Notes under the pieces: generated by a model
Databases searched by the model: none
Told to the model about the DNA's origin: nothing
The model's input: only the letters and a program-made list of their open reading frames with translations
Assembly: GCA_043819135.1 (NCBI GenBank)
Contig: JBDRFG010000079.1
Location: forward strand, 1-29,997
Length of the DNA stretch: 29,997 nucleotides
Direction of reading: 5' to 3'
Origin: Candidatus Eiseniibacteriota bacterium
GTDB taxonomy: Bacteria > Joyebacterota > Joyebacteria > Joyebacterales > Joyebacteraceae
Shown here: piece after piece, positions 1 to 29,997 of the stretch
Numbering within the stretch: position 1 is the stretch's first letter
Layout of the letters: every line of letters begins with the position of its first letter
Made by a program: the position numbers and the translations under genes

Positions 1-140
1 CATGGGTGATGCTTCCTTCCAGGGCATCCTGGCACCTCCTTCCTTGGGCGGAATGGTAGTGCCTAGATTATCCCAGTTAGGTATGGAAGTGTCACCCATG
101 TACCCGGACCGAAGTGTTACCCATGTACCCGGATCATACC
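1..140 (-). mobile_element. IS481-family insertion sequence, left end and transposase start (continues beyond window)
   Basis: Minus-strand ATG at 27 reads MPWKEASPM, a typical IS481-family N-terminus, with AGGAGG RBS at 40-35. Two 23-bp direct repeats GAAGTGTYACCCATGTACCCGGA (86-108, 111-133) resemble transposase-binding repeats at IS481 ends. The end reads GGTATG rather than the canonical TGT, so the exact boundary is uncertain. Confidence 0.75.
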
Positions 141-148
141 AGCGGGCA

Positions 149-270
149 ACCTAACTACCGTATGCAGCCGCCGAGCTTGGCTGTCACGTCGACTGCACCG
201 CGGGCTTGCGCCCGCGACGCACCCGCCGCGCCAGCCTTGACGCTCGCGGGTTATACGCGGTCCGTTAGGC
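149..270 (+). repeat. attC site 1
   Basis: ACCTAAC (149-155), TATGCAGCCG ... GGGTTATACGCGGTCC, GTTAGGC (264-270). Confidence 0.9.
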
Positions 271-349
271 GGCCTGGACTCGATGACAGGAAGCTCGAAC
301 GCTGTGGGCTAGATGACAAGTGCCTCACTAGGTGCACAGGGAGGTAGGT

Positions 350-835
350 ATGTTGAGTAGACTGCGGTCATGCGGCGGCGTTCTGCTCGTCCTGTTTGTT
401 GCGGCCGTCGCCAACTCTGGTGTCGTGGCCCAGGGGACGCAGGAACTGATGGGCTCCTACGACTCGGACTACTCAGCGACGATCTGGTCACCGCTTGTCT
501 TGGCCCTTGCACATCTGCCCGCATCCGATCGCTACTTCCCGTACGCCGGGGTTGGCTTCGGCTGGTCCTTCTTCTCTGACTCCGAAGGAACTGAGTCGGA
601 GAGTACGACGGTACTGCCCATCGTGTGCGGTGGGAGCAAGATCCTCGTGACCGAGAGGGCTGCGGTGAACATCGAGGTCTACTACATGCATCAGGAGAAC
701 GCCCTGTACATCGAGGACCTGGATGCCAGCCAGTTTGGAATCACGGTGGGTCTGAGTTTCCTGCTCGGCTCTCAGGCATCATCGGAGCCGCGTGAGACGC
801 TGTGGGAGAAGACTGAGAGAGAGCTTGCGGACTAG
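350..835 (+). CDS. Outer-membrane beta-barrel domain protein (cassette gene)
   Basis: GGAGG before ATG350; signal peptide; PYAGVGFGWS strand; C-terminal FGITVGLSFLL beta-signal-like strand. May be internally shortened. Confidence 0.65.
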   Translation: MLSRLRSCGGVLLVLFVAAVANSGVVAQGTQELMGSYDSDYSATIWSPLVLALAHLPASDRYFPYAGVGFGWSFFSDSEGTESESTTVLPIVCGGSKILVTERAAVNIEVYYMHQENALYIEDLDASQFGITVGLSFLLGSQASSEPRETLWEKTERELAD

Positions 836-880
836 GGGCGGTCGCATGTGGGGCAGCGAACGCGTCGCCGGTGGCAGGCC

Positions 881-1008
881 GCCTAACGAGCGTATGCACC
901 CGACGAGCTTGGGTGTCACGGCGTCTGCAAGGGGGGCTGCCGCTTCGCGTCAGCCAGCACACCCCGCGCCAGCCTTGACGCTCGCGGCTGATACGCGGTC
1001 CGTTAGGC
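881..1008 (+). repeat. attC site 2
   Basis: GCCTAAC (881-887) ... GCGGCTGATACGCGGTCC GTTAGGC (1002-1008). Confidence 0.92.
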
Positions 1009-1046
1009 AACACGGATGACGGGGATGATGAAACGATCTTTCTTTG

Positions 1047-1137
1047 GGCGAGTTCTCTTCCAGGAGGATGCTGGGCTTCGTAGGAGTGCGTCCTTCCTTG
1101 ACTAGACGAGATCCTCGACGTCCCGCACTATCTCATG
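1047..1137 (+). pseudogene. Degenerate fragment of a membrane-protein gene (copy 1 of a ~90-bp diverged direct repeat)
   Basis: Aligns with 2019-2110. Frameshifted reading gives ...GFVGV.../L[P]*LDEILDVPHYLM. Confidence 0.5.
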
Positions 1138-1154
1138 TTCAAAGGTTGGTTTCA

Positions 1155-2027
1155 GTGAACAAGAGCAGCAGCGTCATCTGTCAACCTTGTCCAGCGTGCG
1201 AGGAAACGCGTCCTGAATCGTTCAGGGTGTGGTTCGATGGTTACGTCAAGCTCTATAGGTGTCTGAAGTGTGGCTTCGTGTCGCAGTTCCCTGGGCCCGG
1301 CGTGTGCACTGTCGTGACAGACTATGAAAATACCTGTTCGTTAGACTTCGTGAACCGGGGACTGGAGTTCCTGCATCCCGCGAGAACGCGTGTCCTGCAA
1401 GACATCGTTGCTCGCATAACCAAGGCCAAGTCCAGTGGGCGCCTTCTGGATGTCGGTTGCGGAGATGGGCACTTCCTGTGCTTATGCTCAGAGAAGGGCT
1501 TCATGTGCTATGGAGCGGAGAGTGGCAGGCGGCTCTCCGCATATGCAGCGTCAAAGAGTGGAGCACAAGTCACATGCGGAGCATACAGCAAAGGCATGTT
1601 CCCAGAGCACCATTTCGACGTCATCACCCTCCTCCAGGTGCTTGAGCATATGCCAACGCCTATCGCCGCCCTCGAAGCAGCACGCTACCACTTGCGGCCT
1701 GAAGGGATCTTGGTAATTGAAGTGCCATCTGTTCATTCGCCGCACTTCCTTGCGTACCGATGGACAAGAATCAAGCGATTCGTCAAACCTCCGTATGGGG
1801 TCATCTATTCACACTGCGGGTACTACTCTCCACGATCACTCACGACTCTGACAGACAGGTGTGGCTTCACCAAACTGTCTCTCGTTACGGGCCGCTGGCA
1901 GTACAAGTACTCGGGCTTCTTGAGGCAGGTAGGCAGAGCCATTGATCCATTGCTGAACATGTCAGGAATCGGCGGAATCCTGCTGATCGCACAGCCGCGA
2001 GTGACGTGCGGGTCATTAGGCGAGTGA
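1155..2027 (+). CDS. Class I SAM-dependent methyltransferase with N-terminal Cys4 zinc ribbon
   Basis: CPAC...CLKC; LLDVGCGDG motif I; FDVITLLQVLEH; LRPEGILVIEVP. Start is uncertain (GTG1155; ORF track uses 1044). Confidence 0.85.
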   Translation: MNKSSSVICQPCPACEETRPESFRVWFDGYVKLYRCLKCGFVSQFPGPGVCTVVTDYENTCSLDFVNRGLEFLHPARTRVLQDIVARITKAKSSGRLLDVGCGDGHFLCLCSEKGFMCYGAESGRRLSAYAASKSGAQVTCGAYSKGMFPEHHFDVITLLQVLEHMPTPIAALEAARYHLRPEGILVIEVPSVHSPHFLAYRWTRIKRFVKPPYGVIYSHCGYYSPRSLTTLTDRCGFTKLSLVTGRWQYKYSGFLRQVGRAIDPLLNMSGIGGILLIAQPRVTCGSLGE

Positions 2028-2110
2028 TTTTCTACGACGCTTCTGGTTTCGTAGCAGTGAGCCTCCTTCTTTGGCTGGACGAGATCCTTGAAGTCCCGCA
2101 CTATCTAATG
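2019..2110 (+). pseudogene. Fragment of a membrane-protein gene (copy 2 of the diverged repeat)
   Basis: Reads RRVIFYDASGFVAVSLLLWLDEILEVPHYLM and is cut off by the IS110 remnant. Confidence 0.5.
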
Positions 2111-2111
2111 G

Positions 2112-2402
2112 GAGCGCTTTGGCGTCAGCGCTATCGGTCTTGTTGCCGGTGACGTATGGTCTGACGCGATGTGGTGGCAGCAGGACGACGCGGTGTCCGA
2201 TGCTGCTTAGGGATCGTGCCCAGTGGTGTGCTGATCCGCATGCTTCGAGGAGCGCCGTGCCAGGCTTCTGTTGTGCGAAGAAGTTGAGGAAGCGTTCACG
2301 TGAGAGCCTGTGTCGCTCACGGACATGACCGGGGTGGTTGGAGACGGCGATCTCGAAGACGGACTTGGCGAGGTCGACGGCGTAGGTGGTATTGTGGTTC
2401 AT
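2112..2402 (-). pseudogene. IS110-family DEDD transposase, N-terminal ~97 aa only
   Basis: AVDLAKSVF, LLEACGSAHHWAR, LLPPHRVRPYV, NKTDSADAKAL are IS110 RuvC-like motifs. Homology ends at ~2112 and the C-terminal domain is absent. Confidence 0.88.
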
Positions 2403-2489
2403 TGGACTCCTCCTTCCTGATGGCACTCTGATGCCGGACGCGGCGTGGTACGATGATGCCTCTTGCCGCGGGAGGAGTCCATTTCATCA
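2112..2489 (-). mobile_element. Truncated IS110-family (IS1111-type, attC-targeting) element
   Basis: Subterminal IR (minus strand ATGGACTCCTCC, 2482-2471) lies 7 bp from the junction with attC L'' TATGCAGCCG (2490). An internal inverted copy at 2403-2413 overlaps the RBS. The transposase follows. Confidence 0.85.
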
Positions 2490-2599
2490 TATGCAGCCGA
2501 CGAGCTTGGCTGTCACGTCGGACTGCACCGCGGGCTGTCGCCCACGACGCACCCGCCGCGCCACCCTGACGCTCGCGGGTTATACGCGGTTCGTTATGC
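2490..2599 (+). repeat. attC site 3, interrupted (R'' lost at the IS insertion)
   Basis: Near-identical to attC1 from TATGCAGCCG to GTTATGC (2593-2599). Confidence 0.88.
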
Positions 2600-2637
2600 C
2601 GCCTGAGGCTGAACTAGGGAATCGGGCCGTTGGAGGT

Positions 2638-3120
2638 ATGGTGGCTTACTTCGCAGTGCACTTTCTTCCCGGTCTTGTGGTCGCGGCAGCATTCATCGCC
2701 GTCTTCCTGTTTCTCAAAGCGAGGAAGCCGGACAATACCGCGTACAAGTCCGCCGTCGGCCTTGCGCTCTTGGCAGCATTCCTTCTCTTCTGGGTGAATG
2801 GTGCCGTTGGCATCATCGGGGATGAGGACAACGACGCTAACTTGATGTACGGCGGGGTGCTCGCCGTCGGCCTCATCGGTGCCATCATCGCGCGCTTCGA
2901 GCCACATGGAATGGTACGCGCCATGTTCGCGACGGCGCTCGCTCAGGCGGTGGTCGCAGTAATCGCGCTGGTCGCCGGCTGGGGCTCCGCGGCGCCCATC
3001 TGGCCAAGGGACATCTTGGGCGCAACGGGGATCTTTGTCACGCTGTGGCTCGGATCGACCTGGCTGTTCCGGAGGGCAGCGCGGAAAGTCACGTCCGAAG
3101 GCGCAGAGGCGGAGGGCTGA
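2638..3120 (+). CDS. Integral membrane hypothetical protein (cassette gene)
   Basis: GGAGG-ATG2638; about 5 hydrophobic segments; WVNGAVGIIG...NDANLMY motif. Confidence 0.8.
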   Translation: MVAYFAVHFLPGLVVAAAFIAVFLFLKARKPDNTAYKSAVGLALLAAFLLFWVNGAVGIIGDEDNDANLMYGGVLAVGLIGAIIARFEPHGMVRAMFATALAQAVVAVIALVAGWGSAAPIWPRDILGATGIFVTLWLGSTWLFRRAARKVTSEGAEAEG

Positions 3121-3273
3121 CCCGCGCGGCGGCGATCGAATCAGAAGCCCCGGACATGGGCCGATTCCTGGGGACGGAGATTGAAGCTCAGGGTTTTGCC
3201 GCCTTCCGTGCGCGAAGCTCCGTCTTACGCGCGCAGGACCGGACCTCAAAGTGAATGAACGGAGCGAGCGACG

Positions 3274-3399
3274 GCATAACTAGCGTATGCACCCGACGAG
3301 CTTGTCTGTCACGTGGTCTGCAAGGGGGGCTCTGCTTCGCGTTGCCAGCACACCCCGCGCCACGCTTGACGCTCGCGGCTGATACGCGGTCCGTTAGGC
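3274..3399 (+). repeat. attC site 4
   Basis: GCATAAC (3274-3280, complement of GTTATGC at 2593) ... GTTAGGC (3393-3399). Confidence 0.92.
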
Positions 3400-3420
3400 G
3401 CCGCAGCAGATAGTGATTCG

Positions 3421-4512
3421 ATGGGCGATGAGGGGAGAGTGGTGAGCAATCGGCACTGTGAACTGAGTGAATTGGGCTGGAACGACTGGTTCGAGCGAAG
3501 GGCAGAATGCGGACCAACGGATACCGTCGCCCGCATTGCTGCAGTCGATCGTAATCAGTTGTTAGTCGTGGATCAGACCGGCCCCTTCCGGGCGAAGCTG
3601 GCCGGCAGCTATCTGTACCACAACCACCTGTCCCACGAACTGCCGTGCGTGGGCGACTGGGTTTGCGTAGAGAAGCAACCAGGCGACGGCTTCGGCGTGG
3701 TTCACGCGCTCCTGGAGCGCAGGACTTCGCTGCGCAGGAAGTCGCCGGGGAACGTCAGCGAATATCAGATGATAGCGGCGAACGTGGACCACGTCGTCAT
3801 CGTGCAGTCATGCCACTTCGATTTCAACCTGAAGCGGTTGGAGCGCTATCTCGTAATGGTGTTGGACGGTGGGGCCGAGCCTCATATCCTGCTCACCAAG
3901 ACGGACTTGGTGGATCCCGCTGTTCTGACCGCGCAGTTGGCGGAGATACGTTCTGCTGGAGTCACGGCACCGATAGCGACGCTGAGCAATGTAACGCAGG
4001 ACGGCGTGGATGACTTCAAGCGGTTGTTGGTCCCGGGGAAGACCTACTGCTTCGTCGGGTCGTCAGGCGTTGGGAAGAGCACGCTGATCAACCATTTGGT
4101 CGGCCATGAGATGCTGGAAACCAAGGCTGTCAGTGGAACTGGTGAGGGGCGGCACACAACTGTCCGTCGCGAGTTGATCCGTCTTGAGGGGGGTGTACTG
4201 GTCATCGACAACCCCGGAATGCGCGAGTTCGGGATTGCCGACGCGGAAGGCGGCATAGGGGGCAGCTACTCTGATATCATCGCCCTCTCATCCAACTGCC
4301 GTTATCGAGACTGCAGCCACACGTGCGAGCCAGGTTGTGCTGTGCTCGATGCCGTGCAATCCGGCGAGATCATCCGGGAGCACTTCGAGAACTACCTGAA
4401 GCTCAAGAAGGAGTCCGAGTTCTACGGGATGTCCCATGCCGAAAGGCGGAAGAAGGACCGGGACTTCGGTAGATACATCAAGTCGGCAAAAAGGGACTTG
4501 AAGGATGACTAG
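3421..4512 (+). CDS. rsgA: Ribosome small subunit-dependent GTPase A
   Basis: Circularly permuted GTPase motifs TKTD, GSSGVGKST, GRHTT, DNPG; C-terminal CRYRDCSHTCEPGC zinc finger; VGDWV OB-fold motif. Start may be GTG3442. Confidence 0.95.
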   Translation: MGDEGRVVSNRHCELSELGWNDWFERRAECGPTDTVARIAAVDRNQLLVVDQTGPFRAKLAGSYLYHNHLSHELPCVGDWVCVEKQPGDGFGVVHALLERRTSLRRKSPGNVSEYQMIAANVDHVVIVQSCHFDFNLKRLERYLVMVLDGGAEPHILLTKTDLVDPAVLTAQLAEIRSAGVTAPIATLSNVTQDGVDDFKRLLVPGKTYCFVGSSGVGKSTLINHLVGHEMLETKAVSGTGEGRHTTVRRELIRLEGGVLVIDNPGMREFGIADAEGGIGGSYSDIIALSSNCRYRDCSHTCEPGCAVLDAVQSGEIIREHFENYLKLKKESEFYGMSHAERRKKDRDFGRYIKSAKRDLKDD

Positions 4513-4527
4513 TGTGTTCGCTGCGGC

Positions 4528-4631
4528 GCCTAACTAGCATATGCACCCGACAAGCTTGGCTGTCACGCCGGCTGCATTCGCACCCGCCGCGCCAGCCTTA
4601 ACGCTCGCGGCTGATACGCGGTCCGTTAGGC
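4528..4631 (+). repeat. attC site 5 (shortened terminal loop)
   Basis: GCCTAAC (4528-4534) ... GTTAGGC (4625-4631). Confidence 0.9.
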
Positions 4632-4670
4632 AGGGCACGTCAAGATTGTCCAGAAGGGAGGCTCGTTTCC

Positions 4671-5696
4671 ATGCTCATCTGCAGGCTGGCAGCAATTGTC
4701 ACTGGTCTTCTTCTCGTCACTTGCGTGTTGCACGCGGCGGTGATTGAGGTTCCCGGTGACCACCCGACGATACAGGAGGGCGTGAACGCAGCGGCCGAAG
4801 GGGATACCGTGCTCGTCGACCACGGCACCTACGCAGGGCCGCTGAATCGCTCAATCTCCTTCCTTGGAATTAACAGATGCCTCGTTTCCAAAGATGGGGC
4901 AGACAGCACGATCATCGACTGCGAGCAGGCGGACCGCGCTTTCCTGTTTGGGACCGGGGAGACCGAGGCATCCATCGTGGATGGCTTCACAGTCGTGAAT
5001 GGTGGTGGCCGGCCCTTCAATGGAGGGGCCATATACATCTACGGGGCGTCTCCCACGATCAGGAACTGCGTGTTCCGGCAGAACACGGCGGCTGACGCGG
5101 GCGCTGTGCTCTGTCTGTACTCCTCTTCGACGATATCAGACTGCACATTTGTGGACAATTCGGCCAATTCGCAGTTCGGAGGTGCACTTGCTTGCAGTTA
5201 CTCGTCTCCTGTAGTGACGGGCTGCACGTTCTCCGGGAACGCAGCTCCTGCTGGGAGCGCCATCCGGATGTACGACTCGTCTGGCAGCATCAACGATTGC
5301 ACGATCGTCGGCAACTCCACTACCGAGTATGGAGTCATCAGATTCGATATTTCCAGCACGACTGCTATCACGAACACGATCGTGGCGTTCAACACGCACG
5401 GGATTCCGATCCACTGTGCCGGCGGGTCCGTTCCCACGACCACTCACTGCGTCGTCTTCGGGAATGCCGAGGGCGACAGCCTGTCCGGGAGTTACCACGA
5501 CAATCTCTTTGTGGATCCGCTGCTGTGCGACATGTACGGAGGGAATTTCTCTCTCTGTGCGGATTCACCATGCTTGCCTGGCAGTCTCGGGAATCCCTGG
5601 GGTGAGCTCGTGGGAGCCTGCGATCAGGGCTGCGCCGAGTGCGGCAGCGCAGTGGAGCAAACCACGTGGGGTGTCATGAAGGGCATGTATCGATAG
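4671..5696 (+). CDS. Secreted right-handed beta-helix (pectin lyase-like/Pmp-like repeat) protein
   Basis: Signal peptide; VPGDHPTIQEGV; GGAI and FxxN repeats; DSPCLP; C-terminal VEQTTWGVMKGMYR. Confidence 0.85.
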   Translation: MLICRLAAIVTGLLLVTCVLHAAVIEVPGDHPTIQEGVNAAAEGDTVLVDHGTYAGPLNRSISFLGINRCLVSKDGADSTIIDCEQADRAFLFGTGETEASIVDGFTVVNGGGRPFNGGAIYIYGASPTIRNCVFRQNTAADAGAVLCLYSSSTISDCTFVDNSANSQFGGALACSYSSPVVTGCTFSGNAAPAGSAIRMYDSSGSINDCTIVGNSTTEYGVIRFDISSTTAITNTIVAFNTHGIPIHCAGGSVPTTTHCVVFGNAEGDSLSGSYHDNLFVDPLLCDMYGGNFSLCADSPCLPGSLGNPWGELVGACDQGCAECGSAVEQTTWGVMKGMYR

Positions 5697-5711
5697 CCTC
5701 GAAACGTGCCT

Positions 5712-5731
5712 TCCTAACTAGCGTATGCAGC
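5712..5731 (+). repeat. attC site 6, left remnant only
   Basis: TCCTAAC TAGCG TATGCAGC, then abrupt loss of homology. Confidence 0.8.
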
Positions 5732-5762
5732 AGCCCCTGAGATAGCCAATGAGGCCAATCAG

Positions 5763-6482
5763 ATGACTGAGGCACTGCTGTTCTCGTTGCTAGCCGGGCT
5801 TGCCATGGTCGTGGGTGGCTTGGTGGCCGCGCTGGAGCATATCCGGCCGGACTGGCTTGAACGGGAGTTCCGCCACACCGTGATTGCTTTCGGTGGCGGA
5901 GCCCTCCTGGCGGCGGTCGCGCTTGTCATGGTGCCCGATGGTGTGCGGAATCTCTCGGTGGCCGGGACATCAGGGGCCTTTCTGGTCGGGGCGGGTTTCT
6001 TTCTCCTGGCAGATTGGATGGTGGCGAGGCGTGGTGGATCCGCAGCACAACTCATGGCGATGTTGCTCGATTTCGTGCCCGAAGCGATCGCTCTGGGCGC
6101 AGCCTTCGCGTTGGCGTCTCCAGCTGGTCCGCTGTTGGCGTTTCTCATCGGTCTCCAGAATCTCCCGGAGGGATTCAACGCGTATCGCGAAATGACAGCT
6201 CGTGGTTCTCTGACGCGCCGTCGCGTCCTGACGTCATTTGGGTTCTTGAGCCTGCTGGGTCCGGCAGCGGCGTGGGTTGGCATTGTTGCTCTTGCCGATC
6301 GTCCTGTTCAGCTGGCTCGCTTGATGATGTTCTGTGCCGGTGGGATACTGTATCTGACATTCCAGGATATCGCGCCGCAGGCGAAGCTCGAGCACCACTG
6401 GGGACCCGCGCTTGGAGCTGTTGTCGGTTTCCTCTTGGGTCTCGTGGGGCAAATGCTGTTGGTTGGCAAGGGCGGCGTCTAA
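5763..6482 (+). CDS. ZIP/ZupT-family divalent metal transporter
   Basis: AFGGGALL, LLDFVPEAIALG, IGLQNLPEGF, AGGILYL motifs. The TAA stop lies within the attC inverse core. Confidence 0.85.
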   Translation: MTEALLFSLLAGLAMVVGGLVAALEHIRPDWLEREFRHTVIAFGGGALLAAVALVMVPDGVRNLSVAGTSGAFLVGAGFFLLADWMVARRGGSAAQLMAMLLDFVPEAIALGAAFALASPAGPLLAFLIGLQNLPEGFNAYREMTARGSLTRRRVLTSFGFLSLLGPAAAWVGIVALADRPVQLARLMMFCAGGILYLTFQDIAPQAKLEHHWGPALGAVVGFLLGLVGQMLLVGKGGV

Positions 6483-6588
6483 CCAGCGTATGCGGCCGAC
6501 GTCACGGCGCTGTCACTCACGTTGCACTCGCCTTCGGTGGCAGCGCTCGCGCCAGCACCGGCCGCGGCTGATACGCGGTCCGTTAGAC
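6477..6588 (+). repeat. attC site 7 (divergent internal sequence)
   Basis: GTCTAAC (6477-6483) CAGCGTATGCGGCCG ... GCGGCTGATACGCGGTCC GTTAGAC (6582-6588). Confidence 0.88.
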
Positions 6589-6637
6589 AGGCAGACGTAT
6601 CGCCTTGACAGTGCTGATACTGGAGGAGGGTACTGTG

Positions 6638-7270
6638 ATGCGACTAGTGGTGGCTTCCGTGATTTGACTCGTCCTTGCCTGCAGGCGACGGCGACCGAGA
6701 CGCGCCTTACCACGAGTTCCTCGGACGACAGGTCGCCGGCGTGGGCACCCGACGGCACTCTCATTGCGTTCTCGTCGGACCGCGCAGGAGGGGAGCCAGA
6801 CGTATGGGAGATGCACGCGGGGGGGGGAGCCCTACTGGGTCCACCCTCTGACCACACATCCCGCAAGCGACGAGATGGGTTCGTGGTCCCCGGAGGGCGG
6901 TGTGATCTACTTCACCAGCGACAGGTCCGGCGGAAGTTGCATCTGGAGGATGGGATCCTCGGGAGAGTCGTACGGGGTCTGGCAGGTCACGTTCTCCGGA
7001 CTCGATTCCTCTCCGGTGTGCTCTCCGGACGGAAGCCGTGTGGCGTTTGCCAGAGCCGGAGCCGGCATCTTCGTCGTTGATGTGGCGGACGGACACGAGA
7101 GCCAGGTGACTGAGGGGACATCCGATGGCAGTCCCACATGGTCGCCCGACGGTCAGTGCATAGCCTTTGAGAGACTCGCCGGTGGCTGGGACATTTGGGT
7201 CACGGACAGCACCGGTGGTACTCCAGTCGAGCAGTCGTCGTGGGGGGTCATCAAGGCGTTGTTAAGGTGA
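6638..7270 (+). pseudogene. TolB-like/PD40 beta-propeller protein, disrupted
   Basis: GGAGG-ATG6638; TGA at 6665; frame change near 6679; +1 frameshift in a G9 run (6819-6827). Repeats SPAWAPDG, SWSPEG, SPTWSPDG. Ends VEQSSWGVIKALLR. Confidence 0.8.
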
Positions 7271-7284
7271 CGTGAGATCCCTGC

Positions 7285-7374
7285 GTCTGAACGACCGGGG
7301 GGCTTCCGCTTCGCGTCAGCCAGCACACCCCGCGCCACCCTTGACGCTCGCGGCTGATACGCGGTCCGTTAGCC
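7285..7374 (+). repeat. attC site 8, left arm deleted
   Basis: Possible degenerate R'' GTCTGAAC (7285-7292). The right half closely matches attC2 and ends GTTAGCC (7368-7374). Confidence 0.8.
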
Positions 7375-7400
7375 TGCTCGGAGAGAAAGAAGGCAAGGCA

Positions 7401-7643
7401 TTGAGGGCGAAGTCGGAACGCGAGGTACGAAACTACGCTTGTCCGCTGCTGGGCAAGCCGGTTGTGGTTTCATACCTGTTCGAGCAGGCTGACTTTGGTC
7501 GTGGTGCCCCACGAGGTGTACACTGTGCAGGTGCCCGGGAGTGCGGCGTGGAGCGCATCAGCCAGGGTGGAGGTAGCGAGTTCGATTGGACTGTTTGTCC
7601 GCTTCGGCCGGATCTTGTTCGTAAGGGGTTCCTGCCAGCCTGA
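7401..7643 (+). CDS. Small four-cysteine hypothetical protein
   Basis: TTG7401 after a purine-rich tract; CP...C-x5-C...CP pattern; first ORF after the attC8 core. Confidence 0.6.
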   Translation: MRAKSEREVRNYACPLLGKPVVVSYLFEQADFGRGAPRGVHCAGARECGVERISQGGGSEFDWTVCPLRPDLVRKGFLPA

Positions 7644-7685
7644 CCAATCGTGTGGCTGTGCTCGCAAAGGGAGGGATTAGAGCGC

Positions 7686-8012
7686 GTGAGTCGTGTACGC
7701 TTCGGGATTGTGGCCGGACTTGTGTTCGGCCTGGTCGATGCCCTGCCGATGTTCGCCATGGACATACCTGATCGTGGTATGGCGATCGCTGCGGCCTTCC
7801 TCAACCGCTCTGCCATCGGTTTCCTGATCCCTAACCTGTCGATCAAGATGCCGGGGTGGTTCCGCGGCGTGCTCGTTGGCTTCCTCGTGAGCTTGCCGGA
7901 GGCGATAATCACGCGCGTGTGGGGGCCAATCCTGGGCATCGGTGTGGTGGGTGGTGCGGTCATCGGGATCATCTTGGGGCGTTGGGAGGCTCGCGAAGCA
8001 GCATCCGAGTGA
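7686..8012 (+). CDS. Small 4-TM membrane protein
   Basis: GGAGG upstream of GTG7686; four Gly-rich hydrophobic helices. Confidence 0.75.
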   Translation: MSRVRFGIVAGLVFGLVDALPMFAMDIPDRGMAIAAAFLNRSAIGFLIPNLSIKMPGWFRGVLVGFLVSLPEAIITRVWGPILGIGVVGGAVIGIILGRWEAREAASE

Positions 8013-8046
8013 GCCAGCACCTCTGGAGGGGGCTAGATTGCGAGCA

Positions 8047-8225
8047 GGCTGGCTAGCGTATGCAGCCGACGCCCGCTCCGCCGCCCGGGGCATCAGGGAA
8101 AGGTAGTGGCATCGAGTCGTGCGTCGTCGCTTCGGTTCTGTCACAGCAACTGCAAGGGGGGCGCTTCGCGCCGGCACCCGCCGCGCCAGCCTTTACGCTT
8201 GCGGCTGATACGCGGTCCGTTGGCT
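8047..8225 (+). repeat. attC site 9, degenerate with internal insertion
   Basis: R'' reads GGCTGGC (AAC lost), then TAGCGTATGCAGCCGAC, ~50-55 extra bp, and a right arm ending GTTGGCT (8219-8225). Confidence 0.75.
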
Positions 8226-8246
8226 GGGCGCCTGGAGATTGTGCCA

Positions 8247-8903
8247 GTGAACGAGAGAATGCTACCGGCGGAGTTCGTCGAAACGCTTGATGCGCTGGAA
8301 CGGTCCTATCTGCGGGAGACCGACCCGATTCGCGGGTCCGGGTTCGGTGGAGGGAAGGAGCGCTGGCGGAAGGAGCGGGAGCCGCTCCTCGACGGCGTCG
8401 CGGGCGATGGTGGCATCTTGGACGTGGGTTGCGCGAATGGCTACTTGTTGGCCTGTCTGGTGCAGTGGGGCGGCGAGCGCGGCCTGAGGCTGATACCGCA
8501 CGGGGTTGACAGAAGCGCCGCGCTAGTTGAGCGTGCGAGAGAGCGGCTGCCGGCCTTCGCGGCGAACCTACACGTTGGCGACTCGTGGACGTGGCGCCCG
8601 CCGAGGCAGTATGAGTACGTGTACGCTCTCTACGACTGTGTTCCCTTGGATTACCTGGCCGATTATGTTGTCCGGCTGCTCGACGGATGTGTGGCGGAGG
8701 GCGGTCGGCTGATCGTTGGTGCCTACGGCAGCCGTTCGAGGGGATTGGAGCCGTGCGACATTGCTGGGTTCCTCGAGTCGCAGGGTCATGTGGTATCGGG
8801 GAGGAGCTCAGGAGGCTCGCCGGTGCTGACCCGGTTCGCTTGGGTCGACAAGCTGCCGCGCTCGCTGTCGGGAATGCTCCATGGAAATGGCAGACTGCGA
8901 TGA
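8247..8903 (+). CDS. Class I SAM-dependent methyltransferase
   Basis: ILDVGCANG motif I, HGVD, GGRLIVG. Start is GTG8247 or ATG8259. Confidence 0.8.
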   Translation: MNERMLPAEFVETLDALERSYLRETDPIRGSGFGGGKERWRKEREPLLDGVAGDGGILDVGCANGYLLACLVQWGGERGLRLIPHGVDRSAALVERARERLPAFAANLHVGDSWTWRPPRQYEYVYALYDCVPLDYLADYVVRLLDGCVAEGGRLIVGAYGSRSRGLEPCDIAGFLESQGHVVSGRSSGGSPVLTRFAWVDKLPRSLSGMLHGNGRLR

Positions 8904-9394
8904 TCAACCACCGCGCTCGTAAGTGGCTGCTTCTGCCTGCCGGTGTCTTGGCAGTTGGGCTAGGTATTGCTGGAGCTTTCGTGCCGCTCCTGCCTACTAC
9001 GCCCTTTCTGCTGCTGGCGGCCGCGTGTTTCGCTCGCAGCTCAGACAAGCACTACGAATGGCTCATGAATCACCGATGGCTGGGCGCTCATATCAGGAAC
9101 TACCGGGAACACAAAGCGACCACCAAGAGGGTCAAGGTAGTCACCCTGGCGTTGCTCTGGGGGAGCATCGGCTATGCGGTCATCGTGGTCGCCGACGGCT
9201 GGGCGGTCCGGGCTCTACTGCTATCTGTCGCGGTCGGGGTGACGATACACGTGCTGAGTCTCAGGGTAGTCGCGGGAGACGTGACTCCAGAGGTAGCAGC
9301 AACTGACGACAGACGAGGTGGCCGAGCAGTCTCTGTTTCGGTTGAGAAACCGGGATTCACAGAGCGCTCCGCTGATCGAGGGCAGGCTAACTAG
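8900..9394 (+). CDS. YbaN/DUF454-family inner membrane protein
   Basis: LGIAGAFVPLLPTTPFLLLAAACFARSS signature. ATGA overlap with the upstream gene; stop lies inside attC10. Confidence 0.88.
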   Translation: MINHRARKWLLLPAGVLAVGLGIAGAFVPLLPTTPFLLLAAACFARSSDKHYEWLMNHRWLGAHIRNYREHKATTKRVKVVTLALLWGSIGYAVIVVADGWAVRALLLSVAVGVTIHVLSLRVVAGDVTPEVAATDDRRGGRAVSVSVEKPGFTERSADRGQAN

Positions 9395-9506
9395 CGTACG
9401 CAGTCGACTAGCCTGGGTGTCACGTGGTCTGCAAGGTGGCTGCCTTCGGCAGCAGCACCCCCCGCGCCACCCTTGACGCTCGCGGGTTATGCGCGGTCCG
9501 TTAGCT
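9385..9506 (+). repeat. attC site 10
   Basis: GGCTAAC (9385-9391) TAGCGTACGCAG ... GGGTTATGCGCGGTCC GTTAGCT (9500-9506). Confidence 0.88.
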
Positions 9507-9525
9507 GGCATTCGCAGGAGGACGC

Positions 9526-10263
9526 TTGAGCGATCGGGAGCGGACGCGGCCGGTGGCCCTGGAGGCCTACGACTCGATGGCGGAGGCTTACGCGGCGGAG
9601 ATCGAGGAGAACCCTCGCAGCATCTACTACGAGCGTCCGGCGATGCTGGGTTTGCTTCCGGATGTTTCCGGTCGACGCATTCTGGATGCCGGGTGCGGCC
9701 CGGGAGTGGCAATGGGCTGGCTTATCGCCAGAGGAGCGGACGTCGTCGGGGTCGACGTGAGTGGCAACATGCTCAGGCTCGCGCGGCAGCGTTTGGGCGA
9801 CGTAGCCGTTCTGCATGAGGCCGATCTCGAACGGCCGATGCCGTTTCTGGCGGATTCGTCGTTCGACGTAGTCCTCAGCTCCGGGACACTCGGTTACGTT
9901 CGCGACTGGTTGGCGTTGTTCCAGGAGTTCTCTCGAGTCCTGAGGAGCTCGGGTTGCGTGGTATTCTCAGTCGGTCATCCCTGTTCGGACTACACGCTCA
10001 ATGACACGGATGATTACTTCTCGACCGAGTTGCGTGACTACACGTGGCGTGGGTTCGGTGCTCCCATTGTGGTGCCGTGCTATCGGCGGCCTTTCTCGCA
10101 CATGATAGACCCGATAGTCCGTGCCGGTTTTTCAATCGAGCGGATGGTCGAGCCAGTTCCGACCCAGGAGTTCGCGGAGGTCAAACCAGAGGAGTATGCC
10201 CAGCTGATCAGGCGGCCGCGGGTGCTGTGCGTTCGGGCGCGGAAATCGGCGAATACCACCTGA
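9526..10263 (+). CDS. Class I SAM-dependent methyltransferase
   Basis: AGGAGG-TTG9526; YERPA; ILDAGCGPG; VVGVDVS; FDVVLSS; FSVGHP. Confidence 0.9.
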   Translation: MSDRERTRPVALEAYDSMAEAYAAEIEENPRSIYYERPAMLGLLPDVSGRRILDAGCGPGVAMGWLIARGADVVGVDVSGNMLRLARQRLGDVAVLHEADLERPMPFLADSSFDVVLSSGTLGYVRDWLALFQEFSRVLRSSGCVVFSVGHPCSDYTLNDTDDYFSTELRDYTWRGFGAPIVVPCYRRPFSHMIDPIVRAGFSIERMVEPVPTQEFAEVKPEEYAQLIRRPRVLCVRARKSANTT

Positions 10264-10300
10264 CATCCTCTAAGCCGTTGCCAGTCCTTTCTTGCGGTTC

Positions 10301-10358
10301 CAGCCAACGGGCTTGGGTGTCACGGGGTCTGCGAGGGGGCCGCCTTCGGCAGCAGCAC
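10301..10358 (+). repeat. attC site 11, central remnant
   Basis: GCTTGGGTGTCACGGGGTCTGCGAGGGGGCCGCCTTCGGCAGCAGCAC matches the middle of attC10; both R boxes are missing. Confidence 0.75.
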
Positions 10359-10388
10359 AATCAACGCGACACGAACCCAAGGGGGATC

Positions 10389-10835
10389 ATGTCTGGCAAG
10401 ACGAAGGTGGGGATCATCATCTGTGATCGGTATCACCGGTGTGCGGGAGGGAAGTGCCTTCGGGCTCTGAGGAACAGGGAAGGTGCCTTCAGCATCTACA
10501 AGGACGCGGACGTTGAGCTGGTCGGCTTCACCACATGCGACGGATGCCCCGGCGGGAACGTTGAGTACGCTGGTGAGGAGATGGTGGGGAACGGCGCGGA
10601 GGTGATTCACCTGGCGACCGGACTTGTGGTGGGATACCCGCCTTGTCCGAACATCGGCGCGTTCAAGACCTTTCTGGAAGCGCGCAATGGCGTGAAGGTC
10701 GTCGTGGGGACTCATCCGATCCCTCAGAAGTACCTGGAGATGCACCGTGCGCTGGGGACCTGGGACGACACGTCCTGGGAGTCGATTCTCGAGCCAACCA
10801 TGGCCGACGAGGCGACGCGCATCACCTACGACTAG
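10389..10835 (+). CDS. CGGC-domain (metal/Fe-S-binding) protein
   Basis: KVGIIIC...CAGGKC, ELVGFTTCDGCPG, IHLATG, PPCP, VVVGTH. Confidence 0.88.
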   Translation: MSGKTKVGIIICDRYHRCAGGKCLRALRNREGAFSIYKDADVELVGFTTCDGCPGGNVEYAGEEMVGNGAEVIHLATGLVVGYPPCPNIGAFKTFLEARNGVKVVVGTHPIPQKYLEMHRALGTWDDTSWESILEPTMADEATRITYD

Positions 10836-10841
10836 CTGAAT

Positions 10842-10905
10842 CCACAACAGGGCGAACGTGGCGGCTGGCTGGCGCCGCACACGGCTGATGTGCGGTTCGC
10901 CAGGG
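10842..10905 (+). repeat. Highly degenerate attC site 12
   Basis: CGGCTGATGTGCGGTTCGCCAGG (10882-10904) versus the family CGGCTGATACGCGGTCCGTTAGG; CCACAAC at 10842 is a possible R''. Confidence 0.5.
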
Positions 10906-10996
10906 TGCGCCTCACGGGGAGGACGTGTGGAGCGCAAGCGCGACGCATACGAAGCGGCTACCGATGAGAGATCGCGCCGGTCCGTCGGGGAAACGG

Positions 10997-11419
10997 ATGA
11001 ACAGGAGCGACAGGTACAGGGGGTGTCTACTTGGACTCGCCGCAGGCGATGCCCTTGGGGCGCCGGTGGAAGGGGCTCCGCGCGGGAGCTTCGCGCCTCT
11101 CACTGACATGGTGGGAGAGGGGCCCGACGGCCTGCCGCGCGGTACGTGGACGGACGACACGAGTCTTGCGCTCTGCCTTGGCGAGAGCCTGGTCGAACCG
11201 GGTGGTTTCGATCCCGCGGATCAGATGCGCAGGTACCTTCGGTGGCTGGATGACGGCTACATGAGCTGCGCGTCCGCAGGATTCGTGGCCCTCTACTACT
11301 TCCGGAATCGTGAGCTGATCCAGGAGTACAGCGCTGAGAGCTCGCGTACCACCCATGGAGCGGAGGAGTGCCTGGACGCTTGCCGCCTCATGGGCGCCGT
11401 CCACACCACGGAGGGTTGA
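10997..11419 (+). pseudogene. ADP-ribosylglycohydrolase (DraG/ARH family), internally deleted and truncated
   Basis: GCLLGLAAGDALGAPVE, WTDDT and SSRTTH are present. The GNG-x2-MR segment and the C-terminal GGDxDT region are absent; only ~140 aa. Confidence 0.8.
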
Positions 11420-11426
11420 GTTCACC

Positions 11427-11894
11427 GTGACACGAGAGAAGCGATCAGTCGCGTTCTGGGTCGTCAGCGTGTTCCTTGTCCTGGCTGTAGCCGTGCTGCT
11501 GCTCGGGCAGACAAGTGCGCTCGTCGCCTATGACTTCGCAGTGGCGCTGGGACTGCAGGAGTCGGTAGACGATGTAGGCCCGTTCGGAGTTGAGGTCAAT
11601 CGTGCGTTCGGGGCGAGCGACACGTTCGTCTACATACCGCTGATGGTGGCCGCGCTTATCGGTCTGGTCCGACGGCGTCGTTGGGCCCTGCCGATGGCCG
11701 CGGCCGCCATGGGTATCTCTGTCTACTGGGCGGTCACGATCGCAGCAATGAAGCTGTTTCTGGGTGGAGTGCCCGGCTACAGCCTGGTTCCGGGTCCTGA
11801 TTACTGGGTATTCCTTGGGATCTTCATAGTCATCGGCACGTGGGGGGTGTTCTACATCGCGGTCCGAGGCGACAGGCTTATGGGCGGCGCCTAG
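11427..11894 (+). CDS. 4-TM membrane hypothetical protein
   Basis: Four hydrophobic helices; GLQE motif; GTG11427. Confidence 0.7.
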   Translation: MTREKRSVAFWVVSVFLVLAVAVLLLGQTSALVAYDFAVALGLQESVDDVGPFGVEVNRAFGASDTFVYIPLMVAALIGLVRRRRWALPMAAAAMGISVYWAVTIAAMKLFLGGVPGYSLVPGPDYWVFLGIFIVIGTWGVFYIAVRGDRLMGGA

Positions 11895-11936
11895 CAGAGT
11901 GTTTGCCGCCCCGGTTCCGCGGCGCCAGGCGAGGAG

Positions 11937-12497
11937 ATGCACCACGTGAGACAGAGGAAGCCCACGGTAGAGGAGGTCAAGGCCGCCCTCGGCAAGCACC
12001 TTCCCGACATACTCGCGCCGGATCTTGACGTCCTCTTCTGCGGTACCAATCCGGGGTTGTACTCCGCCGCCGTGGGCTGCCACTTCGCGCGGCCCGGGAA
12101 CCGTTTCTGGGCCGCGCTGCACGCTTCGGGATTCACGAAGGACCTTCTGGAGCCGCACGAGCAGGACGAGATGTTGCGATACGGGTGCGGTCTGACGAAT
12201 CTGGTGGAGCGTGCGACGTCCGTAGAGGCCGCGCTTTCCACCGAGGAGTTGCGCAAGGGCCGTGAGTCGCTGGAACTGAAGATCCGGCGGTACGGTCCGG
12301 CCTGGGTGGCAGTTCTGGGGATAGGGGCGTACCGTAAGGCGTTCCGTTGCTCCAAGGCTGAACTCGGTTCTCAGCAGGAGGAGCTGGCCGGGGCCCGGCT
12401 GTGGGTTCTTCCCAATCCGAGTGGTCTGAACGCGCAATACCAGCCGCCGCTCCTGGCGGAACTCTTCGGGGAGCTTCGCGAGGTCGCTCGGAGATAA
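11937..12497 (+). CDS. mug: G/U mismatch-specific DNA glycosylase
   Basis: LPDILAPDLDVLFCGTNPG, HFARPGNRFW, GLTNLV, LPNPSGLNA. Confidence 0.93.
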   Translation: MHHVRQRKPTVEEVKAALGKHLPDILAPDLDVLFCGTNPGLYSAAVGCHFARPGNRFWAALHASGFTKDLLEPHEQDEMLRYGCGLTNLVERATSVEAALSTEELRKGRESLELKIRRYGPAWVAVLGIGAYRKAFRCSKAELGSQQEELAGARLWVLPNPSGLNAQYQPPLLAELFGELREVARR

Positions 12498-12563
12498 GGG
12501 GAACCGGCCGGTCGCGGTCACAGGACCTGAGGCCCGGCCAAGGGAATTGGGAGGAAGCGTCGC

Positions 12564-12750
12564 ATGGATCCAGGCTATTCCGACTTCTGGGTGGATGTTG
12601 CGGTGGCCGGCTTGTGCGGGACCTTGATCGGCGTGGAACGCCAGCCGCGTGGGCAAGCCTGCCGGCATCCGCACGAGCATCCTCATCTGTCTCGGTACTA
12701 TGGTCTTCGTGCGTCTGGGTGCGGAAGGGCCTGGTTCTGACGCGGGGTAG
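12564..12750 (+). pseudogene. MgtC/SapB-family fragment (frameshifted, truncated; absent from ORF track)
   Basis: MDPGYSDFWVDVAVAGLCGTLIGVERQPR, then after a +1 G at 12651-12653 GKPAGIRTSILICLGTMVF, the MgtC N-terminal signature. Confidence 0.8.
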
Positions 12751-12819
12751 ACCGCACTGCCATTCAGCTGCATCGACCGGAAGGAGTTCCTGCATGGGAT
12801 TGGCGCTGGAGCGGACCCC

Positions 12820-13308
12820 ATGACGAGCGACCTCTCATTGCGGCGCGTCGCCGAAGATGACCTGCCGGTCTTCTTTGAGAATCAACTGGGCCCCGAAGCC
12901 AACCACATGGCCGCCTTCACGTCCAAGAACCCCGCGGACCGTGAGGCCTTCGACGCCCACTGGAGCAGGATCCTCAGCGACGAAACGGTCATCATCAGGA
13001 CCATCGTGCTCGAGGGGCAGGTGGCAGGCAGCGTCCTGAGCTACGAGGAGTGCGGCAAGCCCGAGGTCAGCTACTGGATCGGTAGGGCATACTGGGGCTA
13101 GGGCGTCGCCACCCGTGCACTCGCGGACTTCCTCGCGCACGCGAACGCGACGCGTCCCATCTACGCCCGCGTCGCGAAGGATAACGTCGGTTCGATTCGC
13201 GTTCTGGAGAAGTGCGGATTCACGACCATAGACGAGGTGAAGGGATTCGCCAACGCCCGCGGCGAGGAAATTGCGGAGCTGGTTCTGGAACTGAGAGCCG
13301 GAGGATAG
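12820..13308 (+). pseudogene. RimJ/RimL-type GNAT acetyltransferase with one in-frame TAG
   Basis: EVSYWIGRAYWG*GVATRAL...ARVAKDNVGSIRVLEKCGF continues in frame past TAG 13099-13101 to TAG 13308. Confidence 0.85.
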
Positions 13309-13399
13309 ACGATACCCGCCGCAGGTGTGAGCAGGCGGCCGGTGAGCAGCTCGTCAGGCCCGACCCGGCGAGGCCGGACCACAGAAGAGAGGAGCCAGC

Positions 13400-13663
13400 A
13401 TGGAAATGCTCATCGGACTTGGTGTTGTCTGCGTGATCTGGGCAGTGGTGGCGGCAATTCTCATCGCAGCCGATCTTCACAAGAGAGGCGTCAAGGTCAG
13501 CTTCGTCTGGCTCAGGCTGATGATCCTCAAATACCTGCATGAGTACTCGAAGGTCACGCGGGAGGAGACTGGTCGAGTGGGACCGCTCTTCTACCACTAC
13601 GTGGTCCCGTTGAACGTAGCGCTGGTCATAGTGGTCGTGCTGGCGATTGTGTCGTGGACGTAG
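13400..13663 (+). CDS. Small membrane hypothetical protein
   Basis: GAGGAG RBS; hydrophobic N- and C-terminal helices. Confidence 0.7.
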   Translation: MEMLIGLGVVCVIWAVVAAILIAADLHKRGVKVSFVWLRLMILKYLHEYSKVTREETGRVGPLFYHYVVPLNVALVIVVVLAIVSWT

Positions 13664-13684
13664 TCCGACTGCTCGCGAGGGAAC

Positions 13685-14419
13685 ATGATGTGCGGCGGAT
13701 TCTACAACGTCTACAACGATGACAGGCGAGCCGACGCCTATGCCAAGCTCGAGTTTCCCGGTACCTACTATCTCGCGTTTCGTGACCTGCCGGCGGTCTT
13801 CGCTGAGCACGTCACGGGCAGACGAGCGCTCGATTTCGGCTGCGGCACGGGGCGTTCGAGTCGATTCCTGCGCGATCACGGATTTGAGGTGATCGGAGTC
13901 GATATCTCGCGTCCCATGCTGAACAAGGCACGGGAGCTTGATCCCGACGGCGACTATCGTCACGTGTCCGACGCTGATCTCTCGAGCATCGACGGGCGTG
14001 CGTTCGATCTCATCCTGTCTGCTTTCACCTTCGACAACATCGCGACATTGGGGGAGAGGCAATCTGCCCTCTTGTCTCTCAAGGGACTGCTTCGTGAACG
14101 CGGACGCATCGTGAGCGTTGTGTCGTCGCCCGAGATCTACGTCAACGAGTGGGCCTCCTTCAGCACAAAAGACTACCCGCAGAACCACGAGGCGAGAAGT
14201 GGTGACGTGGTTTCGATAGTGATGCTCGACGTGACCGACCGGCGTCCCATGGAGGCTGTCGTCTGTACGGACGAGGACTATCAGACGATGTTCCGCAGCA
14301 CCGGTCTTGTCGAGCTTCAGGCGCTTCGCCCGCTTGCCTCGGGGAACGAGTCCATAGAGTGGAAGAGCGAGACGGAGATCGCGCCCTGGGTGGTCCATGT
14401 GCTGGGAGCCGTCGCGTGA
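13685..14419 (+). CDS. Class I SAM-dependent methyltransferase
   Basis: ALDFGCGTGRS, IGVDIS, FDLIL motifs. Confidence 0.88.
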   Translation: MMCGGFYNVYNDDRRADAYAKLEFPGTYYLAFRDLPAVFAEHVTGRRALDFGCGTGRSSRFLRDHGFEVIGVDISRPMLNKARELDPDGDYRHVSDADLSSIDGRAFDLILSAFTFDNIATLGERQSALLSLKGLLRERGRIVSVVSSPEIYVNEWASFSTKDYPQNHEARSGDVVSIVMLDVTDRRPMEAVVCTDEDYQTMFRSTGLVELQALRPLASGNESIEWKSETEIAPWVVHVLGAVA

Positions 14420-14465
14420 ACGGGCGCGACGGCTCGGGAACGCGGCAGTCATGAGGAGGTTGGGA

Positions 14466-14792
14466 ATGACCTATCGCGCTCGTAGGTTGCGGTGTGTTAT
14501 CTGTGGATTGGCCGTCCTGATGTTGCTGTGCTCGTGCGCTTCAGTCGGGCGCAAGTTCCCTGTGTCTCCGGTGTCTGAGATACTCATCGGAGAAACGACG
14601 GACGCGGAGATTCGCGAGATGTTCGGGGAGCCGTGGCGCGTGGGTGTCGAAGACGGGCGGCGGACCTGGACGTACGGCGACTATCGGTACCGGTTGATAG
14701 GCGAGCCCAGCACCACCGACCTGGTGGTCCGGTTCGATGAGAAGAGCGTGGTCGTGTCGTACTCCTTCAGTACCACCGAGCACGAGGAGTGA
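14466..14792 (+). CDS. SmpA/OmlA (BamE-domain) lipoprotein
   Basis: GAGGAGG RBS; lipobox-like LLCSC; IGETT..EIREMFGEP, WTY, LVVRFD pattern. Confidence 0.75.
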   Translation: MTYRARRLRCVICGLAVLMLLCSCASVGRKFPVSPVSEILIGETTDAEIREMFGEPWRVGVEDGRRTWTYGDYRYRLIGEPSTTDLVVRFDEKSVVVSYSFSTTEHEE

Positions 14793-15181
14793 GTAGGAGA
14801 GTTCCTCTCGCCGGCACTTCGATGGATCCGTTGTTTCCTCGTGCGGAGACGTAGTCAAGTTCCGGGGCCACGCGCTCGCTCTTCACGGTGCGACGAACGA
14901 GTATCACAGGCGAGCGGAGAAGAGACTGCGCGTGTTCTCGTTGTCTGACGTATCGAACATCATCAACGTTCTTCCTGAGGAAGTGAGACTCGACCGGTTG
15001 ACATATCAGTTCGTATCGGGGAAGCTCGTGATGGCAGACGGGACCGGCTTCCGGTTAGAACTGACTGAGTTCGGTTTGGAATTCTGAGGGCACTCCGGTA
15101 ATCCGCTGGGGCGGCAAGGCTGAAGACCGGCCCCGTCTGACGGGCCACCGGCCGCGTGCAGGGGCGAGCACGGAGGAACAG

Positions 15182-15754
15182 ATGGGGGCGAAAATCCTGG
15201 TGGCGTACGCATCCTGGGCGGGGACGACAGCGGATGTTGCGGCAGCCATCGCAAGCCGGCTGGGCGACGACGGAACCGCGGACGTCCGACCTGCCGGTGA
15301 AGTTGCCGACTTGAGTTCCTACAGCGGCGTGGTGTTGGGTGCGGCGATTCGTGCCGGACGTCCGCACCGCGACGCCCGGGCGTTCGTTGCGCGGCATTGT
15401 TCGCGACTTGCGCAGCTTCCCGTCGCGTGCTTCGTTGTCTGTCTGACCATGAAGGACGACACCCCCGAGAACCGTCAGAAGGCCAGGTCGTTCATTGACC
15501 CCGTGCTCAATGCGTGTCCGGACATGCATCCCGTGGACGTCGGTCTGTTTGCGGGCGCCGTGCCAGCCGGGCGAGAGGCCTTGGCGAAGCTGCCCATCAT
15601 GCAGAGGATCATACTCGGTGCAATGAAGTCGACCGCCGGGGATTTTCGTGACTGGCCGACCATCGATGCCTGGGCGGACGGGCTGCGTGGTCGCCTGGTC
15701 GGTGATCAGGCGTCGGGTGTCCCGTCCGTTTTTCGACGACGTCACTTCGAGTGA
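15182..15754 (+). CDS. Flavodoxin-domain protein (HemG/Flavodoxin_5-like)
   Basis: ILVAYASWAGTTADVA FMN loop, VVLGAAI, FAGA, GDFRDW. Confidence 0.85.
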   Translation: MGAKILVAYASWAGTTADVAAAIASRLGDDGTADVRPAGEVADLSSYSGVVLGAAIRAGRPHRDARAFVARHCSRLAQLPVACFVVCLTMKDDTPENRQKARSFIDPVLNACPDMHPVDVGLFAGAVPAGREALAKLPIMQRIILGAMKSTAGDFRDWPTIDAWADGLRGRLVGDQASGVPSVFRRRHFE

Positions 15755-15775
15755 CCCTCAAGCGATAGGAGTGAC

Positions 15776-16156
15776 ATGCCACTCACACGATCAGCAGCCG
15801 TCGTTCGCTGGCTCGCGCGCGTCTGCGGGACGGCTCTGTTCTACCTACAGTTTCGGCAGGGCATCTACGAAGTGAACAGGTTGATCGTACAGAAGTGGGC
15901 ATACGGTGAGCGCATCTTCAGCGCCGCGTTTCTTGCGATGCTGGTCGGTCTCCTTGTCGGCTGGTGGAACCACCGGTTCGCCGCGGCGCTTCTGATATCC
16001 GGCTACATCCTTACGGCCGGAGTGCCGTTCGTCAGCAGGTTCCCTCGTCCGATGATCGGTCCGGACGCCCAGGGCATCGCCGTCGCCCTGCTGCCCTTCC
16101 TCGTGGTGGGCCTGGCCTACGCCTACTCGGGCAGGAGATGGTCCACCCTTATCTAG
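15776..16156 (+). CDS. Membrane hypothetical protein
   Basis: AGGAG RBS; 3-4 hydrophobic segments. Confidence 0.65.
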   Translation: MPLTRSAAVVRWLARVCGTALFYLQFRQGIYEVNRLIVQKWAYGERIFSAAFLAMLVGLLVGWWNHRFAAALLISGYILTAGVPFVSRFPRPMIGPDAQGIAVALLPFLVVGLAYAYSGRRWSTLI

Positions 16157-16174
16157 GCGGCCTCGAGGTGTGAT

Positions 16175-16394
16175 ATGAGACGACTGATAGCGATCCTCGT
16201 CCTTCTGCTCATGCTGCCGATGCTTTCAGGGCTGCAGCCTGAGGAATCCCACCTGGGCGGACTCGGTCAACCCTTGTTGCGGCCAGGACCTCGTACTCCG
16301 TGGTATCGATCCGCCGGATGAGATTGAGGGGAGCGAGCGGGAAGCGGCGCAGGGCGACAGCGGCGGGACATCGGCGCCGGGGGTGCCGGAGTAG
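16175..16394 (+). pseudogene. Small lipoprotein, apparently frameshifted at the lipobox
   Basis: GAGGTG-ATG16175, MRRLIAILVLLLMLPMLSG. Removing one G at 16229-16231 gives LSG-C and a 72-aa ORF ending at TAG 16394. Confidence 0.55.
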
Positions 16395-16409
16395 GGGGAA
16401 GCTGACTCA

Positions 16410-16955
16410 GTGAGTGGTCGCGGCGTGTCGTTGATGGGCTGTCTCCTGGCGTTCACGATAGCGCTGGGTGCTGTGGGGACGGCCCGAGCGAACGGCGATG
16501 TGGAGGCTGCCGGGAGTGCCCTGGTGCTTGCTCTGCCAGCGGTTTCGGCGGGGGCATCCCTGATTCACCGTGACAGCGACGGGTTCGTTCAGCTTGCCGG
16601 GTCGGCCGCCCTGGCGCTCGGGATCACGTACGGTCTGAAGTACGTCGTGAACGCCGAGCGCCCGAACGGGGGCGACCGCTCGCTCCCGTCCGGTCACGCG
16701 TCGCTCTCGTTCTGCTCGGCCGAGTTCCTGCGCAGGCGATACGGTTTGGCGTGGGGAGCGCCGGCCTATGCGGTCGCGGGCTTCGTCGGCTACAGCCGGG
16801 TCGATGCCCGGGAGCACTACACGGCGGACGTCATGGCCGGCGCGCTCATCGGCGCGGTCAGCGCGTGGGCGCTCACGCGGCCGTACGAGCACCTGTCCGT
16901 TGACGTGACCGTGTCCGAGGGAAGCTGCGGGCTGGTGGTCGCCTACATCTGGTGA
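16410..16955 (+). CDS. PAP2-family phosphatase
   Basis: LKYVVNAERP, PSGH, SRVDAREHYTADV catalytic motifs. Confidence 0.9.
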   Translation: MSGRGVSLMGCLLAFTIALGAVGTARANGDVEAAGSALVLALPAVSAGASLIHRDSDGFVQLAGSAALALGITYGLKYVVNAERPNGGDRSLPSGHASLSFCSAEFLRRRYGLAWGAPAYAVAGFVGYSRVDAREHYTADVMAGALIGAVSAWALTRPYEHLSVDVTVSEGSCGLVVAYIW

Positions 16956-16993
16956 GACGGCGAGGCGTCCGCGCCGCGCGGGGAGCGATAGGC

Positions 16994-17611
16994 ATGGGAA
17001 TCGACAGAGCATACGCGGGCGTGTGGCCACGCTTCTCCGCGCTGGTCGCGGACATCGTCCTCTTGTCGTGCGTGTTCTTTCCTGTGACTCGCATCGTCAA
17101 GGGCACGTGGGTCATGTCCGCGTCGGACCACGACTGGGCTGTGGGGCAGTTCGTGACGGACCCGCTGTGTCTGGCGTTCCTCGCAGTGATGTTCCTCTAC
17201 TTCGTTCTTCTGGAAGGACTGGTCGGCTTCACGCTCGGCAAACGCCTGATGCGCCTGCGCGTCGTGACTGTCAGCGGTGGACGGCCAGGCCTGGTCAGGG
17301 CTCTGGTCCGTAACGTCCTGCGGATTGTGGACGGTCTGCCGACTCTGGGTCTTGTCGGAGCCATCTTCATCTGGACGACGCCGGATAGGGCGCGGGTCGG
17401 GGATCTGGTGGCCGGCACGAGAGTCGTGAGCGCGGGGGGAGGCTCGCAAGCAGGGTGGAGCGTGGGAGGGCGATTGAGTAAGGGCAACGGGAGTAGATCC
17501 ACTGGACTTCTGGTGGCCGCGCTGCTGTGCTTCGGCGTCGCGGCTGTGTCGTTCAGCGGCGTGATTCTGCCGACGGGCGCGCAGACGGTGCGCGTCAGAA
17601 CTCAGCGGTGA
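16994..17611 (+). CDS. RDD-family membrane protein
   Basis: AGVWPRFSALVAD, TLGKRLMRLRVV, LVRNVLR, RVGDLVAGTRVV. Confidence 0.88.
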   Translation: MGIDRAYAGVWPRFSALVADIVLLSCVFFPVTRIVKGTWVMSASDHDWAVGQFVTDPLCLAFLAVMFLYFVLLEGLVGFTLGKRLMRLRVVTVSGGRPGLVRALVRNVLRIVDGLPTLGLVGAIFIWTTPDRARVGDLVAGTRVVSAGGGSQAGWSVGGRLSKGNGSRSTGLLVAALLCFGVAAVSFSGVILPTGAQTVRVRTQR

Positions 17612-17619
17612 GGTCGTCC

Positions 17620-18162
17620 GTGAAGAGAGTCGTGGTGATAGGCAGCAGTTGCTCGGGCAAGACGACGTTCGCGCGTCGCGTCGCAGGCGCACTGGGAGTC
17701 CCGTACGTCGAGCTGGACGCCCTCAACTGGGGCCCGAACTGGACGGAGTGTCCCGTGGACGACCTCCGTCTGGCAGTGCGAGAGCGCGTGTCCGGTAACG
17801 GCTGGGTCGTGGACGGCAACTACAGCAAGGTGCAGGACATAGTGTGGCCTCAGGCAACAGATGCCGTCTGGCTCAACTACCCGTTCCCGCTCGTGTTCGC
17901 ACGGGCTGTCAGGCGGACTCTGAGGCGGGTGTTCACGCGCGAAGAGCTTTTCGGTGGGTGCCGTGAGTCGTTCAGGACCGCGTTTCTCAGCAGGGACTCC
18001 ATCCTCTGGTGGGTCATTACATCTTTCAGGGGCCGGCGCAGGCAGTACGAGAAACTGTTCGAGGCGGGGATCTTCCCTCAGGTTCGACTGACGGAGCTCG
18101 GGCACCCGGGTGAGGCGGAGATGCTGGCGCGCCGTCTGGAAGAGATGGGGGGCGGCGCTTGA
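17620..18162 (+). CDS. Adenylate kinase-like / FlaR-type P-loop protein
   Basis: RVVVIGSSCSGKTT, ELDALNWGPNW, WVVDGNY. Confidence 0.88.
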   Translation: MKRVVVIGSSCSGKTTFARRVAGALGVPYVELDALNWGPNWTECPVDDLRLAVRERVSGNGWVVDGNYSKVQDIVWPQATDAVWLNYPFPLVFARAVRRTLRRVFTREELFGGCRESFRTAFLSRDSILWWVITSFRGRRRQYEKLFEAGIFPQVRLTELGHPGEAEMLARRLEEMGGGA

Positions 18163-18253
18163 CCTCTCGTTTACTTGGTGACTTCCGGACTTCGGCCGTG
18201 TACCTTCGACGTAGACATCACTTTGTGCCGTCGACCTGACAGGAGGCTCAGCC

Positions 18254-18898
18254 ATGTCGGGGTGGATACCGCAGGTGTACTACGATTTTCTGGCCCGTGT
18301 CGTTCCGGGCTCCGTGGTCCTGGTGGGAGTGTTCTACCTCAGGGAGGGGCCCGTAAGAGGCTTCAACTTCGCCCTTCGCTCGATGAGCGAGCCTGAGGGC
18401 TCACTGCTGTTCCGGTTCGGTGTCGGCCTGCTTGCCGCCTATCTTATCGGAGTCATCATCGGTGAACTTGGTGAGCTGTTGGCGGGACGTCTGCTCGAGC
18501 GACGGGACGCGGGATCCGAAGCGGGCTTCGCCAGGGAGTGCCTGGACGAGCACAACCGTGCTCTGGCGGTTCTGGGACGCGAGCCGGTTGCGGTGCTTCT
18601 CGACGATCTGCCCGACATGGATGTGATGATCGAACAGCTGACGCTGGCAGACCCGTACAGCGGCAGCCGTCTGCTGGCGCTCCTGGCCGAGAGACGACTA
18701 TGCCTGGTCCTCGCGTTCGGGCTCTTCCTGCTGTTCTTTGTCAATCTGTTCGCCTACATGGGAGATTTCGTTCCCAAACGTCTCGTGGTGGAAGGGCTGT
18801 TTCTTCTCTCGCTGCTCGTGTTCTGGCGCAGGTCCACCAGACTGCACGAGCGCGTCGTGCGGCAGACCTGTCTGGGATGGTTGATGAGAGTCTCCTGA
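18254..18898 (+). CDS. Membrane hypothetical protein
   Basis: AGGAGG RBS; YDFLARVVPG start; four hydrophobic helices. Confidence 0.75.
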   Translation: MSGWIPQVYYDFLARVVPGSVVLVGVFYLREGPVRGFNFALRSMSEPEGSLLFRFGVGLLAAYLIGVIIGELGELLAGRLLERRDAGSEAGFARECLDEHNRALAVLGREPVAVLLDDLPDMDVMIEQLTLADPYSGSRLLALLAERRLCLVLAFGLFLLFFVNLFAYMGDFVPKRLVVEGLFLLSLLVFWRRSTRLHERVVRQTCLGWLMRVS

Positions 18899-19078
18899 AG
18901 CGGGCCGTGGCAGGAGTCGGATCTCGGAAGTCGATGAGTTCGATGCAGCGGGTCGGCGACCGAGGTGGCGTCGGCCCGCCGCTTGTCGAGTGGGAACGGG
19001 GAAGAGCGGGAGCGTCAGGCCGCATCCCTCGCGCCGGTGTGCAGGGAACGAGTGACAAGGTGAGACCGGAGGCCGGCA

Positions 19079-19489
19079 GTGAAGGATAAGCCTCTCAGGT
19101 TCATCAGCGAGAGAGTTGAACCCCTGTTCGCCGACGAAAAGGGATTCGAGAAGCGTCCGCTGTGCTTGCGGGGATTCGTGTGGCACGGACAAACATATCA
19201 GATCGACGAGTGTCTCAGCGAGTGGCGCGACTATGCGCGGCGCGGGAAGATGGCGCACAACATGCGCCCCTCTCACCTCGTGTCGGCGGAGAAGCGAGGG
19301 TCGCGCGGCGTGGGTCGCCACTACTTCCGAGTGCGCACGAACGACGGACGAGTGTTTGACCTCTACTACGACCGCGCTCCGAGGGACACGGCAGATCGGA
19401 AGGGCAGCTGGCACCTGTTCAGGGAGATGGAGCCCGGCGCGGGACCGGGTGGCGGAGCGCGGGCCGCCGGCGGGGAGGAACGGCCGTGA
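19079..19489 (+). CDS. Hypothetical protein (DUF6504-like)
   Basis: FVWHGQTYQI...W...RHYFRVRTNDGRVFDLYYDR...W pattern. Confidence 0.7.
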   Translation: MKDKPLRFISERVEPLFADEKGFEKRPLCLRGFVWHGQTYQIDECLSEWRDYARRGKMAHNMRPSHLVSAEKRGSRGVGRHYFRVRTNDGRVFDLYYDRAPRDTADRKGSWHLFREMEPGAGPGGGARAAGGEERP

Positions 19490-20784
19490 GCGAACGGGTG
19501 GAGAAGCGGGAGTTCGTGAGAAGAGTCCGGGAGTCGTGGGAGAGCTGGGAACGCCAGGTCGCTCGCTGTCCGGTTGGGCGGATGGAACTGCCCGGCTTCT
19601 ACAGAGAACGCTCGCTTCGTGATGTCATCATGCACATCACGTGGTACGAGCGCCAGATGGTTGGCATTCTGGAGTCGAGAAGCTTCGAAGGTTCGCCGCT
19701 CTGGGAGTTGCCGACGGACGAGCGGAACGGCATCATCTACGGGGAGAATGAGAACAGGGCGCTCGACGATGTGCGTGGCGAGTCGACGCGTGTGCATGCG
19801 CGGATGATGGAGCTCATGGATGGTCTGGCGGACGATGAACTGAATGACCCCGCGTCGTTTCCCGGCATGCCGGCCGAATGGGCGCCCTGGGACGTGATAG
19901 CGAGCAACACGTACGAGCACTACGACGGGCACGCCGAGAGCATGGAGACCTGGCTCGAGCCCCAGGCAGAAACCCCCTCGGGCGCCTCCGCTGCGGACAG
20001 CGGCCGTTCTGGGAACGAACCGGGTCTCAAGGAACTCATCACGGGGACGGTGCGGTCCGTGGTCGCGGACGGCCGCACAGTCACCGCGTATCGACCGCCG
20101 CTCGTGGGTTTCGCTGACGCCACCGACCCGCGCTTCGGTGATCTGAGCGGGCACGTGGGCTCCTGCGAGATGCTGCCGGAGGACCTTCTCCCGGGAGCCC
20201 GGACGGTCGTGTCGTTCTTCCTGCCGTTCGGCGAAGAGGTGGTCGAGGCGAACAGGCAGAGGAAGTCACGCGTGGCATCCGAGTGGGCCGTCGCCTACAT
20301 CGAGACGAACGCGCTCATCGGCCGCGTCTGCGGCGCTCTTGCGGAAGTGCTTGGCGAACACGGTTTTCGCGCTGCTGCGGAGCCGGCCACGGGCAAGTTC
20401 GACCGGAAGACTCTCAAGAGCTGCTGGTCCCACAAGAGCGCCGCCGTCATCGCGGGGCTCGGGACCTTCGGCCTCCACCACATGGTAATCACAGAGGCGG
20501 GGTGCGCGGGGAGGCTCGGAAGCCTGGTCACGGACGCCGCCATCTCACCAGAGCCTCGCTCGGTCCGCCAGTACTGCGCTCACCTCCGCGGGGAGACGTG
20601 CCAGGACTGCGTCGCCCGCTGTCCCATCGGCGCCCTCAACGGCGAGGGTGCCATCGACACGGCGATCTGCTGGGTCCGCTGCACGGCCGTTGCGGACAGG
20701 ATAGGTGGTGACGAGCGCGCAGAAGTGTGCGGCAAGTGCGCGGTGGGGCCGTGCGCGATGGAGTCGCCGCGGTCGAGAGACTGA
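19486..20784 (+). CDS. Fusion of a DinB/ClbS-DfsB-like four-helix domain and an epoxyqueuosine reductase-like Fe-S domain
   Basis: N-terminal SLRDVIMHITWYE...NTYEHYDGH; linker; WSHKSAAVIAGLGTFG, GCAGRLGSLVT, CQDCVARCP, CGKCAVGPC. Confidence 0.75.
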   Translation: MSERVEKREFVRRVRESWESWERQVARCPVGRMELPGFYRERSLRDVIMHITWYERQMVGILESRSFEGSPLWELPTDERNGIIYGENENRALDDVRGESTRVHARMMELMDGLADDELNDPASFPGMPAEWAPWDVIASNTYEHYDGHAESMETWLEPQAETPSGASAADSGRSGNEPGLKELITGTVRSVVADGRTVTAYRPPLVGFADATDPRFGDLSGHVGSCEMLPEDLLPGARTVVSFFLPFGEEVVEANRQRKSRVASEWAVAYIETNALIGRVCGALAEVLGEHGFRAAAEPATGKFDRKTLKSCWSHKSAAVIAGLGTFGLHHMVITEAGCAGRLGSLVTDAAISPEPRSVRQYCAHLRGETCQDCVARCPIGALNGEGAIDTAICWVRCTAVADRIGGDERAEVCGKCAVGPCAMESPRSRD

Positions 20785-20803
20785 AGTGGGTGGGGGGCAC
20801 GAC

Positions 20804-21292
20804 GTGATCGTCATCCGAGAAGCCGCCACCGGCGACGACCTGGTGCTTGTTCGAGCGCTCTTCCGGGAGTACGCGGACTCGCTTGGTTTCGAACTGGACT
20901 TCCAGAACTTCGCGGAGGAACTCGCTGGTCTTCCCGGCGATTACGAGCGTCCTTCCGGATGTGTGTTGCTTGCAGAGGTCCGCGGCGAGTGCGCGGGGTG
21001 CGTCGCGCTCCGACCCTTCGCGGGCGACGTATGTGAAATGAAGCGGCTCTACGTGCGGAGCGCGTTCCGCGGGCGTGGCATCGGTCGGACGCTCGCGGAG
21101 GCGGTCATCGCCCGAGCGAAGCGGGCCGCCTACGCGAGCATGCGCCTCGACACGATATCGACCATGTCGGCGGCGAACTCCCTCTACCGATCCCTCGGTT
21201 TTCTTGAGATCCCTCAGTACAGATCCAACCCGGTCGCAGGCGCCCTGTACTTCGAATTGGCTCTTGCTGAAGCCCCGGGAGACAGCCAGTGA
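20804..21292 (+). CDS. GNAT N-acetyltransferase
   Basis: LFREYA, GCVALR, CEMKRLYVR, RGRGIGR, MRLDT, LYRSLGF. Confidence 0.9.
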   Translation: MIVIREAATGDDLVLVRALFREYADSLGFELDFQNFAEELAGLPGDYERPSGCVLLAEVRGECAGCVALRPFAGDVCEMKRLYVRSAFRGRGIGRTLAEAVIARAKRAAYASMRLDTISTMSAANSLYRSLGFLEIPQYRSNPVAGALYFELALAEAPGDSQ

Positions 21293-21900
21293 AAGAGCGG
21301 ATTCGTTCGAACGGAAGCTACCAAGAGCAAACCTTCGAGGGCATCGATTCCGCCGATGTTACGATCGGCAGGGCGGAGTTCCGGGACTGCCGGTTCTACA
21401 AGTGCAGATTCCCAGAGACGATCTTCAACACGTGCACCTTCGATGCGTGCGTCTTTCGGGAATGTGACCTCGGTCTCGCGAAGCTGCCACACTGCTCCTT
21501 CTCAGGCACGGTCTTCGAGGGATGCAAGCTCATCGGCATTAACTGGACCGAGGCGCGCTGGGCCGCGACCAGGCTCTGGGATCCCGTTACCTTCAGGAAG
21601 TGCGTGCTGGACCACTCGACCTTCCTCGGTCTGAGCCTCAAGGCCATCAGTCTCACGGATTGCATGGCGAAGGAAGTTGACTTCCGCGAGGTCGACCTGT
21701 CGGAAGCCGACTTCGCCGGCACGGACCTGACCGGGAGCCTGTTCTCGGGCACGAATCTGACGGGGGCCTCCTTCGACGGAGCGTACAACTACAGCATAGA
21801 CCCGCGCATCAACACTCTGAAGGGCGCGAAGTTCGCGCTGCCGGAGGCCATGTCGCTCCTGGCCGGACTCGAGATCGAGTTGACGGGATGGGGTGAGTGA
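21289..21900 (+). CDS. Pentapeptide repeat protein
   Basis: Continuous 5-residue periodicity (FRDCR FYKCR ... LSEAD FAGTD LTGSL FSGTN LTGAS). Confidence 0.92.
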   Translation: MKERIRSNGSYQEQTFEGIDSADVTIGRAEFRDCRFYKCRFPETIFNTCTFDACVFRECDLGLAKLPHCSFSGTVFEGCKLIGINWTEARWAATRLWDPVTFRKCVLDHSTFLGLSLKAISLTDCMAKEVDFREVDLSEADFAGTDLTGSLFSGTNLTGASFDGAYNYSIDPRINTLKGAKFALPEAMSLLAGLEIELTGWGE

Positions 21901-22093
21901 GGAGGGATTTCTCGAGAGACGGAGCCTCGGTTTGGGGGTTGTGGTTGGCACCCTCACCGTCTATCGTAGCGTTTGAGCGCTTGTGGGGCGGCTTTGCTCA
22001 CTAGCTTGCAGCGGTCCGCCGATCGCTGCAAGGCCTTGGGAAGTTGTGCACAGGCTGAGGTAGACGCGAGGATAAGGTGGGGAAGGAGCGGCT

Positions 22094-23041
22094 TTGACTG
22101 CAATGCCGCGAACGGGAACGGTCTTCTTCACGAGCGTCGGCTCCGCGCAGCAGCTGCCGCGCGCGAAGCTGCTAATCGAGAGCATCCACGCACACGGCGG
22201 CGAGCTGGCCCGGTGTCCCGTGTGGGTGCTCGAGCAGGATCCGGTCGGGGCGCCGTGTGGTGGCCTGGCGGGAGCGGGTGTGCAGGTGTTCCCCGTATCG
22301 GCCGCGGACTCGCTCGGTGGATATCTCTTCGCCGGAAAGGTCTCGGCCTGCGCTCGGGCAGAGGAACTGGCCGCGGACTCCGTCGGCTCGCTCGTCTGGC
22401 TCATTCCGGAGTGCCTGATACTGAAGCCCCCGGTGCTGCTTGAGCTGTCCGATTCGATCATTGCCGCGGTGAGGCCCGTCCACATCCGGAACGTGGGGCT
22501 GCCGGCGGGATCCACGCCGGACGCTTTCTGGAGGGGCATCTTCGACGCGGTCGGCGAACCCGATCCTTCCTTCACGGTCGAGTCGTTCGTCGAGTCAGAG
22601 CACATCCGGCCTTACTTCAACTCCGCGGCCTTCTCCGTTCGCCCGGCCGCCGGACTGATGCGCCGATGGCTGGAGTTGTTCGAGGGCATGGTGAACAACG
22701 CGGCATTTCGGGCAGCCGCCTGCGGTGACGAGTGGCATCGCATCTTCCTTCACCAGGCGATCCTCAGTACCCTCCTTGCAACGTCCGTCGACAGGACCGG
22801 TATCAGGGAGCTTCCGCCGGACTACGGTTATCCCTACAATCTTCACGGCTCGGTGCCCCGGGAGAGGCGCGCTCAGGCACTGGACGATCTCGTCTGCGCC
22901 GTCTACGAGCAGCGCACCGTGGACCCGGCATCGGTCACCGACATCGAGATACGTGAGCCGTTGCGCTCGTGGCTCGGTGTGAAGGTTGGGGAGGCCGAGG
23001 GGCGCACGTCGCGCGAGGGTGGTTGGGAGGGTAGTTCATGA
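22094..23041 (+). CDS. Hypothetical protein, possible GT-A-like fold
   Basis: AAGGAG RBS; LIESI, PYFNSA, HQAILS, LPPDYGYP loosely resemble GT8-like motifs; no clear DxD. Confidence 0.6.
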   Translation: MTAMPRTGTVFFTSVGSAQQLPRAKLLIESIHAHGGELARCPVWVLEQDPVGAPCGGLAGAGVQVFPVSAADSLGGYLFAGKVSACARAEELAADSVGSLVWLIPECLILKPPVLLELSDSIIAAVRPVHIRNVGLPAGSTPDAFWRGIFDAVGEPDPSFTVESFVESEHIRPYFNSAAFSVRPAAGLMRRWLELFEGMVNNAAFRAAACGDEWHRIFLHQAILSTLLATSVDRTGIRELPPDYGYPYNLHGSVPRERRAQALDDLVCAVYEQRTVDPASVTDIEIREPLRSWLGVKVGEAEGRTSREGGWEGSS

Positions 23042-23982
23042 ACCGTTCCCGGAGCGGGAGGAGGAGCAGCATGCCCGACGGCGCCCGAACATCCGGACTG
23101 ACCCCGAGGAGCGTCACCTGGTCCGGGATAGTCGTGAACGTGGTGCTGTCACTGGCGAAGGTCGGCGTAGGCCTCACCCTTCGCAGCAACGCCCTTCTGG
23201 CCGATGGGTTGCATAGCGTATCCGATCTCGTCACGGACTCGGCGGTGCTCGTGGGCCTGCGGATCTCCTCAAGGCCTGCGGATGAGGACCACCATTACGG
23301 TCATCGCCGCGTGACGACGCTCGTGACGTTGTTCGTCGGCGCCGCGCTGCTGGCAACGGCGGGGTGGATAGTCTACAATGCCATCGTCACTTACGGAGAA
23401 GCTCACGGGCGGGCTATGGGCACGCTGCCCTTCTGGGTCGCCCTCCTGTCTATCGCGCCCAAGGAACTGCTCTACCGCCTGACGATCAGGGTGGGACGGG
23501 ACGCGGGCGACACATCGGTAATCGCCAACGCGTGGCATCACCGTTCGGACGCGTTCACGTCGATAGCCGCCGCGGCCGGACTTGCGGGCGTCGCGTTCGG
23601 CGGACCCGAGATGGCCTTTCTCGACCATCTGACGGCGGTCGTCCTGTCCGCGTTCCTCGCCGTGACCGCGTTCCGGTTCATCAGTGAGAGCGTGTCGGAG
23701 CTGATCGATGTTGCCCCCGATGCGGCCGTCATGGAGCGCATAGACCGGACCGTGAGCGAGACCCCGGGAGTCGTGGAGCATCATCAGCTGCGACTCCGCA
23801 AGATGGCCGGTTCGGTGCTGCTGGACGTTCACGTTCACGTGGACCCGGAGTTGAGCGTCGTCGATGGGCACGACATCGCGAGCGAGGTCCAGGAGCGGCT
23901 TCTAGGCTGCGGCTGCAACGTGGTCGAGGCGGTAGTACACGTTGAACCGGCCGAGGACGGCCCGGGCGAACTACCCGGCTGA
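23038..23982 (+). CDS. Cation diffusion facilitator (CDF) family transporter
   Basis: ALLADGLHSVSD, PADEDHHYGH, NAWHHRSD, GHDIA, VHVEP. Start may be ATG23071. Confidence 0.93.
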   Translation: MNRSRSGRRSSMPDGARTSGLTPRSVTWSGIVVNVVLSLAKVGVGLTLRSNALLADGLHSVSDLVTDSAVLVGLRISSRPADEDHHYGHRRVTTLVTLFVGAALLATAGWIVYNAIVTYGEAHGRAMGTLPFWVALLSIAPKELLYRLTIRVGRDAGDTSVIANAWHHRSDAFTSIAAAAGLAGVAFGGPEMAFLDHLTAVVLSAFLAVTAFRFISESVSELIDVAPDAAVMERIDRTVSETPGVVEHHQLRLRKMAGSVLLDVHVHVDPELSVVDGHDIASEVQERLLGCGCNVVEAVVHVEPAEDGPGELPG

Positions 23983-24027
23983 GCGGGACCGCCCGGCTGA
24001 GCGGACCAACCAGGCTGAGCGCGCCGA
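23974..24027 (+). repeat. 3 x 18-bp imperfect tandem repeat
   Basis: CCCGGCTGAGCGGGACCG / CCCGGCTGAGCGGACCAA / CCAGGCTGAGCGCGCCGA. Confidence 0.8.
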
Positions 24028-24283
24028 CGCCGTTGCGGTCGGCTCGATAATGGCCCGCGTGGCTATCTCAACCGATGTCCACGGTTCGAAGGTCGTGGCC
24101 GTGGTCGCGCACCACGACTGCGCAGGGAATCCCGCCGACGAGGCGACCCAGCGCGGCCAGCTCACCAGGGCGCTGGACTTCTTGTCGCAGCGCGTTCCCG
24201 GCGTCCTGGTGCTGGGGCTCTGGGTGGACAGCGAGCGGTCTGTCTTCGAGGCCGAGCGGCGAGAGCCGTCCGCGGCGGCATAG
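24028..24283 (+). pseudogene. C-terminal half of a beta-carbonic-anhydrase-like protein
   Basis: HGSKVVAVVAHHDCAGNP (HxxC zinc ligands) and LGLWVD are present; the N-terminal CxDxR motif is absent. Confidence 0.6.
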
Positions 24284-24299
24284 AGGAGGGTTCTGACGG

Positions 24300-26165
24300 A
24301 TGCACAGGCGTCGTGACGGGGGACCTCTGCGAACCAGGATAGTAGCCACGCTCGGTGGGCTCGCACATGAGATGTACGACCCGTCGGGTAGCAGGACAGC
24401 GGCGTTCGCGTCCAGTGGCTCCGACTGGGAAGAGTTCCTCGAGTGGTTCCGGGACGGTGAGGACTACCTCATCGACGTTCTCAGGATGAACATGTCCTTC
24501 TACGAGCCCGCTCCGGACGGCGCGCCCGATCCCGAGTGCAAGGAACTCAAGATACTCGACTGGCTCATGGCCAACCGTCAGACGCTCGAGGGCGTGGCCG
24601 TTCTTGGCGACCTGCCGGGACCGAAGCTCAGACTGATGGGCGTGGGCAGCGTCGCGTCCCATCGCGCGGGTGACCGGGTCACGTTGAAACTGGCCGGTGA
24701 CTGCTCGACTCCGACCATATGCGTCTACGGCCGGCCCGTTGCGGAGGAGGACGGCGGCATCACTGAGAGGCTTGTTTCCTACCGCGATCGAGAGGAGCGC
24801 CCTCTTGTGTCGATAGGCGACGGAACGGCCACGCTCAGGCTCATTGACGTGACGGACGACGCGATCGTGTGCGAGGCCGTGGAGGACGGGCGTCTTGCCG
24901 AGCGCAAGGGCGTCACCTTCAAGGGACTGTCTCTCGATCTCAGCACGTTTCGGGAGGACGACGAGCAGGCGGTGGACTTCCTCCTCGAGCACGGCATCGA
25001 CTGGGACGAACACCCGTGGGAGAGCGGGAGCGCCGGCGGTTTCCTGGCGTTCATTGCTGTGTCGTTCGTTCGGAGCGCCGAGGACGTGGAACGGGCGAGG
25101 CGCTACGTGGAGAACCGCGTGACCGAACGACTGCGGCCGAGGTTCGGGCACCTCGGAGAGGACGCGCTCAGGCTCGAGGCGCGGAACTTCGCGCCCGCGA
25201 TCATCGCCAAGATAGAGACGAAGGAGGCGACGGAGGACATAGAGCGCATTCTGGACGTGGCGGACGGCGCCATGGTCGCGCGCGGAGATCTCGCGCTGCA
25301 GATCGGGCCCCACAATGTCCCCGGTTTCCAGAAGAGGCTCATCCGGCTCTGCAATCTGAGAGGGAAGCCTGTTATCACAGCCACGCAGATGCTGATATCG
25401 ATGGTCGACGAGCCCGAACCGACCCGAGCCGAAGCCAGCGACGTGTTCAACGCCATCCTCGACGGGACCGACGCCGTAATGCTCTCCGATGAGACCGCCT
25501 CAGGGAAGTACCCCTTCCAGGCAGTGCGAACCATGATAGACATCGCCGAGGCCGCGGAGGAACATCTGGAGGGCACGGGGCGGTTCGGGCCGGTGGAGGA
25601 CGCCGAGAGGCGACGCGTGGTCGAACGACGCACGCACGATCTCGTGCTCGACTCGGAGGCCGAGATACCCAGGATGAAGGCGAGGCTCAAGGCGGCGCTC
25701 GAGCGTGCGAGCGAAGAGGGCGACAGCTGGCTCGCCGACATGTACGGCGAGAAGCTGGAGAGGTGCCGCGCCCAGAAGATAACGGACGAAATATCGTCGG
25801 CCGCGTGTGCGTTCTCCGCAAGCGGGGACGACTACCGTGCGATAGTCGCGCCCACCACTTCCGGCCGCACGGTAAGGATGATCGCGCGGTTTCGCCCGAA
25901 CGTCGTTATCCTCGGTTGCGCCCACGATTCTCTCAATCAGAAGAAGCTGTTGATGAGCCTCGGTGTCTGCCCGATCAACAGCGGTAGGATGGGTGACGGT
26001 CCGGGCGGGCTTCTCGGCGACACCGAGAGCGTCTTCCGCACATGCAGCGCCATTCTCAAGAGCAGGGGCATGCTCGAGCCGGGGGCCCTCGTGGTCTGGA
26101 CGGCCGGGAGTTCGCTGTTCGTGCCGGGCACGACGAACCTCATCAAGATACGGAGGGTCGAGTAA
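24300..26165 (+). CDS. pyk: Pyruvate kinase (divergent, with insertions)
   Basis: TRIVATLG, DLPGPKLR, SFVRS, IIAKIE, MVARGDL, ITATQML, PTRAEASDVFNAILDGTDAVMLS, TTSGRT, GTTN. Confidence 0.88.
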   Translation: MHRRRDGGPLRTRIVATLGGLAHEMYDPSGSRTAAFASSGSDWEEFLEWFRDGEDYLIDVLRMNMSFYEPAPDGAPDPECKELKILDWLMANRQTLEGVAVLGDLPGPKLRLMGVGSVASHRAGDRVTLKLAGDCSTPTICVYGRPVAEEDGGITERLVSYRDREERPLVSIGDGTATLRLIDVTDDAIVCEAVEDGRLAERKGVTFKGLSLDLSTFREDDEQAVDFLLEHGIDWDEHPWESGSAGGFLAFIAVSFVRSAEDVERARRYVENRVTERLRPRFGHLGEDALRLEARNFAPAIIAKIETKEATEDIERILDVADGAMVARGDLALQIGPHNVPGFQKRLIRLCNLRGKPVITATQMLISMVDEPEPTRAEASDVFNAILDGTDAVMLSDETASGKYPFQAVRTMIDIAEAAEEHLEGTGRFGPVEDAERRRVVERRTHDLVLDSEAEIPRMKARLKAALERASEEGDSWLADMYGEKLERCRAQKITDEISSAACAFSASGDDYRAIVAPTTSGRTVRMIARFRPNVVILGCAHDSLNQKKLLMSLGVCPINSGRMGDGPGGLLGDTESVFRTCSAILKSRGMLEPGALVVWTAGSSLFVPGTTNLIKIRRVE

Positions 26166-27479
26166 TTGCTGGAGCTACTTATCGGTGCGTGTCTCGTGAC
26201 CTTGCTGATAGCCGTCGTGCTTCTCGTGCTGCTGCTGCGCCGGCCGATTGCCGGGTCCGATTCGGGCGTGGAACGGGCGGTGCGTGAAGAGCTGAGGGCC
26301 GCGAGGGAGGAATCGGGTGGAGTCGGACGGGAACTGCGCGAGGAGCTGACGAAGTCGCAGCAGTCGGGGGCCGAGGTCGTGGTGCAGACCATAGGCCAAA
26401 TGGGGTCGAGCCAGCGCGAGGCCATGGAGGCCGTGACGAAGGAGATCAAGGAACTCTCCGGGTCGAACGAGGCGCGGCTCGAGCAGCTGCGAGGAACGCT
26501 CGACGTCAAGCTCGACCAGCTGCGGGAGAGCAACGACGCCAAGCTCGAGGAGATGCGCCGCACCGTCGACGAGAAGCTGCACGACACCCTGGAGAAGCGA
26601 CTCGGAGAGTCGTTCAAACTGGTGAGCGCCCAGCTTGAAGCAGTCCAGAGCGGACTGGGGGAGATGCGCAGTCTCGCGACGGGGGTCGGCGACCTCAAGA
26701 AGGTCCTCTCGAACGTGAAGACACGCGGGACTCTGGGAGAGGTCCAGCTCGGGGCGATCCTGGAGGACATCCTCACCGTAGGCCAGTACGACACGAACGT
26801 CCAGACGAAGCCGGACTCTCGCGAGAACGTGGAGTACGCCGTGAGGTTGCCCGGGCCCGACGACGAACCCGACCGGCAGGTCTGGCTGCCCATCGACTCC
26901 AAGTTCCCGCAGGAGGACTACCAGCGCCTGGTGGACGCGTCGGAGGAGGGCGATGCCGATGCCGTCAAGGTCTCTACCGCGAGCCTGGTGCGCTCGGTGA
27001 AGAACTGCGCGAAGGACATCTCCGAGAAGTACGTGAGCCCGCCCGATACCACGGACTTCGCGATCATGTTCCTCCCGACGGAAGGACTCTACGCGGAGGT
27101 CCTGCGCCAGCCGGGGCTGCTGGATGAGCTCATGCGGGTGAACCGCGTGGTGGTCGCGGGGCCGACAACTCTCGCGGCGATACTCTCCAGCCTGCGGATG
27201 GGCTTCAGGACGCTTGCGATCGAGAAGCGCTCGAGCGAGGTGTGGCAGGTCCTGGCCGCCGTCAAGACCGAGTTCGGGAGGTTCGGCGCCGTGCTCGACA
27301 AGCTCGAGAAACAGCTCGGAACCGCCAGCAAGACGGTGAGCGAGACCGGCAGGAGAACGCGCGCCATCGCACGGAAGCTCCGCGACGTCGAGGAGCTGCC
27401 GGAGTCGTCGTCGTCCGAGCTCTTGAGGCTCGAGTCTGACGCCGTCGACGAAGCGGAGCTTGAGGATGAAGACGCGTAG
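26166..27479 (+). CDS. rmuC: DNA recombination protein RmuC
   Basis: N-terminal TM and coiled coil; KTRGTLGEVQL, LPIDSKFP, TDFAIMFLPTEGLYAE, GPTTL. Confidence 0.93.
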   Translation: MLELLIGACLVTLLIAVVLLVLLLRRPIAGSDSGVERAVREELRAAREESGGVGRELREELTKSQQSGAEVVVQTIGQMGSSQREAMEAVTKEIKELSGSNEARLEQLRGTLDVKLDQLRESNDAKLEEMRRTVDEKLHDTLEKRLGESFKLVSAQLEAVQSGLGEMRSLATGVGDLKKVLSNVKTRGTLGEVQLGAILEDILTVGQYDTNVQTKPDSRENVEYAVRLPGPDDEPDRQVWLPIDSKFPQEDYQRLVDASEEGDADAVKVSTASLVRSVKNCAKDISEKYVSPPDTTDFAIMFLPTEGLYAEVLRQPGLLDELMRVNRVVVAGPTTLAAILSSLRMGFRTLAIEKRSSEVWQVLAAVKTEFGRFGAVLDKLEKQLGTASKTVSETGRRTRAIARKLRDVEELPESSSSELLRLESDAVDEAELEDEDA

Positions 27480-27546
27480 GTCGCACGGGACGGATCGCCG
27501 CGCCGGGGACCGAGAGAGATGACCGACCCGGGGGAAGACAGACGAA

Positions 27547-29475
27547 ATGGGCAAGACGGACGCGCGTGGACACGACCCGCAGCCCGGTGAGAAGCGGGGC
27601 AACGGAGCTCTTCGCAAGGAGCTCGGCCTGATGGCCATATTCTGTATCGCCTCGGGGGCAATGATCAGCTCCGGGCTGTTCGTGCTGCCCGGCATCGCCT
27701 TCGCTGAAACCGGCCCATCGGTCGTTCTGGCGTACCTGCTGGCCGGCGTGCTGGTCATTCCGGCGCTCTTCAGCAAGGCCGAGCTCGCCACCGCGATGCC
27801 CAAGGCCGGCGGCGACTACTTTTTCATAGAACGAAGCATGGGCGGCGCCTTCGGCACCATAGGCGGCATGGCCACGTGGCTGTCGCTGACCCTCAAGACG
27901 GCCTTCGCGCTCGTCGGCATGGGCTCCTTCGCAGTGCTTCTGTTTCCGGGCACCACGGTGCTGGAGATCAAGGTGCTGGCCATCGGGCTCTGCATCGTCT
28001 TCATGTTCATCAATCTCGTGGGCGCCAGACACGCAGGCAGACTTCAGTCTGTGCTGGTCATGGCCCTGTTCGCTGCGCTGGCCTACTTCGTTGCGCGGGG
28101 GTTGCCCCACGTCGAGGCGGCCAGGTTCGAGCCCTTCATGCCGAAGGGCTCCGGTGCGCTGTTCGCAACGGCGGGTCTTGTGTTCGTCTCCTACGGCGGT
28201 CTGACCAAGGCCGCGAGCGTCGCCGAGGAGGCGAGGAACCCCGGGCGCGACATTCCGCTCGGCATGATCCTCGCCTTCGTCATCGTCACGGCGTTCTACG
28301 CGCTCGCCACGTTCACTACAGTCGGGACCCTGGACGGTCCCACGCTCGCGGCAACGCGCACGCCGCTCTCGACGGCTGCGGGGGCGTTCATGGGCACACC
28401 AGGGCTGATCATCATGGCGGTCGCCGCCATGGCCGCGTTCATAACGACGGGGAACGCGGGGATACTCTCCGCGTCACGGACGCCGATGGCGATGAGCAAG
28501 GACGGTCTCCTGCCGGGCTTCCTGGCCAGAGTGAACCGGCGGTTCGGCACGCCCCACTACGGCATCCTCGCGACGGGCCTCATCATGATCGCTGCGATCG
28601 CCTTCCTTGACCTCGTGACTCTGGTCAAGGTTGCGTCGACCATGAAGATATTGCTGTTTCTGATGGTCAATCTGGCAGTCATCGTCATGCGGGAGAGCCG
28701 CATCCAGCACTACAGGCCGACCTTCCGCTCCCCGTTCTACCCGTGGGTGCAGGGCGCCGGCATCATTCTCTACGGTTTCCTCGTGTTCGAGATGGGCACC
28801 ATTCCTCTGGTGCTCACCGCGGTCTTCTTCGGGGGCAGCCTGCTCTGGTACTTCGCGTATGTGGGAATCCACAAGAAGCGAGACTCGGCACTGATACAGG
28901 TCGTGCGCCGCGTCACCGACAGCGACCTCGTGACCTCCGTCCCCGGTCTGGAGAGCGAGCTCCGGGAGATCCTCAAGGAGCGCGACGACATCATCGAGGA
29001 CCGGTTCGATTGCATGATCCATGAGTGCACGATCCTCGATCGTGAGGAACCGGAGTCGGTCTGGGACTTTTTCCGCGGCATAGCGGGCACGCTCGCCGGC
29101 GAACTCGGTATGACCGAGGACCGCGTTTACGACCTGCTCGTCGAGCGTGAGAACGAGTCGACCACCGCACTGAGAGCCGGACTCGCGATGCCACACATCG
29201 TCGTGGAGGGAACGGGCGTCTTCCGGTTGCTGCTCGCCCGTTCGAGGCAGGGCATCGAGTTCGGCGAGGGTGTGCCGCCCGTGCACGCGGTGTTCGTGCT
29301 GATGGGTTCGGCCGACGAGCGCAACTACCACCTCAGGGCGCTCATGCACGTCGCGCAGATCACGCAGGAACCGGGATTCGACGCCAGGTGGATGGCGGCA
29401 ACGGGTCCGGAGCAGCTTCGCAACACCGTTCTTCTGGGAGAACGCAGGCGCGACGTCGGGGAGCGGAGCCGGTAG
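27547..29475 (+). CDS. APC-family amino acid permease with C-terminal PTS EIIA-like domain
   Basis: GAMISSGLFVLPG, AELATAMPKAGG, AEEARNP, FGTPH; C-terminal RENESTT...GLAMPH. Confidence 0.9.
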   Translation: MGKTDARGHDPQPGEKRGNGALRKELGLMAIFCIASGAMISSGLFVLPGIAFAETGPSVVLAYLLAGVLVIPALFSKAELATAMPKAGGDYFFIERSMGGAFGTIGGMATWLSLTLKTAFALVGMGSFAVLLFPGTTVLEIKVLAIGLCIVFMFINLVGARHAGRLQSVLVMALFAALAYFVARGLPHVEAARFEPFMPKGSGALFATAGLVFVSYGGLTKAASVAEEARNPGRDIPLGMILAFVIVTAFYALATFTTVGTLDGPTLAATRTPLSTAAGAFMGTPGLIIMAVAAMAAFITTGNAGILSASRTPMAMSKDGLLPGFLARVNRRFGTPHYGILATGLIMIAAIAFLDLVTLVKVASTMKILLFLMVNLAVIVMRESRIQHYRPTFRSPFYPWVQGAGIILYGFLVFEMGTIPLVLTAVFFGGSLLWYFAYVGIHKKRDSALIQVVRRVTDSDLVTSVPGLESELREILKERDDIIEDRFDCMIHECTILDREEPESVWDFFRGIAGTLAGELGMTEDRVYDLLVERENESTTALRAGLAMPHIVVEGTGVFRLLLARSRQGIEFGEGVPPVHAVFVLMGSADERNYHLRALMHVAQITQEPGFDARWMAATGPEQLRNTVLLGERRRDVGERSR

Positions 29476-29526
29476 GCTCTTCGGGCGTCCGCTGAACGCC
29501 ACGGCCCGGACAATGAGGAGGGGCTC

Positions 29527-29781
29527 TTGGAGGGCAAGGAGATAGTCGTCTATACGATGACGGGATGTGCTCACTGCGCCGGGGTCAAGGCCTACCTGAA
29601 CGAGAAGGGCATCGAGTTCACTGAGCGAAACGTCCTCGAGGACGAGCAGGCGATGGCAGACTTCAAGGAACTGGGATTCAGGGGCACTCCGGTGACGCTC
29701 GTCGGAGAAGAGGCGATCGTAGGATTCGACAGAAAGAGACTCGAGGAGTTGCTCCCCGATTCAGACGCGGGAGAATCGTAG
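29527..29781 (+). CDS. Glutaredoxin/NrdH-like redoxin
   Basis: GAGGAGG RBS; CAHC active site; TP motif; IVGFD. Confidence 0.9.
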   Translation: MEGKEIVVYTMTGCAHCAGVKAYLNEKGIEFTERNVLEDEQAMADFKELGFRGTPVTLVGEEAIVGFDRKRLEELLPDSDAGES

Positions 29782-29825
29782 GCCACGAATGGACGGCGCG
29801 CGTCAAAGGCGCCGGGGAGGTCCTC

Positions 29826-29997
29826 GTGAGGGTGAGGACGGCGCGGGCCGCGGATCTCGCAGCCATGAACGAGATCTACAATCATGAGGTGGCGAGCGGC
29901 ACGAGCACCTTCGACACTGAGCCGCGAAACGGTGAGCGTGGGCGAGAGTGGTTCGATTCCCACGGGGACGACGCGTATCCGATCCTGGTCGCCGAAA
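29826..29997 (+). CDS. Pat/YncA-type GNAT acetyltransferase (partial, runs off window)
   Basis: GGAGG-GTG29826; DLAAMNEIYNHEV...TSTFDTEP...WF...YPILVAE. Confidence 0.8.
   Translation, partial: MRVRTARAADLAAMNEIYNHEVASGTSTFDTEPRNGERGREWFDSHGDDAYPILVAE

What the first reader, a model, noticed from the sequence alone, without database searches (positions are those of the whole stretch)
2112..2499. attC-targeting IS1111-type element with intact left end and candidate guide (seek/bridge) RNA beside its target
Seen: the IS110 transposase is antiparallel to the cassettes, and its end abuts the L'' box of attC3, 7 bp from the subterminal IR. An 11-bp inverted repeat (2403-2413 / 2471-2481) closes a 57-bp non-coding leader. 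On the + strand the leader contains CTGAT-gccgg-ACGCGG (attC right arm: CTGATACGCGG) and GCGT-N9-ATGC (attC left arm at the insertion point: GCGTATGC). Known: IS110/IS1111 elements use an element-encoded RNA to choose targets, and an IS1111 subgroup targets attC sites. Inference: the leader is a very compact guide RNA matched to this host's attC family. The matches are only 4-6 nt and could be chance.
Basis: partly seen in the sequence, partly recalled or inferred. Interest (0 to 1): 0.78.

Follow-up and report, generated by a model that had tools for sequence, protein, structure and literature searches.

The report
Dead jumping-gene end at integron site
This is the broken front end of a known kind of RNA-guided jumping gene that lands in integron cassette sites, and its real guide RNA, which sits at the other end in intact relatives, has been deleted; a second, unrelated RNA-guided element in the same genome hits the same sites five bases away and is the better lead.

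Summary
The sequence features are real, but the guide reading fails. 2112-2489 (minus) is the left end and first 97 codons of an IS1111-attC-type element. It sits at the L'' box of an attC site, as do 13 of 13 close relatives. The inner 11-bp repeat is the transposase ribosome-binding site, not an element end. In full-length relatives (86-93% identical) the guide lies in a 219-nt region after the transposase. Its two loops track each element's target (29 guide types, z 9.1, 0 of 5000 permutations). A deletion at a 7-bp microhomology (2111-2117) removed the guide and right end, so the copy is dead. The scan has noted similar dead IS1111 leaders in other genomes. Side finding: an unrelated IS110-group element (G000:C121, intact; relic at window 10265-10294) carries a left-end two-loop bridge RNA matching attC and inserts right after the R'' box (11 of 11 left and 11 of 11 right junctions). 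One earlier scan note reports such a class; my paper searches did not find it.

The parts
2490..2599 (+). Remainder of the attC site that was hit: L'' box at 2490-2496 through R' box at 2593-2599; its R'' box and spacer were lost with the deletion
   Evidence: repeat families D3/D6; blastn to attC2; empty-site loose ends at 2490
2483..2489 (-). 7-bp left terminal extension of the IS; with 2482-2481 it holds the predicted -10 box (TGAAAT, 2486-2481) of the circle-junction promoter
   Evidence: same 7-bp extension in relatives and ISPa25; 7/3-bp rule in PMC11187229; promoter spacing read, inferred
2471..2482 (-). Left subterminal inverted repeat (sTIR), 12 bp
   Evidence: matches the right sTIR of full-length L002, L004, L088
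2414..2470 (-). 57-nt 5' leader of the transposase mRNA, two hairpins; not the target guide
   Evidence: fold; compensatory pairs; no covariation with targets
2403..2413 (-). Inner copy of the inverted repeat, overlapping the GGAGG ribosome-binding site (2413-2409) directly before the start codon
   Evidence: inner copy within 30 nt of the start in 55 of 69 homologous left ends
2112..2402 (-). First 97 codons of a DEDD transposase (D10, E53, D90, D93 present; C-terminal domain lost); full-length relatives have 351-355 aa
   Evidence: residue roles from recalled family motifs
2111..2117 (.). 7-bp microhomology at the deletion joint between a cassette gene (+) and the transposase (-)
   Evidence: joint bridged by a 310-nt contig of run X2 with 0 differences
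2018..2117 (+). Truncated 5' part of a small membrane-protein cassette gene whose intact homologue is in L096
10265..10294 (-). 30-bp right-end relic of a second, unrelated IS110-group element, placed directly after an R''-like box; 29 of 30 letters match the intact copy on G000:C121

Best explanation
A dead left-end remnant of an IS1111-family element of the attC-targeting kind. The intact element (about 1.37 kb) has a left end, a short leader, a transposase gene, a 219-nt downstream non-coding region and a right end. It excises as a circle; joining the ends makes a promoter (-35 from the right end, -10 from the left end, 17-bp spacing; inferred). The transcript gives transposase mRNA and, from the downstream region, the seek/bridge RNA. 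One loop of that RNA pairs with the R''-spacer side of attC and the other with the L'' side, placing the element antiparallel to the cassettes at the spacer/L'' boundary (shown here by covariation, shown experimentally for ISKpn4 and ISPst6 in PMC11187229). In this copy a later deletion at a 7-bp microhomology removed three quarters of the transposase, the guide, the right end, the R'' box and the end of the upstream cassette gene. The 57-nt leader is the 5' UTR. Its outer stem pairs the left sTIR with the ribosome-binding site, most likely damping translation (inferred, untested).
For: 13 of 13 distinct close-relative left ends at the same L'' position; 3 of 3 complete ones (L002, L004, L088) continue on the right into spacer and R''. 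Their downstream loops match their own sites, including site-specific variants: L088 AACTAGC, L004 TAGCTGGC beside an R'' that reads CTAGC, L002 CAAA beside an L'' with TTTG. Anchored window scan over 29 guide types from 43 sites: downstream region z 9.1 and 7.7, 0 of 5000 permutations; leader family-wise p 0.32 and 0.10; in the 12 types with this leader hairpin z 7.1 against p 0.28-0.49. Non-attC relatives (L006-L008, L012, L013 group, L025) have reprogrammed downstream loops and the same leader hairpin. No downstream region or second transposase copy found in G000. Joint bridged in run X2.
Against: No RNA data. Kin share loops and targets, so the permutation p-values overstate independence. 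An unanchored test found no signal for either region (leader p 0.37, downstream p 0.21), so only the anchored scan has power. A left-arm-type split match of 9-10 letters persists in 9 of 9 relatives' leaders against some attC variant of the window. Run X2 may not be independent of the assembly. G000 is 92% complete, so an intact copy could be unassembled.
Confidence: 0.92

Rival explanations
1. The leader is a compact guide RNA matched to the host attC family.
For: Motifs present; joint shuffle P 0.011 against one attC; a left-arm-type match of 9-10 letters in 9 of 9 relatives; a few IS1111 elements have an upstream non-coding region (PMC11187229).
Against: P 0.097 once all attC variants are allowed; ACGCGG kept in 0 of 10, CTGAT in 2 of 10, GCGT in 0 of 10 relatives; ACGCGG lies in a helix with 2 compensatory pairs; ATGC is unchanged in L002, whose target lacks it, and is shared by non-attC elements; a downstream guide already explains the targets.
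Confidence: 0.03
2. The leader is more than a plain UTR: the GGCATC/GTGCC hairpin and inner repeat are a conserved binding site for the transposase (autorepression or end recognition), independent of target.
For: Hairpin in 34 of 69 and inner repeat in 55 of 69 homologous left ends, across several phyla; two copies of the hairpin in this lineage; stem letters conserved while the loop varies.
Against: Conservation may be plain descent; 9 of the 10 pairs in the two hairpins never vary among 8 distinct close relatives, so they say nothing for structure; no binding data. Compatible with the best explanation, not exclusive of it.
Confidence: 0.35
3. The truncation is an assembly chimera and the element is intact in the cell.
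For: Metagenome-type assembly in 174 contigs; the joint has a 7-bp microhomology; relatives in run X4 continue differently on both sides of 2111.
Against: A contig of run X2 spans 2062-2371 with 0 differences; no other piece of this transposase or its downstream region is found in G000; 7 bp is shorter than usual assembly word lengths (own knowledge). Even if true, the guide would be the downstream region.
Confidence: 0.05

Closest known systems
IS1111-attC group (ISPa25, ISKpn4, ISPst6, ISPa21)
   Same: sTIR with 7/3-bp extensions, insertion at the L'' end of attC antiparallel to cassettes, downstream seekRNA with the same two-loop frame and order as ISPa25 in L081; ISPa25 is the best plasmid hit.
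   Different: Only 49% identical to TnpPa25 over full length (L088); loops tuned to the host's attC family; likely host Ca. Eisenbacteria (titles of the closest named records; inference); this copy is truncated and lacks the seekRNA.
IS1111 seekRNA / right-end bridge RNA (PMC11187229, PMC11208160)
   Same: Relatives' downstream region: complement of the top strand first, then the bottom-strand match, as described in PMC11187229.
   Different: The flagged leader has no such loops and no covariation with targets.
IS110-group left-end bridge RNA (IS621 type), for the second element on G000:C121
   Same: Long left-end non-coding region, no long sTIR, a target-binding internal loop followed by a donor-binding loop whose left guide matches the element's own right end; NF033542 above cut-off.
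   Different: 452-aa transposase, about 29% identical to its best plasmid matches; its target is attC, which the papers I saw ascribe to the IS1111 group only.

Membership tests
IS1111 family | DEDD transposase related over full length | tested here: met
   97-aa remnant hits PF01548 weakly; full-length relative L088 (93% identical over the 97 aa) passes NF033542 at 332 bits
IS1111 family | sTIR of 11-13 bp with a 7-bp left extension | tested here: met
   2471-2482 and 2483-2489; boundary confirmed by empty-site ends at 2490
IS1111 family | Right sTIR with a 3-bp extension | tested here: inconclusive
   Deleted in this copy; present in L002, L004, L088
IS1111 family | Long non-coding region downstream of tnp encoding the seekRNA | tested here: inconclusive
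   Deleted in this copy and not found elsewhere in G000; present, 219 nt, in 3 of 3 complete close relatives
IS1111 family | Circular intermediate with junction promoter | not testable with these tools
   -35 and -10-like hexamers at 17-bp spacing across the predicted junction in 6 of 6 elements printed (read by eye); circle not observed
IS1111-attC group | Insertion at one fixed position of attC, in one orientation | tested here: met
   This copy and 13 of 13 close-relative left ends at the spacer/L'' boundary, antiparallel
IS1111-attC group | Monophyly with ISPa25/ISKpn4/ISPst6 | not tested
   No tree built; relatives at 57-60% identity to L088 (L006, L013) target non-attC sites while ISPa25 is at 49%, so attC targeting may have been gained or lost more than once
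seekRNA / bridge RNA (for the 57-nt leader) | [quoted passage not shown] | tested here: not met
seekRNA / bridge RNA (for the 57-nt leader) | Co-purifies with the transposase and is needed for movement | not testable with these tools
   needs bench work
IS110 group with left-end bridge RNA (second element, C121) | Long left-end region with target-binding and donor-binding loops; no long sTIR | tested here: met
   Consensus fold of 10 copies leaves both guide pairs in internal loops; left target guide matches 6-8 of 8 letters in 10 of 10, right guide 5-6 of 6 in 6 of 6 with both ends; ends show no long inverted repeat (read by eye from the alignment)
IS110 group with left-end bridge RNA (second element, C121) | RNA expressed and required for recombination | not testable with these tools
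   needs bench work

The most novel reading that the evidence does not exclude
The flagged leader is not novel, but these cassette arrays are invaded by two unrelated RNA-guided lineages that have converged on the same attC half-site five bases apart: the IS1111-type element (guide at the right end, inserting at the spacer/L'' boundary) and an IS110-group element (IS621-type bridge RNA at the left end, inserting right after the R'' box; intact on G000:C121:2765-4457, relic at window 10265-10294). The second would be an attC-targeting family outside the IS1111 group, with 84 protein clusters at 53-100% identity, and a natural pair for comparing the two guide architectures on one target.
Probability: 0.7. 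Interest if true: 0.5.

Novelty: new member of a known kind. Interest (0 to 1): 0.27.

Why it matters
The flagged stretch itself matters little: IS1111 elements that target attC and their downstream seekRNA are in print, and this copy is dead. It extends the group to a likely Ca. Eisenbacteria host and gives clean natural examples of guide loops tracking single-letter target variants. The side finding matters more. If the C121 element works as its anatomy says, attC has been picked as a target at least twice by RNA-guided recombinases with opposite guide layouts. That would widen the known parasites of integrons and let one compare seekRNA-type and bridge-RNA-type recognition on the same site.

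Tried and rejected
Unanchored best-local-match test: no signal for leader (p 0.37) or for the positive control (p 0.21), so uninformative; replaced by the anchored scan. In one search the loop pattern failed for 3 elements and lacked loop 1 for 3 more; one search took loops from the alignment for all 43. Dropped before the covariation count: 38 of the first 80 loci plus L081 set lacked an end, a full ORF or 10-nt flanks (42 kept, L088 added). Four sites returned by two different calls were counted once. L089's leader is cut after about 53 nt. Idea that the repeat 1049-1137 / 2021-2110 marks another mobile element that cut the IS: rejected, it is the 5' part of a cassette gene. Idea that the leader hairpin is a sigma-54 promoter on the other strand: rejected, spacing varies among relatives (by eye). 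Rfam on L088, L095, L006: only 3 chance-level hits. Metagenome pattern scan: 1 locus, cut inside the guide. Sequencing runs: no RNA holder listed; shares 0.19 or less. Second element: none in viral contigs or in 5 other genomes tried, which shows nothing about absence. Paper searches that did not find an IS110-group attC-targeting family or a study of the IS1111 leader: (listings only). No structure or complex prediction was run.

Full report
Observation. The window opens with an integron cassette array; attC-type repeats recur from 150 to about 10.9 kb. An ATG at 2402 on the minus strand starts 97 codons of an IS110/IS1111 transposase. The element's left end is 2489: contigs of empty sites in runs X2, X3 and X4 leave the window exactly at 2490 and continue into spacer and R''. 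With the 12-bp sTIR (2471-2482) the extension is 7 bp, as PMC11187229 gives for IS1111 elements.

What the element is. Searches of 61 genomes and of metagenome contigs added more. All 13 distinct left ends of close relatives sit at the same L'' position. Three are complete (L002, L004, L088): 1362-1374 bp, transposase 351-355 aa, 219 nt downstream, then a right sTIR and 3 bp, then spacer and R''. The best plasmid match is ISPa25 in a class 1 integron, 49% identical to L088 over full length. It overlaps the GGAGG site just before the ATG, and such an inner copy is found in 55 of 69 homologous left ends. I recall an internal repeat being described for this family, but no call confirms that (one search found nothing relevant).

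Why the copy is dead. Similarity to L088 stops at 2111. The plus-strand DNA before it is the 5' part of a small membrane-protein cassette gene whose intact form is in L096. The two share 7 letters at 2111-2117, the mark of a microhomology deletion (inference). It removed the rest of the transposase, the downstream region, the right end and the R'' box. A 310-nt contig of run X2 spans the joint without a difference; that run may not be independent of the assembly. No other copy of the transposase or of the downstream region was found in G000, which is 92% complete.

Where the guide is. PMC11187229 shows that IS1111 elements, among them attC-targeting ISKpn4 and ISPst6, make their seekRNA from the region after tnp, with the top-strand complement first; PMC11208160 predicts a right-end bridge RNA for most IS1111 elements. 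The relatives fit this. Two loops in a conserved frame match each element's flanks: AACTAGC and TGCTGTGCG in L088; TAGCTGGC in L004, whose R'' reads CTAGC; CAAA in L002, whose L'' has TTTG. Elements that insert elsewhere have other loops that match their own multi-copy targets (L006-L008, L013 group, L012, L025). Sliding 9-nt windows over 29 guide types from 43 sites gave z 9.1 and 7.7 at these two loops, 0 of 5000 permutations after correction for 440 tests. The same scan over the leader gave family-wise p 0.32 and 0.10, and 0.28-0.49 in the 12 types that share this leader's hairpin. Kin are not independent, so these values overstate, and an unanchored version had no power for either region.

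Against one attC the pair of split matches has shuffle P 0.011; against all attC arm variants in the window it is 0.097. In 10 relatives ACGCGG is kept in 0, GCGT in 0, CTGAT in 2 and ATGC in 10. ACGCGG is one strand of a helix, 0.95 paired, in which 2 of 7 pairs show compensatory change. ATGC belongs to a hairpin found in 34 of 69 leaders whatever their target. Against this reading: a left-arm-type match of 9-10 letters persists in 9 of 9 relatives, and CTGAT, GCGT and ATGC are only 0.37-0.52 paired in this copy. The persistent match is best explained by the leader's own self-complementary GCAT/ATGC, which resembles a palindromic attC variant.

How it most likely works. Shown by comparison: fixed insertion site, downstream guide, loss of that guide here. 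Inferred: joining the ends brings a -35-like hexamer to 17 bp from TGAAAT or TGGAAT, so transcription would start inside the left sTIR and the 57 nt are the 5' UTR. The fold pairs the sTIR with the ribosome-binding site at probability 0.99-1.0 whether the transcript starts outside or inside the repeat. That would damp translation, above all from read-through transcripts, as known for some other IS families (own knowledge). A role as a transposase-binding site is open.

A second element. A search of G000 for the C-terminal IS110 domain found an unrelated 452-aa transposase on C121, about 29% identical to its best plasmid matches and present at 83% or more in 6 of 30 related genomes. It is 1693 bp, has a long left end and no long sTIR. 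All 11 distinct left and 11 distinct right junctions lie in attC directly after the R'' box, five bases from the IS1111 site. The consensus fold of 10 left ends has two internal loops. The first matches spacer (6-8 of 8 letters in 10 of 10) and R'' (5-6 of 6 in 6 of 6 with both ends); the second matches the element's own right end (the script mis-picked the loop for L107 and L112, which I read from the alignment). A 30-bp relic lies at window 10265-10294. So an upstream attC-matching guide does exist in this genome, but in another element. Scan note e1-7778605, seen after I had found this element, reports an IS110-type element at attC in another genome; I did not check its data.

Literature seen. 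PMC11187229: parts 1-5 of 9 of the text and keyword passages; its supplementary figure 7, which shows the ISKpn4 and ISPa25 matches, was not seen. PMC11208160, PMC9229058, PMC11616780: passages only. Tetu and Holmes 2008, Post and Hall 2009, Partridge and Hall 2003: seen only as references. Searches listed no paper on an IS110-group family at attC or on integrons in Eisenbacteria; most subscription papers and ISfinder were not searchable.

Verdict. The flagged feature is a new, dead member of a known kind and the guide claim is refuted. Interest 0.27, most of it owed to the second element, which deserves its own follow-up.

Noticed in passing
G000:C121:2765-4457 (minus); loci L099, L107: Intact 1693-bp IS110-group element, 452-aa transposase, left-end two-loop bridge RNA matching attC R'' and spacer. 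11 of 11 distinct left and 11 of 11 distinct right junctions in G000 and relatives lie in attC right after the R'' box. One guide letter (C or T) matches the target in 10 of 10 copies, and L121 changes guide and R'' together. No permutation control was run.
   Followed up: partly
window 10265-10294; G000:C121:9487-9621: Two more right ends of that second element: a 30-bp relic fused to the inside of an attC in this window, and a copy cut by the contig end.
   Followed up: partly
window 1007-2117: Cassette 2 holds two degenerate copies of the 5' part of a membrane-protein gene (about 1026-1137 and 2018-2117) around a SAM methyltransferase ORF. A relative in run X4 covers 1000-2112 and continues without the IS joint.
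   Followed up: partly
left ends of L001-L081: A GGCATC/GTGCC hairpin with a variable loop in 34 of 69 leaders, across phyla and targets; beta-proteobacterial relatives have a different conserved leader with a G-rich motif.
   Followed up: partly
L089, L092, L094: Other truncated left-end remnants of the same IS1111 element at attC sites in related genomes; such debris is common in this lineage.
   Followed up: no
G000:C126:97-333 (minus); L105: Fragment whose best NCBIfam match is the integron integrase model TIGR02249 (E 1.5e-24, below cut-off as a fragment). attC arrays lie on at least ten other contigs.
   Followed up: no
window about 10340-30000: Recognisable attC repeats fade after about 10.9 kb while cassette-sized genes continue, as in an old, eroding array end.
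   Followed up: no
L006-L008: These non-attC IS1111 copies carry about 190 extra bases with an inverted-repeat structure between the guide region and the right end.
   Followed up: no
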